NCBI GenBank assembly: GCA_963792575.1
Contig: CAWBWZ010000020.1
Location: 935,788-999,787 of the forward strand
Reading direction: 5' to 3'
Source of the DNA: an uncultured Acidobacteriota bacterium
GTDB taxonomy: Bacteria > Acidobacteriota > Thermoanaerobaculia > Multivoradales > UBA5704
Length of the DNA: 64,000 nt
Shown: positions 1 through 64,000 of the stretch, one piece after another
How positions within the stretch are numbered: position 1 is the first letter of the stretch
How the letters are laid out: every line of letters begins with the position of its first letter
The notes under the pieces: generated by a model
Told to the model about the DNA's origin: nothing
Database searches by the model: none
What the model saw: only the letters and a program-made list of their open reading frames with translations
Translations under genes and position numbers: made by a program

Positions 1-373
1 GCGGCAGCGGGACCGGGTGCTCAAGGCCAACGCCGGGCTCGGCACCCACTGCCTGATCGGCTGGCACTCGATGCTCGTCCGCCCGACCGGCCTGGTGGCA
101 CCCTGCTGCCTGATCCAGGGGGCGGAGTTGGGGAACGTCTACCGGCAGTCGATCCGCGAGATCTGGCACGGCGAGCCGTACAACCGCTTCCGCGCCGAGC
201 TCTCGCGGATCATGCGCGCCCGGATGGCCTGGGAGCACGACCCCGAGACCGATAAGACCGTTACGCCGCTCTGCGGCCCCAAGGGCAACTGTCCGATCGG
301 CAGTTTCTATTACTACCCGGACACCCGCTTCCTCCGTGACTTCGACGCCAGGGTGCGGAGCCTCACCCCATAA
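1..373 (+). CDS. radical SAM / SPASM-domain peptide-modifying enzyme, C-terminal fragment (5' end lies outside the window)
   Basis: Frame is open from base 2. HCLIGWHSMLVRPTGLVAPCC gives C-x12-G-x4-C, matching the SPASM/twitch auxiliary Fe-S signature CX9-15GX4C. A later CGPKGNC pair follows. GC-rich third codon positions. Confidence 0.6.
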   Translation, partial: RQRDRVLKANAGLGTHCLIGWHSMLVRPTGLVAPCCLIQGAELGNVYRQSIREIWHGEPYNRFRAELSRIMRARMAWEHDPETDKTVTPLCGPKGNCPIGSFYYYPDTRFLRDFDARVRSLTP

Positions 374-470
374 TCCGGCCGAGCGGTTGATGGCAAGCCC
401 GGGCTTGAGGCGCGATCGCCGGCTCCGGAGGCACTCTTAGAGGAGAACATCCTCTGGAAGGAGAGATCCC

Positions 471-656
471 ATGAAAAAACACGCCCGCCGGCTCACCCTG
501 AACCGCGAAACACTCCGTCGCCTCGACGAGACGACGCTCCGCAAACTGGAGGGCGGAGTCGTCGCGATCGCGCGGGATACCGAGGAACCGGCCTGCTACT
601 CCCCCTTCTGCGGACCGACCTACTGGAAGACCTGCGAGACCCAGGCCACCGCCTGA
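471..656 (+). CDS. candidate RiPP precursor peptide (GG-type leader plus Cys-containing core)
   Basis: GGAAGGAGAG Shine-Dalgarno just upstream of the ATG. Leader [29 protein letters not shown] fits the K-x-L-x-x-ETL-x-x-L...GG leader pattern. Core [32 protein letters not shown] has 3 Cys. Lies 97 nt downstream of the rSAM/SPASM gene. Confidence 0.5.
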
Positions 657-666
657 GGAGGACCTC

Positions 667-2165
667 TCAGTCCCGGATCAGCCACGCCGCGCTCAGCGAG
701 GCGAGCAGCGCGAGCCCGGCCGCGATGAGCATCACGCCGCGGAAGCCGTCCAGGAATGCCGTGTCGACGGTGTCCTGGGCTTGCGCCCGCTCCGGCCGGG
801 TGAGCCCGGCGGGGATCTCCACGGCCGCCAGCCTCTGCCGCTGGGCCGCGATCGCCGCCCGCGCTCGCGGGGGCAGATCGGTCTGGGCGAGCCGGCGGTC
901 GAGCCCGCGTCCGAACAGGCCCAGCATCAGAATGCCCAGCACGGCGATGGCGAGGAGCCCGGCGCAGCGGGAGACGGCGTTGTTGATCCCGGAGGCGATG
1001 CCGGCGTGGCGCTCCTCCACCGCCCCCATCACCGTCGTGGTCAGCGGCGCCACGCTGATCGCCATGCCGAAGCCCAGACACCACGATGGCGGGGAAGAAC
1101 GCCGTCCAGTAGCCACCCCCCAGGCCCGGGACGGCGAACAGGGCGAAACCGGCGGCGGCGATCGCCGGGCCGATGATCAGCGGCAGCCGGGCGCCGTAGC
1201 GGTCCACCAGCCCGCCGGACCAGCGGGAGAGCGTGAACATCAGCAGGACGAACGGCAGCAGGGCCGCCCCGGCGGCCGTCGCCGAGTAGCCGCGCACCTG
1301 GATGAGGTCGAACGGCAGGAAGAACAGCGCGCCACCGAGGCCGGCGTAGAGCCAGAGCGTCAGCAGGTTGGCGCCGGCGAAGGTGCGCGAGCGGAAGAGG
1401 GAGAGCGGCATCATCGGGGTGGCCGTCCGCGCCTCCACCGCGAGGAAGCCGAGCAGCGCGGCAGCAGCCCGCGAGCAGGGCGCCCCCAGACGAGCGGGCT
1501 CCCCCAGCCCAGTCGCGGCGACTCGATGAGGCCGAAGGTCAGGCCGCCGAGGCCCAGGGTGGCGAGGAGCGCGCCGGGCACGTCGATCCGCCGCCGCGGC
1601 CTGATCGTCCCGGCTCTCCGGCACGAAGCGGAGCGAGATCGCGATCACCGCCGCGGCCAGCGGGAGATTGAGGAAGAACACCCAGCGCCAGGAGGCGTGA
1701 TCGATCAGCCAGCCGCCCATCAGCGGCCCCACCGCGGCCATGATCGAGCCGAAGCCGGACCAGGTGCCGATCGCCCGCCCGCGGCGCGCCTGGTCGAAGG
1801 AGGCCGCGAGCAGAGCCAGGCTCCCCGGCACCAGCAGTGCCGCGGCGATCCCCTGCACGGCGCGCGCGGCGATCAGCGTGCCGACGCCGGGCGCCAGGCC
1901 GCACGCGCGCCGAGGCGGCGGCGAAGCCCGGCGACGCCGGACAGGAACACCCGCCGGCGGCCGAAGCGGTCGCCCAGCGAGCCCCCCACCAGCAGCAGGG
2001 CCGACAGGAAGAGCGCATACGATCTCGACCACCCACTGGACGTCGGCCACCGTGGCGCCGAGGTTCGCTCTGAAGAGCCGGCAGCGCCACGTTCACCGCC
2101 GTGCCGTCGATGAAGGCCATGCTGGAGCCGAGGATCGTCGCCGCCAGCACCCACCGCTCCGCCAT
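667..2165 (-). pseudogene. MFS drug-efflux transporter (DHA2 / EmrB-QacA-like), disrupted by several frameshifts
   Basis: Recognisable MFS segments are split over at least 4 minus-strand ORF-track entries: N-term [29 protein letters not shown] (1539..2237), [26 protein letters not shown] (1873..2271), [23 protein letters not shown] and RWVFFLNLP (620..2050), and the C-term (667..1116). Confidence 0.75.
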
Positions 2166-2402
2166 CGGCCCGCAGGGAGCCGCGCTCTTTCCGGCCCGCA
2201 CTACCCCTTCGTCGCACGGCTGTTTCAGAACTTGCATTCGCCGCCCTCCTGGTCTCCTGCGTGGAGATCAATCGGCATGATTCTATCCTCTATCAGCCAT
2301 GGAGGCGACGCATAGCCATGTTTACAGATTTATTTTTCAAACTTGCTATTCTCCAGACGTCCGCTTAACATCTGTTTATATCGCTGAACGAACGGAGGGA
2401 TT

Positions 2403-4103
2403 ATGAACAGAGTTAAAGCATCTGTCCCCTGGAAAAGTTGCTTGGCTTTGCTGTTGCTGAGTCTTTGGACTACCCCATCTCACGCCGCTGCATGCCGCAA
2501 TCCGATTCCGTCCCTTGGCGGCTCGACGGCGATCTACCGCGGTAAACCTCTCGATTCCGCCGCAAAGCTCCGGGACGCCTTGAAGAGCAAGAAAACCTAC
2601 AAGGCTTTCCAAGAAACTTTTGCCGAAGCGCATCTAGAGGACCATTTCCAGGAAGTCATGGATATCATCGAACATATGCAGGACACCGACAAAAAATCCT
2701 ATGGACCCCGTACTCCGTTCGTGTGGATGGCATACCGTGCCAAGTCGGACAAGCAAGTCCATCTCTTGAGGAATTCTTGCTGGGGAGGCGCCAAGGCCTT
2801 CGAAGCCTGGGAGTTCACGCTCAAAGTGGGCGACAAGATGCGCACGTACATCATACCGATCAACTGTCTGAACCTGGCTCTTCTGCCAGAAGTGCCTCAT
2901 AAGCCGCCAACCTGCTCACTCACAGCTAACGTTACATGCTCGTCCACAGAAGCACCCTCAACCATTACAATTATTGCCACGGCTAACGGGGAAACATCTA
3001 TCCAAGACGTGGTTATTGGAGGAACTGGGCCTACCGGATCTCAAAATCCTCTTCCCTTTAAATCCACAACCAATCGTTACGAATGGACTCTCGAGGCGAG
3101 CAATTCAGGTACCTACTTCTTCACCGCCGTGGCGAAGGATAGTCGAGGGATCGAGTCACCTGCGTGTAAAGCTCAAGTGGCAGTCTGCGAGAAAAAAAAG
3201 ACCTGTGAACCCATTCCCTGCACCTTGGAAGTTACCGGGAAGTGGCCAGCCGGTGCCGACCAAGGATTTCTCACAATCAAGTTCGACAAGGTGGATGGGA
3301 CCTTACTCCACCTCACAGGACCAGGCATCGATGAGATGCTTGCACCGGACCCAAGCGGCACGAACACTTTCCCAGTTTCACAGGAAGGAGACTATAAAGT
3401 CGCGCTTACGCGACCCGAAAAAGGCGACAACTGCAAATCATCCTCCTGTACCTCGACGGTCAACATCGTGAAGCCCCCGCCTCCGCCACCCCCCTGCTGC
3501 GACAGCCCCTGGCTCCTCCGCACCTACGCCGGCTGGGTGGAGTCGCAGGGCTCGGAGCAGACGGGCCTGGTACGCCTCGCCAACGGCAACGTCGGAGCCT
3601 TCAAGTTCGGCTTCAACGAAGGCCTCGGCTTTGGGCTCGAGCTCGAGCGTCTCTTCGCCCATGAAGGCCAGTCGTGGAAGGACGCGAGGTGGGGCTGGAC
3701 CTTCGGCCTCTTCCGGGCAAACGTCAACACCCTCTGGCAGGTCGACATCACCGACCGGTACTGGATCCGGGACAAGGACCGGGTCCCCATGCTGACGCTC
3801 ACTACCGGCTTCAACTACCACTGGCGCGGGCCGAAGTGGGACTTCTTCGCGGGTCCGGTGGTCGGCTACGCCCAATTCGAAGATGGCACCTACGCGGACA
3901 CCTCGACCAAGCCTGGGACCTTCCGGGCCAACTTCGACGACAATTTCACCTACGGTGCCAACGTCGGCTTCGACGGCTTCCTCGGCAAGTGCTGGGGGAT
4001 CACCGGCGGCGTGGAATACCTCAAGGTCTCCACCAAGGCGGGCTTCCTCGACGTGGACGTCGACCCGCTGATCCTGAAGGCCGGCTTCGTCTACCACTTC
4101 TAG
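2403..4103 (+). CDS. secreted outer-membrane protein: signal peptide, Cys-rich Ig-like passenger region, poly-Pro linker, C-terminal beta-barrel
   Basis: GGAGGG SD before the ATG. Signal peptide ends SHAAAC. Linker PPPPPPPCC. The C-terminal ~210 aa show alternating aromatic/Gly beta-strand pattern ending KAGFVYHF (terminal Phe typical of OMP barrels). Confidence 0.7.
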   Translation: MNRVKASVPWKSCLALLLLSLWTTPSHAAACRNPIPSLGGSTAIYRGKPLDSAAKLRDALKSKKTYKAFQETFAEAHLEDHFQEVMDIIEHMQDTDKKSYGPRTPFVWMAYRAKSDKQVHLLRNSCWGGAKAFEAWEFTLKVGDKMRTYIIPINCLNLALLPEVPHKPPTCSLTANVTCSSTEAPSTITIIATANGETSIQDVVIGGTGPTGSQNPLPFKSTTNRYEWTLEASNSGTYFFTAVAKDSRGIESPACKAQVAVCEKKKTCEPIPCTLEVTGKWPAGADQGFLTIKFDKVDGTLLHLTGPGIDEMLAPDPSGTNTFPVSQEGDYKVALTRPEKGDNCKSSSCTSTVNIVKPPPPPPPCCDSPWLLRTYAGWVESQGSEQTGLVRLANGNVGAFKFGFNEGLGFGLELERLFAHEGQSWKDARWGWTFGLFRANVNTLWQVDITDRYWIRDKDRVPMLTLTTGFNYHWRGPKWDFFAGPVVGYAQFEDGTYADTSTKPGTFRANFDDNFTYGANVGFDGFLGKCWGITGGVEYLKVSTKAGFLDVDVDPLILKAGFVYHF

Positions 4104-4148
4104 ACCCTGCTTTCGATAGACTGCCTCCTCCAGGAGGAGGAGGCAGTC

Positions 4149-6014
4149 ATGAGAGCTTACCCCGGCCTTCGATGTTCCATCGTCCTTATCATCTCCCTGC
4201 TGGCCTTCGCCGCCCAGCCCGGCACGGCGCGCACAGCCAAGCCGCCGCTCCATGGCCGCCACTGGATGGCGATCACCGGCAAGCCCCTGGCGGCCACCGC
4301 CGGGGCGATGATCTTCCAGAAGGGCGGCAACGCCGTCGACGCGCGGCGCCATGCTCGCCGCCGCCTGCACCATGTGGGACACCCTCGGCTGGGGCGGCGA
4401 GACCCAGGCGCTGATCTGGAACCCCAAGACGCGCAAGGTGATCGCCATCGACGCGCTCGGCGTCGCTCCCACCGGCGCCACGCCCGAGTTCTACCATGGC
4501 AAGGGGATGTCCTATCCGCCGGAGTACGGCCCGCTGGCGGCGGTGACCCCCGGCACTCCCGGCGGACTGCTGGTGATGCTCGCCGAGTACGGCCGCCTCT
4601 CCCTCGCCGACGTGCTCGGGCCGGCGATCCAGATGGCCGACGGCTATCCGATCGAGGCGCAGCTCGCGGACACCATCGAGCGGCAGAAGGGGGAGATCAA
4701 GAAGTGGCCGGCCTCGCGGGCCGTCTTCCTCACCCACGCGGGCGAGCCCCGGGAGGCGCCGCGGGCCGGCGAGGTGTTCCGCCAGGCGGATCTCGCCGCC
4801 ACCCTGCGCAAGCTGGTCGAGGCCGAGCGTCTGGCGCTCGCCGCCGGCAAGAACCGCAAGCAGGCGATCTAGGCCGCCTACGACCGCTTCTACAAGGGGG
4901 ACATCGCCGAGGAGATCGTCCGCGGCACCCGCGAGCAGGGCGGGCTCTTCACCCGCGAGGACCTGGCCAACTGGAAGGTGAAGATCGAGGAGCCGGTCAA
5001 GACCACCTACAAGGGGATCGACGTCTACAAGCTCACCGCCTGGACGCAGGGTCCGGCGATGCTCCAGGCGCTCAACCTGCTCGAGCCCATGGACCTGCGC
5101 GGCATGGGGCTACAACAGCACCCGCTACATCCACACCCTCTACCAGGCGATGAACCTCGCCTTCGCCGACCGCGACTTCTACTACGGCGACCCCTACTTC
5201 CCGCCCGAGGAGCCGCTCCAGGGGCTGCTCTCCAAGGAATACGCCGACGACCGGCGGAAGGAGATCGACTGGAAGCGCAACGATCCGGCGGTGAAGCCCG
5301 GCGATCCCTACCCGTTCGAGGGGAAGCAGAACCCCTATCTCGACCTCCTGAAGACCTGGGGGGCGCCGGCGGACAAGAAGAAGTGGACACAGCCGCAGAA
5401 TTCGCAGCTCGACTTTCGACGAGTCCTTCCGCGCCGGCACCACCTCGGTGAGGCCGCCGACGAGGAGGGCTGGGTGGTCTCGGTGACGCCGAGCGGCGGC
5501 TGGATGCCGGCCTTCATCGCCGGCCGCACCGGCATCGGCCTCTCGCAGCGCATGCAGAGCTTCGTGCTTGACCCGGCCGAGGGGCCGTTCAACGTGCTGG
5601 CGCCCGGCAAGCGGCCGCGCGTGACGCTCACCCCCAGCCTGGCGCTGAAGGACGGCAAGCCCTGGCTGGCCTTCGCGGTGCAGGGGGGCGATACCCAGGA
5701 CCAGAACCTCCTCCAGTTCTTCCTCGACGTCGTGGAGTTCGGGATGACCGTGCAGGAGGCGATGGAGGCGACCGAACATCACCAGCTACCAGATGCACAG
5801 CTCCTTCGGCGATCACGCCTCCGAGCCCGGACGGCTGACCGTGCAGGCCAGCACCCCGCCGTGGGTGCGGCAGGAGCTCCAGCGGATGGGCTACAAGGTG
5901 GAGGTCGAGGAGCGCAACTCCGGCCCGATCAACGCCATCCTGCTCGACGCGGAGCACGGCACGATGTGGGGCGGATCGAGCGACTACGGAGAGGACTATG
6001 GAATTGGCTGGTGA
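4149..6014 (+). pseudogene. ggt: gamma-glutamyltransferase, disrupted (at least 5 frame switches plus an in-frame TAG)
   Basis: GGT-like segments run through ORFs 4149.., 4351..4872, 4978.., 5150.. and 5793..6014 in different frames. TAG at 4870-4872 interrupts KQAI*AAYDRFYKG. The Thr-nucleophile region GTTSVEAADEEGWVVSVTPSGG is readable only out of the ORF-track frame. Confidence 0.85.
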
Positions 6015-7050
6015 GCTGACCTTGCCCGATCTTCCGGATCTCCTGGCCGCCCGCCGCGCGCTGGCGGGGGTGGTGCTGCGGACGCCGGTGCTGCGCTCGG
6101 ACATCCTGGACGAGCTGGCCGGAGCGCGGCTCTTCTTCAAGGCCGAGGGGTTGCAGATTACCGGCTCCTTCAAGGTGCGTGGAGCCTACAACCGGATCCG
6201 CTCCTTCTCGCCGGAGGAGATGGCACGCGGCCTGATCACCGTGAGCGCGGGCAACGCCGCCCTCGGCGCCGCCTGGGCGGCCCGGGCCGCGGGCGCCAAG
6301 CTGGTGGTGGTGATGCCAGAGAACGCGGTCCCCGAGAAGCTGGCGGCGGTGGCGGCGATGGGCGGGCGCATCGAAAAGGAGGGGATCACCAACGCCACCC
6401 AGGCCTTCGAGCGCCTGGCGCGGCTGCGGGAGGAGCACGGCTACACGCTCGTCCACCCCTTCGACGATCCGCTGGTCATCGCCGGCGCCGGCACCGCCAG
6501 CTGGGAGTTGCTCGAGGACGCCCCCGATCTCGACGCCCTGGCGATCCCCGCCTCCGGAGGCGGCCCCCTCTCGGGAGCCCTGCTGGCGGCCCGCGGCCTG
6601 GCTCCGGCCGCGAAGGTCTACGGCATCCAGCCGGCCGGGGCGGACGGCATCGTGCGCTCGCTGGCGGCCGGCGCGCCGACTCCCCCGGAGAAGGTGCAGA
6701 CGGTGGCGGACGGCCTCACCGCCCCGAAACCGGGGGTCCACAATTTCGAGATGATCCGCCGCTGGGCCACGGACGTCTTCACCGTCCCCGACGCGGCGAT
6801 CCTGGCCGCCATGGGGCTGATCCTCCGGCACCTGAGGGTGATCGTGGAGCCGGCCGGCGCCACCGCCCTGGCCGGAGTTCTGGCGGACGACCGCTTCCGC
6901 GGCCGGCGGGTGGGTATTCTGCTGACCGGCAGCAACACCGGGGTGGAGCGGGTGCGCGAAGCGCTGGGGGCGGCAGGCTCCGGAAGCAAGGACGTAAAGG
7001 ACGACAAGGACATCAAGGACACAAGGAGACTGCCCTCGGCCCGGGCATGA
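5998..7050 (+). CDS. PLP-dependent threonine/serine ammonia-lyase (fold-type II dehydratase family)
   Basis: FKAEGLQITGSFKVRGAYN (PLP-lysine motif), GNAALGAAWAA and the TGSNTG loop. The ORF is intact. The last ~20 codons (KDVKDDKDIKD) run into a DNA repeat. Confidence 0.8.
   Translation: MELAGELTLPDLPDLLAARRALAGVVLRTPVLRSDILDELAGARLFFKAEGLQITGSFKVRGAYNRIRSFSPEEMARGLITVSAGNAALGAAWAARAAGAKLVVVMPENAVPEKLAAVAAMGGRIEKEGITNATQAFERLARLREEHGYTLVHPFDDPLVIAGAGTASWELLEDAPDLDALAIPASGGGPLSGALLAARGLAPAAKVYGIQPAGADGIVRSLAAGAPTPPEKVQTVADGLTAPKPGVHNFEMIRRWATDVFTVPDAAILAAMGLILRHLRVIVEPAGATALAGVLADDRFRGRRVGILLTGSNTGVERVREALGAAGSGSKDVKDDKDIKDTRRLPSARA
6988..7023. repeat. 4 tandem 9-mers AAGGACNNN, same family as the inverted array at 35882..35986
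   Basis: Reads aaggacgta aaggacgac aaggacatc aaggacaca. Near-identical to the arms at 35882..35917 and 35942..35986. Confidence 0.8.
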
Positions 7051-7130
7051 ATGCCCGGGCTAAGAACAGCGCCGGATGAATCCGGCTTCAAGCTCCCTTC
7101 AGGGAGCGCTGTTTCTAGCCCGGCGATTCA
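7039..7130. repeat. cluster of REP-like hairpins (GCCCGGGCAT-NN-ATGCCCGGGC family and others) between convergent genes
   Basis: Contains gcccgggcatgaatgcccgggc, gccggatgaatccggc and cccggcgattcatcgccggg. The first hairpin recurs twice at 17341..17461. Confidence 0.75.
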
Positions 7131-7175
7131 TCGCCGGGCGGGGGAGGCGGCTTTCGAGACACTCTCTTTTCCCCC

Positions 7176-9036
7176 TCACCGGTACCCCGCCGCCTGCAAC
7201 TCGAACAGCTCGGCGTAGCGCCCGCCCTGGGCCAGCAGCTCCTCGTGCGTGCCCATCGCCTCGACCTTGCCATCGGCCAGCACCAGGATGCGGTCCGCCA
7301 TGCGCACGCTGGAGAAGCGGTGCGAGATCAGCACGGCGGTCTTCCCCTCGCTCAGCTCCTTGAAGCGCTGGAAGACCTCGAACTCGGAGCGGGCGTCGAG
7401 CGCGGCGGTGGGCTCGTCGAGGATCAGCACCTGGGCGTCGCGCATGTAGGCGCGGGCGATGGCGACCTTCTGCCACTCGCCGCCGGAGAGGTCGACGCCG
7501 GTGCGGAAACGCTTGCCGATGATCTGGTCGTAGCCGTCCGGCAGCTTCGCGATCACCTCGTCGGCCAGGCTGCGCTCGGCGGCGGTGACGATGCGCGCGC
7601 GGTCGTCGCGGGCCTCGATGCGGCCGACGGCGATGTTCTCGGCGGCGGTGAGGTGGTAGCGCACGAAGTCCTGGAAGATGACGCCGATGTTGGCGCGCAG
7701 CGCGCCGAGGTCGTACTCGCGCAGGTCGTGGCCGTCGAGCAGGATGCGCCCCTCGTCCGGGTCGTAGAGCCGCGCCAGCAGCTTGACCAGCGTGGTCTTG
7801 CCGGCGCCGTTCTCGCCGACCAGCGCCAGCACCTCGCCCGCCCGCAGAGTCGAAGCTCAGGTGGCGCACCGCCCAGCGCTCGGCGCCGGGATAGCGGAAG
7901 CCGACGTCCTCGAAGGCGAAGCCGTCGCGGATCGGCACGGGGAAGGGGCGCGGATTCTCCGGCGAGACGATCTCCGGCTCGATCTCGAAGAAGGAGAACA
8001 GGTCGTCGAGGTAGAGCGCCTGCCCCGCCACCTGCGAGAAGCCGATCAGCAGCCCCTCGAGCAGGGTGCGCAGGCGGCGGAACGAGCCGGCGAGGAAGGT
8101 GAGGTCGCCGATGCTGAAGTCGGCCGCTGCAGCGTGCGCCAGGCGATGTAGGCGTAGGCCACGTAGTAGCCCACCGTGCCGACGGCGGTCAGCGCGCCGC
8201 CCCAGCCAGCGCGGCGGATCGCGAGCCGGCGGTTGGCCTGGTAGAAGCGCGTCGGCCAGCTGCGCGGTAGCGCTCGATCAGGAAGGCGTTGAGGCCGAAG
8301 ATCTTCACTTCCTTCGCGGTCTCGACGCTGGCGCCGGTCTGGCGCACGTAGTCGATCTCGCGCCGCTCCGGCGTCCGCGCGTAGTCGAGCGAGTAGCTCT
8401 GCGCGTTGAAGTGCGCCTCGCCGAGGAAGGCCGGCACCAGCGCCAGGATCAGCAGCGCGATCAGCCAGGGCGCGTAGACCACCAGCCCGGCGGCGAAGCT
8501 GACGATGGTCACGATGTCCTGCGCCTGGCCGAAGAGCTGGCTCATCAGCGTCATGCGCCCGCTGGTCTGCCGGCGGGCGCGCTCGAGCCGGTCCTGCAGC
8601 TCGCTGTCCTCGAAGTCCTCGAGGTCGAGCGTCGCCGCGTGCTCCATCAGGCGCACGCTGGTGGCGTTGCTGAACTGCTCGGAGAGCAGGGAGTCGAGCA
8701 GCGAGACCAGGCGGCCCAGCACGTCGGAGAGCACCGCCAGGCCGAACTCGGCCGCCAGCAGCCAGCCGAGATGCCCCAGCAGGCCGCTGGCCAGCCAGTC
8801 CCGCAGGTGCGGCGGGCACCGCCCGGTGTCGCGGCCAGCCGGATCACCTCGTCGATGATCAGCTTGCCGACGTAGAGGGTCGCCACCGGCAGCAGCGCCC
8901 GCACGAGGCGCAGCGCAGGTCGGACCGCGGTGAGGCTGGGGCTGGTCCGCCAGATCAGCTTCAGGAAGGGGGGCAGGTTGCGCAGCGCGCCGAAGCGCTC
9001 GCGCAGCGACCGCGGCGCCTGGGCTGATGGAGTCAT
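7176..9036 (-). pseudogene. ABC exporter, fused permease-ATPase (MsbA/multidrug type), disrupted by several frameshifts
   Basis: ATPase domain is intact in 7176..7832 (Walker A GENGAGKTT, signature LSGGEWQ, Walker B LILDEPT). Linker and TMD pieces sit in other frames (7099..8031, 8189..8734, 8647..9084). Confidence 0.8.
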
Positions 9037-9116
9037 GCGACGGTTCGTGCTGTTCTCTCGTGCCATCCCCCGCAAGGGTTGCACAGATCGCTCCAGGGCG
9101 CCGCCCCCTTGCTCCC

Positions 9117-10250
9117 CTAGGTATCGATCGCCTGCCCCAGATCCGCGATCAGATCGTCCGCGTCCTCGATCCCCACCGACAGGCGGATCAGGTCCGGCGG
9201 CGGACCCAGCCTCCCCCGCAGCTCGTGCGGGATGCTGGCGTGGGACATCCGGCAGGGCAGGCTGATCGAGGAGCCCACCGAGCCGAAGCTCACCGCGATC
9301 GCGAACAGCCGCGCGGCCTCCACAATCCTCCGGGAGCGCTCCGGATCGCCCGTGGTGAAGCTCACGACCGACCCCGGACCGCTCGCCTGACGCTCGTGGA
9401 TCTCGCGGACCGCCGGCGGCGCCAGCATTGGAAAGAAAACCCTTTCAATCCCTGGATGAGCGGCGAGGTACTCCGCGATCCGCGCCGCCGTCGCGCCCTG
9501 GCGCTCGACGCGCAGCGCCAGCGTCTTCATCCCCCGCAGCAGCAGCCAGCTGTCGAACGGCGCCAGCCCCGTTCCCTCGGCGTTGAGGTGGAAGGCGAGC
9601 CGCTCGTGGAGGGCGGGGTCGTCGGTCACCACCGCCCCGGCGCTGACGTCGCCGTGGCCGCAGAGAAATTTGGTGGCCGAATGGATCACCAGGTCGGCCC
9701 CCAGCGCCAGCGGACGCTGGAGGCAGGGGGAGAGGAGCGAGTTGTCCACCGCCAGCAGCGCGCCGCCGCGATGGGCGATCTCCGCCAGGCGCGCCAGATC
9801 GGCGATCCGCAGCAATGGGTTGGTCGGCGTTTCCACCAGCAGCAGGCGGGTGGCCGGGGAGAGCGCCGCCGCGACCGCTTGGCGGTCGGTGGTGTCGACG
9901 TGGCGGACGCGCACTCCCAATTCCGGCGCCACCCGGGAGAGGAGGCGGACCGTGCCGCCGTAAAGATCGTCGCCAGCGAGGATCTCCTCCCCGGCTTTCA
10001 CCAGACGGGTGACGGCGACGAGCGCTGCCATGCCGCTGCCAAAGGCGCAGGCGAAGCGCCCCCCTTCCAGGGCCGCGAGATGCTCCTCGGCCAGCGCGCG
10101 GGTCGGGTTGGCCGTCCGCGAGTAGTCGTATTCGCCGAATTCGGCGGCGCCCGGCTGGCGGAAAGTCGCCGTCTGATAGATCGGCGGCGCCGTGGCGCCG
10201 TACGGGTCGTTCCCGGGAGGAAGATGAACGCAGCGAGTGGCGAGCTTCAT
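9117..10250 (-). CDS. Cys/Met-metabolism PLP enzyme, cystathionine beta-lyase-like
   Basis: YSRTANPT, DNSLLSP and HSATKFLCGH (PLP Lys) motifs. Full length. ATG at 10250 overlaps the hom stop (ATGA). Confidence 0.8.
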   Translation of the reverse strand: MKLATRCVHLPPGNDPYGATAPPIYQTATFRQPGAAEFGEYDYSRTANPTRALAEEHLAALEGGRFACAFGSGMAALVAVTRLVKAGEEILAGDDLYGGTVRLLSRVAPELGVRVRHVDTTDRQAVAAALSPATRLLLVETPTNPLLRIADLARLAEIAHRGGALLAVDNSLLSPCLQRPLALGADLVIHSATKFLCGHGDVSAGAVVTDDPALHERLAFHLNAEGTGLAPFDSWLLLRGMKTLALRVERQGATAARIAEYLAAHPGIERVFFPMLAPPAVREIHERQASGPGSVVSFTTGDPERSRRIVEAARLFAIAVSFGSVGSSISLPCRMSHASIPHELRGRLGPPPDLIRLSVGIEDADDLIADLGQAIDT

Positions 10251-11734
10251 GCCGCACCTTCTTGCCGCCACTCGAAGTCCGCCGCCAAATCGAACAGATC
10301 GGCCATCACCGCCTCGGTCGTGGGCCAGCGTCCGGCGCCATGGGCCGCGATCCTGATCTGGCCTCCACCTTCAAGCTGGACCACCAGGGCGTTGTCCGCG
10401 CCCGCCGTCCACGCGCAGGGGTGGTCCGGCAACAGGACGAGAGGCTGAACGCTGGCCCGCAGCCCACCCTCGGTGCGTTCGCAGGAAGCCACCAGGCGCA
10501 GCCGTCTCCCCCGCCGCGCCGCCTCGGCGGCGGCGCGCTCGTCGAGGTCCGCGATCCCCCGCCGCGGGATGTCTGCCCAGGGCAGGGGAACGCCGAAGGC
10601 TTCCCGGGCGAGAAGCGAGAGCTTCTGCGCCGCGTCCGAGCCGTCGAGATCGAGGGTAGGATCGGCCTCGGCGTAGCCGGCATCGCGGGCCAGCGCTACC
10701 GCCTCGGCGAAGGAGGTGCCGGCCGCGCAGCGGTCGAGAACGAAATTGCAGGTGCCGTTCAGGACCCCGGTGAGCGCCTGGACCCGGCCGGCAGCCGCCG
10801 CCCGCCGCACCGCCTCCAGCGCCGGCAGCGCGCCGCCCACACTGGCGCTGAAACGCAGGGAGACGCCGCGCCGCCGCGCCACTTCCGAAAGGTTTTCCAC
10901 CTCGCCGGCGAGGAGGGCCTTGTTCGCCGTCACCACGTGGCGCCCGCTGTCGAGCGCCCGGGCGATCGATCCATGAGCGGGCTCGCGCCCCCCGAGCAGC
11001 TCCACCACCACGTCGGCCTCGCGCGCCAGCAGCGCCGCGGGATCGTTCGTCAGCAGCCGGCGTGGCACGGCGGGCTCGCGGACGCGGCCGAGGTCCCGCA
11101 CCGCGACCCCGATCACCTGAAAACGTGTGGGGAGGGCGAGGAGACGAGCCAGCACGCCGCCACCCACGGTGCCGCAGCCGAGCAGGGCCACGCGCAGGGG
11201 CGGGCCGGCGACCCCAGGTGGAGCCACGCGGTCCGGACAGGCGGCGCCCAGCTTTGCCGCGAGAAAACGGGCGGTGAGATTCGGACCGATTCGAGTCACG
11301 CGGCCGGCGGGGTCCCGTCCGGCACCGCCGGGGACCACCACGATGGCGCGCTCCAGTTCCTGATGGAGATAGGGGACGTCCACGGCGGCGGGTTCGGCGC
11401 CGAGCCGGTCGTCGCCCTGAGTGACAAGGCCGATCTGGGTGGGATCGAGAAGCGTGGCGGGAAGGCCCGAGCGGTCGAGCGCGAGAGTCAGGAGAGCGGC
11501 CGCGGCCGTCTCACCGGTTCCGAGCAGGGCGGCCAGCCCCTCCCGTTGCGGTGGCAGGCCCAGCTGCTGGGCCCGCTTGAGCAGGTCGTCGGTGGTACAG
11601 CCGAGGGCCGGGACCACCGCCAGGACACGGCGGCCGGCTCGCCACTCGCGATAGATTTCGTGGACGGCGAGCGGCAGATCGGCGTCGGCGCGCGGCGCGG
11701 AGCTGGCGAAATTCAGCACGGAAATCTGATTCAT
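10247..11734 (-). CDS. hom: homoserine dehydrogenase with an N-terminal degenerate aspartokinase-like domain
   Basis: C-terminal 2/3 carries LLGCGTVGGGV (NAD fold), VVTANKALLA and ADPTLDLDGSDAAQKLSLLA. The N-terminal ~170 aa align in pattern to the amino-acid-kinase fold but lack KFGG and GRGGSD. GAGGAGAG SD precedes the start. Confidence 0.8.
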   Translation of the reverse strand: MNQISVLNFASSAPRADADLPLAVHEIYREWRAGRRVLAVVPALGCTTDDLLKRAQQLGLPPQREGLAALLGTGETAAAALLTLALDRSGLPATLLDPTQIGLVTQGDDRLGAEPAAVDVPYLHQELERAIVVVPGGAGRDPAGRVTRIGPNLTARFLAAKLGAACPDRVAPPGVAGPPLRVALLGCGTVGGGVLARLLALPTRFQVIGVAVRDLGRVREPAVPRRLLTNDPAALLAREADVVVELLGGREPAHGSIARALDSGRHVVTANKALLAGEVENLSEVARRRGVSLRFSASVGGALPALEAVRRAAAAGRVQALTGVLNGTCNFVLDRCAAGTSFAEAVALARDAGYAEADPTLDLDGSDAAQKLSLLAREAFGVPLPWADIPRRGIADLDERAAAEAARRGRRLRLVASCERTEGGLRASVQPLVLLPDHPCAWTAGADNALVVQLEGGGQIRIAAHGAGRWPTTEAVMADLFDLAADFEWRQEGAA

Positions 11735-11759
11735 GATTCTCTCCTCTTGATAAAAGCGC

Positions 11760-12932
11760 TCACGCCTCCAGGGCGCGGCGCAGGTCGGCGATGATGTCGT
11801 CGGGGTTTTCGAGCCCGACGGAGATCCGGATCAGGCCGTCGGTGATACCGGTCGCGAGCCGCTGCTCCACCGGCACCGCGGCGTGAGTCATCGAGGCGGG
11901 GTGGGTGACGAGGGTTTCGGCGGCGCCCAGGTTCTCGGCCAGGGCGCAGAGGCGGACGCCGTTCATCACGCGGACGCCGGCCTCCGTCCCGCCCTCGACC
12001 TCGAAGGCCATCAGCGCGCCGCCGCTCCCCTGCTGCCGGCGGGCAAGCTCGTGTTGTGGAAAGGATTCCAACCCGGGATAAAGGATCTTCGTCACCCGCG
12101 GATGACTTTCGAGAAAGCGGGCCACGCGCAGGGCGTTGGCCGAGTGGCGCTCCATGCGCAGCGGCAGCGTCTTCACCCCCTGCAGGGTCAGCCAGGCGTT
12201 GAACGGCGACTGGATGGCCCCGATGGCGTTGCGCAGAAAAGTGAGCTTTTCGTGCAGCTCGGCGTCGCGGGTGATCAGCGCGCCACCCAGGGTGGCGTTG
12301 TGCCCCTCGATGAACTTGGTGGTCGAATGGAGCACGATGTCCGCGCCGAGATCGAGCGGGCGCTGCAGCACCGGCGTCAGTAGCGTGTTGTCCACCACCA
12401 CGACGGCCCCGGCACCGTGGGCGAGCCGCGCGACGGCCTCGATGTCGGTGAGCTTGAGGGTGGGATTGGCGGGCGTCTCGATGAACACCAGGCGCGCCGG
12501 ACGGCGGAGGGACTCCTCCCAGGCGGCCAGATCCGCCGCGTCCACGAACTCGGACTCGACGCCGAATTTGGCGAGGATCTTCTGGAAGAGACGCACGGTG
12601 CCGCCGTAGACCACGTCGGAGAGCACGGCGCGGTCGCCGGCCCGCAGCAGGGCGAGGGCCAGCGCGGCCGTGGCCCCCAGCCCGGTGCCGAAGCAGCTCG
12701 CGTGGTCCGCCCCCTCCAAAGCCGCCAGCCGCCGCTCCAGGGCGCTGACGGTGGGGTTCGCCGTCCGGCTGTAGGTGAACCCCTTGTCGCTCCCCACCGC
12801 CTCCAGCACATAGGTGGTCGACTGATAGATCGGCGTCAGCAGCGCGCCCGTGGCGGGATCGGGATACGCGCCGGCATGGAGGGCGAGCGTATCGAGCGAC
12901 GGATCGGTTTCGAGGCCGAAGGAAATCGTCAT
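11760..12932 (-). CDS. cystathionine gamma-synthase / gamma-lyase family PLP enzyme (first gene of the met operon)
   Basis: YSRTANPTVSALE, DNTLLTP and HSTTKFIEGH motifs. AGGAGA SD before the ATG at 12932 (MTISFG...). Confidence 0.8.
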   Translation of the reverse strand: MTISFGLETDPSLDTLALHAGAYPDPATGALLTPIYQSTTYVLEAVGSDKGFTYSRTANPTVSALERRLAALEGADHASCFGTGLGATAALALALLRAGDRAVLSDVVYGGTVRLFQKILAKFGVESEFVDAADLAAWEESLRRPARLVFIETPANPTLKLTDIEAVARLAHGAGAVVVVDNTLLTPVLQRPLDLGADIVLHSTTKFIEGHNATLGGALITRDAELHEKLTFLRNAIGAIQSPFNAWLTLQGVKTLPLRMERHSANALRVARFLESHPRVTKILYPGLESFPQHELARRQQGSGGALMAFEVEGGTEAGVRVMNGVRLCALAENLGAAETLVTHPASMTHAAVPVEQRLATGITDGLIRISVGLENPDDIIADLRRALEA

Positions 12933-12954
12933 GACTGTCTCCTGAAAAATGATC

Positions 12955-12996
12955 GTGAAAAACAAAAAACCACCGCCGGGGAAGCCGGGCGGTGGT
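12955..12996 (-). terminator. intrinsic terminator (attenuator) inside the met-operon leader
   Basis: Minus strand reads CCACCGCCCGG-cttcc-CCGGCGGTGG followed by TTTTTTGTTTTT, ending about 20 nt before the metB-like start codon. Confidence 0.7.
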
Positions 12997-13028
12997 CTTT
13001 CGCTGGTGAAAGCTGTGAGGTGGGTACT

Positions 13029-13148
13029 CTACAGGATGACGCACCCCGCGTCCGCGAAAAGGCCAGCGCCCGGCGAGCGCATGCTCATGGGCATTCGCGC
13101 GCTCATGGGCGCGCTACAGAGGCCGGCGGTCGCGAAACGGAGCTCCAT
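13029..13148 (-). CDS. candidate Met-rich leader peptide (39 aa) of the met operon
   Basis: MELRFATAGLCSAPMSARMPMSMRSPGAGLFADAGCVIL has 4 Met within residues 15-23. The ATG lies only a few nt after the predicted TSS, so it would be leaderless. The stop is 32 nt before the terminator stem. No SD. Confidence 0.3.
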   Translation of the reverse strand: MELRFATAGLCSAPMSARMPMSMRSPGAGLFADAGCVIL

Positions 13149-13157
13149 CACGGCATC

Positions 13158-13186
13158 AATGTAGGGGGCGTTCACCTTGTTGTCAA
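13158..13186 (-). promoter_or_regulatory. sigma70-type promoter of the met-operon leader
   Basis: Minus strand reads TTGACA, a 17-nt spacer (acaaggtgaacgccccc), then TACATT. Confidence 0.55.
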
Positions 13187-13380
13187 GAGCGAGCCCGCGG
13201 CTTGTTTCTTGCATTCTGTGCACGCCGTAGCACTGAATCGCAGTAGCCCTCAGGGCCGGGAGAAGCGTCTCTTTCCTATACGTCGAGCGGAGCCGTTCGC
13301 ATCGTGCAGACGGGTCGGAGCTGTGCTCAGACTGTATCGGTCTGAGTGGTGACGATCCTTACTCGTAAAGGAGGAAGTAG

Positions 13381-14646
13381 ATGGCGCGTCTGAAGAGAAG
13401 ATTGTCGACAAAATTTTTCATCAGTGTATTTCTGACATTGGTTGTGGCCGTTCCGCTGGTGTACGCCGAGGTGGATGCCCCGACCGGCTTCGACGACCAG
13501 ACCAACGGCTTCAGCTCACAGTTGAAGTTTGAGACGGACCGTGATCAGTTTGAGGAGCGCGAAGACATCCTCAAGGGCCTGGGGCCGGTTTACAACGCGC
13601 AAGCGTGCGCGGAGTGCCACCAGAATCCGATCTCTGGATCTGGCACCCAGTTCAGCGAGTTGCGGGCCGGACGAACCGTGGCCGGCGTCTTCACCGAGCA
13701 TGCTGGCGGATCGTTAATCAACGACCGCGCGATCGATGCCAGAATCCAGGAGGAGGTCTTCGACAGCGACGATACGCGGACCTTCCGCATATCCCTGAAT
13801 GTCCTGGGCGACGGTTTCGTCGAAGCGATCCCTGACGCCGAATTTACGCGCATTCAGACCGACCAGCCAGCCGGAATGAAGGGGACCATCATTTCCGTGC
13901 CCGTACTGGAGGCTTCCCTCAATGGCAGCGTCTTCACCAGGATCGCCCGGTTCGGCTGGAAAGATCAGCACGCGAGTCTAGTCTCCTTCGCGGCGGATGC
14001 CTATCTGAATGAAATGGGGATCACCAGCCCACTCTTCCCGAACGAGAACACATCGAACGGCAACTCCGTCGCGGCTTTCGATATCAAGTCCGACCCCGAA
14101 GACTTGCCGACGACGGAACACCCCTTCGGCAAGGATGTCGAATCTTTCGCCCGTTTCATGCGCTCCACCAAAGCTCCGGATCGCTCTCCGGCAGCGCAGG
14201 ATCCAAACGACCCGAGCTATGCAGATATCCAGGCGGGAGCGGAATTCTTTGCACGCATCAGCGTCGGTGGCATCGGCTGCGCTGACTGCCATACGGATAC
14301 GATCACGACCGCTTTAGCGGGCACTTCCTTCAACGGCGGCATGTTCATCGTCCCCAACGCCCTGGGAGACAAGATCATCCATCCCTATAGTGATTTCATG
14401 CTGCACGACGTTGGAACGGGGGACGGCATCGTCCAGAACGGTGGCCCGGAAACGCGCAACAAGATTCGCACGCCGCCGCTCTGGGGTCTGCGTACTCGCA
14501 CCCGCCTGATGCACGACGGCCTGACACTCACGCGCAAAGACGCCATCGCGCGCCACGCCGGTCAAGCCGCGGGGGTTATCACAAGCTACAACGGTCTGAG
14601 CAACGGGCAGAAGGCCAAGCTCCTCGCCTTCCTGGGCTCGCTGTAG
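13381..14646 (+). CDS. di-haem cytochrome c oxidoreductase/peroxidase-like protein (DUF1111-like), secreted
   Basis: AAGGAGGAAG SD, signal peptide, and two CxxCH haem motifs (CAECH, CADCH). Length and layout match the DUF1111 family. Somewhat lower GC than the flanks. Confidence 0.65.
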   Translation: MARLKRRLSTKFFISVFLTLVVAVPLVYAEVDAPTGFDDQTNGFSSQLKFETDRDQFEEREDILKGLGPVYNAQACAECHQNPISGSGTQFSELRAGRTVAGVFTEHAGGSLINDRAIDARIQEEVFDSDDTRTFRISLNVLGDGFVEAIPDAEFTRIQTDQPAGMKGTIISVPVLEASLNGSVFTRIARFGWKDQHASLVSFAADAYLNEMGITSPLFPNENTSNGNSVAAFDIKSDPEDLPTTEHPFGKDVESFARFMRSTKAPDRSPAAQDPNDPSYADIQAGAEFFARISVGGIGCADCHTDTITTALAGTSFNGGMFIVPNALGDKIIHPYSDFMLHDVGTGDGIVQNGGPETRNKIRTPPLWGLRTRTRLMHDGLTLTRKDAIARHAGQAAGVITSYNGLSNGQKAKLLAFLGSL

Positions 14647-14657
14647 ATCAGTCCGCG

Positions 14658-14687
14658 GACCGGCCGGACCGAAATGTCCGGCCGGTC
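14658..14687. terminator. perfect 12-bp stem hairpin between convergent genes (bidirectional terminator candidate)
   Basis: gaccggccggac-cgaaat-gtccggccggtc. There is no strong T-tract on either side. Confidence 0.45.
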
Positions 14688-14701
14688 GCCCGGGCGGCCC
14701 T

Positions 14702-15145
14702 CTACGACTGTGGAGCCGAAGGTGCCGTGCCGCGGTCGACCTCGGGGGGCAGCGCGACGTCGCCCTGGGAGGCGTTGAGCTCGGTGCGCAGGGTCTCGAG
14801 CTGCCGCAGGTGCTCTTTCTGGGCGTTGACGACCCGCAGGAAGACGTTGGCGGTCTCCTGGTCCACGTCCTGGATCATCTTGGTGTAGAGGATGTCGTTC
14901 TCGTAACGCTCCTCCGAGATGGCGGTGCCGATGTCGGCGTCGGAGCCGCGCACCTGTCCGGCGGCATCGAGCAGCTCGACGGCGAGGACGTCCTTGGCGG
15001 CGGCGAGCTGCTGCCAGCGGCGGGCGACGTTGGGCATGCCGTCCGCTTGAGCGCGGGTGGCGTTGGCGCGGTAGCGCGCGGCGCTCGCGGCCTCGGCGGC
15101 AAAGGCGGCCTTCAGGTGCTCCTGGAAACGCGGGATCCTCGACAC
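14702..15145 (-). CDS. ferritin-like / rubrerythrin-family four-helix-bundle protein
   Basis: GTG start preceded by GGAGGAGAGGAG. AFAAEAASAARYRANATRAQADG...QKEHLRQL resembles rubrerythrin helices, but the metal ligands are only partly conserved. The upstream 167 codons of ORF 14702..15649 are Glu/Gln/Arg-rich low-complexity sequence and are rejected. Confidence 0.5.
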   Translation of the reverse strand: MSRIPRFQEHLKAAFAAEAASAARYRANATRAQADGMPNVARRWQQLAAAKDVLAVELLDAAGQVRGSDADIGTAISEERYENDILYTKMIQDVDQETANVFLRVVNAQKEHLRQLETLRTELNASQGDVALPPEVDRGTAPSAPQS

Positions 15146-15328
15146 GGGTTTTCTCCTCTCCTCCGGTTCGCGATAAGATGCCCTGGCGCTCGTCGGGTAA
15201 GCCTGCCCGCCAGGGGAAAGCCGGGCAATTCTATGGGAGTTGGAGTGGTTGTCCAACCTCGGCGCTTCCCGGCGGCTTTCCGGACCCCGGGAAACTTTGC
15301 CATCAGCACCCCGTAGTGCCTTTCGGGG

Positions 15329-17319
15329 GTGCCTCTTCGCAGCCCCCAGCCTATCCTCGTGAAAGAACGTCTCCGCCGCTTCCTGACCCTCCTCGCGACC
15401 CTCGCGGTCCTGGGTTTCGTGGCGCTGGCGGACATCCCCTACCTGAGCGTCCTCACCCGCGTCCTGCTCGCCGGGGGCGGGGTGGCGCTCCTGATCTGGC
15501 TGCTCTGGCGGGCCTACCGCGCCTTCCTCTGGAAGGTCGGACGCCGGCTCGCCTTCTCCTACTTCCTGCTCGGCGTGCTGCCGATCCCCCTGCTCCTCGT
15601 GCTGCTGGCGGTGCTCGCCTACCTGCTCTCCGGCTTCTTCCTCGGGCATCTCTACCGCGACGCGGTGCAGTCGATGCAGGGGGATCTCGTCGCGGCGGCC
15701 CAGGGGCGCCTCGGCGCCTTCGCCGCCGACGGGCCGCCCCGCCGTGCCGAGGGGGGGGACGTCGTCTTCGGCTACTACCGGGGGGCAAAAAGCTCGCCGG
15801 CGACCCCCGCATGCCCGCCGCCTGGCCGGCCTGGCTGGAGCTGCCGGCGCCGCTGATCCAGCAGGGGAACCGTCTGCGGACGGCCCCGCGCTTCGTCTCG
15901 GTGCCCGGCGGCCGCCCCACCTTGGCGGCGGCGGCCTCGCGCAACGGCAGCGGCGTGGTGGCTCTCTACGCCGGCGACTTCGACGGCGAGCTCAGCCGGC
16001 GCGCCGACGTCTGGACCGAGATGTTCCGCTCGGACGATCCCGACCTCGCCTCCATCGGTCTGGAGGTCCGCGGGCGCCGGGTCCCCCTCCTTCAGCACAC
16101 CCGCAAAGATCAGCAGGCCGCCGACGCGGTGCGCTTCTTCAAGCAGCGCGCGCGCGGCGAGCGCTACTGGGACAAGCCGCTCTTCTGGTGGGGGGAGATC
16201 TCCGGCCCCCTCCTCGACCTCTCGACCGGCCGGCAGGTGACCGACTACGTGGCGGCCAACCTGAACGCCACGGCCAACATCGTGCGCACCCACCTGTTCT
16301 CCAGCGCCGCCGAGATCGACGGCCTCGCCTGGCTCACCCTGCTCGTCGCGGGGTTCCTGCTGTTCGACGTCTACGCCGCCGCGGCGCTGATGGCGGTGTT
16401 CATGATCGTCGGCCTGTCGCGGGCGGTGAACCGCCTGAGCCGCGGCACCGCGGCGGTGCGGCAGGGGGATTTCGGAGTCCGCATCCCGGTGCGCCGCCGC
16501 GATCAGGTGGGGGATCTCCAGCGCTCATTCAACGAGATGGCCGGCGATCTCGAGACGCTGGTGGCGACGGCGGCCCAGAAGGAATCGCTGGAGAAGGAGC
16601 TGGAGCTCGCCCGCAGCCTGCAGAAGAGCCTGCTGCCGGGCGATCTGCCGGCCGGCAGCGGCGTCGAGTTCGCCACCCTGTTCGAGCCCAGCGCCGCGAT
16701 CGGCGGCGACTACTTCGACGTGCTCCGCGTCTCGGAGGACGAGCTGGCGGTGATCATCGCCGACGTCTCCGGGCACGGGCTGTCGAGCGGCCTGCGGATG
16801 GCGATGCTCAAGGCGGCGCTGCTGATCCTGGTCGAGGAGACCCGCGATCCCGAGGAGATCCTCGGCCGTCTCGATGCCGTGGTGCGCTCCAACCGCGAGC
16901 GGCGCTTCTTCGTCACCGCCACCCTCGGCCTTTTCAACCTGCGCACCGGCCACCTGCGGCTGACCAACGCCGGCCATCCGCCCACCTACCGGGTGCGGGG
17001 CGCCGAGGTCGAGGAGATCCTCCTCCCCAGCTCGCCACTCGGCGGCCTCGGCCACAACTACGCCAAGGCGACGCTGACGCTCGAGCCGGAAGACTCTCTG
17101 GTCTGGCTTTCCGACGGCCTGATCGAGGCCACCAACGCGGCCGACGAGCCCTTCGGCTACGACAACGTGAAGCAGGTCCTGGCGGGCGCGGCCGGCGAGA
17201 GCGCGCTCGCGATCCGCAACCGCCTGCTCGCCGCGGTCGAACGGCACACCGCCGGCCACCCCTTGCAGGACGACCGGACGCTGATGGTGATGCGGTGGGG
17301 CGGGGCGGGCTCGCCCTGA
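15329..17319 (+). pseudogene. membrane HAMP-domain PP2C (SpoIIE/RsbU-type) serine phosphatase, with a single frameshift near 15780-15790
   Basis: N-terminal TM region in frame 15329..15856, the rest in frame 15178..17319. The switch occurs at the run ggggggcaaaaag. HAMP motif (RAVNRLSRGTAAVRQGDF). PP2C motifs GGDYFDV, ADVSGHG and TLMVMR. Confidence 0.8.
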
Positions 17320-17340
17320 ACGTTCTCTCGGTCCCGCTGC

Positions 17341-17461
17341 CCGCCCGGGCATCAATGCCCGGGCTACGCTTCAAAAGAAAAGCCGCCTGAAGGCGGCTCC
17401 TAGAGCCGGGTTCACCCGGCTTTTCGTTTCCAGCGTAGCCCGGGCATTGATGCCCGGGCGG
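17341..17461. repeat. composite REP-like palindrome (two GCCCGGGCAT-NN-ATGCCCGGGC hairpins flanking two smaller hairpins)
   Basis: ccgcccgggcatcaatgcccgggctacgct ... agcgtagcccgggcattgatgcccgggcgg. Inner hairpins are gccgcctgaaggcggc and agccgggttcacccggct. Lies between convergent genes. Confidence 0.8.
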
Positions 17462-17472
17462 GGCCGGAGCGC

Positions 17473-18210
17473 CTAAATCCCGGCGATCTTCGCCGTCGTC
17501 AGCCCCAGGGTGCCGAAGATGCGGCGGACGTACTCGCGGGTCTCGCGGTAGGGGGGGATGCCGTTGTAGCGCCAGACGGCATTCTCGCCCGCGTTGTAGG
17601 CGGCGAGGACCTTCGAGAGGTCGTTGGGGAACTGCTCGACGAGCCAGCTCAGGTAGGTGATGCCGGCCTCGATGTTCTGCCTGGGATCGAGCAGCTTCTC
17701 CTTGCGGACTCCGAAGCGCTCGGCGGTCGCCGGCATCAGCTGCATGAGCCCGCGGGCACCCTTGTGGGAGACCGCCCGGATGTTGCCGGACGACTCGGCG
17801 CGGATCAGGGCCGCCACCACCTGGGGATTGATCGAGTGGCGCTTCGCCGCCTCGAAGATCATCGGGCCGTAGGGACCGTCCGGCACCTTGGCCCGGGACT
17901 CCTCGAAATGGAGCGGCACCGAGGCCACCTTGAGCTCCTCGGCCACCTCCTGGACGAGCGACTTCGGCGGCTCGGGCTCGGGGATGACCTCATCCTCGAT
18001 CACCCGGTCGACGCGGTCGATCGGCAGTGTCATCCGCCCGCCAGTGGCGAGTTGCAGGAGCGCCTGGTCGTCGTTGGCCTCGTAGCCCGCCACCTTCATC
18101 ACGCTGCCGTCCACCAGAATCACCAGCTCGGCGCGGGCGGGAACCGCCATGCCGAGGCCGAGCAGAAGGGAGCCGAGAACGAAGAGCGAGGAAGGCCGGG
18201 GGCTATGCAT
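17473..18210 (-). CDS. lytic transglycosylase (SLT domain), exported
   Basis: Signal peptide follows the internal Met at 18210. SLT motifs AESSGNIRAVSHKGARGLMQLMP and AYNAGENAV. Confidence 0.8.
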   Translation of the reverse strand: MHSPRPSSLFVLGSLLLGLGMAVPARAELVILVDGSVMKVAGYEANDDQALLQLATGGRMTLPIDRVDRVIEDEVIPEPEPPKSLVQEVAEELKVASVPLHFEESRAKVPDGPYGPMIFEAAKRHSINPQVVAALIRAESSGNIRAVSHKGARGLMQLMPATAERFGVRKEKLLDPRQNIEAGITYLSWLVEQFPNDLSKVLAAYNAGENAVWRYNGIPPYRETREYVRRIFGTLGLTTAKIAGI

Positions 18211-18396
18211 CAGGGCAAAAATCTCCAGTCCGGTCGTCAGCAGGTCCAACACATTGTACGGAACAGCGGGCGAAAACGCCTAGTGCCCCACGCGGGAATG
18301 TTTGCTCTCAAGAGTTTGCAACCCGAAACGGGGGGCTGAAATTCCATCGGGGGCGGAACGGGCCGCTCCCGGGAAGGGAGCGGCCCAGGGAGCTCC

Positions 18397-18828
18397 TCAG
18401 TAGATCGTGCAGAAGCGCGAGCTGCCGTCGGTGCAGTCCTGGAAGGAGATCGAGTGCCCCCAGTCCCGGACGATGGTGTTCTTGCACTGAGGGCCAGAGG
18501 GGTTGATCGTGAACTCCCACTTGGTCCCGCGCCAGATCTGCTCTCCCCTGGGGTTGGTGATGAACAGGTTGACCGGCTTCGCGAACGTCACCTTCCGCCG
18601 GTCGGGACCGTAGGTCGCCAGGAAGACCTCGGAGCCCTGGAGGTAGTTTGTGGCGCCCGAGATATCGAACCTGGAGAAGCCGCCGTCCACCCCATTGAGC
18701 TCATGCAGGTTGGTGTTGGTGTACGTGCAGTCATAGTAAGTGCCCGCCAGGGGGGCCATATATTGGGCGTGGGCGGACAGGGCGGACGTGGCGGCGAGCA
18801 GCAGGGCGAACAGAACGACCTTCTTCAT
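18397..18828 (-). CDS. small secreted protein (143 aa, 4 Cys), no recognisable family
   Basis: AAGGAGATGAAGTC then ATG. Signal peptide MKKVVLFALLLAATSALSAHA. Sits directly behind a sigma54 promoter. Lower GC than the flanks. Confidence 0.65.
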   Translation of the reverse strand: MKKVVLFALLLAATSALSAHAQYMAPLAGTYYDCTYTNTNLHELNGVDGGFSRFDISGATNYLQGSEVFLATYGPDRRKVTFAKPVNLFITNPRGEQIWRGTKWEFTINPSGPQCKNTIVRDWGHSISFQDCTDGSSRFCTIY

Positions 18829-18898
18829 GACTTCATCTCCTTGCCATCTGAGTGGCGATTGAGGTGATTTCCACCTCGTTGGTTGCGCCGCCCTATAG

Positions 18899-18915
18899 GG
18901 CAAGGGTACTGCCAG
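18899..18915 (-). promoter_or_regulatory. sigma54 (-24/-12) promoter
   Basis: Minus strand reads TGGCAGTACCCTTGC. This matches TGGCAC-N5-TTGC with exact GG/GC spacing and lies about 70 nt upstream of the ATG at 18828. Confidence 0.7.
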
Positions 18916-18997
18916 GTCTAAATGACTGAAAATAAAGGCTGAAGAAAAAACGGCGGTCCTGGGTTCGGGACGAGGGCCGGGCGGGGGGTGGTTTGGA

Positions 18998-19013
18998 GTC
19001 CCGAATTCGGGAC
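18998..19013. promoter_or_regulatory. perfect 16-bp palindrome GTCCCGAATTCGGGAC (candidate enhancer/UAS for the adjacent bEBP, or a 3' hairpin)
   Basis: Centre is about 90 bp upstream of the -24 element. An extra half-site TTCGGGAC lies at 18964..18971. The palindrome abuts the bEBP stop codon. Confidence 0.4.
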
Positions 19014-20725
19014 TACCCCAATTCCAGCTCCTTGAGCTTCCGGTAATACGTCGTCCGCGAGACGCCGAGGATCTCCATCGCCCGGGCGGCGTCCCCCCCG
19101 GCGGCGGCGAGGGCGACCGCGAAGGCCTCGCGCTCGGCCCGGCGGACGGTCTCGTCGAGGGTGAGGGAGGCGGTCTGCGCTTCGGAGCCGCGGAGCCGCG
19201 GCGAGAGATGCGGGAGGTCGAGGGGCTCGCCCGGCTCGAGGAGCAGGGCCGCCTTGGCGATCTCGTTCTGCAGTTCGCGGACGTTGCCCGGCCAGGGGTG
19301 GCGGACCAGGGCCGCGAGGGCGGCGCGGGTGATGCCGGGGCTCGCGGCGCCGCTCTTCGCCAGCTCGCGATGGAAGAAGCGGGCGGCGAGCGCGGGGATC
19401 TCCTCCCGCCGCTCGCGCAGCGGCGGCAGCTTCACCTCGAAGGCGGCGAGGCGATGGTAGAGATCGCGGCGGAAGCCCCCCTCCTCCACCAGGGTCTCCA
19501 GATCGCGGTTGGTGGCGGCGAGAAAGCGGACGTCCACCTGCACGGGGGTGCGGCCGCCGACGCGAAACAGGGTGGGGTTCTCCAGGATCCGCAGCACCTT
19601 GGCCTGGGTCTCGGGCGCCATGTCCCCCACCTCGTCGAGGAAGACGGTGCCGCCGCTCCCCCGCTCCAGCAGGCCGGGGCGGGCCTCGACGCCGGTCGCC
19701 ACCCCTTTCTCGATGCCGAACAGCTCGGATTCCAGGAGCTCTTTCGGCAGGGCGGCGCAGTTGATGGCGAGAAAGGGGCCGGCCGCCCGGCGCGAGCGGG
19801 CGTGGAGCCAGCGGGCCATCACCTCCTTGCCCGCTCCCGACTCGCCCAGGATCAGCACCGGCACCTCCCCCCGCGCCACCTTGCCGGCGCGGCGGTAGAG
19901 CTTGGACATCCCCGGCCCCAGACCCGGAGGCGGCGGCGTCTCGGCGGGCTCCTTCTCCAGCGCCTGCCGAGGCGGACGGGCCGGCCGCCGCCGTGCCGCA
20001 AGGGAGGCGAGCGCCAGCCGGAACAGTGGCCGGAGCGGCTCCAGGCGGGCCGAGGACGGAACGCGCAGCCGGAGCTTCCAGCCGTCGATCCCCTCGATCT
20101 CCAGATGGGCGACATTGCGCGGCACGGCGTCCAGGGTCGAGGCGGCGGCCACCACCCCCTCTCCGGCGGGACCGCGGCGGAGAAATTCGACCCGTCCCAC
20201 CGGGAGCACGGCGACCCAGCGGTGCGCCAGCTCGTCCGCGGCCTCCTCGGGAGACGCGAGCCCTTCCGCCAGAGACGGGAGGACCTCTTCCAGGGTCTCG
20301 GCGAGCCGTTCCAGGGGGTGGAGCCCCTGGGTGGTGAGCCCCTCGTCCTCCACGGCCGGCGGCGAGGCGGGCTTTTCGCCGGAGCCGAGCAGCACGTCCG
20401 TCCGCGCCGGATCGGCCGGCTGGAGCACCGCCTGGACCGAGCCGAAGGCGATCATGGTGAAGCCGCGGACGGCCGTCTCGCGCACCCGCCGGCCGCCCAC
20501 GAAAGTGCCGTTCTTGGAGCCGAGATCGCGGACCACCGCGCCGCCGTCCGCCAGCACGTCAACGCGGGCGTGGCGGCGGGAGATGCCGGCCTCCTCGACG
20601 CGGACCGCCGCCTCGGGCGACGAACCCACCACGTGCTCGCCCGGAGCGAGGTGGAACCGCCGGACGGAGGTGCCGTCGGCGGCGAGGATCTTGAGCAGGA
20701 AGCCGGGGCTGGAGGAGCTGCTCAT
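19013..20725 (-). CDS. sigma54-dependent transcriptional activator with an N-terminal FHA domain
   Basis: FHA motifs (GSSPEAAVRVEEAGISRRHARV...GSKNGTFV). AAA+ motifs (LILGESGAGKE, ESELFG, VFLDEVGD, RFLAATN). C-terminal Fis-type HTH (LGVSRTTYYRKLKEL). Confidence 0.9.
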   Translation of the reverse strand: MSSSSSPGFLLKILAADGTSVRRFHLAPGEHVVGSSPEAAVRVEEAGISRRHARVDVLADGGAVVRDLGSKNGTFVGGRRVRETAVRGFTMIAFGSVQAVLQPADPARTDVLLGSGEKPASPPAVEDEGLTTQGLHPLERLAETLEEVLPSLAEGLASPEEAADELAHRWVAVLPVGRVEFLRRGPAGEGVVAAASTLDAVPRNVAHLEIEGIDGWKLRLRVPSSARLEPLRPLFRLALASLAARRRPARPPRQALEKEPAETPPPPGLGPGMSKLYRRAGKVARGEVPVLILGESGAGKEVMARWLHARSRRAAGPFLAINCAALPKELLESELFGIEKGVATGVEARPGLLERGSGGTVFLDEVGDMAPETQAKVLRILENPTLFRVGGRTPVQVDVRFLAATNRDLETLVEEGGFRRDLYHRLAAFEVKLPPLRERREEIPALAARFFHRELAKSGAASPGITRAALAALVRHPWPGNVRELQNEIAKAALLLEPGEPLDLPHLSPRLRGSEAQTASLTLDETVRRAEREAFAVALAAAGGDAARAMEILGVSRTTYYRKLKELELG

Positions 20726-23499
20726 GAGCGTTTCTGATCGACAGGTCCGCCGGTGGAGCGAGGTTCAGGACCGCTCTCGCGCTGACGGAGCCAGGCGGTC
20801 ACCTCTCCTTGTTCGACGAGTCGCGCCGCGGAGGCAAAGCCCGCCGCCGCCTGCCGGGCCAGCCCGAGGGCCCGGGGCCGGTCTCCGCCGCCGTCCCAGA
20901 GCGCCTGCGCCAGAAACCAGCGGCTCTCCGCGAGCAACCCCGGCCCGACCTCGCCGGACTGGCGCAGGGCGACCGCCTGCGAAAGCGGCTCGATGGCCTC
21001 CCTGGAGCGGCCGAGACGGCTCAATGCCAGACCCACTCCCTGCAGGGAGTAGGCGAGGTCGGGGTGGGAGGCGCCGAGGATCTTGCGGTCGATCGCCAGC
21101 GACTGCCGGTAGGTCTCCAGAGCCTCCGGGTAACGTTTCTGGAGGAAATAGACCTCGGCGCTATTGTTCAAGGTCATGGAGACGTAGGGGTGCTCGCGGC
21201 CAAAGTTCCGCTCGAAAACAGTCCTGGCCTCCTGGTTCCGCTGCAGGGCCTCCGCATAGCGGCCGCGCTCCTTGGAAATGATCGCGAGGTTCACCAGCGT
21301 ACCGGCGGCCTCCGGGTATAGAGCGCCATAGTGATCGCTGAGGACGGCATGAGCCTTCCGGAAGTACTCCTCCGCCAGGTCGAGACGGTGCAGCCCCATA
21401 TAATTGTTGCCGATCGTGTTGTAGCTGAGCCCGAAATCGGGGTGATCCGCGGGCAGGATCCTTCTCCGGATCGCCAGAGCCCGCAGGCTGGCTTCGAGAG
21501 CTTTCTGGGGCTCTCCCAGCTGATCGTAGTAGACGCCGATATTGCTCCAGAGGACCGCGGCGTACGTGTGATCGCGTCCGAGGTGGGTCTCCACGAGATC
21601 GAGCGCCCGCCGGGATGTCGCGATCGCCTCGCTGTTCTTCTCCTCACCGCCCAAAAGGCTCGCGGCGCGCATCAGCAGTTGCGCCCGCAGAGCCGGGTCT
21701 GCCTGCAACCCGTCGGCGGTCGCCTGGGCCAGACGGGCCCATTGGTCCCCCTCGACCGGCCGGGCTTGCCGAAAACCCACGATCCAGGACAGCTCGGAAG
21801 CGGCCTCGCCGAACATCTCCTGATAGTGCCCCGCCTGCGCGGCGAACAGGGCGTCGAGCATGATCTTTTCCGCCTCGCGCCGCTCTCCGACCCGGTCTTT
21901 CCAGTAGCCCAGATAGTAGAGGACCTCGGCCTCGATCGGCCGGTATCCCGTGGCCTTCGCCGCCGCGGTGAAGGGGCTCAGGGCCGCGATCGCCGCCTTC
22001 TCCTTCCCCGCGTCGGCAAGGGCGCGAGCCTTGGAGAGCTCCCGTTGCACCCCCTCGACCTTGCGGCGGCTGACGGCATCCCGGGGAGGGGGCACGCGCG
22101 CCATGAGGGCATGGGCATCCGCGCAACTCGCCAGGCTTTCCGGGTCCGGCACGATGGAGGAGACCCGCAGCACGACCTGCCGGTCAGCGCGGGTCAGCAG
22201 GTCGGTCAGCGCTCCAATCTCCTTGAGCCGCTGGTCCAGGCAGAACATCCGGCGGTCGAGCAGATCCTCCGACTGGTCCCCGCGCACCCGCGTCGCCTGG
22301 CAGGCTTCGCGGCGCATCGAGCCCCAGCTTCCGGTGTAACTGTCGAAACCGCGCTCCACCACGGCCCAGGCGTTCTCCGCGAACGGCAAGCGGGTGGCGC
22401 GAAAAGCCTCGTGAACCGCCCGCTTCCGCTCCGCGTTCCAGACCCCCGCGAGCCGCTCCTCGGCTCCGCCGCAGAGCTGGCCCCGCCGCGCCTGGACGTA
22501 GCCGAGGGTGCCGAAGACCGCCCCGGCCACCAGCACGATCGCCGCGGCGAGGAGCCATCGCCTCCGGACGGCGGACGGATCGCGCTCCAGATCGCGGAGC
22601 AGATCTTCCATCCCCGGATAGCGCTCCTGCGGGTCCGCCTTCAATCCCCGCAGCACCGCCGCCCGCAGCCATCCCGGAACCTTGGTGCCCGCCGGCGCCT
22701 CGCGCGGCACCCCGCGCGCCACCGCCTCGGCGATCTCGCGTGGCCCTTTCCCCGCGAACGGCCGCTCGCCGTAGAGAGCTTCGTAGAGAGTGACGCAGAA
22801 GCTGAACTGGTCCGACCGGGCATCCGCCGCGATCCCCCGGATCTGCTCCGGCGCCATGTAGGCGGGAGTCCCCAGGACAACGCCCCACTCGGTGAGCGGG
22901 GACGCGAGCTCCCCGCCGGAATCCGGTTCCGCCAGGGGTTCCTCCGCCGCGTCCGCCAGGGCCTTGGCGAGGCCGAAGTCCACCACGCGAACCCGCCCGT
23001 CGCGGCCCAGCAGGACGTTCTCGGGCTTGAAATCGCGGTGCACTAGGCCGGCGGCGTGAGCGGCGGCGAGACCGCGCCCGGCGGCGAGGAGACGATCCAG
23101 GACCTCCCGCCAGGATCGGGGTCCCGCTTCCAGCCACTGCCGCAGGGTCTCCCCCTCGACCAGTTCCATCGCCACAAAGACCTGGTCTCCGAACGTGCCC
23201 GCATCGTGGACCGCGACCACATTGGGGTGGGTCAGGCGGGCGAGGGCCTGCGCCTCGCGCAGCAGGCGGAAACGTCCCGCTTCCGTCGCGAAGCGGTCCG
23301 TCCGCAGCAGCTTGAGAGCCACCCGGCGGTCCAGCTCGGGATCGTAGGCGGCATAGACCACCCCCATGCCGCCGGACCCGATCCGGTCGAGGATCACGTA
23401 GCGGCCGACGGCGGCGCCGCGTTCCAGCGCCTCGGCCCTGGAACTACGCGGCCGCGGAGGCTCTCCAGACAGCGGAACGGTCTCGGTCGGGTCGTCCAT
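20722..23499 (-). CDS. Ser/Thr protein kinase with one TM helix and a large TPR domain
   Basis: GSGGMGVVY...[21 protein letters not shown] and APE motifs. TM segment [20 protein letters not shown]. About 550 aa of TPR-like repeats. Its stop overlaps the bEBP start (ATGA). Confidence 0.9.
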
Positions 23500-23518
23500 G
23501 GCGGGGGTCCTCCGCCTA

Positions 23519-24459
23519 TTCTACGAGCGCGGATGGAATCTGTCGTACAGACTCTTCAGCCGCTGCTGGTGGATGTGGGTATAGATCTGGGTGGTCGCGA
23601 TGTCGGAGTGGCCGAGCATCGTCTGCACGGCGCGCAGGTCGGCGCCGTGCTCCAGGAGGTGGGTGGCGAAGCTGTGGCGCAGGACGTGCGGCGAGATCTC
23701 CGCCCGCAGGCCCGCCTTCAGGCCGTAGCTTCTTGATGATCATCCAGAACCCCACCCGGCTCATCGGATCGCCGCTCTTGTTGACGAAGACGTGCGAGAT
23801 GGCGGCCCCGCGACAGCTCCGGGCGGACATCGCGCAGGTAGCGCTTGACCCAGTCCTCGGCCTGCTCCCCCACCGGCACCACCCGCTCCTTGCTCCCCTT
23901 GCCAAAGGCGATCAGGAAGCCGACGTCGAGCCGGAGCTGCGGCAGCGTGAGCCCCACCAGCTCGCTGACCCGCAGGCCGGTGGCGTAGAGCAGCTCGAAC
24001 ATGGCGCGGTCGCGCAGGCCCAGCGGCGTCGCCGACGTCCGGCGCCGCCAGGAGCGCCTCGACCTCGGCCTCGGAGAGCACCTTGGGCAGCGGCTTCCAG
24101 AGCTTGGGCGGGAGCAGGTTGACCGCCGGGTTGTCCTTCGCTCGCCGGCGGTGACCAGATGATCGTAGAAGCCGCGGATCGCCGACAGGGCGCGCGCGCT
24201 CGATCGCGGCGAGAGCCCCTGGCGCTGGAGGTCCCGCATGTGGGCGGAGAGGTCGGCCGCGTGGCGGCGAGGAGGTCCGGCCCCGCCGCCTTCTTCGCCA
24301 GCGCCCCTCCCAGCCGGGAGAGGTCGTTGCGATACGCCGTCGACCGTGTTGTGCGCCAGCCCCCGCTCGACCGCCAGGCTCTCCAGATAGCGGTCGAGCA
24401 CCCGCCGCCAGGGGGGGGCGGGGGCTTTCGCAGACGCCGCGTAGTCGCGCCGCCGTCAC
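23519..24459 (-). pseudogene. xerD: tyrosine recombinase XerC/XerD family, disrupted by several frameshifts
   Basis: C-terminal [55 protein letters not shown] is readable ending at TAG 23519. N-terminal and core pieces lie in ORFs 23718..24401, 23761..24459 and 23516..23905. One switch falls in a G8 run at 24411-24418. Confidence 0.8.
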
Positions 24460-25731
24460 GGCAGCGCCCGCGGCCCGGCGGCTGCGGCGTGATCCCGCGC
24501 GCGGTGCAGATCTCCAGGACCTCGGCTTCCTCCAGGGTGGTCGCCGAGTCCTTCGCCTTCTGGAAGATCTCCTGCACCAGGTCGGGCGCGGCCTCGATCC
24601 CGCGCTCCTGGAGCCAGTAGACGACGTTCGACTCGCCGCTCATCGGCCCGATCTCGATCACCTGCCGGCAGCCGATCATGCCCGGCCGGAATCGACGAGT
24701 AGATGCGGTCGGCCAGCCAGTCCTCGCCGCGGGCGCGGGCCTTGATGATCGCCGAGGCGTGCACGCCGGTGCCGGTGCGGAAGGCGTCGCTTGCCGACCA
24801 CCGGATAGTTGTCGGGCAGCGGCACGCCCGTGGTCGCCGACACGAGACTGGCAGTACTCCAGCAGCCGGTGGAGGTCGCGGTCGATCCAGCCGAGGAGCT
24901 GCATGTTGACCAGCAGCGATGTCGATCGGGCAGTTGCCCACCCGCTCGCCGATCCCCACCGCCGTGCCGTGCAGCCGGTCGGCGCCCGGCCTCGGCGGCG
25001 GCGAGGGCGTTGATCACCGCGAGGTCGCGGTCCTTGTGGCCGTGCCAGTCGACCTTGACATCCTCGCCGTCGCCCACCACCTCGCGGATGAAGCGGATGA
25101 CGTTGCGCGCGCCGTTCGGCGTCGCATGCCCCACCGTGTCGGCCACGCAGACCCGCTGCGCGCCCGGCCTCGACCGCCTCGGTGTAGAGGCGGCGCAGGT
25201 CCTCCGGCGCGGCGCGGGTGGTGTCCTCGGTGACGAACATCACCGGCAGCCCTTCCTTGACCGCGAACTCGACGGCCTCGCGGGTCAGCTTGCAGCATGC
25301 GGTCGAGCGTCCACCCCTCGGCGTACTGGCGGATCGGCGAGGAGCCGATGAAGCAGGAGGCCTCGATGGCGATGCCGGTGCGCTGCGAGATCTCGACGAT
25401 CGGCTGGATGTCGGCGATCACCGTGCGCGCCGCGCAGTTGGGGGCGATCTTCAGCTGCTGCTCGACGATCTCGCGGGCCAGGCGCTCGACGTCGCGCACC
25501 ACGTGCGGCCCCGCCCCGGGCAGGCCGATGTCGGCGGACTCGATGCCGAGCTCCGCGATCATGTGCAGGATGCTTGAGCTTCTCCTCGATCGACGGGTTG
25601 CGGACGGACGGCGACTGCAGGCCGTCGCGCAGCGTCTCGTCGTCCAGCTCCACCCGCCCGCGGGCCGGACGCAGCTCGGAGCCGCCGGCGCGGTTCCAGT
25701 CGTAGATCAGCTCGGACTCACTGGGGTGCAT
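24456..25731 (-). pseudogene. 2-isopropylmalate/homocitrate synthase family (HMGL-like), disrupted by many frameshifts
   Basis: Fragments ELDDETLRDGLQSP (25285..25743), IGLPGAGPHV...ASCFIGSSPIRQ (25014..25562), ADTVGHATPNG...DWHGHKDRDLAV (24676..25146) and FRTGTGVHASAI (24456..24959) lie in different frames. The 3' end is approximate. Confidence 0.75.
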
Positions 25732-25760
25732 CAATGCCTCCAATAGACAGGATTATAAGT

Positions 25761-25843
25761 CCCCTGGGAGCGCCGGCGTCCCGCCGGCCCTCTATTCAAA
25801 AAATCTGGTTAGAAGGCCGGCGGGACGCCGGCGCTCCCAGGGG
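25761..25843. repeat. 29-bp perfect inverted repeat with a 25-nt AT-rich loop
   Basis: cccctgggagcgccggcgtcccgccggcc / ggccggcgggacgccggcgctcccagggg. Lies between two minus-strand genes. Confidence 0.85.
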
Positions 25844-25849
25844 AGGGTC

Positions 25850-26945
25850 CTACCGCGCCGCCACCGCGCCCATCGCCCGCGCCAGCAGATCCCCCACCTG
25901 CGAGGTGGTGAGCGAGCCGCCGAGGTCGGGGGTGGTCTGCCCCTCGCGCATCGAGCGCGCGACGGCGTCCTCGATCGCCTTCGCGGCCTCCTTGTGCCCG
26001 AGGTAGTCGAGCATCAGCGACGGCCGAGAGGATCGCGCCCACCGGATTGGCGCGGCCGGTGCCCGCGAGCGGCGGCGCCGAGCCGTGGACCGGCTCGAAC
26101 ATCGAGGTCCGGCCAGGATGGAGATTGGCCGAGGCCGCCACGCCGAGCCCGCCCTGGAGCGCGGCGCCGATGTCGGTGACGATGTCGCCGAACATGTTGT
26201 TGGTCACGATCACGTCCAGCCCCTCGGGCCGCAGGACCATCTCCATGCACAGGGCGTCGACGTACATGCACCGGTTCCGGATCTGCGGATACTCCTTCGC
26301 CACCTCGGCGAAGACCCGCCGCCAGAGGTCGTGGCCGTGCGCATGACGTTCGACTTGTCGCTCATCATCACCTCGCGGCGGCCGTGGGCCACCGCGTACT
26401 CGAAGGCGGCGCGGATGATGCGCTCGACCCCCTTGCGGGTGTGGATCTCCTCCTGGATCGCGACCTCGTCCGCCCAACCCTTCTTGAAGGTGCCGCCGAC
26501 GTTGACGTAGGCCCCCTCGGTGTTCTCGCGGAAGACCACGAAGTCGACGTCCTTCTCCGTGCGGTCCTTCAGCGGGCAGAGCCTCGCGTCGTAGAGCTTC
26601 ACCGGGCGGAGGTTGATGTAGAGGTCGAGCTCGAAGCGGGTGCCGAGGAGGATGTCGGCGGCGTGCTTGTTGTCCGGCACCCGGGGGTCGCCGAAGGCGC
26701 CGATCAGGATCGCCGAGTAGTTGTCGCGGAAGTCGTCGAAGGCTCCCGCGGGGATCGTCTCGCCGGTCGCCAGATAGCGGTCGGCGTCCCCAGTCGAAAT
26801 GGACCAGCTCCAGCGGCAGCTCCCAGGCCTCGGCGGCGGCCTCGAGGACCTTGACCGCCTCGGCGGTCACGTCCTTGCCCGAGCCGTCGCCGGGCAGCAC
26901 CGCGATGCGTTGCGGCCGGCGCTCAGAAGGTGGGGTCGAATTCAT
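25850..26945 (-). pseudogene. isopropylmalate/tartrate dehydrogenase family (LeuB-like), disrupted by frameshifts
   Basis: IAVLPGDGSGKDV (N-term), FELDLYINLRPVK and FVVFRENTEGAY (26210..26680), NMFGDIVTDIGAALQGGLG and FEPVHGSAP (25809..26945). The true C-term (...DLLARAMGAVAAR) ends at TAG 25850 in another frame. Confidence 0.8.
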
Positions 26946-26955
26946 GCGCGGGATG

Positions 26956-27777
26956 CTAGCACGAGGCCCGCCGCCGTTCCGTGGGGGTCCGCTTCGACGC
27001 CGGGCGGTCGAAGAAACTCACCACCCGCCCCGCCGCCGGCTGGGGCATGGTGGCGGGAGCGGCCGGAATCCGCAGCACCAGCCCGAGCTCGAAGACGAAC
27101 GGGATCTCCGGGCAGAGCCAGACCGAGTGCAGCCCGGGCCAGTGGGTCCCGGGCGCCAGATCGAGCAGGCGCGGCAGCAGGTAGTCCCCCGTGACCTCCG
27201 CCCGCATCGGCCAGATCGCGACCGCGGGGTGATCGGCCGAGATCCGCTGCAGCCTGCCGGAGGCCAGGGCATACCCGCGGGGGCGCTCCTGGAAATATCG
27301 CACCGACTCCTCCCACGAGCCGAGGCGCGGACCCTCGCCGACGAGCGGCGAGCCCGGCCATGCCCGCACCTCCAGCCGCCCCTTGTTCCGCTCGGCGCTC
27401 CAATCCCACGGACCGCCGCCATTGCTGGAAGGGCGCGGAAAGCGCAGATGGGCCCGCGCCGCCGGCTGATGCGTGATCAGCCGCACCCCGGGAGCCACCC
27501 AGGCGGGCATCAGCATCCGGCGGAACAGCACCGAGGGGACCCCCTCGTCGTCCAGCACGTAGAGGCGGACGGTGAGCTGCGGATAGCCGAACTTGAGCGA
27601 CGGCAGGGCCGTGAGGTGGAGAGAGTCCTGGTGAAACAGCAGCGCCGAGGCGAACACGTAGTCGCGCCCCTGCCAGACGTGGCGCTGGTAGCGCAACGGC
27701 GAGGGCGGCGGCGGCAGCGCCTCCGCCGGGAAGGCCCAGTTGAGATAGAGACAGTCGCGTACCGTGGTTCGCAGCAT
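26956..27777 (-). CDS. conserved hypothetical protein, DUF2071-like
   Basis: Intact 273-aa ORF with coding-type GC3. The pattern LYLNWAFPAEAL ... YPQLTVRLYV resembles the DUF2071 (COG3361) family. Assignment is from memory only. Confidence 0.45.
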   Translation of the reverse strand: MLRTTVRDCLYLNWAFPAEALPPPPSPLRYQRHVWQGRDYVFASALLFHQDSLHLTALPSLKFGYPQLTVRLYVLDDEGVPSVLFRRMLMPAWVAPGVRLITHQPAARAHLRFPRPSSNGGGPWDWSAERNKGRLEVRAWPGSPLVGEGPRLGSWEESVRYFQERPRGYALASGRLQRISADHPAVAIWPMRAEVTGDYLLPRLLDLAPGTHWPGLHSVWLCPEIPFVFELGLVLRIPAAPATMPQPAAGRVVSFFDRPASKRTPTERRRASC

Positions 27778-27874
27778 GATTCAGCCCGTCCCGGCAAACA
27801 TAGCGTGGGCGGCGGCGGGGAGCAAGGTGGGGTGCTACAGTCCCCCCGGAAGTCTTTGAACCCATGGAGGTTTC

Positions 27875-29618
27875 TTGTTGATGAAAATCCCGAAACGACA
27901 AGCCTGGCTGGGCGCCACCGCCCTGGCCCTCGCCGCGATCCCGGCGCTGCTCACCGGCGCCGAGAAGAATGCCCCGGCACCGGCCGCCGGCATTCAGCTC
28001 CCCGCCGGCGCCGAACGGGCCGCGAAGGCGATCGACCGCTCCTCCCTCCAGGCGCCCATCCGCTTCCTGGCGGACGACCTGCTGGAAGGGCGCGGACCGG
28101 CGAGCCGCGGCGACGAGACCGCGCAGCTCTACCTCGCCTCGACCCTCGAGTTCCTCGGCTACCAGCCGGTCCTCCCGAATGGCGAGTGGCAGCAGCGCTT
28201 CCGAGATCGTCGGCATCAAGTCCGACATGCCGAAGGCCTGGGAGTTCAAGGCCGGCGGCCAGACCGTCGACCTGAAGTGGTGGGACGACTACATCGGCGC
28301 CAGCGGCGTGCAGGAGCCGAGCCTCCACGATCAAGGACGCCGAGCTCGTCTTCGTCGGCTACGGCATCCAGGCGCCCGAGTACCAGTGGGACGACTTCAA
28401 GGGGATGGACCTCAAGGGGAAGGTCCTGGTCATGATGAACAACGATCCCGACTGGGATCCCAAGCTCTTCGAAGGCAAGCGCCGGCTCTACTACGGCCGC
28501 TGGGCCTACAAGTACGAGAGCGCCGCGCGCCAGGGCGCGGCGGGGGCGATCATCATCCACACCACCCCTTCGGCCGGCTACCCCTGGCAGGTGGTGCAGA
28601 CCTCCTGGAGCGGCGAGCAGTTCGAGCTCCCCGCCGCCGGCGAGCCCCGCGTCCAGCTGCGCGGCTGGGCCACCGAGGACGCCGCCCGCAAGCTTCTCAA
28701 GGCCGCCGGCAAGGATCTCGACGAAGCTCGTCGAGCAGGCCAGGAGCCGCGACTTCAAGCCCGTGCCGCTCGGCATCACCACCTCGCTCGACCTTCACCA
28801 ACACAGATCAACCAAGAGCAAGACGGCCAACGTCGCTGGGCCTGCTGCCCGGGCAGCGATCCGAAGCTCAAGGACGAGGTGGTGGTCTACACCGCCCACC
28901 ACGACCATCTCGGGATCGGCGAGCCGGACAAGACGCGGCGACAAGATCTACAACGGCGCCGTGGACAACGCCTCCGGCTGCGCCGAGGTGCTGGCGATCG
29001 CCAAGGCCTTCGCCGCGCTGCCGCAGCGCCCGCGCCGCTCGATCCTGGTCGCTCTTCGTGGCCGGCCGAGGAGCAGGGCCTGCTCGGCTCGCAATACCTA
29101 CGCGGCCCACCCGCCGGTGCCGGCCGGCCGGATCGCGGCGAACATCAACTTCGACGGCGGCAACATCCTCGGCCGCACGCGCGACGTCGACCTAGATCGG
29201 CCTCGGCAAGTCCTCGCTCGACACGATCGTGCGAGCCGATCGCCGCCACGCCAGGGGCGCAAGCTCGTGGGCGACCAGTTCCCCGATCGCGGCTTCTTCT
29301 ACCGCTCCGACCAGTTCAGCTTCGCCAAGATCGGCGTCCCCGCGATCTACCTCGGAAGGCGGCACCGACTTCATCGGCAAGCCGGCGGGCTGGGGCAAGG
29401 AGCAGGCGAACGAGTACGAGCAGCACCGCTACCACCAGCCGAGCGACGAGTTCGATCCGAACTGGAACTTCGACGGCATGATCGAGGACGCCCAGCTCGG
29501 CTTCTACACCGGCCTCGTGGTCGCGAACAACCCGCAAATGCCGACCTGGAATCCCGGCGACGAGTTCGAGGCGATCCGCAAGAAGTCGCTGGCCGAGGTC
29601 AACCGCAAGGGGAAATAG
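27875..29618 (+). pseudogene. M28-family aminopeptidase with a PA domain, exported, disrupted by many frameshifts
   Basis: Signal peptide at 27875. Fragments LLEGRGPASRG, VFVGYGIQAPEY...GKVLVMM, YTAHHDHLG, NGAVDNASGCA, AAEEQGLLGS and FFYRSDQFSFAKIGVP are scattered over all 3 plus frames. Confidence 0.8.
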
Positions 29619-29642
29619 CGCGGCATTTCCTCTTCAGACCGC

Positions 29643-30031
29643 GGCGTTCCCCAGGGGGAAAGTGATCATGATCCTGGGGAACGCCGGCCGTCTCGCCCAA
29701 GTCGCCGTATTCACCGCAGAGAATGACGCATCCGGCGGAAAAGGCTCTGCACTCCTCGTACAACGCGCGGCGTTCCCCAGAGCTCGCGCATCATTCCCCA
29801 CGGGAATCATAAAACCTTTCCCTTGAACAAGGCTCTTGCTTGCCGGCGAGGCGCATTCCCCGCGCATCGCGAGCCTTTCGCTCCGGGGAATGGCGCGGTT
29901 TGCGCGAGTAACGGGACGGCGGATTGAAAACGGATGATGGTGTGAGCTGGAAACGGCGTGCTCTTTCCGGGGAACAACTTGGTCTTTCCCGGGAATGAGG
30001 CATTCCCCATCCAGGAGGAGGCGTTCCCTAT
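29643..30031. repeat. non-coding array of at least 9 GGCRTTCCCC / GGGGAAYGCC motifs, many forming TTCC(C)(C)-N0-3-(G)(G)GGAA palindromes
   Basis: ggcgttccccag at 29643 and 29769. ctggggaacgcc at 29674. attccccacgggaat near 29795. gcgcattccccgcgc at 29851 paired with ccggggaatggcgcgg at 29883. ttccggggaa near 29966. ttcccgggaa near 29986. gcattccccat at 30000. ggcgttccctat at 30020. Confidence 0.8.
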
Positions 30032-30121
30032 CCTCACGGACTCTCCGAAGGCCCAACGGGCCGCCCTCCCTCAGCCCAGGGCATCGCCCTGGGATCGAAT
30101 GCGACGGACAGACTCGTCGGT

Positions 30122-31966
30122 TTACTTCACCGGGTCCCGGACGACGCGGAAGCCGGCGTCGTCATAGCGGAAGTCCGGCTGCACACTGGAAATGTAGGCG
30201 ACAGAACAATTTCTCAAGGCGTTGTTGAAGCCTCCGCCCCGGCGTATCCTCTTGCCCATCGCTATGTCCTCATCGCTCACCCATTCGGAGGCATTGCCCA
30301 GCATGTCGAAGAGACCCAGGCCGTTGGCCGGGTAGAAGCCGACGGGGGCCGTCGCCTCATAGCCGTCGTTCTCCTCTTTATTCTTGCAGTTCACGCTCCC
30401 GAAAGAAGCTTCGGGGGGATTCTTCTCTCCGGCCTGTGCCGCGAACGTCCACTCCTTTCCAGCTGGCAACCGGAACCGGCCTCCGGGCTCACGTTTCTCC
30501 AGCCTCGCGAGGAAAAGTGACGTGTCCTCCCAGGATACCCTCACCACCGGCAGGCCACTACCATGCCGCCGGCTCGGGAGCTTCTTTCCCATGACCTTCG
30601 TCCAAAGGCGCTGGGTGACCTCGAAGCGACCGATACAAAATGGCTGCAAAGGCGGATCAGGAGTCACCTTGACGAAGGCGATCGAAAGTCCCCTGGGCGA
30701 GGGGCATTCCGGAGGATTGAAGCTGGCGTAGACCAGATTGAGATCGAACCAGCGCCTTCCCAGAAGGCGGAAGCCCAGGACCAGGATGGCTACGATGACG
30801 ATGGCGGCGACCCCATATCTCCAGGCTTCCAAAACCCGCTTCAAGGCGTTGGTCGCAACCTCCTTCCGGGAGAGATCGAAGACCTTGCAGTCAGGGGATC
30901 GTGTCGCCAGAACAGGGCTCCCCCACTCTGTGGTGAAACCCTGGACGAACATCGCATTTCGCGTTTTGGAGATCGCGCGATCGATCGGTTCGCGAGCCGC
31001 CAGGCTCTCGTAGAAACATCTGGAAAACAGGATCGCGGCGCGGTCGCTGATCGCGGATTGCATGGCGACGACCGCGGGCAGGCCCCCCTGGATCAGGCTC
31101 TGTGCCAATCCGGAGAACAGCTCGGCGCCATTCCCCTTCGCTCCGTGGCAGACGTTCAGGACCACCAGCCGAAGCTCCGGATGCGCCCCGAGAAGCACGC
31201 TCAGCTCTTGGGCGCCCATCGGATCCGGCCCGCCGGCCTCCCCTTCGAGCAGGATCACCCCGCCGCCACGTTGCTGGTCAAAGGTGCCGTGGCCAATGAA
31301 ATGAAGGATGTGAAAACTCTTTTCGTCGAGCTTCCGGCGCAGAGTATCCCGCGTCGCTCCCTCCAGAATGTCCAACTCCAACCATTCCGCATGCTGAAGG
31401 TCCTCCAGCGAGCGCCGCAGTCCCTCAAGCTCGTCCCGAAACGCGAGAGGGCTGAACCCCTCCGGATGGGCGGCAACAGCAAGCACCCGTATGGGAGGCT
31501 TGACTCGCAGAGGCCGGATGGGCTCCAAATTTTCTTCGTAGCGCAGGACGGGGGTTGAAGGCAGGGTGGCGAGAAACCCGTGAGCAGGATCGAAGAGCAA
31601 TTCCCAGGGACAGTCCCAGAGCCCTGGCGCGAGCAGATGCAGACGGAGCCGAAGAACCTTTCCTGCGCTTTTCGCTCTGCGGAGTTGCCAGGATATGAGA
31701 ATCTGGCCGACGAAAACCGACTGGAAAAGCGAGAGGCCGATCTGGTGGGGAAGATCGCGGGCCGGTCCGGAACCCTTCAGGTCACGGCAGACGCTCTCCG
31801 CCCAAAGCGCGTCTCGCAGTTCCTCCTGAGAGAAAGGGAGAGAGACCTCCGCGTGGGCCTCGCCTCCGCTTTCGGCATCCCGGACCCGCGCCCGATATTG
31901 CTTCTCCCCTGGGGCTTCCCAGATCAGGAGATCGAAATCCTCGGGCCCTTTTCGGCGCTTGAACAT
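30122..31966 (-). CDS. CHAT-domain protease fused through one TM helix to an FGE-sulfatase (SUMF1-like) domain
   Basis: CHAT dyad context FHILHFIGHG and LVVLNVCHGA. TM segment GVAAIVIVAILVLGF. C-terminal RVSWEDTSLFLARL, GLFDMLGNASEWVSD, RRGGGFNN and GFRVVRD match FGE/SUMF1-family motifs. Confidence 0.8.
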   Translation of the reverse strand: MFKRRKGPEDFDLLIWEAPGEKQYRARVRDAESGGEAHAEVSLPFSQEELRDALWAESVCRDLKGSGPARDLPHQIGLSLFQSVFVGQILISWQLRRAKSAGKVLRLRLHLLAPGLWDCPWELLFDPAHGFLATLPSTPVLRYEENLEPIRPLRVKPPIRVLAVAAHPEGFSPLAFRDELEGLRRSLEDLQHAEWLELDILEGATRDTLRRKLDEKSFHILHFIGHGTFDQQRGGGVILLEGEAGGPDPMGAQELSVLLGAHPELRLVVLNVCHGAKGNGAELFSGLAQSLIQGGLPAVVAMQSAISDRAAILFSRCFYESLAAREPIDRAISKTRNAMFVQGFTTEWGSPVLATRSPDCKVFDLSRKEVATNALKRVLEAWRYGVAAIVIVAILVLGFRLLGRRWFDLNLVYASFNPPECPSPRGLSIAFVKVTPDPPLQPFCIGRFEVTQRLWTKVMGKKLPSRRHGSGLPVVRVSWEDTSLFLARLEKREPGGRFRLPAGKEWTFAAQAGEKNPPEASFGSVNCKNKEENDGYEATAPVGFYPANGLGLFDMLGNASEWVSDEDIAMGKRIRRGGGFNNALRNCSVAYISSVQPDFRYDDAGFRVVRDPVK

Positions 31967-32011
31967 CTCGCCTTAAAGACCCGATGTCTCCCCAACCTGT
32001 TTAGATTCTCA

Positions 32012-32197
32012 CCGCCCGCAGGGCGGAATTTATCCAGCCTGGGGTGTCAACCCCAGGTGGCTGGTCCAACCCACCCAAACCCCGAAGGGGTGGCCGATCG
32101 GGTTGGAATCGGCCACCCTTACAGGGTTTGGATTTCGGGGTGCCTCCCTACCTGGGGTTGACACCCCAGGCTGGATAAATTCCGCCCTGCGGGCGGG
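32012..32197. mobile_element. MITE-like palindromic element, copy 1 (186 bp, 47-bp perfect terminal inverted repeats)
   Basis: TIR is ccgcccgcagggcggaatttatccagcctggggtgtcaaccccaggt. The interior carries the hairpin ggtggccgat...atcggccacc. A second copy with inverted interior lies at 50577..50810. Confidence 0.8.
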
Positions 32198-32215
32198 CCA
32201 CATCCCCCACCCCCT

Positions 32216-32818
32216 CTACTTCCCCACCCGCTCCCCCACGCTGCTCGCCTCGATATCGATCTGAATCTTCACCGCGTCGCCGAGCATGGGGCCGGAGTCG
32301 AGGACGTTGTTCCAGGTGATCCCGAACTCCTTGCGGTCGACGGTGAAGGTGGCCTCGAAACCCGCCTTCTCGCCGTGCGGAGCCTGCATCGTGCCCAGGA
32401 ACCGCACCGGGAAGGTGATCTGGCGGCTGACCCCGTGCATCGTCAGGTTGCCCGTCACCTCCAGGATGTCGGCGTCCTTGGGGACCACCTTGGTGCTGGT
32501 GAAGGTCAGGGTCGGATACTTGTCGGTCTCGAAGAACTTCTTGGAGCGCAGGTCCTCGTCGCGGTCATTGTTGGCGGTGTCGATCGACGCCGCCCGCACG
32601 GTGAACTCGATGCTGCTCGCCGCCGGGTTCTGCTTGTCGTACTTGATGACGCCGTCGAAGTCCCGGAAGCGCCCCGAGACGTTGGAGACGAAGTGCCGGA
32701 TGCTGAAGTTCACGCCGCTGTGGTCGGCGTCCACCTTGTAGACCGCCGGCTCGGCCAGCGCCAGGGCCGGCAGCAGGAGCGCCAACCAGAGAGTGTGCAG
32801 GGGCGTGCGTCTCTTCAT
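32216..32818 (-). CDS. YceI-like periplasmic polyisoprenoid-binding protein
   Basis: Signal peptide from the internal Met (MKRRTPLHTLWLALLLPALALA). YKVDADHSGVNFSIRHF, NDRDEDLRSKKFFETDKYPT and LTMHGVS are typical YceI motifs. Confidence 0.85.
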   Translation of the reverse strand: MKRRTPLHTLWLALLLPALALAEPAVYKVDADHSGVNFSIRHFVSNVSGRFRDFDGVIKYDKQNPAASSIEFTVRAASIDTANNDRDEDLRSKKFFETDKYPTLTFTSTKVVPKDADILEVTGNLTMHGVSRQITFPVRFLGTMQAPHGEKAGFEATFTVDRKEFGITWNNVLDSGPMLGDAVKIQIDIEASSVGERVGK

Positions 32819-32890
32819 GATCGGCTCCTTCGACGAATCCAATCGACAGTTTACTACATGGCTATGCAGGCGCGCAGAGGGTGGCGAGGA

Positions 32891-33013
32891 GCGGATTTTT
32901 CCTCCCCCTTCAGGGGGAGGCCAGGAGGGGGCGCCCCAGACAAGGAGCGGTCCCGGACTCCGCAAAGCCCCCCTCCTGGCCTCCCCCCGTTCCGGGTGGA
33001 GGAAAAATTCCGC
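32891..33013. repeat. imperfect ~41-bp inverted repeat element between yceI-like start and aceE stop
   Basis: gcggatttttcctcccccttcagggggaggccaggaggggg versus the reverse complement gcggaatttttcctccacccggaacggggggaggccaggagggggg. Confidence 0.7.
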
Positions 33014-33017
33014 ACTT

Positions 33018-35737
33018 CTAGCTGCTCATCGGGTCCAGCTTCTCGGGATCGACGCCCAGCTCCTCGATCGCGCGGCGGACGACAGCGCGGTCGATCCTCC
33101 CCCACTTGGACGAGCTGATGGAGGGCGGCGAGGACGACGCACTCGGCGTCCACCTCGAAGAAGCGGCGGAGCGCCTCGCGGGTCTCGCTGCGGCCGAAGC
33201 CGTCGGTGCCGAGCGAGATAGAGCCGGCCGGGGAGCCAGCGCGCGATCTGCTCCGGCACCAGCTTCATGTAGTCGGTGACCGCGACGATCGGGTCGTCGT
33301 CCCCTTCGAGCAGGCCGGCCACGTACGGCTTGCGCGGCTCCTGGTCGGGATGCAGCAGGTTCCAGCGCTCCGCCTCCAGGGCGTCGCGGCGCAGCTCCTT
33401 GTAGCTGGTCACGCTCCAGACGTCGGCGGCCACGCCGTAGCGCTCGGCGAGGATCTCCTGCGCCCGCAGCGCCTCGCGCAGGATCGAGCCGCTGCCGAGG
33501 AGATGGACGCTGCGGACGGTCCGCTGATCGGCCTTCGCTCGGGCGCCGGCCGGAACTTGTACAGCCCCTTGAGGATCCCCTCGTCCACGCCGTCCGGCAT
33601 CGCGCGGCATCGGGTAGTTCTCGTTGTAGAGGGTGATGTAGTAGAAGATGTCCTCCCGGTTCGCGTACATCCGCTGGATGCCGTCGCGGATGATCACCGC
33701 CAGCTCGTAGGCGAAGGCCGGGATCGTAGGCGCGCAGGTTGGGGACGACGCTCGCCAGCACGTGGCTGTGGCCGTCCTCGTGCTGCAGCCCTTCGCCGTT
33801 CAGCGTGGTGCGGCCGGCGGTGGCGCCGAGCAGGAAGCCGCGGGTGCGCAGGTCGGCGGCGGCCCAGATCAGGTCGCCGATGCGCTGGAAGCCGAACATC
33901 GAGTAGAAGATGAAGAACGGGATCATGTCGATCGCCGTGCGTGGCGTAGGCGGTGCCGGCGGCGATGAACGACGCCATCGAGCCCGCCTCGGTGATGCCC
34001 TCCTCCAGGATCTGCCCGTCCTTGGCCTCGCGGTAGTAGAGCAGCATCGACTTGTCGACCGGCTCGTAGAGCTGGCCGACGTGCGAGTAGATGCCGAACT
34101 GGCGGAACAGCGACTCCATGCCGAAGGTGCGCGCCTCGTCGGGGACGATCGGCACGATCTTACTTGCCGATCTCCTTGTCCTTCAGGAGCTGGGTCAGCA
34201 TCTGGACGAAGACCATCGTCGTCGAGACGTCGCGGTCCGATCCCCTCGGAGAAGCGCCCCCAGACGTCGTCCCCTCGGGCATCGGCCAGCGGCTCCTTGC
34301 GCACCCGCGCGGCGGCACCGGGCCGCCGAGCGCGTGGCGGCGCTCCTGCAGGTACTGGATCTCCGGGCTGTTCTCGGGCGGACGGTAGAAGGCGGCCTCG
34401 GCCAGCTCCTCGTCGGTGACGGGATGTCGAAGCGGTCGCGGAAGATGCGCAGCTCCTCCTCGGTGAGCTTCTTCTGCTGGTGGGTGACGTTCTTCCCCTC
34501 GCCCGCCTCGCCCAGGCCGTAGCCCTTGACCGTCTTCGCCAGGATGACCGTCGGCGACCCCTTGTGCTCGACCGCGGCCTTGTAGGCGGCGTAGACCTTG
34601 ACCGGGTCGTGGCCGCCGCGCCGCAGGCTGTGGAGCTGCTCGTCCGAGTAGTTCTTGACCAGCTCCAGCAGCTCCGGGTACTTGCCGAAGAAGTGCTGGC
34701 GGATGTAGGCGCCGGGCTCGACGACGTACTTCTGGTACTCGCCGTCGACGCCTCGTTCATCCGCTGGACAGGAGGCCGGTGTTGTCCGCCTCGAGCAGCG
34801 GATCCCAGTCGCTCGCCCCAGATCACCTTGATGACGTTCCAGCCGGCGCCGCGGAAGGCGGCCTCCAGCTCCTGGATGATCTTGCCGTTGCCGCGCACCG
34901 GGCCGTCGAGGCGCTGGAGGTTGCAGTTGATGACGAAGATCAGGTTGTCGAGCTTCTCGCGCGAGGCGAGGGTGATCGCGCCCAGCGTCTCCGGCTCGTC
35001 GGTCTCGCCGTCGCCGAGGAAGGCCCAGACCTTCCGGCTCTGCGGAGTCGCGCAGGCCGCGGTCGCGCAGGTAGCGGTTGAACTTCGCCTGGTAGATGGC
35101 GCTGATCGGCCCGAGGCCCATCGACACCGTGGGGAACTCCCAGAAGTCCGGCATCAGCCACGGGTGGGGGTAGGACGGCGAGGCCGCCCCCCGGCGCCAG
35201 CTCGCGGCGGAAGTTGTCCATCTGCCCGGTGGTGAGCCGCCCTTCGAGGAAGGCGTGGGCGTAGATGCCCGGCGAGGCGTGGCCCTGGAAGTAGATCATG
35301 TCGCCGTCGAACCCGCCCTCGCCCCGGCCGCGGAAGAAGTGGTGGAAGCCGACCTGGTAGAGGGTGGCCGACGAGGCGAAGGTCGAGATGTGGCCGCCGA
35401 GGCCGGAGTACTTCTTGTTGGCCCGCACCACCATCGCCATCGCGTTCCAGCGGACGATGCTCTTGATGCGGCGCTCAAGGGCGCGGTCGCCGCCGTAGGG
35501 GGGCTCCTCGCTCTTCGGGATGGTATTGATGTAGGGGGTGTTGCCGGTGAAGGGGAGGACGACGTCCTTCTCATACCCCTTCTCGAGCAGCTTCTTGAGC
35601 AGGAAACACGCCCGGTCCCGCCCCTCGATCTCGACCAGCTGCTCGAACGCGGTCAGCCACTCCTCGGTCTCGTTGACGTCGCTATCCGCCTCTCCACCCG
35701 TGTACCAGTTGAGTGGAGCCTGATACGGCTTGCTCAT
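33018..35737 (-). pseudogene. aceE: pyruvate dehydrogenase E1 component (homodimeric AceE type), disrupted by many frameshifts
   Basis: GGAGGAGG SD then MSKPYQAPLNWY... Segments [76 protein letters not shown] and the C-term [15 protein letters not shown] lie in at least 5 ORF-track entries and frames. Confidence 0.85.
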
Positions 35738-35881
35738 TCCCAGTGCCTCCTCCGTTCCATGCGGGATCACCCCCGCGCGCCGTCTCCAGAGGGTGACACG
35801 TCCACCCAAGGCGAGGCAATCCGGAGCATATGACAAGGAAGGAGGCTGTGGGGGGCGGTCCTGGGTGGCCGATGCCAAAGC

Positions 35882-35986
35882 AAGGACGTAAAGGACGACA
35901 AGGACGACAAGGACAAAACCCCCGATCCTGGGCGGTATCTTCTTGTCCTTGATGTCCTTGATGTCCTTGCCGTCCTTTACGTCCTT
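35882..35986. repeat. inverted array of AAGGACNNN 9-mers (4 units, 24-nt loop, 5 units inverted)
   Basis: aaggacgta aaggacgac aaggacgac aaggacaaa ... cttgtcctt gatgtcctt gatgtcctt gccgtcctt tacgtcctt. Lies between the caspase stop and the aceE start. Confidence 0.85.
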
Positions 35987-36003
35987 TGTTCTTTCCCGCC
36001 GCT

Positions 36004-38079
36004 CTAAATCCCCCGCCCCCCCACCGCCACCGGCGAGGAGACCGGCCGGCGCACCCGGAAGGAGCGGGTGAGGACGGTCCAATCCTCGGGGCCTTCGATC
36101 CGCTCCGCCCGCGTCCGCGTGTCGCGCCGCGTATACCCGCCGCCGCCGAAGGTGGTCAGCAGGAGATCGTCGAGCGAGCTGGCCGGGCCGCCCACCCCCT
36201 CCCGGACGCCGGACTGGAACAGCGGCTGGAAGTCGGCCGGATGGGTGGTGAAGAGGATCTTCAGCGTCTCGACCCCCTCGACCTCCTCACCCGGACCTGC
36301 GGCGAGGAACGGGAACTCGTCGGGGATGTAGAGACTGATCTCGCGGCCCGGCTGAGTCCCCACCTCCAGCGCGATGGCCGGGAGCAGGCAGTCCTCGGCT
36401 CCGGGAGCCGGATAGACGAGCTGGATCCGGCCGGTGAGCCCGAGGTCGAGGAGATAGACGAACAAGGGCTTCTCGTGCTGGTGGGAGATCTTGAACGCCA
36501 CATCATCTCCCTCGTGGAAGAGCGGCAGGCCGCCATCTCCGGCCTCCGGGGCCTGCAGGCCGCTGAGCGTCTTGCGCAGGATCTCGACGTTCACCTTGCC
36601 CGCGAGCGCGCTCGTCGCGTTCTCCAGATCCATGATCAGGCGGTACCGGGCCACCTTTTCCAGATTCTCCCGCAGCACCCCCACCACACCGGGCTCGTGC
36701 CGCCGGCGGGTCGGCATCAGCAGGTCGCCATTCTCCCCGACCACCGCCCAGGTCTCCTCGCGCAGGGGGCCCAGTTGCGGCACGGAAGAGGTTTTCGTGA
36801 CCTTGGAGCGCGGCGCCAGCAGATAGGCCCGGGCCTTGGCATAGCCGCCGCCGCGCTCGGCCCGGCGCAGCACCTTGGAGCCGTCGAGCCCTTCGATGAG
36901 CGCCTGCACATCCTGTCCCGAGGGAGCGATCACCTCGACCGGCATGCGGGTCTCCAGCGCATGGCTCTCCTCCACCCCTCTCATGCCCTCCGTCACCGCT
37001 CCGGGCTGAAGCTCCCGCAGGAGCCGCGCCTCGCTGGTGACCGCCCGCACGGCGGTCAGGGACACCAGCCCCAGGGGCTCCATTTCTGGCGTGACCGCTT
37101 TCGTCCCCGCGGGATAGATCGCCCACTGCGATCCCTCGGTGAGGCCACAGGCGGCGCCCCCGCCGAGGATCACCCGGTCCCCCGACCTCTGCACGACCGG
37201 TACGAACTTCATCGGCTCGATCCGGCCGACGCCGAAGACCGCCAGGTCGCGGGCGCCTTCGAGCTGCGGATGCTGATCGGCGAACCGCGACGACACAAGC
37301 GGTGCCATCGCCTCGAACACGTCCCGGTAGGTGGCGCCGGATTCGGCCTTGAGAAGCTCCCTGCTCAGGAAGAAGGTCAGCGCCCCGTGGCGGACCCCCG
37401 CCGGCTCCTCGATCTCGAACGACCTCTCCTTCTGGCTGCACCCGGAGATCAGGACATATCTCTCCCCGAGGGGGAGCCAGCCGCTCGGACCGACATCCCG
37501 GCCGCCGTCCAGTTGACCGCGGAACGCGAGCGGGATCGGGGAGGGAGGCAACTCGTGGGCCGGCCGGAGATCCGGTTCGACCCACCGGACCTCGCCACCG
37601 AAGTCGTCGCGGACGATCGTCCCCGAGTGGCAGCAATCGAAGATCAGGGTGACGGCGGACGTCTTGGCCGTCAGCTCCCGCAGCCAGAGATAGATCTCGT
37701 CGTCCTTGATATCCCGGTTTTCATGCGGAGCCCGGCCGCTGTCATAGGGCACGATCGTCTCGTCGAGGCCATCCGGCTCATCCCCTTCGAGATCGGTCAT
37801 CTGCGAGCCATGGCCGCTGTAGTGAAAGACGACGATGTCCTCCGGCCCCACCCGCTGAACCAGCTCCCGCATCGCCCCGAGAATGCCCTCCCGGGACGCC
37901 TGCTCATCCGTGATCACGGCGACATGGCTCTCAGGAAAATCAAACGAATTCACGAGGACCTGCCGCATCACCTCGACATCATTGACACAGCCGGAGAGCT
38001 GACCTCGCGGAGCGAAGTTGGGATACCGGTTGATGCCGATCAGCAGGGCCCACTTGGGGCGGTCGTCGGCCTGATTCAT
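36004..38079 (-). CDS. caspase-like peptidase (C14 family) with a ~430-aa C-terminal extension ending in a DUF4384-like module
   Basis: KWALLIGINRY, His in FHYSGHGS and Cys in IFDCCHSGT (clan-CD dyad). No signal peptide. Tail segment DDVAFKISHQHEKPLFVYLLDLGLTGRIQLVYP resembles DUF4384. The ATG overlaps the upstream stop (ATGA). Confidence 0.85.
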   Translation of the reverse strand: MNQADDRPKWALLIGINRYPNFAPRGQLSGCVNDVEVMRQVLVNSFDFPESHVAVITDEQASREGILGAMRELVQRVGPEDIVVFHYSGHGSQMTDLEGDEPDGLDETIVPYDSGRAPHENRDIKDDEIYLWLRELTAKTSAVTLIFDCCHSGTIVRDDFGGEVRWVEPDLRPAHELPPSPIPLAFRGQLDGGRDVGPSGWLPLGERYVLISGCSQKERSFEIEEPAGVRHGALTFFLSRELLKAESGATYRDVFEAMAPLVSSRFADQHPQLEGARDLAVFGVGRIEPMKFVPVVQRSGDRVILGGGAACGLTEGSQWAIYPAGTKAVTPEMEPLGLVSLTAVRAVTSEARLLRELQPGAVTEGMRGVEESHALETRMPVEVIAPSGQDVQALIEGLDGSKVLRRAERGGGYAKARAYLLAPRSKVTKTSSVPQLGPLREETWAVVGENGDLLMPTRRRHEPGVVGVLRENLEKVARYRLIMDLENATSALAGKVNVEILRKTLSGLQAPEAGDGGLPLFHEGDDVAFKISHQHEKPLFVYLLDLGLTGRIQLVYPAPGAEDCLLPAIALEVGTQPGREISLYIPDEFPFLAAGPGEEVEGVETLKILFTTHPADFQPLFQSGVREGVGGPASSLDDLLLTTFGGGGYTRRDTRTRAERIEGPEDWTVLTRSFRVRRPVSSPVAVGGRGI

Positions 38080-38525
38080 GGAAGGGATTTCCTTTCAGAA
38101 GTCTCACGGAGAGAGACACCTTCGGAAGCGGTTTGTTTAGCGGGAACCGCCATCCTCTCCGGCGTGAAACCCGAGTAACTGACACCGAACGGCGAAACGA
38201 TGTGCCATTGGGAGTACGGGAGACGGCGCTTTCCAGGGGGCGTCGGGTTCTTGAACAGGATCTCAAGATGCACGACATGCCCCCTTATTTGGGGTGCGTA
38301 GTCCTTGCCGTCGAGATAGGTGTAGTTCCACCAGATCCAACGTTCGTCACCGAACAGGACCGACTGCCGGGTATTCGGGAGCCCCAGAAGCTCCTCGACC
38401 TCGTCGGCCGTCCGGCCGTTCACCATCGCGGAGATCTGATCGAACGACTTTTCCGCGGGACCAATGTGGCGGCACTGCGCACATACCAGCAGCAGAGCCA
38501 AAAGACAATAATTTATAGGTTTCAT
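38076..38525 (-). CDS. small exported protein (149 aa), possible lipoprotein
   Basis: GGAGG SD then MKPINYCLLALLLVCAQC signal sequence. The rest has no family match I can recall. Translationally coupled to the caspase gene. Confidence 0.6.
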   Translation of the reverse strand: MKPINYCLLALLLVCAQCRHIGPAEKSFDQISAMVNGRTADEVEELLGLPNTRQSVLFGDERWIWWNYTYLDGKDYAPQIRGHVVHLEILFKNPTPPGKRRLPYSQWHIVSPFGVSYSGFTPERMAVPAKQTASEGVSLRETSERKSLP

Positions 38526-38549
38526 GATTGATCCTCCGAGCGAACCGGT

Positions 38550-38594
38550 GCCGGAGCGCAGGCCGGCAGAGCGCCTGCCGCACTGCGCTCCGGC
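38550..38594 (-). other. strong RNA stem-loop (12 + 6 bp) between the sORF and the exported-protein gene
   Basis: gccggagcgcag / ctgcgctccggc with a nested cggcag / ctgccg pair. No T-tract follows, so it is not a canonical terminator. Confidence 0.5.
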
Positions 38595-38619
38595 AAAACT
38601 GGACTGGAAATCTTCCGGC

Positions 38620-38769
38620 TTACGAATCGCCGTCCGGGTCCTTGACGATCGTCTGTACGTGGTCGACGGCTGGCGGCGGCGGGGGATCTTCCCGGGGGAT
38701 GCCGGGGGGCTTCGACTCGGACTCCCCGGCGTTAACATGCTTACCCTGGTCTTTGGAGCTCTGGTCCAT
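38620..38769 (-). CDS. candidate 49-aa Pro/acidic small protein (below the ORF-track cutoff)
   Basis: AAGGAGGAACGC then ATG. Hand translation gives MDQSSKDQGKHVNAGESESKPPGIPREDPPPPPAVDHVQTIVKDPDGDS followed by TAA. Confidence 0.4.
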   Translation of the reverse strand: MDQSSKDQGKHVNAGESESKPPGIPREDPPPPPAVDHVQTIVKDPDGDS

Positions 38770-38908
38770 GCGTTCCTCCTTGCCAAACATCGTTGATGGA
38801 CTGAGGTGCCGCCGGAGGCTGGGAAATACCTGGAGCCTCGCTTCACGATCGGCAGCTTCCTCGCGTTTCCATCTCGGGAAGACACGCTGGTATGGAGCTT
38901 GTTTATAT

Positions 38909-41900
38909 TCATTTACGGAGCGCCTGCCTGGAGGTTCCCACCCCCTTCCATTCCCCCTGTAGAATGAAGCCTGACCAGTAAAACGGGGAGCGCCACGGCT
39001 CGCGCTCGATCATGCGCTCCTGCGCCGATTTTAGAGCAGCCGCGGGCGGAAGGCCCTCAACCAGATATCGATAGAACTGACTCATCAGCTCTGCGCTGGC
39101 GCGATCGTCCACTTTCCAGAGGCTCACCAGGACCGAGGAGGAGCCCCCGACCAGAAACGCCTGTGTCAGACCCACGAGCCCCTCTCCGCGCACGTCCTTT
39201 CCCAGCGCCGTCTGGCAGGCGCTCAACACGACAAGATCAGCGTTCAGCTTAAGATCGTCGATCTCATGGACACGCAGCAGCCCGTCATGCCGCTGCCCTT
39301 GCCGGTCGAACTGCGAGAGAACCAGGCCCGACAATTGTGGATAGACCTCATTGAGAACTCCGTGAGTTACGAAGTGCACGACCCGCGAATCTGACAGGTG
39401 CCCCTGCTTGACCCATTCCCGAGTCGCCCGGAATCCAGAGGCTAGGTCAACGCCGAGCGACTTGGCGAGAGCAAGGGAGCGGACTTGTTGAGCTTCTTCT
39501 CGAGATCTCAGGAGGCGAGAAAGAGGATAAGGCTCCGGCTGGCCAGGTAGCCTCTGCCTCGCCACCGTCGCGGCTTCACGAGGCAATCGCTCATCACCCG
39601 GATTGTAGACGGGGTCCGCCACCATAGACAGGAAACGCTTCCATAAGTGCCGTGCCGTCCGTTGTTTCCGCAGAATGGACAGAACGGAAACCGAAGGCAC
39701 GTTGACCACCTGATGATGCAACACGAGATACGGAAGGGCTACAGCTTCGCGAGCCTTCGACCTCCTGACCGTAGGCTCGAGTAATGCTGAAAACGGAATT
39801 TTCTGGAGCTCACCGTGGGCTACAACCAGGACTCGCTTTCCGACGAGAAGGTGCGCAACCTTCCCCAGAACACAATCGCTGAGACGTTCGAGATCCGCCG
39901 TACTTTTCGGCTCACCTGCCTGCTCAACTCCATTCGCCATGCCCTGATAGACTCTCCGCGCCAATTCACGAAGATCGGAACATTCGATCTCGAAGCCCTG
40001 GAAGGATTCCGGAGTCACGGCCCACACGAAGCTTGCCTCTTCTCCCAGGTAATACTCGACGAGCACCGTCTCCCTGTCCAAGATTCGGTTCTGGATCTCC
40101 CCTAGGGAAAGGGAGGGAGGCAGGCTGAGACTTGGCGTCCGTCCGCCGGCGTTGCGCATCCTGGCTTTGAAGGCTTCGTTCTCTCCGATCAAACGGCGAA
40201 GACGAGCTTCGCCTTCTCTTTTTGCATCCATGGGCATGTCGAGGCGCCGGAGTTGCTGATTCAGTCCGTTGATCTCATCCTGGAGCCTTTGATGCTTCTT
40301 GAGAAGCTCAGGTCTGACGAGTGGATCAGCCCTCTGTCCCTCCTCCTCAGCAAGCGCATCGTAGAGTCCTCGTGCCCGGGCACGCTCACTGGCCTGGAAC
40401 GCCTGCCAAGCGTAACCGGCCCCTGGCCGTATGGAACGCTGCGCCATCAGAAGCTCGATCTTGAGACCGTAAAGATCCTGGTGGTCGGCGAGAAATGACA
40501 CGCGCAAATCGTGGCGTTCCGCTGCGCTGCGCAAGGACTCCGCGACGGCGATCGCTTCATCGATCCTTGCCATCGCGGCGATCGGATTCCCTCTCTTGCG
40601 CTCGGCATAGGCTATGCCATGAAGCAGTTTGGCCTCTGTCGGCTTGTTTCCCCCTTCGCGAGCTAGAAGAAGAGCTTCGTTGAAGATCTTGAGAGCTATC
40701 TCGGTTCGATCCTGAATGGCATGGATCCAGCCCAGATTCACCAGGGAATCGATCTCATCTTTCCGGTCTCCGCCATCCCGGAAGATCTGGGTGGATCGTT
40801 GGAACGCGTTCAACGCATCGCCTAATCGATTGAGACGAAAGTAGGTTGTACCGAGACTGCTCAAGGTGACTCCCTCACCATTGGTGTCTCGGATCTGCTT
40901 GCGGAGCACCAAGGCTTGATCGGCGATGGAGAGCGCCTCCTCCAGCCTTCCCTTGTCCCGGTAGAGCCCTGCTTTCTGCGTGAGAATGATGGCCCGGTTT
41001 TTCAAGTCCGAAGGGGCCACCAGCCGTAGCGCGAGCTCGGTGTCGTCCAGAGCCGAATCCGTCATTCCCATGGAAAGATAGGACCACCCTCTTCCATTAA
41101 ATGCTTGACTTTCGAGGCCCCAGGCCTTCTGTCGATCGAAGCCTTTAATCGCTTGGCTGAAGTGATCCAGAGATTTTTCATATTTACCAAGAGACTGCTC
41201 CATCCGCGCGAGGTTATAGACTGCGGTGATTTCTCCGCTCTGGTCATGGAGACGTCGCCGGATCTCCAACTCCTGAACAAAGAGAGACTCGGCCTGCTGG
41301 AGCTTGCCCTGCCCGTCATAATTCATCGCCATTTCCATCAGAACATTGGCTTGTCCCTGAAAGTCTCGCAAGGCGACCCGCAAGGTGGCGGATTGCTGAT
41401 AGGCCTGGAGAGCTCCGGGGGAATCATGGGCCGCTTCTCGCAACTGCCCCAACAGCTCGAAAGCATCCGCCTGACGGGCCTTGTTGCCCAGGTCTTGCCA
41501 GTTCTGGAGGGCGTACCGCAGATCTGGCTCCGCCTCTTTCAACGAGCCCTTCCGCAGGAGCCCCTTCCCAGTATAAAAAGCTTCCTCAGCCTGAGCGTTC
41601 TTGCGCTCACGATCATCGGCAACCCGAAGGGCCTCGACGCGAAGGGTATAACTTCCCGCCCTCTTTCCTCCGCTGCCGTCCTCGATCCGGACGCCATAGA
41701 GGCCTTCCGCTCGCGCCACGAAAAAGAGGTGCTCCGTCTTGAAGGGGTAGAACTGGGTATCTACACGGAACAGATCGTTACGCCCGGGATCAAACCATAC
41801 GAGCGCGACATCGGCATCGATCGGTTTCGCCGAGAGGTGGACGAATTGCCCTTTCTTCAGCCGCACTCGATAAACTTTCCCCGTGTCGCGCGGTAGTTCT

Positions 41901-42049
41901 CCCTGCTCGATGGGGCCGAGGAGATGTATGGGGGTATCGGGCGGGTCAGAACGAGTTAGCAAGCGTCCCTGGCTGGGCAGGAGCTCGAACCCGACCACGG
42001 GGCTCAGCGCAAGGACACCGAGGAGAAGACGGTTCACAGTACGGAACAT
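38909..42049 (-). CDS. secreted TPR-repeat CHAT-domain protease with an N-terminal beta-sandwich (pre-peptidase PPC-like) domain
   Basis: GGAGGAG SD and signal peptide MFRTVNRLLLGVLALSPVVG. About 15 TPR-like repeats. C-terminal CHAT dyad context VVHFVTHGV and LVVLSACQTALG. Clearly lower GC (sample line 41101-41160 is 53%). Confidence 0.85.
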   Translation of the reverse strand: MFRTVNRLLLGVLALSPVVGFELLPSQGRLLTRSDPPDTPIHLLGPIEQGELPRDTGKVYRVRLKKGQFVHLSAKPIDADVALVWFDPGRNDLFRVDTQFYPFKTEHLFFVARAEGLYGVRIEDGSGGKRAGSYTLRVEALRVADDRERKNAQAEEAFYTGKGLLRKGSLKEAEPDLRYALQNWQDLGNKARQADAFELLGQLREAAHDSPGALQAYQQSATLRVALRDFQGQANVLMEMAMNYDGQGKLQQAESLFVQELEIRRRLHDQSGEITAVYNLARMEQSLGKYEKSLDHFSQAIKGFDRQKAWGLESQAFNGRGWSYLSMGMTDSALDDTELALRLVAPSDLKNRAIILTQKAGLYRDKGRLEEALSIADQALVLRKQIRDTNGEGVTLSSLGTTYFRLNRLGDALNAFQRSTQIFRDGGDRKDEIDSLVNLGWIHAIQDRTEIALKIFNEALLLAREGGNKPTEAKLLHGIAYAERKRGNPIAAMARIDEAIAVAESLRSAAERHDLRVSFLADHQDLYGLKIELLMAQRSIRPGAGYAWQAFQASERARARGLYDALAEEEGQRADPLVRPELLKKHQRLQDEINGLNQQLRRLDMPMDAKREGEARLRRLIGENEAFKARMRNAGGRTPSLSLPPSLSLGEIQNRILDRETVLVEYYLGEEASFVWAVTPESFQGFEIECSDLRELARRVYQGMANGVEQAGEPKSTADLERLSDCVLGKVAHLLVGKRVLVVAHGELQKIPFSALLEPTVRRSKAREAVALPYLVLHHQVVNVPSVSVLSILRKQRTARHLWKRFLSMVADPVYNPGDERLPREAATVARQRLPGQPEPYPLSRLLRSREEAQQVRSLALAKSLGVDLASGFRATREWVKQGHLSDSRVVHFVTHGVLNEVYPQLSGLVLSQFDRQGQRHDGLLRVHEIDDLKLNADLVVLSACQTALGKDVRGEGLVGLTQAFLVGGSSSVLVSLWKVDDRASAELMSQFYRYLVEGLPPAAALKSAQERMIEREPWRSPFYWSGFILQGEWKGVGTSRQALRK

Positions 42050-42178
42050 GAGGCTCCTCCATTCGAGAGCAGCTCAGCAAGCGCCAGGTAAGTACCTGGC
42101 TAGCCGAGCCGACTCGTACGTGCAATTGAATCTACTTATTATACTTGGAGTTGCCGCTCAAGAGGCAGGTCATTTTCC

Positions 42179-42961
42179 TTAGCTTCCTGATGACTTGGAT
42201 ATGACGCGTGCCAGGTATTCCTCAAGCAAATCCAAACTGCCCCCATGGGCCCCGACCAGACGAAATGTATACGAACCCGGTTTCAAGAAGTTTTCAGGAA
42301 TAATTATGGTCAATTTGCCATGTTCATCTTTGCGCAGGGCTTTCTCCCAGATCGGCTTGTCCTCGCTGTCCATGATCTGGACTCTATATTCGCCGTACTC
42401 CTTGGGAGCTGACGTTTCGAGATTCACCCGGACAGTGCGATCCGCTGGCAGCTCGAAAGCTTCGCCGCGAATGCTCCGCAGGCTGATCGTTTGCGGATTC
42501 ACGATCGGCTGCCGCAGCTCCGCCACTTGGCTCCGAAGCTCAGTCACTTCTTCCCGGTGTGAGCTGATCATTTGCAAGAAGGAGAGTCCCAGTAGGATCA
42601 GGGCCCCGGCCAGAGAAGCCGCGAGCGGCTGTGCGAAGCGCTTTCGTGGCTTGGCCTTTGCTGGCTGCGGGAGGTGATCCCGCAACTGCCGCCAGTCTGC
42701 CGCGGCCTCGAAGTCGACCACCGGCTCGGTGGCCACCGCCGGCGGCTTGAGGAACTCCTCCAGATCCAGGAGCAGCTCCGTGCAGTGCTGGCAGACGGCG
42801 AGGTGGTCCTGGATCCGCTCATCCTGCTCCGGAGTCAGCTCGTTCGCCTGGTAGGCGGACAGCTCTTCCGGACTGGGATGCTCCTCGGGGTCGCGCCGCT
42901 GGCGGCCATCCTCGGCAAGAAAGCCGAGCATCTCGTCCAGATCCTGGGTCTCGTCGCTCAC
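42179..42961 (-). CDS. anti-sigma factor (zf-HC2), single TM helix, beta-rich extracytoplasmic domain
   Basis: GTG start overlaps the sigma stop (GTGA). HLAVCQHCTELL is the zf-HC2 motif. TM segment LAASLAGALILLGLSFLQMI. About 130 aa lie outside the membrane. Confidence 0.8.
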   Translation of the reverse strand: MSDETQDLDEMLGFLAEDGRQRRDPEEHPSPEELSAYQANELTPEQDERIQDHLAVCQHCTELLLDLEEFLKPPAVATEPVVDFEAAADWRQLRDHLPQPAKAKPRKRFAQPLAASLAGALILLGLSFLQMISSHREEVTELRSQVAELRQPIVNPQTISLRSIRGEAFELPADRTVRVNLETSAPKEYGEYRVQIMDSEDKPIWEKALRKDEHGKLTIIIPENFLKPGSYTFRLVGAHGGSLDLLEEYLARVISKSSGS

Positions 42962-43644
42962 AATGGTTCCTCTCCCCCGTCGCCCAGCTTCTCGATGAGC
43001 CGTTTGCGGGCCTGATGGAGGTGCGCCTTGACGGTCTCGATGGAGATCTTCATGACCGTCGCGATCTCCTGGTACTTCAGCCCTCTTACATAGCGCAGCA
43101 TGCAACAGGTCCGCATCTGGGGCGGCAGTTCCCGCAGGGCCGAGCGCAGGCGCGCGCGTCGCTCCCCCTTAATCATGGAGTCCAGCGCGCTCTGCTCCTG
43201 TGAGACCGGCTCCACGACCTGGGCAGCAACGCCGCCCCCATCCTCCGGAGAGACATTGATCGACACCTCCACCGCATCCCGCTTCTCCGCTCCCTTCCTC
43301 CGGAGCTCGTTCCGGAAGGCGTTGGCGGCGATCTCGAACAGCCATCTTTCAAACCTGGATTCACGTCGAAAGGTGGCTATAGCTTGAAAGACACGAGAAA
43401 AGACATCCTGGGTGAGGTCGCGGCTTTCTTCAGGAGAACAGTGCTTGCGGCGGAAAAAATTAATGATCTTCCGATAGTGCAGCTCGTAAAGCTGCCGGGA
43501 GTTCTCCTCGACATCGATGCCCGCCTGGATCTGCTCGATCAGACGGAGGCTGGGGTCCTGGTCGTCCAAGGCTGGGGTTAAACCGTTCGGGAGCTCAATG
43601 GGGTGTCCGCGCCCATCGCTGGATGCGTAGAAAGATTGCGACAT
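42958..43644 (-). CDS. ECF (group IV) sigma-70 family factor
   Basis: Region 2 (LYELHYRKIINFFRRK..DLTQDVFSRVF) and region 4 (YQEIATVMKISIETVKAHLHQARKRL). The start is taken at the internal Met. The ORF-track start at 43716 overlaps the predicted -10 element. Confidence 0.85.
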   Translation of the reverse strand: MSQSFYASSDGRGHPIELPNGLTPALDDQDPSLRLIEQIQAGIDVEENSRQLYELHYRKIINFFRRKHCSPEESRDLTQDVFSRVFQAIATFRRESRFERWLFEIAANAFRNELRRKGAEKRDAVEVSINVSPEDGGGVAAQVVEPVSQEQSALDSMIKGERRARLRSALRELPPQMRTCCMLRYVRGLKYQEIATVMKISIETVKAHLHQARKRLIEKLGDGGEEPL

Positions 43645-43711
43645 CGAGATGCCTGGAATCCGACCCAAGGTACAGAAGATGACGCCAAAGTATAGGAAAA
43701 TCTCCTTAGTG

Positions 43712-43741
43712 AACATATGTCTTCCCAGCTGAATCTGTCAA
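43712..43741 (-). promoter_or_regulatory. sigma70-type promoter upstream of the ECF sigma gene
   Basis: Minus strand reads TTGACA, an 18-nt spacer, then TATGTT. Confidence 0.45.
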
Positions 43742-43759
43742 TCGGGATAGACTTCTCCC

Positions 43760-44152
43760 ATGTCGTGGACTCTCCTGATGGCCGACGAAGAGGGGACCCC
43801 GCTGCAGGAGACCTTCGTCATCCTCGACGACGAGCTGGTGGGCTATCTTTCCGGGCTCACGGGGTTCCCCGTCTTCCAGGGGCTCCGGGGGCTCGATCCC
43901 GCCGAGGAGACGTGGATCGACGCGGAGGTCCGGGGGATGTGGGAGCTGGAGATCGCGGAGCTCGCGATGCGCGCCCGGAAGCGGGAGATCCCCGAGCCCC
44001 CGGAGTGGGTCGGGCTGGAGGGGACGGACGACATCCGCCTCGGCGAGGAGCTCGGCTGGCGCGGGCTCCTCGACTTCCTGCAGCGGCTCGAGCACCTCCT
44101 CCATCTCTCCCGGACGATGGGGATGGAGCTCTGGGCCCTCCCCAACGACTAG
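43760..44152 (+). CDS. hypothetical acidic protein (130 aa)
   Basis: Intact ORF with strong GC3 bias. No SD and no family recognised. Divergent from the ECF operon. Confidence 0.5.
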   Translation: MSWTLLMADEEGTPLQETFVILDDELVGYLSGLTGFPVFQGLRGLDPAEETWIDAEVRGMWELEIAELAMRARKREIPEPPEWVGLEGTDDIRLGEELGWRGLLDFLQRLEHLLHLSRTMGMELWALPND

Positions 44153-44157
44153 AGCAC

Positions 44158-45216
44158 CTAGCTCACCGGCGGCTCCACCGGCGCACCGAACATCTCCTTC
44201 CCCAGGACGTCGCACTGCTGGAGGAAGCTCTCTTCCAGGACGGCGCGCTCGGCCTCCGGCAGGAAGGACTGCCGGAGGGCGGCCAGCGAGAAGCCGGCCA
44301 GCTCGGCCGGGGAGTAGCCGAAGGTCTGGTGCAGGCGCAGGTATTCGAGGGTGAGATTGGTGTTGAAGAAGGTCGGGTCGTCCGAGTTGACGGAGAGCGC
44401 CAGCCCCGACCGGTAGAGCCGGTCGAAGGCATGGCTCGGCAGGTCAGGAACCACCCCCAGGCAGACGTTGGAGGTCGGGCAGACCTCGAGCGGGATCTGC
44501 GCCCCCCGCAGCTCCTCGATCAGGACCGGATCCTCGATCGCCCGCACGCCGTGGCCGATGCGCTCGGCGGCGCAGACGTCGAGGACCGAACGGATCGACT
44601 CCGGGCCGGCGTGCTCTCCGGCGTGCGCCACGCGGTGGAGACCCTCCCTCTTCGCAGCCACGAAATGGTCGCGGAACGGCTCGTTCGGGTAGAGCCGCTC
44701 GCTCCCGGAAAGACCCAGCGCCGCCACCACCCCCCGCTTCCAGCCGGCGAGAGCCCAATCGAGCGTGCGGTCCGCGGGCTCGACGCCGACGTTGCGCACG
44801 ATGTCCGGGATCAGGCGCAGAGTGACGCCATGGCGCCGCTCCCCTTCCGCGATCGCCTCGGCCAGGGCCGCGAGCACCTCGTCGCCGTTGACGCCGTTGG
44901 CGAGGTGGGTCGAGATCGTGAAGTGAACCTCGGTATAGACGACGTTCTGGTACGCCTGCTCGGTCAGGAAGTCGAGCGCCAGGAGCTGGAAGTCCTCCGG
45001 GGACCGCAGCGCCCGCGAGCAGGCGAGGTAGACCTGGACGAAGTGCTCGAAGTCGGTGAAGCGGAACCAGCGCTTGAGACCCGCCTCGTCCTGGGCCGGC
45101 AGCTCGATGCCGTTGCGCCGCGCCAGCTCCAGCAGCACGGCCGGGCGCATCGAGCCCTCCAGATGGACATGGAGCTCGACCTTGGGGAGGCGCAGCAGGA
45201 AGCGCTCGAGGCTCAC
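44158..45216 (-). CDS. add: adenosine deaminase
   Basis: LPKVELHVHLEGS, HAGE, EVCPTSN and SVNSDDPTFF motifs. The ORF is intact. Confidence 0.9.
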   Translation of the reverse strand: MSLERFLLRLPKVELHVHLEGSMRPAVLLELARRNGIELPAQDEAGLKRWFRFTDFEHFVQVYLACSRALRSPEDFQLLALDFLTEQAYQNVVYTEVHFTISTHLANGVNGDEVLAALAEAIAEGERRHGVTLRLIPDIVRNVGVEPADRTLDWALAGWKRGVVAALGLSGSERLYPNEPFRDHFVAAKREGLHRVAHAGEHAGPESIRSVLDVCAAERIGHGVRAIEDPVLIEELRGAQIPLEVCPTSNVCLGVVPDLPSHAFDRLYRSGLALSVNSDDPTFFNTNLTLEYLRLHQTFGYSPAELAGFSLAALRQSFLPEAERAVLEESFLQQCDVLGKEMFGAPVEPPVS

Positions 45217-45728
45217 GCGGTCTCCCCCGGGCCTGCCGTGGCTGCCGCCTTGGGCGGCAGCCGCCGCCGCAGCCTGGCGAGCACCGGCTCGGGAACCAGC
45301 CCGGTCAGATCGCCGCCCAGCGAGAAGACCTCCTTCACCAGGCGGCTCGAGAGGTAGGTGTAATCCTCCCGGGGCATCATGAACACGGTCTCGACTTGCG
45401 GGTTGAGACGCCGGTTCATCAGCGCCATCTGGAACTCGTACTCGAAGTCCGAGATGGCGCGCAGCCCGCGCACCACGGCGCGGGCGCCCACCTGATCCAT
45501 GAAGTCGACCAGCAGGCCGGAAAAGCTCTCGACCCGGACTTCGCCGGTGACCATCTCGCGGATCGACTCGATCCGCTCCTCGACGGAGAACAGGGGCTGC
45601 TTGCCTTCGTTGCGCAGCACCGCCACGACCACTTCATCGAACAGCGGACGGCAACGCTCGATGATGTCGAGGTGGCCGTTGTGCATGGGGTCGAACGACC
45701 CGGGGTAGACCGCGATCCGCTTGCTCAT
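45213..45728 (-). CDS. coaD: phosphopantetheine adenylyltransferase
   Basis: IAVYPGSFDPMHNGHLDIIER and ISDFEYEFQMALMNR motifs. The ORF is intact. Confidence 0.9.
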   Translation of the reverse strand: MSKRIAVYPGSFDPMHNGHLDIIERCRPLFDEVVVAVLRNEGKQPLFSVEERIESIREMVTGEVRVESFSGLLVDFMDQVGARAVVRGLRAISDFEYEFQMALMNRRLNPQVETVFMMPREDYTYLSSRLVKEVFSLGGDLTGLVPEPVLARLRRRLPPKAAATAGPGETA

Positions 45729-47982
45729 CGCTCCTGGCTGAGATTGAAGGTGATGACGTTATGCGCGGCATCGGTGACCCGGAGCAGCATCAGGTCCCCC
45801 GGCTTGCCGGTCTCGATCAGCAGGGTCTCGGTGCGTCCGTCGAGCAGCCCGTCGGCCGCCCGCACCGGCTTCCACTCTTGCGCGTTGATGCTGACGGCGG
45901 CCTCCCGCAACGGGCTCTCGGCATCGCGTACCGTGACCCGCAGGAGCTTGCCGTCCTTCTCTGTCTTCACCAGCCCCGCAGGCGTGTGGTCGATCACCAC
46001 CGGGTCGCTCACCCGCTCGGCCACGAGGGCGGTCGTCGGGATCGTTCGACGGCAGGTCGGAGGCCCGGAGACGGAAGCGGTAGATCCCGTCGGGCAGCGA
46101 CAGTGGCGTCGAAGCTGTAGTGATCTTCCTTGAGATCTTTCACCACCGCGAGCCACTCCCCCTCCCTGTCGCCGGCCGTGGAGGCCGGGCGGAAGGAGAG
46201 ATCGTAGACCAGATCGTCCTCGTTGGGATCGGCCGCCGTCCAGCGCAGCGTCTGGTAGCCGAGCTTCCAGAGCATCTTGCTGCGCCCGCCGGAGTCGTCG
46301 TCGGCCGCGGGCGTCAGGCTGGTGAAGATCCCAGTCGCGGTTGGGATGGGCCGGCTCGAAGACCTGGCTGGCCGGATTGAAGTTGGCCGGCACCAGGATC
46401 TGCCCCGGATCGAGCACCTGGACACCGCCGATCTTGGGGCTCAGGTTCTCCTGCCGGTAGGAGAGCTCGGTCTCGTAGATCCGGGGCGAGGCCGCTTCTG
46501 CCTTACCTGCGGTAGCCCCCTCCCGCAGCTCCACCCGCCACTGTACGAAGCGCCCCCGGGGCAGCCCGGTCAGCGGGATCTCCCGGCCTTCGCGCGGCTC
46601 GGTCCAGGAGGACCAGGTGCGGTCGGGCTCGGCGCTGACGCCGCTGCGGAACGAGAAGCGCGCCGCGCTGCCCGGGGGCAGATCCCCTTCCCAGGAGAAG
46701 GTGCCGAAACGCGCCACCTGCTCGGCGTCGAGCGCGGCGCTGGTGTAGGTACCGGCGCGTCTCGGTCCCCGCCGTCACCCGGTAGAGGGCGGCGGCATTG
46801 GTGGTGGCGAAGGCCGGCCCCGGTTCCCCCGCCAGCACGGCCACGATCTGCCGCTCGTCGACGTCCTTCTCCAGAAGCATCTGCTGGTCGGCCCAGCGAT
46901 AGAGCTTCCCCTCGAGCCCGGTCGCCACCCAGAGATTGCCGTTCTGCCAGAGCAGGCTGTAGACCGTATCCTCGGGGAAGCTCCAGAGGCTCTCGACCAC
47001 GCCGGAAGGGGAGATCGAGAGCACCTGGCTGCGCGGGGTCGCCGCGGCTCCGCCCTTGCGCCCGGTCCCGACCGTCGGCGCCTCGACCGGTTCGACGGAG
47101 ACGGAGACCTGCGGCTGGCTGCCGCCGGCGCCCGCTCGCCGGCCCGGAGCGGCGGCGGCCGGAGCTGCCGCGGCAGCCTGATCCTTGGCTTGGTCCACCA
47201 GGCTCGCCTCGGAGGCGATCACGGCGGCGTAGCAGGTGCCGTCCGCCGTCGCCGCCAGGGAGACGACCTCGGGCTCCTGGGCGTCATAGAGGGTGCGCGC
47301 CCGGCCATCGGGGCTGATCCGCAGGATCAGACCCTCGCCGGCGGTGCCGGCCAGGACATCCCCGCCAGGAAGGGAGGCGAGCGTCCGGATGTGGGTGTCG
47401 TCGCTGTCGAAGAGGACCGAGCCCTTCCCCCTGGCGTCGACGCGGAAGAGCTTGCCCTCGGTGCCGGTGCCCACCAGCAGGGAGCCGTCGGCGGCGCGCG
47501 CGAGGGCCCAGATGTAGGTGGCCTTGGGATCGAAGAAGGGCTCGGCTTTAGCTGCTTTCCCCCCTTGGGCCGGCGGGATCCGGTAGACCTTGCCGTTGGG
47601 GCGAGGTGCCGGCGTAGACGGTGCCGTCCGGATCGGACCAGACGGCGAAGATCTCGGGCTCGGGGGCGGTGAACAGCTCGGTGACGCCCCCCTTGCGATC
47701 GATCTTCAGCACCTTGCCGGCATTGCCGGTGCCCACCACCCAGCCGTCCCGATGGACGGCGGCGGAGAGCAGAAAGGGCTCGGCGACCGAGGCCACGCGG
47801 TCGACCTTGGGGGCGAGCTGCATGCGGCCGAGCGCATCGATGCTGACGCCGTCGAGGGTGCCGGCGAGAAAGGCCGTCTGGCTACGGGCCTGGAAGATCT
47901 TCACTTGCGTGCCGCTTGCCGGCAGGACGGCCGCGGCCAGCAGCAGCCCCGCGGCCAGGATGTTGAATCGCGCTCTCCTCAT
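45725..47982 (-). pseudogene. secreted beta-propeller repeat protein, disrupted by frameshifts
   Basis: Signal peptide MRRARFNILAAGLLLAAAVLPASG (tail of ORF 47548..49236). Repeats of the type GTGNAGKVLKID, GTGTEGKLFRVD and ATGLEGKLYRW (46503..47474). C-terminal part lies in 45725..46717. Confidence 0.65.
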
Positions 47983-49900
47983 ACCCTCCCCTTGTCGTTG
48001 GACGCCACGTCGTTCTCCGCCGCACCCGCTCCCTGATCTTCGCCGGCCACCGGCTCGCGGCGGCGCACGTCGAGGTCGATCCGCACCAGCCCCTGGATCG
48101 GCACGGCCATGGTCTCCCGCTTCTCCTGCACGACGGCGGAGCGCAGGGCGACCGCGCTCCCCGAGGCCGCGGCCCCCCAGAGCGAGCGCACGGAGCCCGG
48201 CAGCCGGGGCATCGCCTCGCCGGCCACGGAAAGACCCGCTCCGCTGTAGACCCCCAGCACGATCAGGTCGCGCCGCGAGTGGAACGAGCGCAGCAGGCTC
48301 GAGCGCCTGCGGGAAGCTGACCGGCTCGGCCGGCTCGAGCGACAGGCGGGCGGCGTCGACGCTCGCGCCGTCTCCCACCAGCAGCGAATAGCGGCCGGCC
48401 GGCAGATCCCCGGGGAGGTCAAGCGGCATCGAGTGGCGGAAGCGGTCGCCGCGATAGGGGACGAAGTCCAGGTTCAGCATCACGCGGTCGCCGGGGCGGA
48501 CCACAGTGCGGCTGGCGTTGGCGCCCACCAGGCTGGCGAACACCGGCTGATCGGTCTGCGCGAGGTCGACCTCGACGCTCTCGACGTCGACCTTCTCCAG
48601 CGGGTTCTGGGAGATGTAGGAGACGATCGCCAGCAGGAAGCTCGAGGCCTCGCTCACCGCGGTGTTGCCGTCGAAGCTCTGGCGCACCACCAGGTCGCCG
48701 TAGCCGCGGAGGCCGAGACGGGCCGTCAGATCGAGGCTCTGGGAGCCGGTCGTGTAGCTGGCGGCCTCCAGTCCGGCGACCACGCCGCTGCCCACCAGCA
48801 GCGGCACGAAGTCCGGGAGCGCCGCGAGCCGCATCCGGTACTCGCGCGGGCGCTCGCTCTTGACCCTCAGCACCATCGGGATCATCGGCGCCTCGGCGCC
48901 GATCCGCCCCTGGATGCCGGTCTTGCGATCCTGCTCGAAGGCGCCGACGATCCTGCCGGAGTTGGAGATCTTGAACGAGCTGTTGGCGTTCGAGAGGACG
49001 GTGACCACCTCGGCGGTCGCCATCGGCACCCGGACCGGACCGAGCCCCAGGAACGGATGGCCGAAGGCGAGGACCTGATCGCCGTAGCGGTCGGTCACCG
49101 TGCCGTTGGCGGCGAGCTGAAAATCGCCATCCATGAGCACCACGTCCACCGCCTTGCCGGGGGTGAGGTCGTCGGACACCGTGCCGGGGGTGGCTTTCCC
49201 TGACGAGGCAACGCTCCCCAGCACCTGCCGCAGCATCCCCTGGGACTTCTCGCCAAAGCCGCTGGCCGTCCACTGGACGGCCGGCGCGGCGCCGTCGGCG
49301 AACCGGGGGAGGAGGCGCGAGAACTGCGTCGCGATCAGATCCTTGGGGAGATGGCCGGTGAGGATGTCCGACAGATTGATCGAGGGGGGCGGCGGCGAGA
49401 CGGGCGATCGGCTTCAGGCCCGAGAGCTGCCGCATCGAGCCGATCGGCGTGATCCCCGCGATCGCCTCGTTGGTGAACGGCCAGCTGAACGCCACCGCGC
49501 CGGCGAGCCGGCCGTCGAGAAACACCGGGCTGCCGCTCATGCCCCCCGCGACCCCGCTCTTCTCCAGCCCCTTGCCGGTCAGGCGGGCGAGAATGTAGCT
49601 GACGTCCGGGCTGACGTTGCGCATGATGCCGATCACCTCGACGTCGAAGCGCTCGGGCTCGGTACCCGAAAAGACCGACAGGCCGTAGCCGCGCTGTCCG
49701 CGCTGGATCTCCGCGAGCGGAATCGTGGGCAGAGCGCTCGCCGGCACGCCCGAGGCGGCGGCGGCACTTTCCACAGGAGCCACAGGGGCCGCGGGAGCCG
49801 CCGGCTCCGCCGCTCGCGAGGCGGCCGGAGCCGCGAGCAGGGCTGCCGCGGCGAGCAGAAACGCCGCCCGGGCCGAGATACCAAACGCTGGGTGCTTCAT
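47979..49900 (-). pseudogene. SpoIVB-like serine peptidase (S55 family), exported, disrupted by frameshifts
   Basis: Signal peptide MKHPAFGISARAAFLLAAAALLAAPAASRA. GYGLSVFSG..FDVEVIG and GGMSGSPVFLDGRLAGAV (48419..49900). Continues as DRYGDQVLAFGHPFLGLGPV... in 47548..49236, with the C-term in 47979..48422. Confidence 0.7.
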
Positions 49901-50529
49901 GCTTGTTCGTCTCCCGTGGATCGACCGAGCTCTTGAATGAGGCGCTCGGAGGGAAATCTTCCTGTTCGTAGAACCACGAGCCCATCCTTTTCTATTGCCA
50001 CCAGCGTCGAGGGGGGCCCGCCCGGGAGCGCGCCGCCGTCCACCACCATCGCGTCCTCGCCGGCGAGCAGCTCCGCGACCCCGGCCGGCTCCAGGATCGG
50101 CGGCTCGCCGCTCCGGTTGGCGCTGGTCGCCGTCAGCCCGTGGCCGATCGCGGCGAGCAGCCCCCGCAACCGGCCGTGATCCGGCACCCGCACGGCCAGG
50201 GTCCGTTCGCCAGCCGAGGCCGGCAGCGGCCGCGCGACCGGCAGGACCGCGGTCAACGGCGCCGGCCAGAAGGCGAAGAGGCGCTTCACTATATTGAGAT
50301 CGGGATCGATCCCCAAGCCGGCGAGCTGCTCACGGCCGGCGATCACCACCGGCAACGCCTTGCCCGCCTCGCGCTCCTTGATCCGATAGATCGTCTCGAC
50401 CCCCGTCCGGTTCCAGGGATCGACTCCCAGGCCATAGCTCGACTCGGTCGGAATCGCCAGCACGCCGCCGCGGGCGAGGAGGTCGCGGAGCGGAGCGACG
50501 GGATCGCCCCAATGCCAGACCCTCACCAC
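49897..50529 (-). CDS. tsaC: L-threonylcarbamoyladenylate synthase (YrdC/TsaC domain)
   Basis: GGVLAIPTESSYGLGVD, KEREAGKALPVVI and TATSANRSGEPP motifs. The ORF is intact. Confidence 0.85.
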   Translation of the reverse strand: MVRVWHWGDPVAPLRDLLARGGVLAIPTESSYGLGVDPWNRTGVETIYRIKEREAGKALPVVIAGREQLAGLGIDPDLNIVKRLFAFWPAPLTAVLPVARPLPASAGERTLAVRVPDHGRLRGLLAAIGHGLTATSANRSGEPPILEPAGVAELLAGEDAMVVDGGALPGGPPSTLVAIEKDGLVVLRTGRFPSERLIQELGRSTGDEQA

Positions 50530-50576
50530 GCCGGCCGATCGTCCACCCGGGCTGAGAACGTTCCTTTTTTTTCGTA

Positions 50577-50810
50577 GGGGAGGGGCTTGTCCCCTCCCTC
50601 GCCCCCAGAGGGGGCGAAATTTATCCAGCCTGGGGTGTCAACCCCAGGTGGGGAGGCACCCCGAATCCAAACCCTGTAAGGGTGGCCGATTCCAACCCGA
50701 TCGGCCACCCCTGCGGGGTTTGGGTTGGTGGGGCCGGCCCACCTGGGGTTGACACCCCAGGCTGGATAAATTCGCCCCTCCGGGGCGAGGGAGGGGACAA
50801 GCCCCTCCCC
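50577..50810. mobile_element. MITE-like palindromic element, copy 2 (234 bp, longer TIRs, interior inverted relative to copy 1)
   Basis: Shares aatttatccagcctggggtgtcaaccccaggtgg at both ends. The interior is the reverse complement of 32061..32150 with a few mismatches. Extra outer arms ggggaggggcttgtcccctccctcgcccc are present. Confidence 0.8.
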
Positions 50811-50890
50811 TACGTTCAGAACGCTTAAATGAACAGTATCAGGGCGAGCCCCGCCCCTACATGAAGCAGCCGGGATCAGAGAGTGCGGGT

Positions 50891-52615
50891 TCACTTTTTC
50901 CTTCGGGCCGAGCCGGCGATCAGCTCCCGGGCATGGGAGAGGGAGGTGTCGGTGATCTTCTTGCCGGCCAGCATGCGGGCCACCTCTTCGACCCGGTCCC
51001 CGGCCTCCAGCTCATCGACCTTCACGCTGGTACGGTCGCCGTCCACCCGCTTGCTGACCTTGAAGTGGAGATCGCCGTAGCTTGCCACCTGCGGCAGATG
51101 CGTCACGGCGAGGATCTGACCGCCCTTGGCGAGGCGCTGGAGCTTGGCGCCCAGGGCGGCGGCCTCGGCGCCGCCGATGCCGGTGTCCACCTCGTCGAAG
51201 ACCAGCGTCGGACGGGCCTTCTCCGCTTCGCCCCGCGAGGCGAGCTGGAGGGCGAGATGGATGCGCGACAGCTCGCCCCCCGAGGCGATGCGGGCGAGCG
51301 GCCGCGGCGGCTCCCCCGGGTTGGGGGCAAAGAGGAAGACGACCTGATCGATCCCCTCGCGGCCGAAGTCGATCTCTTCGTTCTCGATCACCAATAGGCT
51401 CCCGGCCCGGCGGCGCCGTTCGAGCGCCACGGAGAGCCGGGCGCGGGCGAGCCCGAGATCCTTGAGCTCCCCTTCGATCCGCTCGACCAGCGCCCTCCCC
51501 CACTCCTCGCGGCCGCGGGAGAGCTCCAGGGCTCCGTCCCGGTACCGGGCGAGAGCGGCGGCGACCTTCCCTTCGAGCTCGTCACGGTTCTCGTCGTCCC
51601 CTTCGAGCTCGGCGAGCTCGGCCGCGATCTCGGCGCGCCGGGCGAGGACGGCGCCGGAATCCCCGCCATGCTTGCGGCAGAGGCGCTCGATGGTGGCGAG
51701 CCGCTCCTCGACGAAATCGAGCCGGGCCGGATCGGCCTCCAGGCCGTCCAGCCGATGTTGCAGCGAGCGCGCCGTCTCGGTCAGGCGGATGCGCGTCTCC
51801 TCGACCTCCGCCCTCCAGGCCGCGGCAGAGGGCTCCCAGGCCTCGATCTCGGCGAGCAGCGAGCCGGCTTTGCCGATCCGCTCGACCGCCGCTCCCTCCT
51901 CCTCGAAGAGCAGGGCGAAGGCGGTGCCGAGCGCGCGGGTGATCGCCTCGGCGTTGCGCAGGACGTCCCGCTCCGCCTTGAGCTCCGCCTCCTCGCCGGC
52001 GCGCAGCTTGGCGGCGTCGATCTCGGTGGCCTGGAAACGGAGGAGGTCGATCCGCTCGCGGCGCATGCGGTCGTCCCCCGAAAGGTGCTCCAGCCGCTCG
52101 GCGAGGCGCGCGTGCTGCTCGTACGCCTCGGCCACCCGGGCGAGGAGCGGCGCGGCCTCCGGGCCGCCGCTGCGGTCGAGCATGGCGCGCTGGAGGTCCG
52201 GCTCGATCAGTCCCAACTCGTCGCGCTGGCCGTGGATGCGGAGAAGGTAGGGAGCGAGATCGGTCAGCAGCCGCAGCGTGGTCGGCTGATCGTTGACGAA
52301 GACGCGATTGCGGCCGCTGCGGCCGATCTCCCGGCGCACCAGGACCTCGGCGCCCTCCGCCTCCAGCCCGGCCTCCTCCAGCACCGCCCGCCAGCCGTCC
52401 CCCTCGGGCTCGAAGACGCCGGAGACCGTCAGCGCCTCGGCCCCGGTGCGCACCATGTCGGTGCTGGCCCGCGCCCCCGCCAGCAGCGAGAGCGAATCGA
52501 CGACGATCGACTTGCCGGCCCCGGTCTCCCCCGAAAGCACGTTGAACCCCGCCCCGAACTCGACGGCGGCCTCGGCCAGGACGGCCAGATTGCGGACGTG
52601 GATCTCGCGCAGCAC
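50891..52615 (-). CDS. recN: DNA repair protein RecN
   Basis: GTG start. N-terminal Walker A VLSGETGAGKSI, long coiled-coil, and C-terminal SGGELSRIHLAL with LVFDEVDTGIGG. Confidence 0.9.
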   Translation of the reverse strand: MLREIHVRNLAVLAEAAVEFGAGFNVLSGETGAGKSIVVDSLSLLAGARASTDMVRTGAEALTVSGVFEPEGDGWRAVLEEAGLEAEGAEVLVRREIGRSGRNRVFVNDQPTTLRLLTDLAPYLLRIHGQRDELGLIEPDLQRAMLDRSGGPEAAPLLARVAEAYEQHARLAERLEHLSGDDRMRRERIDLLRFQATEIDAAKLRAGEEAELKAERDVLRNAEAITRALGTAFALLFEEEGAAVERIGKAGSLLAEIEAWEPSAAAWRAEVEETRIRLTETARSLQHRLDGLEADPARLDFVEERLATIERLCRKHGGDSGAVLARRAEIAAELAELEGDDENRDELEGKVAAALARYRDGALELSRGREEWGRALVERIEGELKDLGLARARLSVALERRRRAGSLLVIENEEIDFGREGIDQVVFLFAPNPGEPPRPLARIASGGELSRIHLALQLASRGEAEKARPTLVFDEVDTGIGGAEAAALGAKLQRLAKGGQILAVTHLPQVASYGDLHFKVSKRVDGDRTSVKVDELEAGDRVEEVARMLAGKKITDTSLSHARELIAGSARRKK

Positions 52616-52718
52616 GTCAGGAAAGGGGGTCGGCTGGATTCAACGGGCGGTCACGGAATGACGGGTTCTCAGGACCGGGAAAGTCTATCAGAGGAGAACC
52701 GGGCGGAGAGCCTACATG

Positions 52719-52901
52719 TCTCCCTTGACGGTTGGTGCGTCCTGCCCTTCGAATCCTCACCCTCGATCCCTCTCCACTCTGTGGAGAGGGAGGGCCCTTC
52801 GCTCAAGGATATCGCCACATCAGCGGGCCCTCCCTCTCCCCCCGGGAGAGGGACCGAGGGTGAGGATTCGAAGGGCAGATCGCACCCACCATCAAGGGAG
52901 A
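52719..52901. repeat. nested palindromic element (~57-bp outer arms at ~90% match, 15-bp inner arms)
   Basis: Outer arms tctcccttgacggttggtgcgtcctgcccttcgaatcctcaccctcgatccctctcc versus the reverse complement of 52845..52901. Inner arms ggagagggagggccc / gggccctccctctcc. Lies in the divergent recN / 53045 intergenic region. Confidence 0.8.
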
Positions 52902-53044
52902 CGTGTACCCGCCGGTTCCCCCTCCCCCGGTTTCCGTCCCTTCATGGAGGCGGCGCCTTGTGGTACCCTCCGGCCTCTCGCCAACCTGAATCTCGTAGTG
53001 GAGACGGACCCCCGTAGCAAGCCCGTGCCAGTGAGCAGGAAACC

Positions 53045-55702
53045 ATGACCCCGGTCCTCGGCGGCCGGCGGGAGCTGCGGGCGAGCCTGCTCATCGGGCT
53101 CTGCTGCCTGCTGGTCTACAACGCCAACCTGCGGACGATCAGCGCCGGCGACACCTACCCGGCGCGCTACCAGCCGTTCGCGATCTGGCGGTATCACACC
53201 CTCCTTCTCGATCCGATCGCGCCGCTCACCGCCCAGGGGCGAGGCGACGCGGCGTACTGGATGGTGCGCGTGGCCGGCGGCCACACCATCTCGCTCTACC
53301 CCGTGGTGGCCCCGGTGCTCATCGCGCCGCTCTATCTCCCCGCGATCGGCTACCTGCACCTACGGGGTTGGACGGATGCGCGCCTGGACCACATGGCGAA
53401 GGTCATGGAGAAGCTCTCCGCCTCGCTCGTGGCGGCGCTTTCCGCGGCGCTCCTCTACCTGCTTTTGCGGCGCCGGGCGGCGGTGCCGATCGCACTGCTG
53501 CTCACCCTGGCCTATGCCTTCGGCACCACCACCTGGGTGATCGGCAGCCAGGCTCTATGGCAGCACGGGATGGCTGAGCTCCTGGTGATCGGCGCCCTGC
53601 TGCTCCTCACCGGGCCGTGCACCGCGCCGCGGGCGCTGGCCGCGGGGTTGCTGTGCGGGCTCATCGCCGGCAACCGTCCTCCGGATGTCATCCTCGCGGC
53701 GGCGCTGGGCGCTTACGGACTGTTCTGGGCCGGCCGCCGGGCGGCGCTTCTCGCCGCGGCGGCGGCGCTGCCGATGGGCCTGGTGCTGGTCTACAACCTC
53801 GCAGTGGCCGGCCACTTCGCCGGCGGTTACGGGCTGATGGGCAAGCCCGCCGCCTTCCAGTTCGGCCTGCTTTCCGGCCTCGGCGGATTGCTGTTCAGCC
53901 CGACGCGGGGGCTGCTCGTCTTCTCACCCTTCCTGCTCTTCCTCGCCCTGGCCTGGCGGCACCCGCCGCGCGACCGCGGCGAGCGCGGCCTCAGCCTGGC
54001 GATCGGCGCCGGCGTCTTCCTCCAGGTCCTGCTCTATGCCAAGGCCGACTGGCGGGCCGGCTATTCCTGGGGGCCGCGTTACATGACCGACCTCCTGCCC
54101 CTGCTCCTCTGGATGCTGGTGCCGGTGGTCGCCGCGCTGCGCGGCTTCGGCCGAACATGCTTCCTGCTCGCGGTCGGCGCCGCGGTCGCCATCGAGGCCA
54201 TCGGCGCCTTCTGGTACACCGGCGCGACCGACGGCGCGATCTTCGCCGTGGCCAGCGGTCCCCACCAGATGCGGGCCGCGTGGGACTGGCGGAACGCGCC
54301 CTTCATCGCCTCCTTCCAGCATGGCCTCGCGCCGGGGGAGCTGATGATCGAGACGCGCGGCAGTATTGATGCGATAGCGACTGACGCCATCGAGGCCGGC
54401 GGCCGCCCGGTCTCCGCCGTCACCGCCGGCCAGAAGGTCGTCGCCACCGGCTGGGCGCTGGCGGGCCACGCGACGCCCTGGCAGGTGGCGGTCATCATCG
54501 ACAGCCGGCAGCCCGTCGCCTCCCGCGTCTTCTTCGACCGGCCCGACGTCCGCGGTGCGCTGCGCGAGGCGAGCCCCGCCGGCTGGCGCATCCCGCTCGA
54601 CACGGCCGGCCTCGCTCCCGGCGAGCACGATCTGACCGCCTTCGCCTGGGCCTCCGAGAAGGGGGAGGGAGCTTACCTGGAGAAGCGCAAGCTGACCGTG
54701 CGGACGGCACCGGCCGCCGGCAAGGACCTCGACGAGGGCTTCAGGACGGCGGCGGCGCGGCTTCGCGCGCACCAGCAGGGGCCGGGTTACTGGCTCACCG
54801 CCTACACCTCCGCGACGCGCTTCCAGGAGCCGCGTCAGGAGATGAACACCTACCTCACCGCCCTCCTGATCGACCTGCTCGATCCGCTGGCGGCCACCGG
54901 CGGTCTCGGCGACAACCTGCGGCGCGCCCGCCGGCACCTCACCGCCCAGATTGAGGCCGGCGGACTGGTGCGCTACCACGGCCTGCCAGACGCTCCTGGC
55001 ATCGGCACCCTGGGGTGCGCCATCACACCCGACACCGACGACACGGCGCTCGTCTGGAGGCTCGCTCCCGACCCCGACCGCCGGCGGCTGCCGGCCGCCC
55101 TGGCGACGATCGACCAATATCGCACCCCCGAGGGGCTCTACCGCACCTGGCTCGCGCCGCGCGAGGCCTATCAGTGCCTCGATCCGGGCGGCGATCCGAA
55201 CCCTGCCGACATCGCCATCCAGATGCACCTGCTGCTGCTGCTCGCCGAGGTGCGGCCGCCGGCCGGGCATGCGCTTTGCGAAGCTCTCCGCCCTGTTGTC
55301 GATCAGGATCGGGTCTGGGTCTACTATCGCATGGCGCCGCTGGTCCCGATCCTGCGCCGGACCGACCTCCGGCGCGCCGGCTGCGAGTTGGAGCTGCCCG
55401 AGTCGCGGATGCGAACGCCGGTGCCTGGCCAGGAGATCTGGGTGTCCCTCGTCCGGCTCCTGGGGCGCGCGCTGCCGCCCCCCGGAGGCCCACCGGCCGA
55501 CACGGCGGAGATCCAGGCGGTCCTGCGCCAGCTTGCCAAGGACGACTTCGCCCTTTTGCGAAAGAATCCGCCGCTCCTTTACCACAACGATCTCACCGCG
55601 ACGGTTCCCAGATACTACTGGTCGGAGGACGCCGGCTACGCGCTCTGGCTAAGGCTTTATGACAAACATGCGCACCTCGGTCATCCCCATCTCGACGGCT
55701 AA
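53045..55702 (+). CDS. polytopic membrane protein (GT-C-like glycosyltransferase fold candidate) fused to a beta-sandwich and a QW-motif alpha/alpha-toroid (prenyltransferase/terpene-cyclase-like) domain
   Basis: About 12-13 hydrophobic helices in residues 1-400. Mid domain VVATGWALAG...LTAFAWASEKG. The C-terminal part has QW-like motifs HQQGPGYW, IEAGGLVRYH and YRTPEGLYRTW. The 885-aa ORF is intact. Confidence 0.55.
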   Translation: MTPVLGGRRELRASLLIGLCCLLVYNANLRTISAGDTYPARYQPFAIWRYHTLLLDPIAPLTAQGRGDAAYWMVRVAGGHTISLYPVVAPVLIAPLYLPAIGYLHLRGWTDARLDHMAKVMEKLSASLVAALSAALLYLLLRRRAAVPIALLLTLAYAFGTTTWVIGSQALWQHGMAELLVIGALLLLTGPCTAPRALAAGLLCGLIAGNRPPDVILAAALGAYGLFWAGRRAALLAAAAALPMGLVLVYNLAVAGHFAGGYGLMGKPAAFQFGLLSGLGGLLFSPTRGLLVFSPFLLFLALAWRHPPRDRGERGLSLAIGAGVFLQVLLYAKADWRAGYSWGPRYMTDLLPLLLWMLVPVVAALRGFGRTCFLLAVGAAVAIEAIGAFWYTGATDGAIFAVASGPHQMRAAWDWRNAPFIASFQHGLAPGELMIETRGSIDAIATDAIEAGGRPVSAVTAGQKVVATGWALAGHATPWQVAVIIDSRQPVASRVFFDRPDVRGALREASPAGWRIPLDTAGLAPGEHDLTAFAWASEKGEGAYLEKRKLTVRTAPAAGKDLDEGFRTAAARLRAHQQGPGYWLTAYTSATRFQEPRQEMNTYLTALLIDLLDPLAATGGLGDNLRRARRHLTAQIEAGGLVRYHGLPDAPGIGTLGCAITPDTDDTALVWRLAPDPDRRRLPAALATIDQYRTPEGLYRTWLAPREAYQCLDPGGDPNPADIAIQMHLLLLLAEVRPPAGHALCEALRPVVDQDRVWVYYRMAPLVPILRRTDLRRAGCELELPESRMRTPVPGQEIWVSLVRLLGRALPPPGGPPADTAEIQAVLRQLAKDDFALLRKNPPLLYHNDLTATVPRYYWSEDAGYALWLRLYDKHAHLGHPHLDG

Positions 55703-56567
55703 AGCTGCTGCGGCGCGCTACCTGTCCTGCCTGCGCCCGCAAGAGATCCTCGTTCTCCAGGGCTCGCCCCTGCTCGGCGCCGCCTTCGCGATCCGCCATC
55801 CATCGGCGGAGAACGTGGGGTCGCTGGCGATCCTCATCGTCGCCAACGTCTGCCTGGTGGCGCACATCTTCATGCTCAACGACTGGTCCGGTCTGACCAC
55901 CGACCTCACCGATCCCAACAAGACCGCCAGCGTCTTCACGGCCAGAGGTGTAGGCCGCGAGGAGATCGGCGGCTTGGCGGCCAGCCTGCTGGCCCTGAGT
56001 CTCCTCCTCTTCAGCCGCCTCGGCCCAGGCACCCTCTGGCTGTCCCTGGCCATCGCGACCCTGAGCGCCCTCTACTCCCTGCCCCACTTCAATTGGAAGG
56101 GCAGACCGCTCCTCAGCTCAGCGGCGCATCTGGTTGGCGGCGCCCTCCACTTCCTCCTCGGCTACTCCCTGGGAAACGCCATCGACGGTCGCGGCCTCGC
56201 GATCGCCACCTTCTTCGCCCTGACCTTCGCCGCCGGCCACCTGACCCAGGAGGTCCGCGACCACCAGGGCGACGTCCTCAACGCCATCCAGACCAATGCG
56301 GTGATCTTCGGCCCCCGCCGCACCTTCGCCGCCAGCCTGGCCCTCTTCACCCTGGCCCACGCCCTCCTTCTCCTCCTGGCCCTCCAGGGCATCCTCCCCC
56401 ACCCCCTGGTGGCCCTCGCCGCCCTCTACCCCGTTCACCTGCGCTGGTCGCTCAAGACCCTGGCCGAGGGCCTCACCTACGCGAGCATCCGCCGCCTGCA
56501 GGCACGTTACCAGGCGCTCTACGCCATCATCGGCCTGGCCATGGTGGCGGCCCTGTGGCTTGGCTGA
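55659..56567 (+). CDS. UbiA-family polyprenyl transferase
   Basis: 8-9 TM helices. First Asp-rich motif is degenerate (NDWSGLTTD versus NDxxDxxxD). Second motif is RDHQGD. Overlaps the 3' end of the upstream gene. Confidence 0.7.
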   Translation: MTNMRTSVIPISTAKAAAARYLSCLRPQEILVLQGSPLLGAAFAIRHPSAENVGSLAILIVANVCLVAHIFMLNDWSGLTTDLTDPNKTASVFTARGVGREEIGGLAASLLALSLLLFSRLGPGTLWLSLAIATLSALYSLPHFNWKGRPLLSSAAHLVGGALHFLLGYSLGNAIDGRGLAIATFFALTFAAGHLTQEVRDHQGDVLNAIQTNAVIFGPRRTFAASLALFTLAHALLLLLALQGILPHPLVALAALYPVHLRWSLKTLAEGLTYASIRRLQARYQALYAIIGLAMVAALWLG

Positions 56568-56603
56568 AAATCCATGTCGAAACGTTATTTCAAAACAGAA
56601 GAA

Positions 56604-56621
56604 CGGGGGCCGAAGCCCCCG
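56604..56621. terminator. GC-rich hairpin between convergent genes (terminator for the minus-strand protease gene)
   Basis: cgggggc-cgaa-gcccccg. On the minus strand it is followed by TTCTTCTGTTTTG. Confidence 0.6.
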
Positions 56622-56650
56622 CTCTCGTCACGCTAGAAAGAGATGCCGTT

Positions 56651-57889
56651 CTACCGGAAGGCGGCGACCGTGGCGCGCGTGTCGTTCAGCACGCGGGCGT
56701 TGTGATTCTTGGTGGTCGTGCCCATCGCGTGGCCGTTGTAGAGGTTGTTGGGGTTCGACCAGTAATTCAGGCGCGGGCAGCCGCCCGAGCAGTCGTAGGC
56801 CATGATCGTGCGCCACTTCGGGCTGCCGGTGTACTGGTAGCCGTGACCCCAGGCATAGGGCGTATTGGTGGGATCGGTCGCGGGATCGTGGCGGGCGGAC
56901 TGCAGATGCCCGATCTCATGCCCGAAGGAGTAGTAGCCGGTGGCGCAGTCCCAGTAGACGGCGACGAAGGCCGTCGACGCGGTTGAGCCGATGCCGGAGG
57001 CGAGGCCGCAGGCGGAGGCGTTGTTGATCAGCAGGGCGGCGACGTCGGCCGTCACCGAGTTGCGGGTGGTGTGGATGCTGTCCATGAAGCCGTCGGCGGT
57101 CCCGCGGTAACGGCTCAGATCGGTGCTGAAGCTGCCGCTCTCCGTGTAGGTGACCTGGGCCTTGCTGGCGAGTTGGAGCGTGATGGTGACGCCGCTGTTC
57201 GTGTAGCCCTGGTTGGTCTCCGCGACGGCGAGGTCGATCAGGCTGCTGATGTTGCCGGCGGCCGCCGCGGCCGCCGCGGTGTAGCTCACCATCACCCGGA
57301 TGACGGTGTTCGCCTTGGTCTGGCGGGTGGGCATCTTGATGACCGGCAGGCTGGCGTACGCCTCCGGGTGATCCGGCGGCATCGCCTTGGAGTCCACGGC
57401 TACGATCGCGTGGCCGCCCGACCGCAGGGGGCGGATCTTGTACCAATCGCCGTTGTAATGAAGGTTGCCGGTGATCATGTCGCCGTCACGGACCAGCGTG
57501 ACCACGTTGAGCGGATCGAACGCGAACGCGTCCGGCGCGAACGGCACCCGAGCGGCGGCGTCACCGATGACGCCGGACCAGACCAGCGATCCCGACCCGG
57601 TGGCATAGGCCTGGATGCGGTGGGCCTGCAGGTCCAGCCCCGAGCCGAGATTGAACGTCAACGTCGCCGCCTTCTCATTGACCAGGTTCGCGTTGGCCTT
57701 GACGAGCTCGAGAGACGCCGTCGCGGGGCTGTCCGCCAGCACCTGGTAGGACTTGTCCTGGTTCAGCAGCTTCGCGTACGAGGGGGCGATGTCGAGCGGC
57801 GAGAACAGTCCCTGACCGGCACCGGCGGCGCCGGCTGTCAGCACGAGAGCCATCAAAGCAACAAAAATGTGGAGCCCAAGCTTTCGCAT
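56651..57889 (-). CDS. secreted zinc metalloprotease, metzincin (reprolysin-like / M72-like)
   Basis: AAGGAG SD then MRKLGLHIFVALMALVLTAGAAGA signal peptide. HEIGHLQSARHD matches the HExxHxxxxxHD zinc site. Cys pairs lie near the C-terminus. Confidence 0.75.
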   Translation of the reverse strand: MRKLGLHIFVALMALVLTAGAAGAGQGLFSPLDIAPSYAKLLNQDKSYQVLADSPATASLELVKANANLVNEKAATLTFNLGSGLDLQAHRIQAYATGSGSLVWSGVIGDAAARVPFAPDAFAFDPLNVVTLVRDGDMITGNLHYNGDWYKIRPLRSGGHAIVAVDSKAMPPDHPEAYASLPVIKMPTRQTKANTVIRVMVSYTAAAAAAAGNISSLIDLAVAETNQGYTNSGVTITLQLASKAQVTYTESGSFSTDLSRYRGTADGFMDSIHTTRNSVTADVAALLINNASACGLASGIGSTASTAFVAVYWDCATGYYSFGHEIGHLQSARHDPATDPTNTPYAWGHGYQYTGSPKWRTIMAYDCSGGCPRLNYWSNPNNLYNGHAMGTTTKNHNARVLNDTRATVAAFR

Positions 57890-58014
57890 ACATCTCCTTG
57901 AGAAAAGCAGACGCGTGGCAGTTGCTTCCGCCAAGCGGAAGCGCGACATGGGGGCCCCTTGCTATGGTTGGTGCGTCAGGAGTGAGAAACGTGCCGCGTT
58001 GACAGAAAATTTAC

Positions 58015-59079
58015 TTATGGAACCGACCCGCTCCACTTCGACCGTCCGCCCAACTCGAAGCCGTCGTTGAACAGCGGCGTGGTCCGCTCGCAGTCGCCGG
58101 TGTAGTTGTAGCGGTCGCCGCCGGCCACCATCTGGAAGTCGGTCACCTGGAGGGCCCTGAGGTCGAGCGGGCCGAGGAGCCCGGCCCACTTGGCGGTGGT
58201 GAAGCGGTCGCTCTGGGCGGTGAGGGCGATGGTGCCGCCGTCGGAGAGGAGGATGCCGTACTTCTGCATCGCCCGCGCGACCACCCGCGCCGCCTCGTTC
58301 GGCAGGTTCTGGAGGGGGTAGTCCGCCCGCAGCCGGAGGCGGGTGCCGTAGGGTGGCGCCATGGCGGGCCCGCTGGTGGAGGAGGTCGAGTGGGTCGCCG
58401 GATGGACGTACACCAGACGCCGCATGCGGCTGTTCGGCAGGATGAAGCGGATGGCGTGGTCGATCTGGCCGGCCGCCACCTCGTCGGCGTTGAACAGCAG
58501 CGGCGCGATGGGATAGCCGGCCGCGTCGGCGCTGGTGCAATCCTGGCCGCGCCCCGCCGAGGGATAGGTGAGATCCATGTTCCACACCGCGAGGCAGCCG
58601 CCGAAGTATTGCCCGCCGGTGACGTTGGCGCGCCACATCTCGTAGAGACGCCGGGTCGGCCGGTGGACCACGATCAGGTGGCAGTCGCCGTCGCCGGCGC
58701 AGTCATAGCCGGTCTCCCCCTCCAGCGCGCCGCCGTTCGGCAGGGGGACGGACGCGAGGCCCGGGCGATCGCAGTCGGGATCGTAGAAATCGCCGGTGGA
58801 GGTAAAGACGCGGAGCGGAGCGCTGGCGTCCGCCTCCAGCACCTCGATGCTGAAGTCGATCTGCATCCGCCCCCCGCCCCAGCCGCCGGCTCCAGAGAGC
58901 CAGTTGATCACCGTCGCCGATTCAGGATCCAGAGGAGCCGCGGAGACGTCCTGGTACCAGGGGGAATCGGCGGGAAAGTAGGGACCGTGACCGGCCGGAG
59001 GCGGAGCCTGGGCGTCCGCGGCTCCCGCCAGGGCAAGCCCGCAGAGGACCACCCTCCCAATCAGCTCCCGACAGATCAT
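58015..59079 (-). CDS. secreted hypothetical protein (354 aa)
   Basis: Signal peptide from the internal Met (MICRELIGRVVLCGLALAGAADA). Coding-type GC3. No family recognised. Confidence 0.55.
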   Translation of the reverse strand: MICRELIGRVVLCGLALAGAADAQAPPPAGHGPYFPADSPWYQDVSAAPLDPESATVINWLSGAGGWGGGRMQIDFSIEVLEADASAPLRVFTSTGDFYDPDCDRPGLASVPLPNGGALEGETGYDCAGDGDCHLIVVHRPTRRLYEMWRANVTGGQYFGGCLAVWNMDLTYPSAGRGQDCTSADAAGYPIAPLLFNADEVAAGQIDHAIRFILPNSRMRRLVYVHPATHSTSSTSGPAMAPPYGTRLRLRADYPLQNLPNEAARVVARAMQKYGILLSDGGTIALTAQSDRFTTAKWAGLLGPLDLRALQVTDFQMVAGGDRYNYTGDCERTTPLFNDGFELGGRSKWSGSVP

Positions 59080-59227
59080 TGAGAAGATTCTATACGTGCA
59101 TCTTCCCGAACGCCAGATCTCCCCAGAACGTCGGCGCGGGAATAGCAGAGCGGGCCACCCAAGCCGGGCGGCCCCAAAAAAACAAAACCTTATACGGAGC
59201 GCCTTTCGGCGCAAAGATCAGGTGGGT

Positions 59228-59437
59228 TTAAGCGATCTTGCTGACGTTCTCAGCCGCCGGGCCCTTGTTGCCCTGCACGACGTCGAACTCGACGCGGTCG
59301 CCCTCGGCGAGACTCTTGAATCCGGATCCCTGGATCGCCGAGTGGTGCACGAAGAGGTCCTTGCCCCCATCCTCCGGCGTGATGAAGCCGAAGCCCTTGG
59401 TGTCATTGAACCACTTCACTTTTCCTGTGTTGCGCAT
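59228..59437 (-). CDS. cspA: cold-shock protein (CspA family)
   Basis: [35 protein letters not shown] carries the RNP1/RNP2 motifs. 69 aa. It is the only real part of the 801-aa ORF 59228..61633. Confidence 0.95.
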
Positions 59438-59569
59438 TGTCGTTGTCTCTCTTTCTTTCTGTTCTGGAGCCAAAAAGACAAAAAGGGACCCTTGTTGTAC
59501 CGGGGTCCCTTTCGTAATTTCTGGCTTGGGTACCGCGGAGTCACCCATTGACTCCACAGCAGATAAAAA

Positions 59570-59598
59570 ATCATACCTCGCGGGTCCATCTGAGTCAA
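59570..59598 (-). promoter_or_regulatory. sigma70 promoter of cspA with a ~125-nt AT-rich 5' UTR
   Basis: Minus strand reads TTGACT, a 17-nt spacer, then TATGAT. The UTR contains the hairpin gggaccccggtacaacaagggtccc. Confidence 0.7.
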
Positions 59599-59644
59599 GA
59601 AGTAATTTACAAGCCGGATCTCTGCCCCTATCCTCAAGACTCGC

Positions 59645-61897
59645 ATGATGTCTCGCTTCTGGTTCCGGGGCTGCGTTCCACTGGTTTGCCTGTCCGGCCT
59701 CCTGGCCGGGTGCGGCCGGACCGCGCCTCCGCGGCCCGGCGGGACGGTTCGCGACCTGATCGCCGATCTCGATCTGGCGGAGATCCAGCGCGAGCCCGGG
59801 AGGGTCGACCTCGGGACTTCCGAAGCCCGGCCGCTGCTGCGGCAAGGGTGGGCCCAGGACGAGGAGGACGGCGTGCGCACCTTCGTCTGGAGCGACGGGC
59901 CGGAGTCGGAGCTGGAGTTCTTCCTCGTCGCCCCGCGGGACGTCCCGCTGACTCTCCGCGGGTCGCCGTATTCGTCCCCCGGATCTCCGGAGCAGGAGGT
60001 CGCCCTGCTTCTCAACGGCGAGGCGGTGGGCCAGGTCGCCCTCTCGCCAGACCATGAAGAGGCCCGGGTGGTCCTGCCGCGGCGCGGTCTGCGAGAAGGG
60101 GAGAACCACCTCACCTTGCGCTACGCCTGGACGCGCTCCCCCTGGGAGGAGAGCGGCGGGGAGAACGGCGACCGCCGCCACCTCGGGGTGGCCTGGGATC
60201 TTCTCCGCTTCGAGACCGGGGTCGACGAGCAGGCCCGGGTGCGCGCGGCCGGCGACCAGCTCGCCCTCCCCCTGGGCCGGCGGATCGACACTTTCCTGCG
60301 TCTGCCCGTTGGGGCGGTGCTGGCGATGGACGAGCTCCGCTCCCGCGACGGCCCGGCCGGAGAGCTGCGGGTGACCCTGCAGCCCGAGCACGGCGCGGAG
60401 CGCGAGCTGGCCCGCCTCCGCCCGGACGAGGGGCCGGTCGCGTTGGCGCTGGGAGACGCCGGGAGCGGGCCGGCGCGGATCTCCCTCACCGCCATGCCCA
60501 GGGAGCCGGGCGAGGCGGCGGGGAGCGGCCTCGTGCTGCGGCGGCCGGCCATCGCCGCGCCGCGACCGGACACCAGGCTCTCCACCGCGGCCACGGAGGC
60601 TCCGGCCTCCTTGCCGCCGGCCCGCCGGCCGCGCAACGTCATCCTCTATCTGGTGGATGCCCTGCGGGCGGACCACCTTGGCTGCTATGGCTACCCCCGG
60701 CCGGTCTCGCCGCGCGTCGACGCCTTCGCCCGCGGCGCGGCCCTCTTCCGGCACACCGTGGCCCAGTCGTCCTGGACCCGCCCCGCCGCCACCACCCTCC
60801 TCACCGGCCTGCTGCCCCGCACCCACGGCGTCAACGGCCGGCGGGACGTCCTCGCCGGACAGGCCGTCACCCTCGCGGAGAGGCTGCGGGAGCAGGGGTA
60901 CCGCACCGCCGGGTTCGTGACCAACGGCAATGTGGCGCGCAGCTTCGGCCTGGGCCAGGGGTTCGAGACCTACCAGCTCCTCCCCCGGAAGCACAGCGCG
61001 GCGACCGACGTCAACGCCGAGGCCGCCGACTGGCTGCGGACCCAATGGACGGGGGATGCTCCCTTCTTCCTCTATCTCCATACCGTGGAGCCGCACGCCC
61101 CCTATACCCCCCCACTCCCTTTCCGGCAACGCTTCGCCCCCGGCGTGCGGGACGAGGGCCTCACCCGCATGAACTTCCTGCACCGGGTCGAAGAGGGGAA
61201 GATCGCGGCTACGCCGGAGGTGCTCCGCAACCTCCTCGACCTCTATGACGCCGAGGTCGCCACCAATGACGCGGCCTTCGGCGAGCTGCTCGACCTCCTC
61301 GGCCAGCGCGGGCTTCTGGAGGACACGGTGATCGTCTTCGTCTCGGATCACGGCGAGGAGTTCCTCGAGCACGGCGGCTGGGAGCACGGCAGGACCCTGC
61401 ACGAGGAGATGCTGAACGTCCCCCTGATCGTGCGGGTCCCCGGGATGGGGAGCGGCAGGATCGTGCAACGGCAGGCGCAACAGATAGACGTCGCGCCGAC
61501 GATCCTCGATCTTCTGAATCTGCCGGTTCCGTCCGGCATGGACGGCCGCAGCCTCGCCCCCTGGATCTCCGGCGACAGCCCGCCCGCGGAAGACCCGGCG
61601 GAGACCACGGCCTTCTCGTGGCTCGACCAGCACGGCCTCCGGGCGGCCGCGGTGACCACTCCCGGCTGGCGGCTCATCGAGGATCGCCTCCCCACCCCCG
61701 GGAGCGCTCTCTACGATCGCCAGGCCGATCCCGGAGAGCGTCGCGACCTCGCCACGCTGCAGGCGGTGCGGGCAGGCTACCTCCGCGCCCGGCTCCGGGC
61801 CGAGGAGCGCCGCCGCAAGGGACAGTTGCGGGCCGGGGAGACGACCCCGGACTCCGAGCTCCAGAAACAGCTCGACGCTCTCGGCTATCTGCGCTGA
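59645..61897 (+). CDS. lipoprotein with a C-terminal sulfatase-like (alkaline-phosphatase superfamily) domain
   Basis: Lipobox LLAGCG. An N-terminal ~320 aa domain is unassigned. Then [52 protein letters not shown] and NVPLIV. There is no canonical C/S-x-P-x-R motif. Confidence 0.75.
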
Positions 61898-61938
61898 CGC
61901 AGATTCCGTTTACGCGACGTTGGCCCTCATCACCCCGG

Positions 61939-62051
61939 CCCTCTTCTCCCTGCCTCCCCCCCTTCCCGACGGGAGAAGAGGGAGAGGTTAGTTCTATGGA
62001 TGTTTGAGCCCCTCTCTCCCGGCGGTCGGGGGGGAGGCCGGGAGAGAGGGG
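61939..62051. repeat. two tandem REP-like hairpins (CCCTCT.. / ..AGAGGG type) between convergent sulfatase-like genes
   Basis: ccctcttctccc...gggagaagaggg (12-bp arms) and cccctctctcccggc...gccgggagagagggg (15-bp arms). Confidence 0.8.
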
Positions 62052-62088
62052 TTGGGGAGTGAGGGTCAGCCCCGAAGGGGCGACACTC

Positions 62089-63798
62089 CTATTGAATATA
62101 CCCGAGCGCCCGCAGGCTCTTCTCGAGCTCGGGATCGAACGGCGGCGCCGCCGAGGCCGCGGCCACCGGCGGCGGATTGAACGCCACCAGATCGCGCAGC
62201 AGCGCCCGGGTCGTCCGCGCCCGTTCGCGGGCGAGATCCTGATGCTGGCCCGGATCCCGCGCGACGTCATAGAGCTCGATCCGGGTCAGCCGGAGCCCGC
62301 GAACCTGGAAAGATTGGCATTCGAGCTCCTTCCCTCCCCCTTCCGGATTCGAGTCGGTACAGCCGTCCGCCTCGAGGAAAAGGCGCCCGGGCCTGGCGGA
62401 CGCGACCCGGACCGGCGTCCAGTCCGAGGTCAGAGGGACCTCGGTCACCCTCTCCTCGCCCTGACGGATGACCAGGCGACGGGGCTCCGGGGAGCGGGCC
62501 TCGAACACCAGGGGCCCGCCGGAGGTGTCGAAGGCGACTCGCCGCGGCAGCCACTCCCCGGCGGGAGGATCGAAGAGCAGGAGGCTCTCCTGGTGCTGCC
62601 GCTCGCCGCGGTAGACCGCCCGCCGCCCGCCCAGGGTCTCGCTCCACGCGGTGCCGGGGAGCGGCGGCGAAGGGCGCCCGACGAGCCCGGCCAGGCTGGC
62701 GCCGCTGGGGGCGCGGCGCGGTCGCACCCGTGCCAGTTCGTAGAGTGTGGGCGCCAGGTCGATCAGCTGCACGACGCCGCCATGGCGCACGGCGGCGCGG
62801 TGGTCGGGGTGGATCACCAGCAGCGGAACGTGCAGGCTCTCGCGGTAGAGCTGCGTGTGATTGAACTGGCCGTGATCGAGAAACTCCTCGCCGTGATCGG
62901 CGGTGATCACCACCGTCACCTCGCCGGCGAGACCGAGCCGCTCGAGCTCCGCGAAGAACCGCCGCAGAACGTCGTCGGTCTGCCGGATGCCGGCATCGTA
63001 GAGCGCCTTGAGCCACTCGACCGCGGGTTGCGGCAGCCCTTCGCCGGTCATGTTGTAACGGGTGAGCGCCGGGCCCGTGCCGTCGATCGCTCCAGGGGGC
63101 GGCGGCCCGGGCCAGAACGGCTCCCGGTACCGCTCGGGCGCGTCATAGGGGGTGTGCACGGCGTACGTATGGAGAAAGAGGAAGAAGCGGTCTTTCGGCC
63201 CGACGCTCTTCAGAAAGTCGACGCCCCGGCCGAAGGTCCCCTCCACCGGCCGGTTGTGGTCGCGGTTGCGGCTGACGAAGACGTCGAAGCCACGGCGGAA
63301 GCCGAAGCGCCCGCTCACATATCCCCCCTCGGTGAACCCGGCGGTGCGGAAGCCGCCGCGCTGGAACACCTCCGGCAGCGTCTCCACCTCCGGAGAGAGC
63401 ACCGAGTTCGGCGGAAACACCCCGTGCTCCCGCGGGTAGAGGCCGGTCAGCATCGACATGTGGGAGACCAGGGTGCTGGGAAACTGGGAGTACGCCTCCT
63501 CGAACAGGGTGGCCCGCCCGGCCAGGGAGTCGAGGAATGGGCTGGTCGGACGGGGATAGCCATAGCAGCCGAGATGGTCGGCCCGCAGCGTGTCAATCGA
63601 GATCAGGATGTAGCCGCGGGTCGCCCGCGGCACCGGGGGCTTGTCCGCGTCCGGCCGCCGCGGGTCCGCTCCACGGCCACAGCCGAGGACCAGGAGAGCG
63701 AGAGCAAAACCCACCCAATCTCTTCGAATCACGCGCTCACGATAGCAAAGTCGAGAGCGGCTCCCCTTGCCGGCACGGCTTGTCCCGCAAAGCCCCAC
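62089..63798 (-). CDS. sulfatase-like (alkaline-phosphatase superfamily) lipoprotein, paralog of 59645..61897
   Basis: [49 protein letters not shown] and HVPLLV. Lipobox LVLGCG. A more likely start is the GTG at 63732 (VIRRDWVGFALALLVLGC). Confidence 0.75.
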   Translation of the reverse strand: MGLCGTSRAGKGSRSRLCYRERVIRRDWVGFALALLVLGCGRGADPRRPDADKPPVPRATRGYILISIDTLRADHLGCYGYPRPTSPFLDSLAGRATLFEEAYSQFPSTLVSHMSMLTGLYPREHGVFPPNSVLSPEVETLPEVFQRGGFRTAGFTEGGYVSGRFGFRRGFDVFVSRNRDHNRPVEGTFGRGVDFLKSVGPKDRFFLFLHTYAVHTPYDAPERYREPFWPGPPPPGAIDGTGPALTRYNMTGEGLPQPAVEWLKALYDAGIRQTDDVLRRFFAELERLGLAGEVTVVITADHGEEFLDHGQFNHTQLYRESLHVPLLVIHPDHRAAVRHGGVVQLIDLAPTLYELARVRPRRAPSGASLAGLVGRPSPPLPGTAWSETLGGRRAVYRGERQHQESLLLFDPPAGEWLPRRVAFDTSGGPLVFEARSPEPRRLVIRQGEERVTEVPLTSDWTPVRVASARPGRLFLEADGCTDSNPEGGGKELECQSFQVRGLRLTRIELYDVARDPGQHQDLARERARTTRALLRDLVAFNPPPVAAASAAPPFDPELEKSLRALGYIQ

Positions 63799-63911
63799 AG
63801 AATGTACTACAATATTGCAGATAGCGCTTCAATACGAGGCGCCATCTCCCGGGCCCGGGCTCCTCAACCTTTGGACAGGCTGCTCTCTCGGCAGCCAGGA
63901 GACGACTACGC

Positions 63912-64000
63912 ATGTTCACGCTCGTCCGTAAGGCCATCCTCTGGAGCCTGTTCCTCGGCACGATCCTGTCGATCCCCGCGGCGGTGAACGGTCAGGCGCT
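63912..64000 (+). CDS. 5' end of an exported protein gene (runs off the window)
   Basis: Begins at an ATG with MFTLVRKAILWSLFLGTILSIPAAVNGQA, which is signal-peptide-like. Only 29 codons are visible. Confidence 0.35.
   Translation, partial: MFTLVRKAILWSLFLGTILSIPAAVNGQA

Follow-up and report, generated by a model that had tools for sequence, protein, structure and literature searches.

Does a radical-SAM enzyme gene that directly precedes a small peptide gene act on its product, or are the two genes only neighbors? We addressed this question at the left edge of the window (that is, the whole 64,000-nucleotide stretch of DNA that was analyzed; C20:935788-999787 in an assembly of 8.05 Mb), where an earlier note had proposed a RiPP locus consisting of a radical-SAM maturase and its precursor. 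Both the radical-SAM gene and the Gly-Gly precursor proved to be real, but the pairing of maturase and substrate was largely contradicted by the dissociation of the two genes among genomes. We therefore lean towards the explanation that the 61-aa ORF is a stand-alone class I lanthipeptide-type precursor that is matured in trans, with the adjacent enzyme not being a dedicated maturase. The features of the locus are as follows.

1..373, + strand: 3' end of the radical-SAM enzyme gene, with a twitch-like C-terminal domain (last 123 codons and stop; Pfam SPASM)
374..470, + strand: spacer of 97 nt, from the enzyme stop to the peptide start
430..437, + strand: GGCACTCT box, 34 nt ahead of the peptide ATG (upstream-region alignment)
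459..463, + strand: AGGAG ribosome-binding site, 7 nt ahead of the ATG (sequence)
471-656, + strand: peptide ORF of 61 aa, beginning 97 nt past the enzyme stop
471..557, + strand: leader peptide, residues 1-29, with an LxLxRx5L motif and a Gly28-Gly29 end
558..656, + strand: core peptide, residues 30-61, and stop codon, with the pairs T37/C42, S44/C47 and T50/C55
667..2237, - strand: MFS transporter gene, convergent and split over three frames in this assembly

The radical-SAM enzyme and its neighborhood

We examined the 123-aa enzyme tail that lies in the window and found that it matches Pfam SPASM (E 3.4e-13) and that the C-x12-G-x4-C pattern can be read in it directly (CLIGWHSMLVRPTGLVAPC), in agreement with the earlier description of the first ORF as a SPASM/twitch-type tail. 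The full gene, which starts at C20:934886, 901 nt before the window, is intact and encodes 424 aa from MSQLGW, or 433 aa from an upstream TTG. The full-length enzyme matched both Pfam Radical_SAM (6e-16) and SPASM (2e-12), and its core motif CNVDCFFC, which is a CxxxCxxC motif, was invariant across 19 homologues, so that the proposal does not founder on a missing radical-SAM core. The full SPASM motif (seven Cys including CX2CX5CX3C, two auxiliary clusters) is not present in the enzyme; the C-terminal domain contains five invariant Cys (C327, C345, C346, C401 and C407; 433-aa numbering), the Pfam SPASM match spans only positions 1-53 of the 67 in the profile, and matches to NF033640 and BtrN mark the domain as twitch-like.

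We compared the enzyme with the maturase equivalogs of NCBIfam, none of which was matched at its cut-off (the best was TIGR04317, with 116 bits against a cut-off of 380), and the enzyme fell far under each cut-off of the AlbA, SkfB, StsB and WgkB models. There was no Pfam match to PqqD/RRE in the enzyme and no RRE gene among its neighbors, and a structure model of the enzyme contained a single helix (residues 20-32) ahead of the radical-SAM core and no N-terminal RRE domain. A fold search with this model placed SuiB, SkfB and CteB among the best matches (TM ~0.5), and the small-molecule enzymes DesII, BlsE, viperin and MoaA matched as well as these RiPP maturases. Because the fold matches are generic to RiPP and small-molecule enzymes alike, the structure search does not discriminate between the two.

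The protease and exporter of the proposed cluster had been expected upstream of the window. We retrieved 40 kb of upstream sequence and annotated the proximal 14 kb, in which we found neither of them, nor an RRE protein or a second maturase; LanB and LanC genes were likewise found neither in these 14 kb nor in the start of the window. The annotated region codes for a TIR-TPR protein, a DUF1415 protein, a 430-aa unknown protein, a methyltransferase/TPR protein, a response regulator with DUF4388, and DUF4388-DegV. On the other side of the peptide gene, a tblastn search with the intact 525-aa MFS orthologue of locus L043 recovered the transporter gene (~667-2237, - strand) as three pieces in frames -2, -3 and -1, and intact orthologues of 525-549 aa come after the enzyme gene in relatives. 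The split over three frames, as compared with the intact orthologue, indicates that the MFS gene is either disrupted, as its earlier description as convergent and degraded implies, or affected by indel errors in the assembly.

The small ORF and its upstream region

The earlier note had reported a well-initiated 61-aa ORF 97 nt downstream of the enzyme gene, and we recovered it exactly so, at 471-656 with AGGAG at 459-463. This ribosome-binding site is kept as (A)AGGAG at all orthologous loci. In public data we identified 37 further orthologue clusters of the peptide (at 90% identity), and comparisons with 11 orthologues gave dN/dS values from 0.17 to 0.50. Judged from these comparisons, the ORF is more than a chance reading frame and is under purifying selection. 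The further clusters and the dN/dS values, together with the match of the leader to NF038153 (see below), support the earlier view that the small ORF truly encodes a RiPP-type precursor, with a leader of the Gly-Gly kind.

Neither a sigma-70-like promoter nor an intrinsic terminator was detected in the spacer (374..470), and an Rfam scan of four loci returned no RNA family at the 5' region of the peptide. An alignment of the upstream regions of 12 copies of the peptide gene revealed a GGCACTCT box, which was present 40-75 nt ahead of the ATG in 11 of them, including those at the enzyme-less loci L113, L114 and L117, and was missing from the second copy of the tandem pair at L120. The peptide gene is accompanied by this box in each type of genomic context, and the box may serve as a promoter or operator. 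A reading of the box as a sigma-54 element was ruled out, since the -12 TTGC element is missing. The box was not found upstream of the other leader peptides of this genome and, as far as the alignments indicate, is specific to this peptide subfamily.

Leader and core of the class I lanthipeptide type

A leader motif LxLxKx5L has been described for class I LanA peptides of Bacteroidetes (Walker et al. 2020, PMC7268733). The leader in the window carries it as L8-x-L10-x-R12-x5-L18, with Arg in place of the Lys of the motif, and scored 25.1 bits against NF038153 (lant_leader_L1a), above the curated cut-off of 22. This model was matched by 37 of the 38 orthologue clusters (best E 1.1e-6), and two of the orthologues are annotated by NCBI as 'class I lanthipeptide'. 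The peptide in the window had no match to TIGR04149 (GG_sam_targ_CFB) at E<=1, and that model was weakly matched by 4 of the 38 family members (best E 0.005). By its sequence, the leader is of the class I lanthipeptide type, LxLx(K/R)x5L...GG, instead of the type of radical-SAM-modified peptides with which it had been grouped before. A likeness to TIGR04149 in the pattern MKK...L.L.K..L...GG was probably behind the earlier comparison.

We further analyzed the conservation of the core in an alignment of the 38 clusters, 36 of which are core-type members. S44, P45 and T50 were invariant, C42, C47, P49 and C55 were at least 90% conserved, and position 37 was Ser or Thr in all core-type members. 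The three pairs of Ser/Thr followed by Cys (T37-C42, S44-C47 and T50-C55) are arranged as would be expected of three lanthionine rings, and we propose that they form these thioethers. The motifs YSP, FCG, YWK and WKT had been offered as aromatic cross-link sites; we rejected these candidates, as aromatic residues are not retained at these positions across orthologues (some have AGTA, AGTV or FGTN where YWKT stands in the window), whereas the Ser, Thr, Cys and Pro positions do not vary.

Occurrence of the enzyme and the peptide in related genomes

We compared the distributions of the two genes in a sample of ~20 genomes, several of which are MAGs, so that absence from these could reflect incompleteness. 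In an ML tree of the enzyme that was built quickly and not fully searched, the peptide was found beside the enzyme in 7 of 14 rows of the closest enzyme clade and in 0 of 71 rows elsewhere. The small ORF, the conservation of which beside homologous maturases the earlier pairing implied, is therefore absent from beside most of them. The complete chromosomes OY969112 and OY970373 carry the enzyme (88% and 79% identical, respectively) but lack an orthologue of this core; the best peptide matches in them reached 55-67 bits and had different cores, as against 116-126 bits for true orthologues. Moreover, no such leader peptide was found at E<=1e-5 in ten enzyme-positive genomes from five other families. 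Conversely, a genome of the same genus that is 100% complete (G108) contains, at a site with other neighbors, two tandem orthologues of the peptide (120 bits each) and lacks an enzyme homologue. The peptide is also present and the enzyme absent in the MAG G212, and at locus L113 the order is DegV-peptide-MFS, with the enzyme gene simply missing. The core is unchanged where the peptide occurs without the enzyme. Since related genomes can have either gene without the other, the radical-SAM gene is most likely only a neighbor. However, since the leader is common to dozens of peptides, an enzyme without this neighbor could still act on others, and occurrences of the enzyme without this peptide are thus weaker evidence than they appear.

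Within the closest ('A-type') form of the enzyme, the association is tighter. Of 10 non-redundant long contexts, 7 have the peptide at most 3 kb from an A-type enzyme, and usually directly downstream of it on the same strand, at a gap of 57-150 nt and with no detectable terminator; at L120, two enzyme paralogues are followed by two copies of the peptide. The A-type clade is set apart after a duplication by a long, fully supported stem branch, which would fit a new function arising together with the peptide. Beside distant enzyme homologues, a GC3-based gene caller with clustering detected no other conserved small ORF. The neighbors of these homologues differ by clade (HlyD-MacB/FtsX in one and uppS-cdsA-dxr-rseP in another), and no common partner or function emerged among them.

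A genome-wide set of precursors and the lanthipeptide machinery

A search for paralogous precursors, as the earlier note had advised, revealed ~45-50 peptides with the same leader in this genome of a soil Acidobacterium, scattered over it and with hypervariable cores of Cys, Ser and Thr. Compared with these paralogues, the core in the window is unusually conserved (across genera) and poor in Cys (three), and its conservation across genera suggests a specific target or function. The genome contains two LanB genes (C20:482026-484039 and C22:626190-628151), LanC genes at C20:485426, C23:1015450, C10:101058 and C9:23750, and two C39 genes. The nearest LanB/LanC genes on the contig are ~450 kb from the peptide, which departs from the classical clustered layout, and neither LanB nor LanC adjoins this peptide or most of the ~45-50 paralogues; one paralogue (C9:25053) lies directly upstream of a LanC gene (C9:23750-24657) on the same strand. 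Two LanB genes were found in all seven related genomes tested (7/7), including the radical-SAM-less G212. Only one of the five SPASM-domain genes in the genome, the one analyzed here, neighbors such a leader peptide, and we estimate the chance of one such adjacency at ~8% (~100 neighbor slots, five genes and an assumed ~6,500 genes). In the literature, we found nothing specific on this leader family or on a class I precursor library in Acidobacteria.

Explanations of the locus

According to the explanation that we favor, the leader would be bound by one of the two LanB dehydratases conserved across the lineage, and Thr37, Ser44 and Thr50 would be dehydrated. Three consecutive (methyl)lanthionine rings would then result from the addition of Cys42, Cys47 and Cys55 by a LanC cyclase, and a C39-peptidase ABC exporter encoded elsewhere would cleave after Gly28-Gly29 and export the 32-residue product. 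The radical-SAM/twitch enzyme would belong to a separate, patchily distributed family of Thermoanaerobaculia with an ancestral function that does not involve such peptides, and the adjacency would represent synteny inherited within one sub-clade, in the order DegV, radical-SAM gene, [peptide] and MFS.

A rather unlikely alternative is that the Gly-Gly-leader peptide is not matured by LanB and LanC at all. It could leave the cell without modification and act as a bacteriocin or signal, its thiols being free or binding metal, or it could be modified by an unrecognized enzyme system serving the whole scattered leader family in Thermoanaerobaculia. The separation of LanB and LanC genes from this peptide and most of its paralogues agrees with this alternative, as does the report that in Thermoanaerobaculia a GMC oxidoreductase forms thiazoles on lanthipeptide-type precursors (PMC13083261). 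However, the core lacks the Gly-Cys motif used by that enzyme, and its conserved positions are exactly Ser/Thr and Cys in donor-before-acceptor order; in addition, all eight genomes examined contain two LanB genes (8/8), and one paralogue directly precedes a LanC gene. We consider it unlikely that the A-type enzyme is an accessory one, recruited to the common leader of a lanthipeptide-type precursor for optional tailoring. Such tailoring would consist of a thioether, a C-C cross-link or an epimerization, on this and perhaps other leader peptides, and lineages missing either gene would make an untailored product or tailor other peptides. In favor of this possibility are the finding that in at least six assemblies the genes adjoin on the same strand, separated by a short gap without a terminator, the duplication of both genes at L120, the finding that among enzyme clades only the long-stemmed A-type has the peptide beside it, the RiPP maturases among the closest folds, and the fact that lanthipeptide clusters are known to include radical-SAM genes (Walker et al. 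2020, PMC7268733). On the other hand, whole genomes show dissociation in both directions, the core is the same with or without the enzyme, and a conserved upstream box belongs to the peptide gene itself. The enzyme lacks an RRE and has just five C-terminal Cys, its wider family occurs in genomes without such leader peptides, and small-molecule enzymes match its fold equally well. The more specific form of this idea, that the A-type clade was recruited to the leader after the duplication as an optional, RRE-less tailoring enzyme and yields a hybrid lanthipeptide/radical-SAM product, seems to us slightly less likely still.

The most doubtful explanation is the one closest to the initial proposal, namely a dedicated two-gene radical-SAM RiPP, in which the enzyme would be the sole maturase and install sacti- or ranthipeptide thioethers from the three Cys, with the other genes nearby. 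The radical-SAM core and the twitch/SPASM-type domain are present, the genes are adjacent and co-oriented, a Ser or Thr follows each of the three conserved Cys at a distance of 2-3 residues, and a few of the family members (4/38) weakly match TIGR04149. Nevertheless, Thr57, which is needed for the third link from Cys to a downstream Thr, is not conserved, the leader is of the lanthipeptide L1a type, the seven-Cys SPASM motif is missing, and the proximal 14 kb upstream hold no protease, exporter or RRE protein. Above all, the peptide is fully conserved in genomes without any enzyme homologue, and the enzyme persists without the peptide. The genome comparisons thus appear to refute the dedicated pair largely, and we regard it as highly improbable.

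Comparison with known systems

The precursor resembles the class I LanA peptides of Bacteroidetes (NF038153; pinensin-type; PMC7268733) in its leader motif, its Gly-Gly end, its HMM score above the cut-off and the order of Ser/Thr donors before Cys acceptors in the core, and the genome also encodes LanB, LanC and a C39 protease/exporter. It differs from them in that the host is an Acidobacterium (Thermoanaerobaculia), in that Arg replaces the Lys of the leader motif, and in that the precursor stands alone with its own upstream box, outside a LanB/LanC/C39 cluster. It also differs from its own paralogues, which do not share its conserved core with only three Cys; this conservation across genera makes the peptide a good first candidate for heterologous production. 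The TIGR04149 precursors of Bacteroidetes have a similar-looking leader, but the peptide in the window does not match that model at E<=1, whereas the lanthipeptide leader model recovers 37 of the 38 family members.

Like AlbA/SboA, SkfB/SkfA, CteB/CteA and SuiB/SuiA, the locus combines a radical-SAM core and a C-terminal Fe-S domain (twitch/SPASM-type) with a small gene for a Cys-containing peptide immediately downstream. Unlike in those systems, there is no RRE, the C-terminal Cys number five and not seven, no family-specific HMM is matched, the precursor is not a conserved neighbor of enzyme homologues, and the genes dissociate across genomes. This textbook-looking pair of a radical-SAM maturase and a precursor is most likely a coincidence of synteny, and genome-mining tools that score adjacency would mis-call such a pair.

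In marine cyanobacteria, the class II lanthipeptide systems prochlorosin/ProcM and SyncA/SyncM pair a single promiscuous synthetase with many precursors, which are scattered and have a common leader. The genome analyzed here is similar in that dozens of common-leader precursors with hypervariable cores lie far from a few synthetase genes, although its enzymes would be of class I (separate LanB and LanC) instead of LanM, and the leader family is different. Whereas the prochlorosin synthetase is known to serve many substrates, such a relation is inferred for this genome. The ~45-50 stand-alone precursors, together with only two LanB genes, few LanC genes and two C39 exporters, would thus have the layout of a class I counterpart of the prochlorosins.

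The peptide gene and its leader

The beginning of the window carries the following features:

Window 2-373, + strand: 3' end of the radical-SAM enzyme gene, which begins 901 nt ahead of the window
Window 430-437: GGCACTCT box, from an alignment of 12 peptide-gene copies
Window 471 (start), + strand: 61-aa peptide ORF, with AGGAG ahead of the start, 97 nt past the enzyme stop

Orthologues of the 61-aa ORF fell into 37 other clusters at 90% identity, and its dN/dS values against 11 orthologues were 0.17-0.50; judged by these comparisons, the ORF is a real gene. Its leader matched the class I lanthipeptide leader model NF038153 (lant_leader_L1a) at 25.1 bits (cut-off 22), the sole NCBIfam match at E ≤ 1, and the model was also matched by 37 of the 38 clusters of the family. 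The rSAM-target leader model TIGR04149 was matched weakly by only four of the 38 (best E = 0.005). The leader motif, L8-x-L10-x-R12-x5-L18 ... G28-G29, is of the same LxLxKx5L...GG type that Walker et al. 2020 (PMC7268733) reported in class I LanAs, where a C39 protease often accompanies it. By motif and model, the leader is that of a class I lanthipeptide, and not, as the earlier note had proposed, of the type found on rSAM-modified peptides.

The GGCACTCT box lies 40-75 nt ahead of the ATG in 11 of the 12 copies, with or without the enzyme gene upstream; the sole copy lacking it is the second of a tandem pair (locus L120). The box was not common to the other leader peptides of the same genome, and it would most simply mark a promoter or operator belonging to the peptide gene itself. 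A sigma-54 promoter was considered for the box and rejected. The spacer between the enzyme stop and the peptide start yielded neither a sigma-70-like promoter nor an intrinsic terminator, and read-through from the enzyme gene is thus possible.

Conservation of the core

The consensus across the orthologue clusters with this core is (D/E)(T/S)-Q-E-x-A-C-Y-S-P-(L/F/W)-C-(G/V/M)-P-T-(Y/F)-W-K-T-C-(E/D)-T, in which S44, P45 and T50 are invariant, C42, C47, P49 and C55 are conserved at ≥90%, and either Ser or Thr always occupies position 37. The conserved set forms three donor-before-acceptor pairs (T37-C42, S44-C47 and T50-C55), the layout that would be expected of three consecutive (methyl)lanthionine rings. 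The aromatic block is exchangeable (AGTA, AGTV and FGTN were found instead), and Thr57 showed no conservation across the clusters. Such a pattern fits less well with the aromatic cross-links raised in the earlier note, or with ranthipeptide links from Cys to a downstream Thr, than with lanthionine rings.

Cores ending in ...SESLCGPTY/FxExC were seen in leader peptides at two further loci, L126 (G002 C1:5995849) and L127 (G005 C273:2104). These have the LCGPT(Y/F) block in common with the studied family and just two or three Cys, one contains an in-frame TGA, and they may be diverged relatives.

The radical-SAM enzyme and its surroundings

The source assembly comprises 8.05 Mb in 26 contigs, with the window at C20:935788-999787, and all records related to the window were Thermoanaerobaculia or Acidobacteriota MAGs. 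The enzyme has 424 aa counted from MSQLGW, or 433 aa if an upstream TTG is used. As the earlier note had read from its tail, it is a radical-SAM protein of the SPASM/twitch type: the full-length protein carries the motif CNVDCFFC and matches the Pfam families Radical_SAM (6e-16) and SPASM (2e-12). Among NCBIfam families none passed its cut-off (best, TIGR04317, 116 bits versus 380). Across 19 aligned homologues (55-88% identity), the C-terminal domain keeps five Cys, arranged as C-x12-G-x4-C-C with two more approximately 55 residues on; the full-SPASM block CX2CX5CX3C was not found there, and the domain is therefore twitch-like, in agreement with the NF033640 and BtrN matches. The AlphaFold model (mean pLDDT 75.7, pTM 0.79) predicts only a single helix ahead of the radical-SAM barrel, and hence no RRE, and places a three-helix insert (residues 266-320) ahead of the twitch domain. 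Fold and sequence matches were generic, covering the RiPP enzymes SuiB, SkfB and CteB as well as the small-molecule enzymes DesII, BlsE, viperin and MoaA, and TM was approximately 0.5 or below for every one of these fold matches.

Three features were found upstream of the enzyme gene (locus L004):

L004:9300-10805 and 11020-12609 (C20:931299-934608): response regulator-DUF4388 (PatA_N) and DUF4388-DegV fusion
L004:6208-7500 (C20:928207-929499): 430-aa protein, ~6.4 kb upstream of the window
L004:2571-5258 (C20:924570-927257): 895-aa protein with N-terminal TIR and a TPR_12/TPR_10 array

In this clade the response regulator and DegV genes are conserved together immediately ahead of the radical-SAM gene, and they also occur at the enzyme-less locus L113. 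In the 430-aa protein the N-terminal half is repetitive and rich in Pro/Ala (…PHVQAA…/…AQAKLP…), and the C-terminal domain matched neither Pfam nor NCBIfam; an ORF with comparable repeats, C20:478877-479632, is close to the LanB locus. The 895-aa TIR-TPR protein has a STAND architecture of the defence or signalling type. A central NB-ARC-like NTPase is suggested in it from a GGMGKT P-loop only, and a Pfam scan found no NTPase domain.

On the other side, the MFS gene (667-2237) is convergent, as the earlier note had stated, and, compared with an intact orthologue of 525 aa, is split across three frames. Genes for LanB (C20:482026-484039), LanC (C9:23750-24657) and a C39 exporter (C16:62532-62919) in this genome are also split across frames, which points either to indel errors in an assembly from long reads or to genuine decay; 'degraded' calls need caution here, and the decay claimed for the MFS gene may be explained by such errors.

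Association between the enzyme and the peptide

An enzyme-centred survey covered 79 loci from species-representative genomes, mostly MAGs, together with metagenome loci. In a quick version of the enzyme tree, and with synteny-related loci counting as non-independent observations, peptide profile matches lay beside one clade only (A-type, 14 rows, stem support 100), being present in seven rows and absent from seven. Among the other rows the count was 0/71, barring three tandem B-type paralogues in loci with A-type copies; the small ORF, which the proposed pairing would place next to homologous maturases, was thus absent beside most of them. Near-identical A-type enzymes had two peptide genes at L120 and none at L043, where the MFS gene begins 48 nt past the enzyme stop. 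The core orthologue was absent from the genomes of the peptide-less loci, including the complete chromosomes OY969112 and OY970373, whose enzymes are 88% and 79% identical to that of the window; the best peptide matches in those genomes scored 55-67 bits, versus 116-126 for true orthologues, and were leader-family peptides with other cores. Enzyme neighbours vary by clade, and no alternative conserved small ORF was found beside the enzyme elsewhere.

The enzyme's distribution is patchy: within the class it occurred in 33 of the 201 genomes sampled and in 17 of the 80 genera, and the four genomes sampled from the window's own family all lacked it. The peptide/leader profile had no match at E ≤ 1e-5 in ten enzyme-positive genomes, which belong to five other families; window-family genomes mostly gave 4-18, and one sampled genome none. 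The enzyme family is older than any association with these peptides. Tandem enzyme paralogues occur in relatives (L038, L040, L042, L043, L112 and L120/L121), pairing A-type copies (77-93% identity to the window's enzyme) with adjoining B-type copies (61-67%); the window's genome has the A-type only.

In a peptide-centred survey of ten non-redundant long contexts, an A-type enzyme lay ≤3 kb from the peptide in seven: five peptides were directly downstream of it, one was separated by dehydrogenase gene fragments and one lay beyond the convergent MFS gene. The remaining three had no nearby enzyme. At L113, the usual order of response regulator, DegV, peptide and MFS was kept with the enzyme gene simply missing, and the peptides at L114/L115 and L117/L118 had unrelated neighbourhoods. 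The genome of L118 (G212) had no enzyme homologue at 1e-20, nor was one found in G108, a genome of the window's genus (100% complete, 1% contamination) with two tandem peptide orthologues (120 bits each) in an L117-type neighbourhood. The core is unchanged in the enzyme-less genomes, all of which have two LanB genes. Peptide and enzyme dissociate both ways across genomes.

A second small leader-type family, MKKQPK...LVLSKETLSRLEL..VKGGL.R..Q.IVETDTPSECFC, accompanies the studied family in three loci, directly downstream in two and past the MFS gene in one:

L114:8226-8372
L115:8227-8373
L119:10030-10173

Precursors and candidate maturation genes in the genome

Leader relatives in the window's genome numbered 45 at the protein level and 51 at the HMM level, 23 exceeding the curated cut-off; a motif scan gave 44 leader-type ORFs, and scores in the whole-genome search were given to the best first-look candidates only. 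These approximately 45-50 paralogues share an MKK..KL.L.RETL...GG leader, have hypervariable cores rich in Cys/Ser/Thr and are spread across most contigs, mostly a long way from any gene for LanB, LanC or LanM. The genome encodes two LanB, several LanC and two C39-peptidase genes, all distant from the window. One paralogue (C9:25053) immediately precedes a co-oriented LanC gene, and no precursor adjoins the LanB/LanC pair at C20:482-487 kb.

Example leader paralogues: C26:16127, C20:554438, C4:117553, C23:69509, C2:934212, C6:262534, C20:467324/468253/468652
Paralogues with a common 5' region: C2:375614(-), C5:254227(-), C7:329876(-), C20:467323(+), C20:468252(+), C23:1065485(+), C23:1074530(+), C23:1192263(-), C24:16121(+)

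The common 5' region, seen in at least nine paralogues, spans ~60 nt (gagCTAGAATgc...GGCCGGGG..GGTCCC.GGCACTAC..GGAGAC-ATG) and combines TAGAAT, similar to a -10 element, with a GC-rich hairpin after it; this region may represent a shared promoter with a structured 5' UTR. An Rfam scan of one of the nine, C20:468252 (L032), with C24:16121 (L007) perhaps included, gave no match at L032. At L025:2079-2125 (- strand, near C5:292.3 kb), ~450 nt downstream from the gene of another leader-type precursor, Rfam gave a match to the Acido-Lenti-1 sRNA (39.9 bits against a gathering score of 37).

A peptide gene with this leader class and conserved core pattern, paralogues throughout the genome, and LanB, LanC and C39 genes in trans were observed. 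We propose that LanB would dehydrate T37, S44 and T50, that LanC would close three rings onto C42, C47 and C55, and that a C39 exporter would cleave past G28-G29, a course that we consider somewhat probable. The distance of these genes from the window would suit maturation by another system, or none at all, which we regard as unlikely beside the three residue pairs and the paralogue that precedes a LanC gene. Optional tailoring by the A-type enzyme, consistent with the seven close contexts and the possible read-through, is rather improbable beside the unchanged cores of enzyme-less genomes. The same proximity speaks for a dedicated radical-SAM RiPP, the original proposal, which the leader class and the two-way dissociation make very improbable. 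In its layout, the set of paralogues in this genome looks like a class I equivalent of the prochlorosin system.

What the first reader, a model, noticed from the sequence alone, without database searches (positions are those of the whole stretch)
12933..13186. met-operon leader: promoter, Met-rich (possibly leaderless) sORF and intrinsic terminator, with no recognisable SAM riboswitch
Upstream of the metB-like / hom / metC-like operon, the minus strand shows TTGACA-17-TACATT. A 39-codon ORF starts a few nt after the expected TSS: MELRFATAGLCSAPMSARMPMSMRSPGAGLFADAGCVIL, with 4 Met in a 9-residue window. The Met codons sit in a duplicated GCCCATGAGC unit that forms two hairpins (gcgcgc-ccatga-gcgcgc and atgc-ccatga-gcat). 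Further GC hairpins follow, and then a canonical terminator (CCACCGCCCGG / CCGGCGGTGG plus a T-run) about 20 nt before the metB-like ATG. I could not find SAM-I core strings (GAGGGA...CCCGGCAACC...) or other SAM-class motifs. Leader-peptide attenuation is classical for the his, trp, leu, thr and phe operons. As I recall, Cys-rich leaderless uORFs act as Cys-responsive attenuators in mycobacteria. A Met-codon-based attenuator would be unusual.
Basis: partly seen in the sequence, partly recalled or inferred. Interest (0 to 1): 0.6.

Follow-up and report, generated by a model that had tools for sequence, protein, structure and literature searches.

The report
Leaderless methionine leader-peptide attenuator of metB
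A 39-codon, methionine-codon-rich mini-gene at the very start of the metB-hom-metC transcript, followed by a terminator/antiterminator switch, most likely turns methionine synthesis on when ribosomes stall for lack of charged Met-tRNA; this sensor type is barely documented for methionine, yet look-alikes precede metB and metY genes in several phyla.

Summary
The minus strand carries TTGACA-17-TACATT, an ATG 9 nt later, a 39-codon sORF with 4 Met in 9 residues, an intrinsic terminator, and then metB-like, AK-like/hom and metC-like genes. No Rfam family matches.

All 17 same-genus leaders keep the promoter, the ATG next to the transcription start, and 3-5 in-frame Met codons. sORF indels are all codon-sized, whereas spacing after the stop codon is not.

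Directly 3' of the Met run lies the invariant CCGGGCGCTGG. It pairs 10/11 with the terminator's 5' arm, forming an antiterminator. Distant relatives upstream of metB or metY use different arm sequences but the same layout. Other metB orthologues carry SAM-I/IV or SAM-II-like leaders at this position.

Met-rich sORFs occur before 21/75 metB and 25/79 metY loci, against about 0.3 in shuffles.

Best reading (0.8): this is a ribosome-mediated transcription attenuator sensing Met-tRNA. It is not unprecedented, because MetL leader peptides were predicted in Campylobacter and Streptomyces. It is a new, uncatalogued family.

The parts
13181..13186 (-). -35 hexamer TTGACA
   Evidence: 10/12 promoter match. 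TTGAC[AT] is conserved at the same distance from the sORF ATG in all related leaders, while the flanks differ.
13158..13163 (-). -10 hexamer TACATT, 17-nt spacer
   Evidence: Relatives carry TACATT, TACGTT, TACAGT or TAGATT at this position.
13029..13148 (-). Leaderless (0-3 nt 5' UTR) 39-codon leader ORF MELRFATAGLCSAPMSARMPMSMRSPGAGLFADAGCVIL*
   Evidence: The ATG column is invariant in 17 leaders. The ATG-to-seg2 distance takes the values 51, 54, 57, 60, 63 and 75 in the 17 homology-selected leaders, all multiples of 3.
13080..13106 (-). Regulatory Met-codon run (codons 15, 19, 21, 23)
   Evidence: Every relative has 3-5 in-frame Met codons ending 6 nt before seg2.
13097..13114 (-). Hairpin GCGCGC-CCAUGA-GCGCGC, inside a lineage-specific 12-nt in-frame insertion
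   Evidence: The 12-nt insertion is present only in L001-L004, and this exact hairpin only in L001-L002.
13081..13094 (-). Hairpin AUGC-CCAUGA-GCAU formed by the Met codons
13121..13127 (-). Candidate segment 1 (GCCGGCC, codons 8-10). Together with GCCC at 13092-13089 it pairs with seg2 in the ribosome-free fold (anti-antiterminator).
   Evidence: In relatives the partner varies but is always C-rich sORF sequence upstream of seg2.
13063..13073 (-). Segment 2, CCGGGCGCUGG: the 5' strand of the antiterminator, inside the sORF (codons 26-29)
   Evidence: Near-invariant, wobble positions included: identical in 16 of the 17 A1 leaders. It pairs 10/11 with seg3. Duplex energy is -24.1 kcal/mol. It is the best upstream partner of the terminator arm.
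13130..13145 (-). 5' arm of the long-range helix P1 (codons 2-7)
   Evidence: MFE fold. It pairs with 13059-13041. Similar CCGCGCGUC/GACGCGGGG pairing was seen by eye in relatives and was not formally tested.
13041..13059 (-). 3' arm of P1 (codons 30-36)
12985..12995 (-). Segment 3, CCACCGCCCGG: the terminator 5' arm, shared with the antiterminator
12970..12979 (-). Segment 4, CCGGCGGUGG: the terminator 3' arm
   Evidence: One compensatory C-G to U-A change occurs in L044.
12958..12969 (-). U-tract UUUUUUGUUUUU
12938..12943 (-). Shine-Dalgarno sequence of the metB-like gene
11760..12932 (-). metB-like gene (cystathionine gamma-synthase family, 390 aa)
   Evidence: NF005871, 450.8 bits, below the curated cut-off of 513.
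10247..11734 (-). Homoserine dehydrogenase with an N-terminal aspartokinase-like part
   Evidence: NF004976, 283 bits, above its cut-off.
9117..10271 (-). metC-like gene (cystathionine beta-lyase family)
   Evidence: TIGR01329, 466.5 bits, just below the cut-off of 487.5.

Best explanation
This is a ribosome-mediated (leader-peptide) transcription attenuator that measures charged elongator Met-tRNA.

Transcription starts at or within about 3 nt of the sORF's AUG, so a 70S ribosome loads on the nascent 5' end (inferred).

When Met-tRNA is plentiful, the ribosome passes the four Met codons and segment 2 and runs to the stop codon. The stop lies between segment 2 and segment 3. Behind the ribosome, segment 2 is captured by C-rich sORF sequence upstream, forming an anti-antiterminator that is further locked by a long-range helix. 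Segment 3 then pairs with segment 4, and RNA polymerase terminates at the U-tract 25 nt before metB.

When Met-tRNA is scarce, the ribosome stalls with one of the first three internal Met codons in its A site. This breaks up or masks the upstream partners but leaves segment 2 (6-30 nt downstream) free. Segment 2 pairs with segment 3 as soon as it emerges, forming the antiterminator. The terminator cannot form, and metB-hom-metC is transcribed.

Shown by analysis: the sequence elements, their conservation, the reading frame, and the alternative pairings with their energies. Inferred: the transcription start, translation of the sORF, stalling, and the response to methionine.
For: 1. Anatomy: promoter, start-proximal AUG, 4 Met in 9 codons, and terminator.

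2. Coding constraint in 17 leaders found by DNA homology alone.
- The ATG column is invariant.
- ATG-to-seg2 distances take six values, all multiples of 3. The non-coding stop-to-seg3 distances are 33-42 and include 37, 38 and 41.
- 27 of 28 internal ATGs are in frame in 8 non-redundant lineages, and 74 of 77 in 20 lineages.

3. Antiterminator.
- RNAalifold selects the seg2:seg3 helix on its own.
- 93% of cells are paired, against 20-57% when the partner is slid.
- The duplex energy is -24.1 kcal/mol, against -20.8 for seg3:seg4.
- Changes in L044 and L046 keep pairing through G-U. L043's C-to-U change adds a pair opposite an inserted A (by eye).

4. Architecture-level covariation. In L117 and L119 (another family, upstream of metY) the terminator arm is CCCGCAGC(G/C), and its perfect complement GCGCUGCGGG sits 1-4 nt after the Met run. 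In 14 of 15 leaders with a recognisable terminator, the best partner of the terminator arm starts 1-11 nt (14 in L093) after the last Met codon.

5. Folding with a ribosome footprint. When the stall is at any Met codon but the last, the RNA that has emerged up to seg3 folds into seg2:seg3 (9-10 pairs) in 17 of 17 leaders. Behind a ribosome at the stop codon, 6-10 of seg2's 11 nt are paired upstream.

6. Regulatory niche. Orthologous metB genes carry SAM-I/IV (L103) or a SAM-II-like element plus terminator (L057 and others) at this position.

7. Enrichment. Met-run sORFs occur before 21/75 metB loci (reverse complement 1, shuffles 0.2) and 25/79 metY loci (reverse complement 6, shuffles 0.4).

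8. No Rfam hit. A single copy in the genome.
Against: - There is no experimental evidence.
- Inside the genus the three segments are nearly invariant, so classical base-pair covariation is almost absent. Shuffle controls are not exceeded.
- At equilibrium the full-length leader always prefers the terminator. The ribosome-free truncated RNA prefers seg2:seg3 in 16 of 17 leaders. The switch therefore has to be kinetic.
- The partner that sequesters seg2 (segment 1) is not the same in all lineages and is only predicted.
- The stop codon lies 31 nt beyond seg2, so a terminating ribosome does not mask seg2 as it does in trp.
- Methionine is also needed for initiation, which could blunt a Met-sensing leader.
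- The distant examples were found by screening for Met-rich ORFs, so their frame statistics are partly circular.
Confidence: 0.8

Rival explanations
1. The leader is an undescribed riboswitch that binds SAM, methionine or a related metabolite directly. The terminator/antiterminator is its expression platform, and the open reading frame is incidental.
For: The leader is strongly structured (z = -3.7). It has a long-range helix and internal hairpins. It occupies the position where SAM-I/IV and SAM-II-like elements sit in orthologues. Seg2 and seg3 are conserved at the nucleotide level.
Against: No match to any Rfam riboswitch even at E<=10. The 5' two-thirds of the leader vary freely in sequence and length, but only in steps of 3 nt. 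The features shared with distant members are the start-proximal AUG, in-frame AUG codons and the position of the antiterminator strand, not an aptamer-like fold. The hairpins with CCAUGA loops are lineage-specific.
Confidence: 0.05
2. The sORF encodes a regulatory arrest peptide. The nascent chain (for example the conserved M-[RP]-x-P-G-A-G) stalls the ribosome in response to free methionine or SAM. This would resemble the MTO1 region of plant cystathionine gamma-synthase mRNA or the RAPP/RAPG bacterial arrest peptides, rather than sensing tRNA charging.
For: P-G-A-G follows the Met run in all genus members, and M-P-x-P-G recurs in Planctomycetota leaders. The regulated gene is the same enzyme that is controlled by a SAM-sensing nascent peptide in plants (my own knowledge).
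Against: The PGAG codons are invariant at wobble positions and coincide exactly with the antiterminator strand, so the constraint is on the RNA. In L117 and L119 the same position encodes P-A-L-R-V with a different, perfectly complementary strand. The metY-type leaders have no such motif. The only residue type common to all is Met, plus Cys in many.
Confidence: 0.06
3. The sORF and terminator form a general translation-coupling or stress sensor, or simply a constitutive partial terminator. The Met codons give it no specific link to methionine supply.
For: Any slowing of the leading ribosome would favour the antiterminator. Equilibrium folds do not by themselves discriminate the states.
Against: Met makes up 11% of the residues in 20 non-redundant leader peptides. 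The runs are strongly enriched specifically upstream of metB and metY on the sense strand. The element is single-copy in the genome and sits before the methionine operon. SAM riboswitches occupy the same site in orthologues.
Confidence: 0.07

Closest known systems
Classical leader-peptide transcription attenuators (E. coli/Salmonella trpL, hisL, leuL, thrL, pheL, ilv leaders)
   Same: A short leader ORF enriched in codons for the pathway's end product. An intrinsic terminator stands before the first structural gene. A mutually exclusive antiterminator shares the terminator's 5' arm, and its other strand lies just 3' of the regulatory codons.
   Different: The amino acid sensed is methionine. 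The sORF has no Shine-Dalgarno sequence and starts at the transcript's 5' end. The Met codons lie in the loop enclosed by the seg1:seg2 pairing rather than in segment 1. The stop codon lies 31 nt beyond seg2, between seg2 and seg3. The host phylum is Acidobacteriota.
Campylobacter jejuni MetL (20-aa leader peptide with 3 Met codons upstream of metBA; Porcelli et al. 2013, PMC3847290; translation seen by TIS profiling, bioRxiv 10.1101/2022.11.09.515450)
   Same: A Met-codon leader peptide upstream of a metB operon on a short RNA that ends just after the sORF. It was proposed to act by ribosome stalling. It is also only predicted to respond to Met.
   Different: MetL was sought with an RBS, so it is not leaderless. 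[quoted passage not shown] Sequence relatedness was not tested here, because the MetL sequence is not in the text I could read.
Streptomyces lividans leaderless metL (MSTTSDRTPATEATTTPGARCMCRRMCAF) upstream of metNIQ (Droste et al. 2021, PMC8079986)
   Same: A leaderless Met/Cys-containing leader ORF before a methionine-related operon.
   Different: It precedes a transporter operon, and the authors found no typical intrinsic terminator. No sequence similarity is evident by eye (no alignment was run).
Mycobacterial polycysteine leaderless sORF attenuators (Canestrari et al., bioRxiv 10.1101/834739)
   Same: A leaderless regulatory sORF that senses a sulfur amino acid through ribosome stalling. 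This is the only experimentally tested relative of this design.
   Different: Those use Cys, not Met, codons. They act on translation by occluding the Shine-Dalgarno sequence, and the authors showed that transcription termination is not involved. The element here has a canonical terminator 25 nt upstream of an unoccluded SD.
SAM riboswitches (SAM-I/IV, SAM-II) with terminator platforms
   Same: The same regulatory niche. They sit upstream of orthologous metB genes in sister lineages and end in an intrinsic terminator.
   Different: They sense SAM directly by an aptamer. No aptamer is detectable here, and the signal would be Met-tRNA charging.

Membership tests
Leader-peptide (ribosome-mediated) transcription attenuator | Short ORF in the 5' leader that is conserved as an ORF | tested here: met
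   The start ATG is invariant and the frame is open in 17/17 homology-selected leaders. Indels are multiples of 3 only inside the ORF.
Leader-peptide (ribosome-mediated) transcription attenuator | [quoted passage not shown] | tested here: met
   4 Met in 9 codons. All relatives have 3-5 Met codons. 74/77 ATGs are in frame and 11% of residues are Met. Enrichment over shuffles and the reverse strand is shown.
Leader-peptide (ribosome-mediated) transcription attenuator | Intrinsic terminator between the sORF and the first structural gene | tested here: met
   10-bp G+C-rich stem (about 13 bp with its A/U extension) plus U-tract, -17.9 to -23.4 kcal/mol, 88% of cells paired across 18 sequences, one compensatory change.
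Leader-peptide (ribosome-mediated) transcription attenuator | Antiterminator mutually exclusive with the terminator and positioned so that a ribosome stalled at the regulatory codons leaves it free | tested here: met
   seg2:seg3 pairs 10/11 at -24.1 kcal/mol. It forms in the constrained folds for stalls at all but the last Met codon in 17/17 leaders. The same layout appears with different sequences in L117 and L119.
Leader-peptide (ribosome-mediated) transcription attenuator | Anti-antiterminator (1:2) that sequesters segment 2 when translation is unimpeded | tested here: inconclusive
   It is predicted in every leader (6-10 of 11 nt of seg2 paired behind a ribosome at the stop codon). However, the partner differs between lineages, and the equilibrium fold of the truncated free RNA prefers seg2:seg3 in 16/17 leaders.
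Leader-peptide (ribosome-mediated) transcription attenuator | sORF is translated, and read-through rises when the cognate charged tRNA is limiting | not testable with these tools
   This needs Ribo-seq, toeprinting and reporter or in vitro assays.
SAM riboswitches (SAM-I, I/IV, IV, II, V, III, VI, SAM/SAH) | Match to the aptamer covariance model | tested here: not met
   No hit at gathering score or at E<=10. Positive controls among the loci: L103 SAM-I/IV, and L161 and L185 SAM-I.
Met T-box leader | T-box covariance model (specifier loop, T-box sequence) | tested here: not met
   No T-box hit at E<=10.
Mycobacterial polycysteine leaderless sORF translational attenuators | Leaderless sORF | tested here: inconclusive
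   The AUG lies 9 nt after the -10 (6-11 nt in relatives), with no SD. The TSS was not mapped.
Mycobacterial polycysteine leaderless sORF translational attenuators | Consecutive Cys codons, and the sORF pairing with the downstream gene's SD (translational control without termination) | tested here: not met
   The regulatory codons are Met, with only 2 scattered Cys. The SD at 12943-12938 lies downstream of a canonical terminator and is unpaired in the fold.
Campylobacter MetL leader peptide | Sequence homology to C. jejuni MetL or its leader RNA | not tested
   The MetL sequence is in a supplementary figure that is not held. Only the functional analogy could be assessed.

The most novel reading that the evidence does not exclude
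This leader is one family of a large, multi-phylum and essentially uncatalogued class of leaderless Met- or Met/Cys-codon leader-peptide attenuators. The class controls metB and metY (and, according to other notes of this scan, metX, metG, metNIQ and metE).

It would be the main alternative to SAM riboswitches for methionine control, and it reads Met-tRNA charging instead of SAM. Its shared design is an AUG at the transcript's 5' end, an antiterminator strand placed directly 3' of the Met run, and a stop codon between the antiterminator strand and the terminator.

That design may also make the operon default-ON when initiation itself fails for lack of fMet-tRNA.
Probability: 0.5. Interest if true: 0.7.

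Novelty: new member of a known kind. Interest (0 to 1): 0.58.

Why it matters
Textbook accounts give methionine biosynthesis SAM riboswitches, T-boxes or protein repressors, but no leader-peptide attenuator. The literature I could search holds only passing predictions: C. jejuni MetL and S. lividans metL.

This leader shows a complete attenuator (promoter, start-proximal sORF, Met run, antiterminator, terminator) that is conserved across an uncultured Acidobacteriota genus. The same architecture, with unrelated arm sequences, occurs before metB and metY in other Thermoanaerobaculia. In my own sample of loci it also occurs in Vicinamibacteria, Acidimicrobiia, Gammaproteobacteria and Eisenbacteria; the two Planctomycetota metB leaders share the Met-run sORF but lack a canonical terminator.

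If confirmed, three things would follow:
- It would add methionine to the amino acids sensed by ribosome stalling.
- It would explain how lineages without a SAM riboswitch at these genes regulate them.
- It would provide a compact, easily testable Met-tRNA sensor.

It also raises a specific question. How does such a sensor cope with methionine also being required for initiation?

Tried and rejected
- Rfam gathering and permissive scans of the leader gave only chance-level sRNA or terminator-like hits, the best being ar14 at E = 0.47.
- A protein-database search with a 44-aa orthologous leader peptide found nothing. The window's own 39-aa peptide is below the tool's 40-aa minimum.
- Equilibrium folding of the full leader with a ribosome footprint always kept the terminator. 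I rejected it as a test, because attenuation is kinetic, and replaced it with folding of the transcript truncated after seg3.
- Covariation statistics on seg2:seg3 and seg3:seg4 inside the family are uninformative, because the segments barely vary.
- The covariance model R1 finds only close relatives plus a few weak true hits. Two weak hits (L121, L122) lie inside coding regions and were discarded.
- I looked for a metY gene with its own leader in this genome. None is present in the 76%-complete assembly.
- I considered the two CCAUGA-loop hairpins as a tandem-hairpin ligand sensor like guanidine-II. I rejected this because the first hairpin is lineage-specific and the loops are simply Met codons.
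Full report
**What is there**

All features lie on the minus strand.
- The only sigma-70-like promoter in 12700-13500 is TTGACA (13186-13181), a 17-nt spacer, and TACATT (13163-13158). It matches 10/12 positions; shuffles give 0.1 such sites.
- Nine nucleotides after the -10 hexamer, with no Shine-Dalgarno sequence, an ATG (13148) opens a 39-codon frame. It encodes MELRFATAGLCSAPMSARMPMSMRSPGAGLFADAGCVIL* and ends at TAG 13031-13029.
- Met codons sit at positions 15, 19, 21 and 23.
- The terminator follows: CCACCGCCCGG (12995-12985), CCGGCGGTGG (12979-12970) and UUUUUUGUUUUU (12969-12958). Its hairpin energy is -17.9 to -23.4 kcal/mol.
- An AGGAGA Shine-Dalgarno sequence lies at 12943-12938, and the ATG of the first gene is at 12932.
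- The operon encodes a cystathionine-gamma-synthase-family protein, a homoserine dehydrogenase with an aspartokinase-like N-terminal part, and a cystathionine-beta-lyase-family protein. This is a transsulfuration route to homocysteine.
- Rfam 15 finds no riboswitch or T-box in the leader, at gathering thresholds or at E<=10.
- The leader folds much better than shuffles (z = -3.7).

**Is the small ORF real?**

The window comes from an uncultured soil Thermoanaerobaculia (Acidobacteriota) genome. A DNA search of 60 relatives recovered the leader in 17 same-genus genomes.

In all of them TTGAC[AT]-17/18-TAnnnT is kept at the same place, although the sequence upstream is unrelated. An ATG follows 7-11 nt after the -10 hexamer. 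In the MAFFT alignment that ATG is an invariant column.

The distance from the ATG to the invariant CCGGGCGCTGG takes six values in these homology-selected leaders: 51, 54, 57, 60, 63 and 75 nt. All are multiples of three. The non-coding distance from the stop codon to the terminator arm takes the values 33, 36, 37, 38, 39, 41 and 42. This gives an internal control: indels are codon-sized only inside the ORF.

Every leader has 3-5 internal Met codons clustered just before that invariant block. Among eight non-redundant genus lineages, 27 of 28 internal ATG triplets are in the ORF's frame.

The peptide itself is otherwise poorly conserved. A search with a 44-residue orthologue found nothing in the 5.8-billion-protein collection. 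The peptide therefore does not look like a functional protein.

**The switch**

The block directly 3' of the Met run is CCGGGCGCUGG (13073-13063, codons 26-29). It is near-invariant, third codon positions included: 16 of 17 leaders are identical. It is complementary in 10 of 11 positions to the terminator's 5' arm.
- RNAalifold selects this long-range helix as the consensus structure on its own.
- On an 18-sequence alignment it is paired in 93% of cells, against 20-57% when the partner is slid. The terminator is paired in 88%.
- The duplex energy is -24.1 kcal/mol, against -20.8 for the terminator arms.

Because the three segments hardly vary inside the genus, classical covariation is nearly absent. 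Only one compensatory pair is seen in the terminator (L044). The antiterminator shows G-U-preserving changes in L044 and L046, and a C-to-U change in L043 that adds a pair.

The stronger argument is at the level of architecture. In two genomes of another family of the class (L117, L119), a leaderless sORF precedes metY: MGNLLPTAAVMCLAMAMPMPALRVGNGDTTI in L117 and MGRRHAHTAVSRAMAMVMRMPALRVVSGRDLSV in L119. There the terminator arm is CCCGCAGC(G/C), and its perfect complement GCGCUGCGGG lies 1-4 nt after the Met run. Across 15 leaders with a recognisable terminator, the energetically best upstream partner of the terminator arm starts 1-11 nt (14 in L093) after the last Met codon in 14. It is usually better than all or nearly all shuffles.

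**How it probably works**

I folded the RNA that has emerged when segment 3 is out but segment 4 is not. With a ribosome footprint placed at any Met codon except the last, the RNA downstream of the ribosome forms the seg2:seg3 antiterminator (9-10 pairs) in 17 of 17 leaders. With the last Met codon in the A site, the footprint reaches into segment 2.

Behind a ribosome that has reached the stop codon, 6-10 of segment 2's 11 nucleotides are already paired with C-rich sORF sequence upstream. In the window these partners are GCCGGC at 13127-13122 and GCCC at 13092-13089. The whole is enclosed by a long-range helix between codons 2-7 and 30-36.

The stop codon lies 31 nt beyond segment 2 and about 36 nt before segment 3. 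A terminating ribosome therefore sits between the two antiterminator strands.

The model is kinetic. An unimpeded ribosome lets segment 2 be captured from behind and separates it from segment 3, so the terminator forms. A ribosome stalled on the Met codons leaves segment 2 free, so the antiterminator forms.

Two caveats apply.
- At equilibrium the full leader always prefers the terminator.
- The ribosome-free truncated RNA prefers the antiterminator in 16 of 17 leaders. The segment-1 pairing is therefore the weakest part of the model.

The second caveat might mean that an untranslated leader defaults to read-through. That would suit an amino acid that is also needed for initiation, but this is speculation.

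**Context and distribution**

The element is single-copy in its genome. Genome-wide, only ten loci combine such a promoter with a start-proximal ORF of 11-71 codons, and only this one has a Met run.

Orthologous metB genes in other lineages carry other leaders at the same position:
- a SAM-I/IV riboswitch in L103;
- in Pyrinomonas and other Blastocatellia, a SAM-II-like element just below Rfam's threshold (28.1 against 36 bits, E = 1.4e-4) followed by a terminator.

This places the sORF leader in the regulatory niche of methionine/SAM sensors.

Among 75 metB-homologue loci, 21 have a Met-run sORF upstream, against 1 on the reverse complement and 0.2 in shuffles. They include gp22 and other Acidobacteriota and two Planctomycetota (MSIFATDTMMTMLMPSPGGVVSVQAK, leaderless; and MFSTVSTMRVLTPAMGMAMPIPDGVNRMDRSVPL).

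Among 79 metY loci, 25 have such an sORF, mostly with alternating Met and Cys codons (for example ...CAMCMCMCLQ..., NMCMDMCMCMPM...). These come from Thermoanaerobaculia, Vicinamibacteria, Acidimicrobiia, Gammaproteobacteria, Eisenbacteria and Bacteroidota.

I inspected eight of the metY leaders. By eye, seven show a TTGAC[ACT]-17/18 promoter with a -10-like hexamer, an ATG roughly 6-11 nt later, a strand complementary to the terminator arm just after the run, and a canonical terminator; L154's -10 was not clear. None matches an Rfam family, except that two Bacteroidota loci also carry a SAM-I riboswitch.

The scan's own index lists 22 earlier notes on Met/Cys leader ORFs in at least 21 other genomes. 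I treat these as leads only, but they agree with what I saw.

**What is known**

Leader-peptide attenuation is classical for trp, his, leu, thr, phe and ilv. For methionine I found only predictions:
- a 20-codon MetL with three Met codons before metBA in Campylobacter jejuni, on an RNA that ends just after the sORF (PMC3847290), later shown to be translated (bioRxiv 10.1101/2022.11.09.515450);
- a leaderless metL before metNIQ in Streptomyces lividans, without a clear terminator (PMC8079986).

An earlier survey of Actinobacteria found no RNA element for methionine (PMC1262725). The leaderless polycysteine sORFs of mycobacteria, the only tested relatives, act on translation and not through a terminator (bioRxiv 10.1101/834739). 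Phrase searches for a methionine leader peptide or attenuator returned nothing relevant.

The element is therefore a new, uncatalogued member of a known kind of regulator. It has an amino-acid specificity that is rare and untested in the literature.

**Verdict**

- Observation: confirmed.
Two corrections apply: the twin hairpins are incidental, and Met leaders have been predicted before.
- Best explanation: a Met-tRNA-sensing, leaderless leader-peptide transcription attenuator, confidence 0.8.
- Rivals: an unknown riboswitch, an arrest peptide, or a non-specific sensor. Each is at or below 0.07.
- Nothing here is experimental.

Noticed in passing
L123, L127, L133, L135, L136, L137, L139, L154 (upstream of metY; about nt 250-600 of each locus): A widespread class of leaderless Met/Cys-alternating leader ORFs (MCMCM-type). 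Each has a strand complementary to the terminator arm just 3' of the run and a canonical terminator before metY. It occurs in Acidobacteriota, Acidimicrobiia, Gammaproteobacteria (Wenzhouxiangella, Halomonas) and Eisenbacteria, in 25 of 79 metY loci, with no Rfam family.
   Followed up: partly
L161 220-328 and L185 344-471: Two Bacteroidota metY leaders combine a SAM-I riboswitch with a Met/Cys-rich sORF in the same leader. The sORF is downstream of the riboswitch in L161 and upstream of it in L185. This suggests dual SAM and tRNA-charging control.
   Followed up: no
L057 1258-1329 (also L080, L087, L095, L109): metB leaders of Pyrinomonas and other Blastocatellia carry a conserved SAM-II-like element that scores 28.1 bits, below Rfam's gathering score of 36 (E = 1.4e-4). 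An intrinsic terminator follows. This is probably a SAM-II variant that Rfam's threshold misses.
   Followed up: partly
L034 (DASWME010000058.1), about 130 nt upstream of metB: In this metB orthologue of the same genus-level group, the TTGACA promoter is joined almost directly to the terminator region and the sORF is missing. It is a natural deletion variant of the attenuator.
   Followed up: no
L011 (G013:C7:63147-63286) and L015 (G026:C1:52298-52371): L011 is a second, complete copy of the leader (promoter, sORF MNPRLATSASSSLRMPMGMRRPGAGLLADARFVET, terminator) that is not followed by metB. At the homologous place in another genome (L015), a remnant lacks the sORF and lies upstream of a gene that I guessed from its N-terminal sequence to be an MFS-type transporter (no family search was run).
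   Followed up: partly
window 10247-11734 (-): The homoserine dehydrogenase of the operon has a roughly 170-residue N-terminal part with weak aspartokinase matches (residues 25-165). Its match ends at position 323 of the 430-position model, which suggests that it lacks the usual C-terminal ACT domain.
   Followed up: no
L107 and L108 (Planctomycetota metB loci): These have Met-run leader ORFs with the same M-x-M-x-M-P-x-P-G motif but no canonical terminator. In L107 the fold pairs sequence next to the metB Shine-Dalgarno sequence, so control there may be translational.
   Followed up: partly
window 50742-50787 (+): Acido-Lenti-1 RNA (RF01687, 45 bits against a gathering score of 37). This is the only Rfam hit in the window.
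   Followed up: no

Follow-up and report, generated by a model that had tools for sequence, protein, structure and literature searches.

A conserved sigma/anti-sigma/exported TPR-CHAT module of Acidobacteriota with a variable protease gene: a candidate split counterpart of DdvS/DdvA

In a 64,000-nt stretch of acidobacterial DNA (the window), genes for an ECF sigma factor, an anti-sigma factor and two clan-CD proteases lie side by side, which raises the question of whether they form a functional module and, if so, how a protease in the envelope might be linked to one in the cytoplasm. The six genes proposed in an initial annotation were confirmed, all on the minus strand and in the order sigma, anti-sigma, TPR-CHAT, sORF, p149 and caspase. 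They are located in the window, together with the promoter-like elements, hairpins and neighbouring gene considered here, as follows:

43760..44152, plus strand: p130, a divergent gene of 130 aa (GC3 0.95; module membership uncertain)
43712..43741, minus strand: P1, TTGACA-18-TATGTT, resembling a sigma-70 promoter and preceding the sigma gene (consensus scan)
42958..43644, minus strand: ECF sigma of the RpoE/AlgU/SigW type (Pfam and TIGR matches; full ORF reaches 43716)
42179..42961, minus strand: ZAS (zf-HC2) single-pass anti-sigma, 260 aa (zf-HC2 1.6e-6)
42138..42143, minus strand: P2, −10-like box TATAAT (TACAAT in most relatives) in the anti-sigma/CHAT gap (motif count)
38105..42678, minus strand: exchangeable sensor cassette of the anti-sigma TM segment and ectodomain, TPR-CHAT, sORF and p149 (blastn)
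38909..42049, minus strand: TPR-CHAT protease, 1046 aa, predicted to be exported or membrane-anchored (CHAT 1.5e-57)
38878..38903, minus strand: P3, ECF-type promoter-like AAC-N17-GTCTTC, 6 nt past the CHAT stop and ~100 nt upstream of the sORF
38620..38769, minus strand: sORF, 49 aa, proline-rich and acidic (AAGGAGG 6 nt upstream)
38550..38595, minus strand: G+C-rich stem-loop between the sORF and the p149 gene (−50.2 kcal/mol, z = −3.6)
38076..38525, minus strand: p149, a small exported lipoprotein of 149 aa (lipobox in most homologues)
36004..38079, minus strand: metacaspase/orthocaspase-type Peptidase_C14, 691 aa, predicted cytoplasmic, with a long tail (Peptidase_C14 7.6e-26)
35886..35982, no strand assigned: long hairpin with AAGGAC/GTCCTT repeats directly 3′ of the caspase stop (−72.7 kcal/mol, z = −7.5)

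The sigma factor matched Sigma70_r2 (4.5e-13), r4_2 (4.6e-15), TIGR02937 (1.2e-30) and the Pfam family Sigma70_ECF, and its closest solved structures are AlgU (6in7), sigma-E (1or7) and SigW (5wuq). The ECF call is thus supported and refined to the RpoE/AlgU/SigW-like type, whose members are classic cases of control via regulated anti-sigma proteolysis. Its start is most likely at 43644 and not at the first ATG of the ORF, because the latter falls within the −10 box of P1. The GTG start of the anti-sigma overlaps the sigma stop (GTGA); H53, C57 and C60 are invariant among five orthologues, in which one hydrophobic segment and the ectodomain (outside domain of ~125 aa) are also conserved, in agreement with the zf-HC2 protein described earlier. 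Its top match among solved structures, weak at E = 0.1, was the N-terminal domain of DdvA (8rlz).

The TPR-CHAT model (AF2; pLDDT 87.5) starts with an N-terminal hydrophobic helix, followed by the anticipated beta-sandwich (residues 47–143), ~27 helices at residues 146–634 and the CHAT domain at 649–1032; the helices make ~10 regular TPR pairs, not the 15 repeats initially counted. The proposed His/Cys dyad of the CHAT domain was corroborated, with H896 (VTHG) and C945 (LSACQTA) invariant across 34 homologues, suggesting that protease activity is under selection. Foldseek with the CHAT model returned Csx29 (8eey_B; 1.5e-16), DdvA (8rw5; 7.3e-16) and separase (1e-14). Of 37 module CHATs, 35 have a hydrophobic segment at the N-terminus and at least ten of these a lipobox, and this clan-CD protease is therefore predicted to be extracytoplasmic, either on the periplasmic side or lipid-anchored, as had been suggested.

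The short ORF that follows has a counterpart in every locus examined, that is, an ATG ORF of 45–77 aa between the CHAT and lipoprotein genes with a strong Shine-Dalgarno sequence and like composition, and subgroups of these ORFs have motifs in common; a signal peptide is lacking in the sORF. The stem-loop reported 3′ of it folds stably, and similar hairpins of differing sequence occupy the equivalent site in most loci, some of them followed by TTCTTTC. No gene product of the module is better conserved or more diagnostic than the exported protein p149 (motif DERWIWWNYT): it is 50% identical to the copy in locus L009, whose CHAT shares only 36% identity. Its homologues form only 42 clusters in 5.8 billion proteins, and a Pfam search of these clusters found none with a domain. 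A BamE-like fold is possible, as Pfam BamE was matched below threshold in 10 of 13 family members and the top Foldseek hits of the AF2 model (pLDDT 80) were all BamE, at E of 0.24 or worse.

The last gene is a predicted cytoplasmic clan-CD protease of varying family. In the window it is coupled to p149 by a start/stop overlap (ATGA), its HYSGHG and FDCCHSG motifs correspond in alignment to the yeast Yca1 dyad (4f6o), and the PADLOC caspase model matches it at 4e-29, so that the caspase assignment stands; neither this protein nor its replacements carry a signal peptide, as expected for a cytoplasmic second protease. The DUF4384-like tail was upheld as a weak match (E = 0.06–0.095) that is found again in 13 of 20 members of the family, at 1.3e-4 in the best case, but it lies at residues 521–563 of 691 and not at the very end. 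Full-length relatives with 45–51% identity occur in Cyanobacteria and Chloroflexi, where CHAT and C14 genes cluster too. Among 57 loci, the sixth gene encodes a C14 caspase in 18, a C25-like protease (SHG and FACYGAG invariant) in 27 and a C14-TIR fusion in 2, and is missing from 9; in type-B loci a second CHAT, devoid of TPRs, adjoins the C25-like protease. The caspase thus belongs to the module in part of the loci but is replaced or absent elsewhere. The hairpin directly 3′ of its stop may mark where the output unit ends; its sequence is not conserved in L010, L018 or L041 in comparison with the window, and its Rfam miRNA matches, palindromic and on both strands, are spurious.

The neighbourhood survey called for earlier found the order sigma, anti-sigma, exported TPR-CHAT, sORF and small lipoprotein in ~90 related loci, of which all those taxonomically assigned are from Acidobacteriota. 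The p149 gene is preceded by TPR-CHAT at a distance of at most 900 nt in 49 of 53 loci and by the sigma gene in 30 of 31, pointing to a conserved functional module and not a chance neighbourhood. The order persists down to 31–36% CHAT identity and in differing chromosomal contexts (for example, beside hsp70 genes in L009), and dN/dS of 0.1–0.66 across all module genes (0.09–0.66 for the sORF) indicates purifying selection. Judged by gene order, the core of the module is the five genes from sigma to p149, with the sixth variable. In many genomes the module is flanked by adenosine deaminase and PDH E1 in housekeeping surroundings with no defence island, and it was not found in the plasmid or phage collections searched. 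The p130 gene, with no Pfam match, adjoins the sigma gene in L001–L005, L010, L012, L013, L018, L020, L024 and L032; in L016, L070 and L085 it is found at the other end of the module. It had been overlooked in the initial annotation, as had P2, P3 and a CHAT-FGE-sulfatase gene at 30122–31966.

Footprinting across related loci revealed the promoter-like elements. The P1 promoter described before the sigma gene was recovered by the scan, and its hexamers and spacing are kept in the window and in L005, L012, L013, L018, L020 and L024 amid diverged sequence. The stop of the anti-sigma and the start of CHAT are 129 nt apart in the window, and a P2-type box TA[CT][AG]AT follows that stop by at most 110 nt in 21 of 34 loci (0.025 expected), some of which otherwise share no nucleotide similarity with the window. 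P3, a motif and not a mapped transcription start, was present on the coding strand between −128 and +55 nt relative to the stop codon of CHAT in all of the 21 loci first examined, the same mutually related ones from which it was derived (background, 0.086 per kb of strand), and in 50 of 68 loci of a wider set; its strict form is unique within the window. The AAC-N17-GTCT spacing resembles that of sigma-E and sigma-M promoters, and this candidate ECF-type motif before sORF-p149-caspase lends independent support to the earlier proposal that ECF activity induces the caspase. Conservation of all three elements makes the single operon under one promoter that was first assumed improbable, and the locus probably comprises more than one transcription unit. 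Positive autoregulation is common among ECF sigmas; it is not evident here, since nothing resembling P3 was seen ahead of the sigma gene.

The drop in G+C that had been taken as a sign of horizontal acquisition is real (0.53–0.66 at 38.0–44.0 kb versus 0.64–0.70 and above in the flanks). GC3 is 0.74 for sigma, 0.73 for anti-sigma, 0.65 for CHAT, 0.67 for p149 and 0.87 for the caspase, versus 0.92–0.95 for flanking genes. Recent acquisition by this genome was not borne out, however, because relatives down to 28–51% CHAT identity have the same GC3 pattern. In blastn comparisons with L018 and L041, identity is 87–89% up to 42678, similarity is absent from there to ~38105–38069 except for 110 nt in p149, and the caspase (81%) and PDH E1 (92–93%) then align again. 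Near relatives keep 81–89% identity in sigma, in the caspase and in the cytoplasmic part of the anti-sigma, the breakpoints fall at the junctions of ZAS domain with TM segment and of p149 with caspase, and identities are discordant (caspase 79% and CHAT 32% in L018; 66% and 51% in L005). These alignments indicate that the outside parts and the sORF are swapped between lineages as a single cassette, which the AT-richer island in part reflects.

The locus is less unprecedented than first implied. In Craspase, the TPR-CHAT protein Csx29 reportedly cleaves Csx30 and thereby controls an ECF sigma (RpoE). In the Haliangium type III-B system, where CHAT, caspase and sigma are found together as here, SAVED-CHAT is said to cleave PCaspase, which then cleaves a sigma factor and an inhibitor. 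The closest known system is Myxococcus DdvS/DdvA, in which TPR-CHAT is fused to the anti-sigma, whereas here it is a separate gene; the output there is CRISPR/CBASS, and here a protease. DdvA of M. xanthus was proposed to make the site-1 cut in itself, with RseP acting next (PMC11506125).

By this analogy, and with about even odds in our estimation, the module would be an envelope-to-cytoplasm signalling device built as a split DdvS/DdvA. P1 and P2, as promoters of housekeeping type, would keep sigma/anti-sigma and the CHAT sensor constitutively expressed; a signal from outside the cytoplasm, probably a protein that binds to the TPR region or the beta-sandwich, would activate CHAT, which would clip the anti-sigma ectodomain (site-1 cut), and an RseP-type intramembrane protease would then release sigma. 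Freed sigma would drive sORF-p149-caspase from P3; p149 may exert feedback on the sensor, the hairpin 3′ of the sORF may curb transcriptional read-through towards the protease gene, and the induced caspase-type protease (elsewhere C25-like or C14-TIR) would remodel or destroy cytoplasmic proteins, most likely in a conflict, phage-defence or severe-stress response. CHAT as site-1 protease is plausible, and the joint exchange of the anti-sigma ectodomain with CHAT, sORF and lipoprotein favours it indirectly. Counting against the mechanism, the sORF has no signal peptide yet moves with the extracytoplasmic cassette, which the model leaves unexplained. The housekeeping surroundings also count against it, as does the PADLOC result, in which no complete known defence system was matched, only generic caspase and TPR models. 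As nine of the 57 loci have no protease after p149, sORF and p149 themselves may make up most of the output.

The same genes and wiring could also operate with TPR-CHAT/p149 as a ligand-binding co-sensor or anti-sigma protector, like RseB for RseA, or with p149 or another envelope protein as the CHAT substrate, the first cut being made by a DegS- or PrsW-type protease. RpoE-type sigmas such as this one normally rely on dedicated serine or metallo site-1 proteases; the weak BamE-like signal in p149 fits, and cassette co-exchange suits binding as well as cleavage. Moreover, mutation of the DdvA dyad gave no phenotype under the tested conditions, and autoproteolysis was not observed (PMC11506125). 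However, the invariance of the catalytic His and Cys and the lack of any other envelope protease gene conserved within the core module make this reading rather unlikely. Similarly doubtful is an ordinary envelope-stress or surface-remodelling circuit whose caspase-type protease would be a regulated housekeeping or developmental enzyme and not a defence or suicide effector. The position between adenosine deaminase and PDH E1, the widespread and well-conserved 691-aa caspase family in Cyanobacteria and Chloroflexi, purifying selection, absence from plasmid and phage collections and the missing effectors would all suit it, whereas cassette exchange among close relatives, effector swapping (C14-TIR fusion included) and the low GC3 of the sensor genes suggest an arms race, and DdvS/DdvA, the closest characterised relative, controls anti-phage systems (PMC11506125).

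A direct cascade as in Haliangium, with CHAT cleaving and activating the caspase and sigma/anti-sigma as downstream substrate or side branch, would draw on that precedent, on the CHAT and C14 clusters of Cyanobacteria and Chloroflexi and on the second CHAT of type-B loci. It is improbable, as 35 of 37 loci have a TPR-CHAT predicted to lie beyond the cytoplasmic membrane and the effectors are predicted inside, so that the two would not meet, and the effector family varies or is missing while the CHAT/p149 pair is constant. Mere adjacency of unrelated transcription units with no common function, which three separate promoter-like elements and a variable effector gene might suggest, seems very improbable given a gene order kept at such CHAT divergence and in different contexts, the overlapping start and stop codons (GTGA, ATGA) and the ECF-type motif in front of the output genes.

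For the proposed envelope-to-cytoplasm signalling module, we infer a role in defence, stress or cell death. Its split layout, with sigma/anti-sigma and a separate exported CHAT, would make the proposed signalling mechanism directly testable.

The six reading frames assigned to the module by the initial annotation were all recovered on the minus strand (36004-43741), in the order ECF sigma factor, anti-sigma factor, TPR-CHAT protease, small ORF (sORF), 149-aa exported lipoprotein (p149; 38076-38525) and caspase (36004-38079). The finer features proposed for them were likewise present, namely the two start-stop overlaps (GTGA and ATGA), the AAGGAGG ahead of the 49-aa sORF and the gap of ~130 nt (measured as 129 nt), and Pfam/NCBIfam HMMs identified four of the six products (sigma factor, anti-sigma factor, TPR-CHAT and Peptidase_C14). 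Two other ORFs were discarded as artefacts of high G+C content: a 278-aa ORF (38076-38912, minus strand) that crosses the sORF in another frame and then continues in the p149 frame, and a 730-aa ORF (35986-38178, plus strand) that is antisense to the caspase.

The names of its closest relatives suggest a Thermoanaerobaculia-type acidobacterium as source, and the protein collection contains an identical copy of the window CHAT protein (P0001), for which exact look-up on contigs gave no match. The gene order sigma, anti-sigma, CHAT, small ORF, small protein and C14 is kept in relatives. The full order including C14 was found in close relatives (88-89% CHAT identity), in one relative at 52% and, within a different chromosomal context, in a relative at 36%. 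TPR-CHAT homologues at 33-35% identity (proteins P0009, P0012 and P0016) have no sigma or caspase neighbours; thus similarity of CHAT alone does not define the module, and p149 serves as its marker instead. Of the module genes, p149 shows the highest conservation and specificity (50% identical where CHAT is 36% identical), with only 42 clusters, none of them annotated, among 5.8 billion proteins. By this marker, 20 module loci were gathered from species-representative genomes, all 20 from Acidobacteriota, plus 66 metagenomic ones. For the non-duplicate sets, p149 has a TPR-CHAT gene ≤900 nt upstream in 49 of 53 loci, and a sigma gene is upstream in 30 of 31. The gene that follows p149 is variable: among 57 loci, it encodes a long-tailed C14 caspase in 18, a C25-like protein in 27 and a C14-TIR fusion in 2, and is missing in 9. 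A fixed dual-protease composition, as first proposed, therefore does not hold; rather, the module consists of a core of five genes and an exchangeable cytoplasmic clan-CD effector. No description of this module was found in the searchable literature, which does not extend to the ECF classification supplements (PMC7826278).

The sigma factor matched Sigma70_r2, r4_2 and Sigma70_ECF as well as TIGR02937 (1.2e-30; 106 bits versus a cut-off of 42.9). Its nearest solved relatives are AlgU, sigma-E and SigW, and it is described here as RpoE/AlgU/SigW-like rather than by a numbered ECF group. It is translationally coupled to the anti-sigma factor via the overlap at 42958-42961, a pairing kept in 30 of 31 loci. 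The anti-sigma factor matched zf-HC2 (1.6e-6; 28.5 bits versus a cut-off of 22.2), with the HxxxCxxC residues H53, C57 and C60 invariant and a single hydrophobic segment conserved, and it ends at 42179 with its own ectodomain of ~125 aa that is beta-rich and conserved. These features place it among the ZAS (zf-HC2) anti-sigma factors of class I, in which an N-terminal H-x3-C-x2-C domain is followed by a transmembrane helix.

The TPR-CHAT protein (Pfam CHAT, 1.5e-57; TPR_12, 2e-36) carries the His-Cys dyad proposed for it, as neither H896 nor C945 varies among 34 homologues; no match to SAVED was found in the Pfam search. In its AF2 model (pLDDT 87.5), an N-terminal helix and then a disordered linker precede a beta-sandwich of eight strands, which is followed by ~27 helices and, last, the CHAT domain. 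Sequence profiles were uninformative on CHAT kinship: the results of the full-length profile against PDB sequences were swamped by TPR proteins, and for the CHAT-only profile the matches to Csx29 and separase were insignificant and DdvA was not matched. The relationship was thus settled by structure comparison, where the best Foldseek matches were Csx29 (8eey_B; 1.5e-16), DdvA (7e-16; structures 8rw5 and 8rot, E ~1e-15) and separase (range E = 1e-14 to 1e-16). The Cys region could be aligned with the GACET motif of Csx29, weakly (E = 0.56). An N-terminal hydrophobic segment in 35 of the 37 module CHAT copies, together with a lipobox in at least 10, predicts that the module TPR-CHAT family is extracytoplasmic. 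This supports the earlier proposal that one protease resides in the envelope and the other in the cytoplasm, as an export signal is present in CHAT and lacking in the caspase.

The module had been taken for a single operon, a claim that needs revision in view of three conserved promoter-like elements. P1, the proposed sigma-70-type element before the sigma gene (TTGACA-18-TATGTT), is conserved in diverged loci, and its -10 box contains the first ATG of the sigma ORF. P2, a -10-like box (TACAAT/TATAAT), follows the anti-sigma stop codon in 21 of 34 loci versus 0.025 expected. P3, the ECF-type motif AAC-N16-18-[GT]TCT[CT]C on the coding strand at the CHAT stop codon, was present in all 21 loci first examined (background rate, 0.086 per kb of strand) and in 50 of 68 in a larger set, and its strict form occurs only once in the 64-kb window. 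In spacing and letters it resembles sigma-E, AlgU and sigma-M promoters. The position of P3 before the sORF, p149 and effector genes supports the link originally postulated from ECF activity to the effector. Going by these motifs, the sensor genes would be expressed from housekeeping-type promoters, while the sORF, p149 and effector would constitute the ECF-dependent output.

Two further non-coding features were observed. Within the leader of ~60 nt that separates P1 from the likely start of sigma (43645-43705, minus strand), a stretch similar to AAGGAAGTAyTTwCGyA is kept across diverged loci. Just past the caspase stop codon, a hairpin (35886-35982) with a stem of ~32 bp and AAGGAC/GTCCTT repeats folds at -72.7 kcal/mol (z = -7.5); its sequence is not conserved in close relatives though the flanks are 81-93% identical. 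The palindrome also caused the only Rfam matches in the scan, miRNA matches on both strands that are spurious.

An ATG-initiated ORF of 45-77 aa lies between CHAT and p149 in every locus examined. It has a strong Shine-Dalgarno sequence, its product is rich in Pro and acidic residues, and its homologues share motifs within subgroups. The stem-loop proposed to follow it is present (-50 kcal/mol, z = -3.6), and most loci have such a G+C-rich hairpin there. That the sORF is merely a leader peptide for attenuation was considered; however, the hairpin begins ~25 nt past the sORF stop codon, the peptide motifs are conserved within subgroups, and dN/dS (0.09-0.66) is below 1. The favoured reading of these sequence features is that the sORF is probably a real gene encoding a functional peptide. 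As for p149, most homologues harbour a lipobox, and 10 of 13 members gave sub-threshold matches to Pfam BamE (best 0.0075). The AF2 model has the order H-H-E-E-E-E, and its top Foldseek matches were all BamE but weak (E 0.24 or worse); the BamE/SmpA_OmlA family used for comparison consists of lipoproteins with an alpha-alpha-beta-beta-beta fold. Going by these two weak yet concordant signals, the fold of p149 may be BamE-like.

The 691-aa caspase matched Peptidase_C14 (7.6e-26; 91.7 bits), and the dyad proposed for it was borne out: HYSGHG and FDCCHSG align residue for residue with H220 and C276 of the yeast metacaspase Yca1, for which the C276A mutant structure (4f6p) marks the second Cys of FDCCHSG as the catalytic position. 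A conserved acidic stretch, DGLDETIVPYD, also aligned to Yca1. For the DUF4384-like module proposed in the tail, there is a sub-threshold, family-wide signal (13 of 20 caspase family members match PF14326 at E ≤1, best 1.3e-4); the match in the window protein is below cut-off (13.2-13.9 bits versus 27) and is located in the middle of the tail (521-563), not at its end. In the C25-like effectors, the motifs SHG and FACYGAG are invariant and come after hydrophobic strands, and no signal peptide was found in the C14, C25-like or C14-TIR effectors. The caspase family is widespread, with full-length relatives (45-51% identity) in Cyanobacteria and Chloroflexi that adjoin other CHAT and C14 genes and have no sigma gene there. 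For example, the loci from Tolypothrix (L030) and Chloroflexi (L031) hold full-length relatives (47-48%) amid C14, CHAT, TPR-CHAT and STAND-C14 genes and transposases, with no sigma or anti-sigma gene. Against PADLOC-DB 2.0, the module gave generic caspase (PDLC02987, 4e-29) and TPR (PDLC01169) matches and, for the sigma factor, weak CARF3--CARF matches (E = 0.002-0.004); the anti-sigma factor, sORF and p149 had no match, and the component set of a described defence system was not matched at the module.

Genes accompanying the effectors also vary among the related loci. Nine C25-like loci (L019, L021, L022, L025, L028, L045, L050, L076 and L091) share a conserved downstream gene set (for example, L021 3358-10175), which encodes a second CHAT protein of ~710 aa that lacks TPRs, a lipoprotein resembling CsgG, an exported protein of 260 aa, and a Trypsin_2-CsgG-PEGA protein that is likewise exported. 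Four loci (L077, L083, L092 and L094) have a C25-like gene plus a C14 caspase after p149, thus two tandem effectors. At L027 (4872-7878) and L067, p149 is followed by the Peptidase_C14-TIR fusion and then an exported C14-Lcl_C protein, and L027 has no TPR-CHAT directly upstream of p149. The most distant complete module (L009 14187-19065) carries, after the caspase, 605-aa and 1023-aa genes without Pfam match, beside which lies a CHAT-AAA_16/NACHT gene on the opposite strand.

Around the module lie genes for adenosine deaminase, PDH E1, YceI and a cytidylyltransferase, with neither cas nor CD-NTase genes among them, in agreement with the earlier exclusion of a CBASS or CRISPR layout. Two additional genes lie close by:

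43760-44152, plus strand: p130, a 130-aa gene divergent from the sigma gene, with no Pfam match and GC3 of 0.95.
30122-31966, minus strand: a 614-aa CHAT-FGE-sulfatase fusion (CHAT 7.5e-28; FGE-sulfatase 6e-25), a third clan-CD gene nearby.

p130 is kept beside the module in many loci, and in L016, L070 and L085 it is on the module's other side, adjoining PDH E1; it may be a sign of the insertion site and not a module gene. The CHAT-FGE-sulfatase gene is downstream of PDH E1 and YceI. tblastn matches of this second CHAT type were found at the same relative place in five related loci (L010, L012, L018, L020 and L024), and the gene at the corresponding place in L032 is annotated as CHAT plus FGE-sulfatase.

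The G+C drop noted over the module is real and is sharper at third codon positions (GC3 of 0.65 in CHAT, 0.74 in sigma and 0.87 in the caspase versus 0.92-0.95 in flanking genes). Comparison of the window with its near relatives L018 and L041 revealed a mosaic: nucleotide identity is 87-89% from the upstream flank across p130 and sigma to nucleotide 283 of the anti-sigma gene (the part for its cytoplasmic domain), is lost over the transmembrane segment, ectodomain, CHAT, sORF and p149, and resumes at the caspase start (81%), reaching 92-93% in PDH E1. Protein identities are discordant in step with this pattern. Together, these breaks indicate that the extracytoplasmic parts and the sORF have been exchanged as one cassette, which argues that the parts of the cassette work together; its exchange, seen at the level of sequence, suggests diversification of specificity. 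The AT-richer island had been ascribed to recent horizontal acquisition, an explanation that is rejected here: the low GC3 of the sensor genes is common to all cassette types, including loci with very different CHAT types, and no copies of the module were found in the plasmid and phage collections. Thus the island reflects recurrent exchange or relaxed codon usage, not one recent acquisition.

Several known systems combine parts of this design. RpoE/RseA/RseB/DegS/RseP and SigW/RsiW/PrsW/RasP operate by regulated intramembrane proteolysis of single-pass anti-sigma factors, and the module resembles them in its related sigma factor, single-pass anti-sigma factor and AAC...TCT/GTCT-type promoter motif. 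However, its candidate site-1 protease is a module-encoded clan-CD cysteine protease with a TPR sensor, its sensor parts are exchangeable as a cassette, and its output is a cytoplasmic caspase-type protease. For Craspase (type III-E), the TPR-CHAT protease Csx29 reportedly cleaves Csx30, which holds the ECF sigma factor RpoE/CASP-sigma. Control of an ECF sigma by a TPR-CHAT protease through cleavage of a partner is likewise proposed here, and Csx29 is the best structural match. Yet the exclusion of a Craspase layout stands, as there is no crRNA, and Cas7-11/gRAMP, Csx30 and Csx31 were absent from the window region and from ~90 related loci; moreover, CHAT here is extracytoplasmic and would be activated by a putative envelope cue rather than by target RNA, and the anti-sigma factor is a classical membrane ZAS protein.

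The closest parallel in logic is DdvS/DdvA of Myxococcus xanthus, in which an ECF sigma factor is paired with a transmembrane ZAS anti-sigma factor bearing a periplasmic TPR-CHAT (PMC6061681, PMC11506125); its authors put CHAT forward as the enzyme of the site-1 cut, though without being able to show this, and RseP as acting next (PMC11506125). Both systems comprise an ECF sigma, an HxxxCxxC cytoplasmic domain, one transmembrane helix and an outside TPR-CHAT with a His-Cys dyad, and the proposed logic of a CHAT site-1 cut followed by RseP is the same. By this analogy, a role of the module CHAT as site-1 protease of the anti-sigma factor, as suggested by the initial annotation, is plausible. 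In contrast to the DdvA fusion, TPR-CHAT here has a gene to itself and carries its own signal sequence, and the anti-sigma factor keeps its ectodomain; the module also adds two conserved genes (sORF and the p149 lipoprotein), its predicted output is a clan-CD protease rather than CBASS plus CRISPR-Cas, and it is found in Acidobacteriota rather than Myxococcota. No sequence kinship to DdvA beyond the shared domains was detected. Thus the module shares the DdvS/DdvA logic but lacks its defining feature, the fusion. Another parallel is the type III-B cascade of Haliangium ochraceum, where SAVED-CHAT activates the C14 protease PCaspase, which cleaves a sigma factor and an inhibitor (bioRxiv 10.1101/2023.06.23.546230). 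Its cluster (SAVED-CHAT/PCaspase/PCc-sigma/PCi) likewise unites CHAT, Peptidase_C14, sigma and a small accessory protein, and the caspase is the executioner, as proposed here; however, the module is without SAVED domain, cyclase or CRISPR. A direct cascade from CHAT to caspase was ranked low for the module, since prediction puts the two proteases in different compartments; they are therefore probably linked through transcription, via the sigma factor, and not by direct cleavage.

Regarding function, a role in conflict or defence is suggested by the exchange of cassettes, the swapping of effectors and the TIR fusion; the housekeeping context and the effector-less loci point away from it. Tentatively, and as a reading that we consider possible rather than probable, the module may represent a new family of extracytoplasmic pattern-sensing cell-fate switches in Acidobacteriota, in which the secreted or lipid-anchored TPR-CHAT initiator with its swappable specificity cassette would sense an envelope phage or competitor protein and cleave the anti-sigma factor, whereupon the ECF sigma would launch the executioner (C14, C25-like or C14-TIR) and cause cell arrest or death. 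If so, transcription would be the route by which such a pathway leads from receptor to caspase. One reason why the proposed self-cleavage of DdvA has eluded demonstration is that protease and substrate belong to a single polypeptide; as protease and anti-sigma factor are separate proteins here, clan-CD site-1 activity on an ECF anti-sigma factor can be tested by a simple in-vitro assay, in which CHAT is mixed with the anti-sigma ectodomain and p149 or the sORF product is added or left out, and the natural cassette variants provide matched and mismatched sensor/anti-sigma pairs for tests of specificity. The variable output (caspase, gingipain-like and caspase-TIR) ties envelope sensing to caspase-type effectors without CRISPR or cyclic nucleotides. 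Besides a conserved small protein, the module yields a new family of small lipoproteins, p149, as a compact marker for finding it; and if its role is defence, it would contribute a protease system coupled to transcription, from a soil phylum that has received little study.
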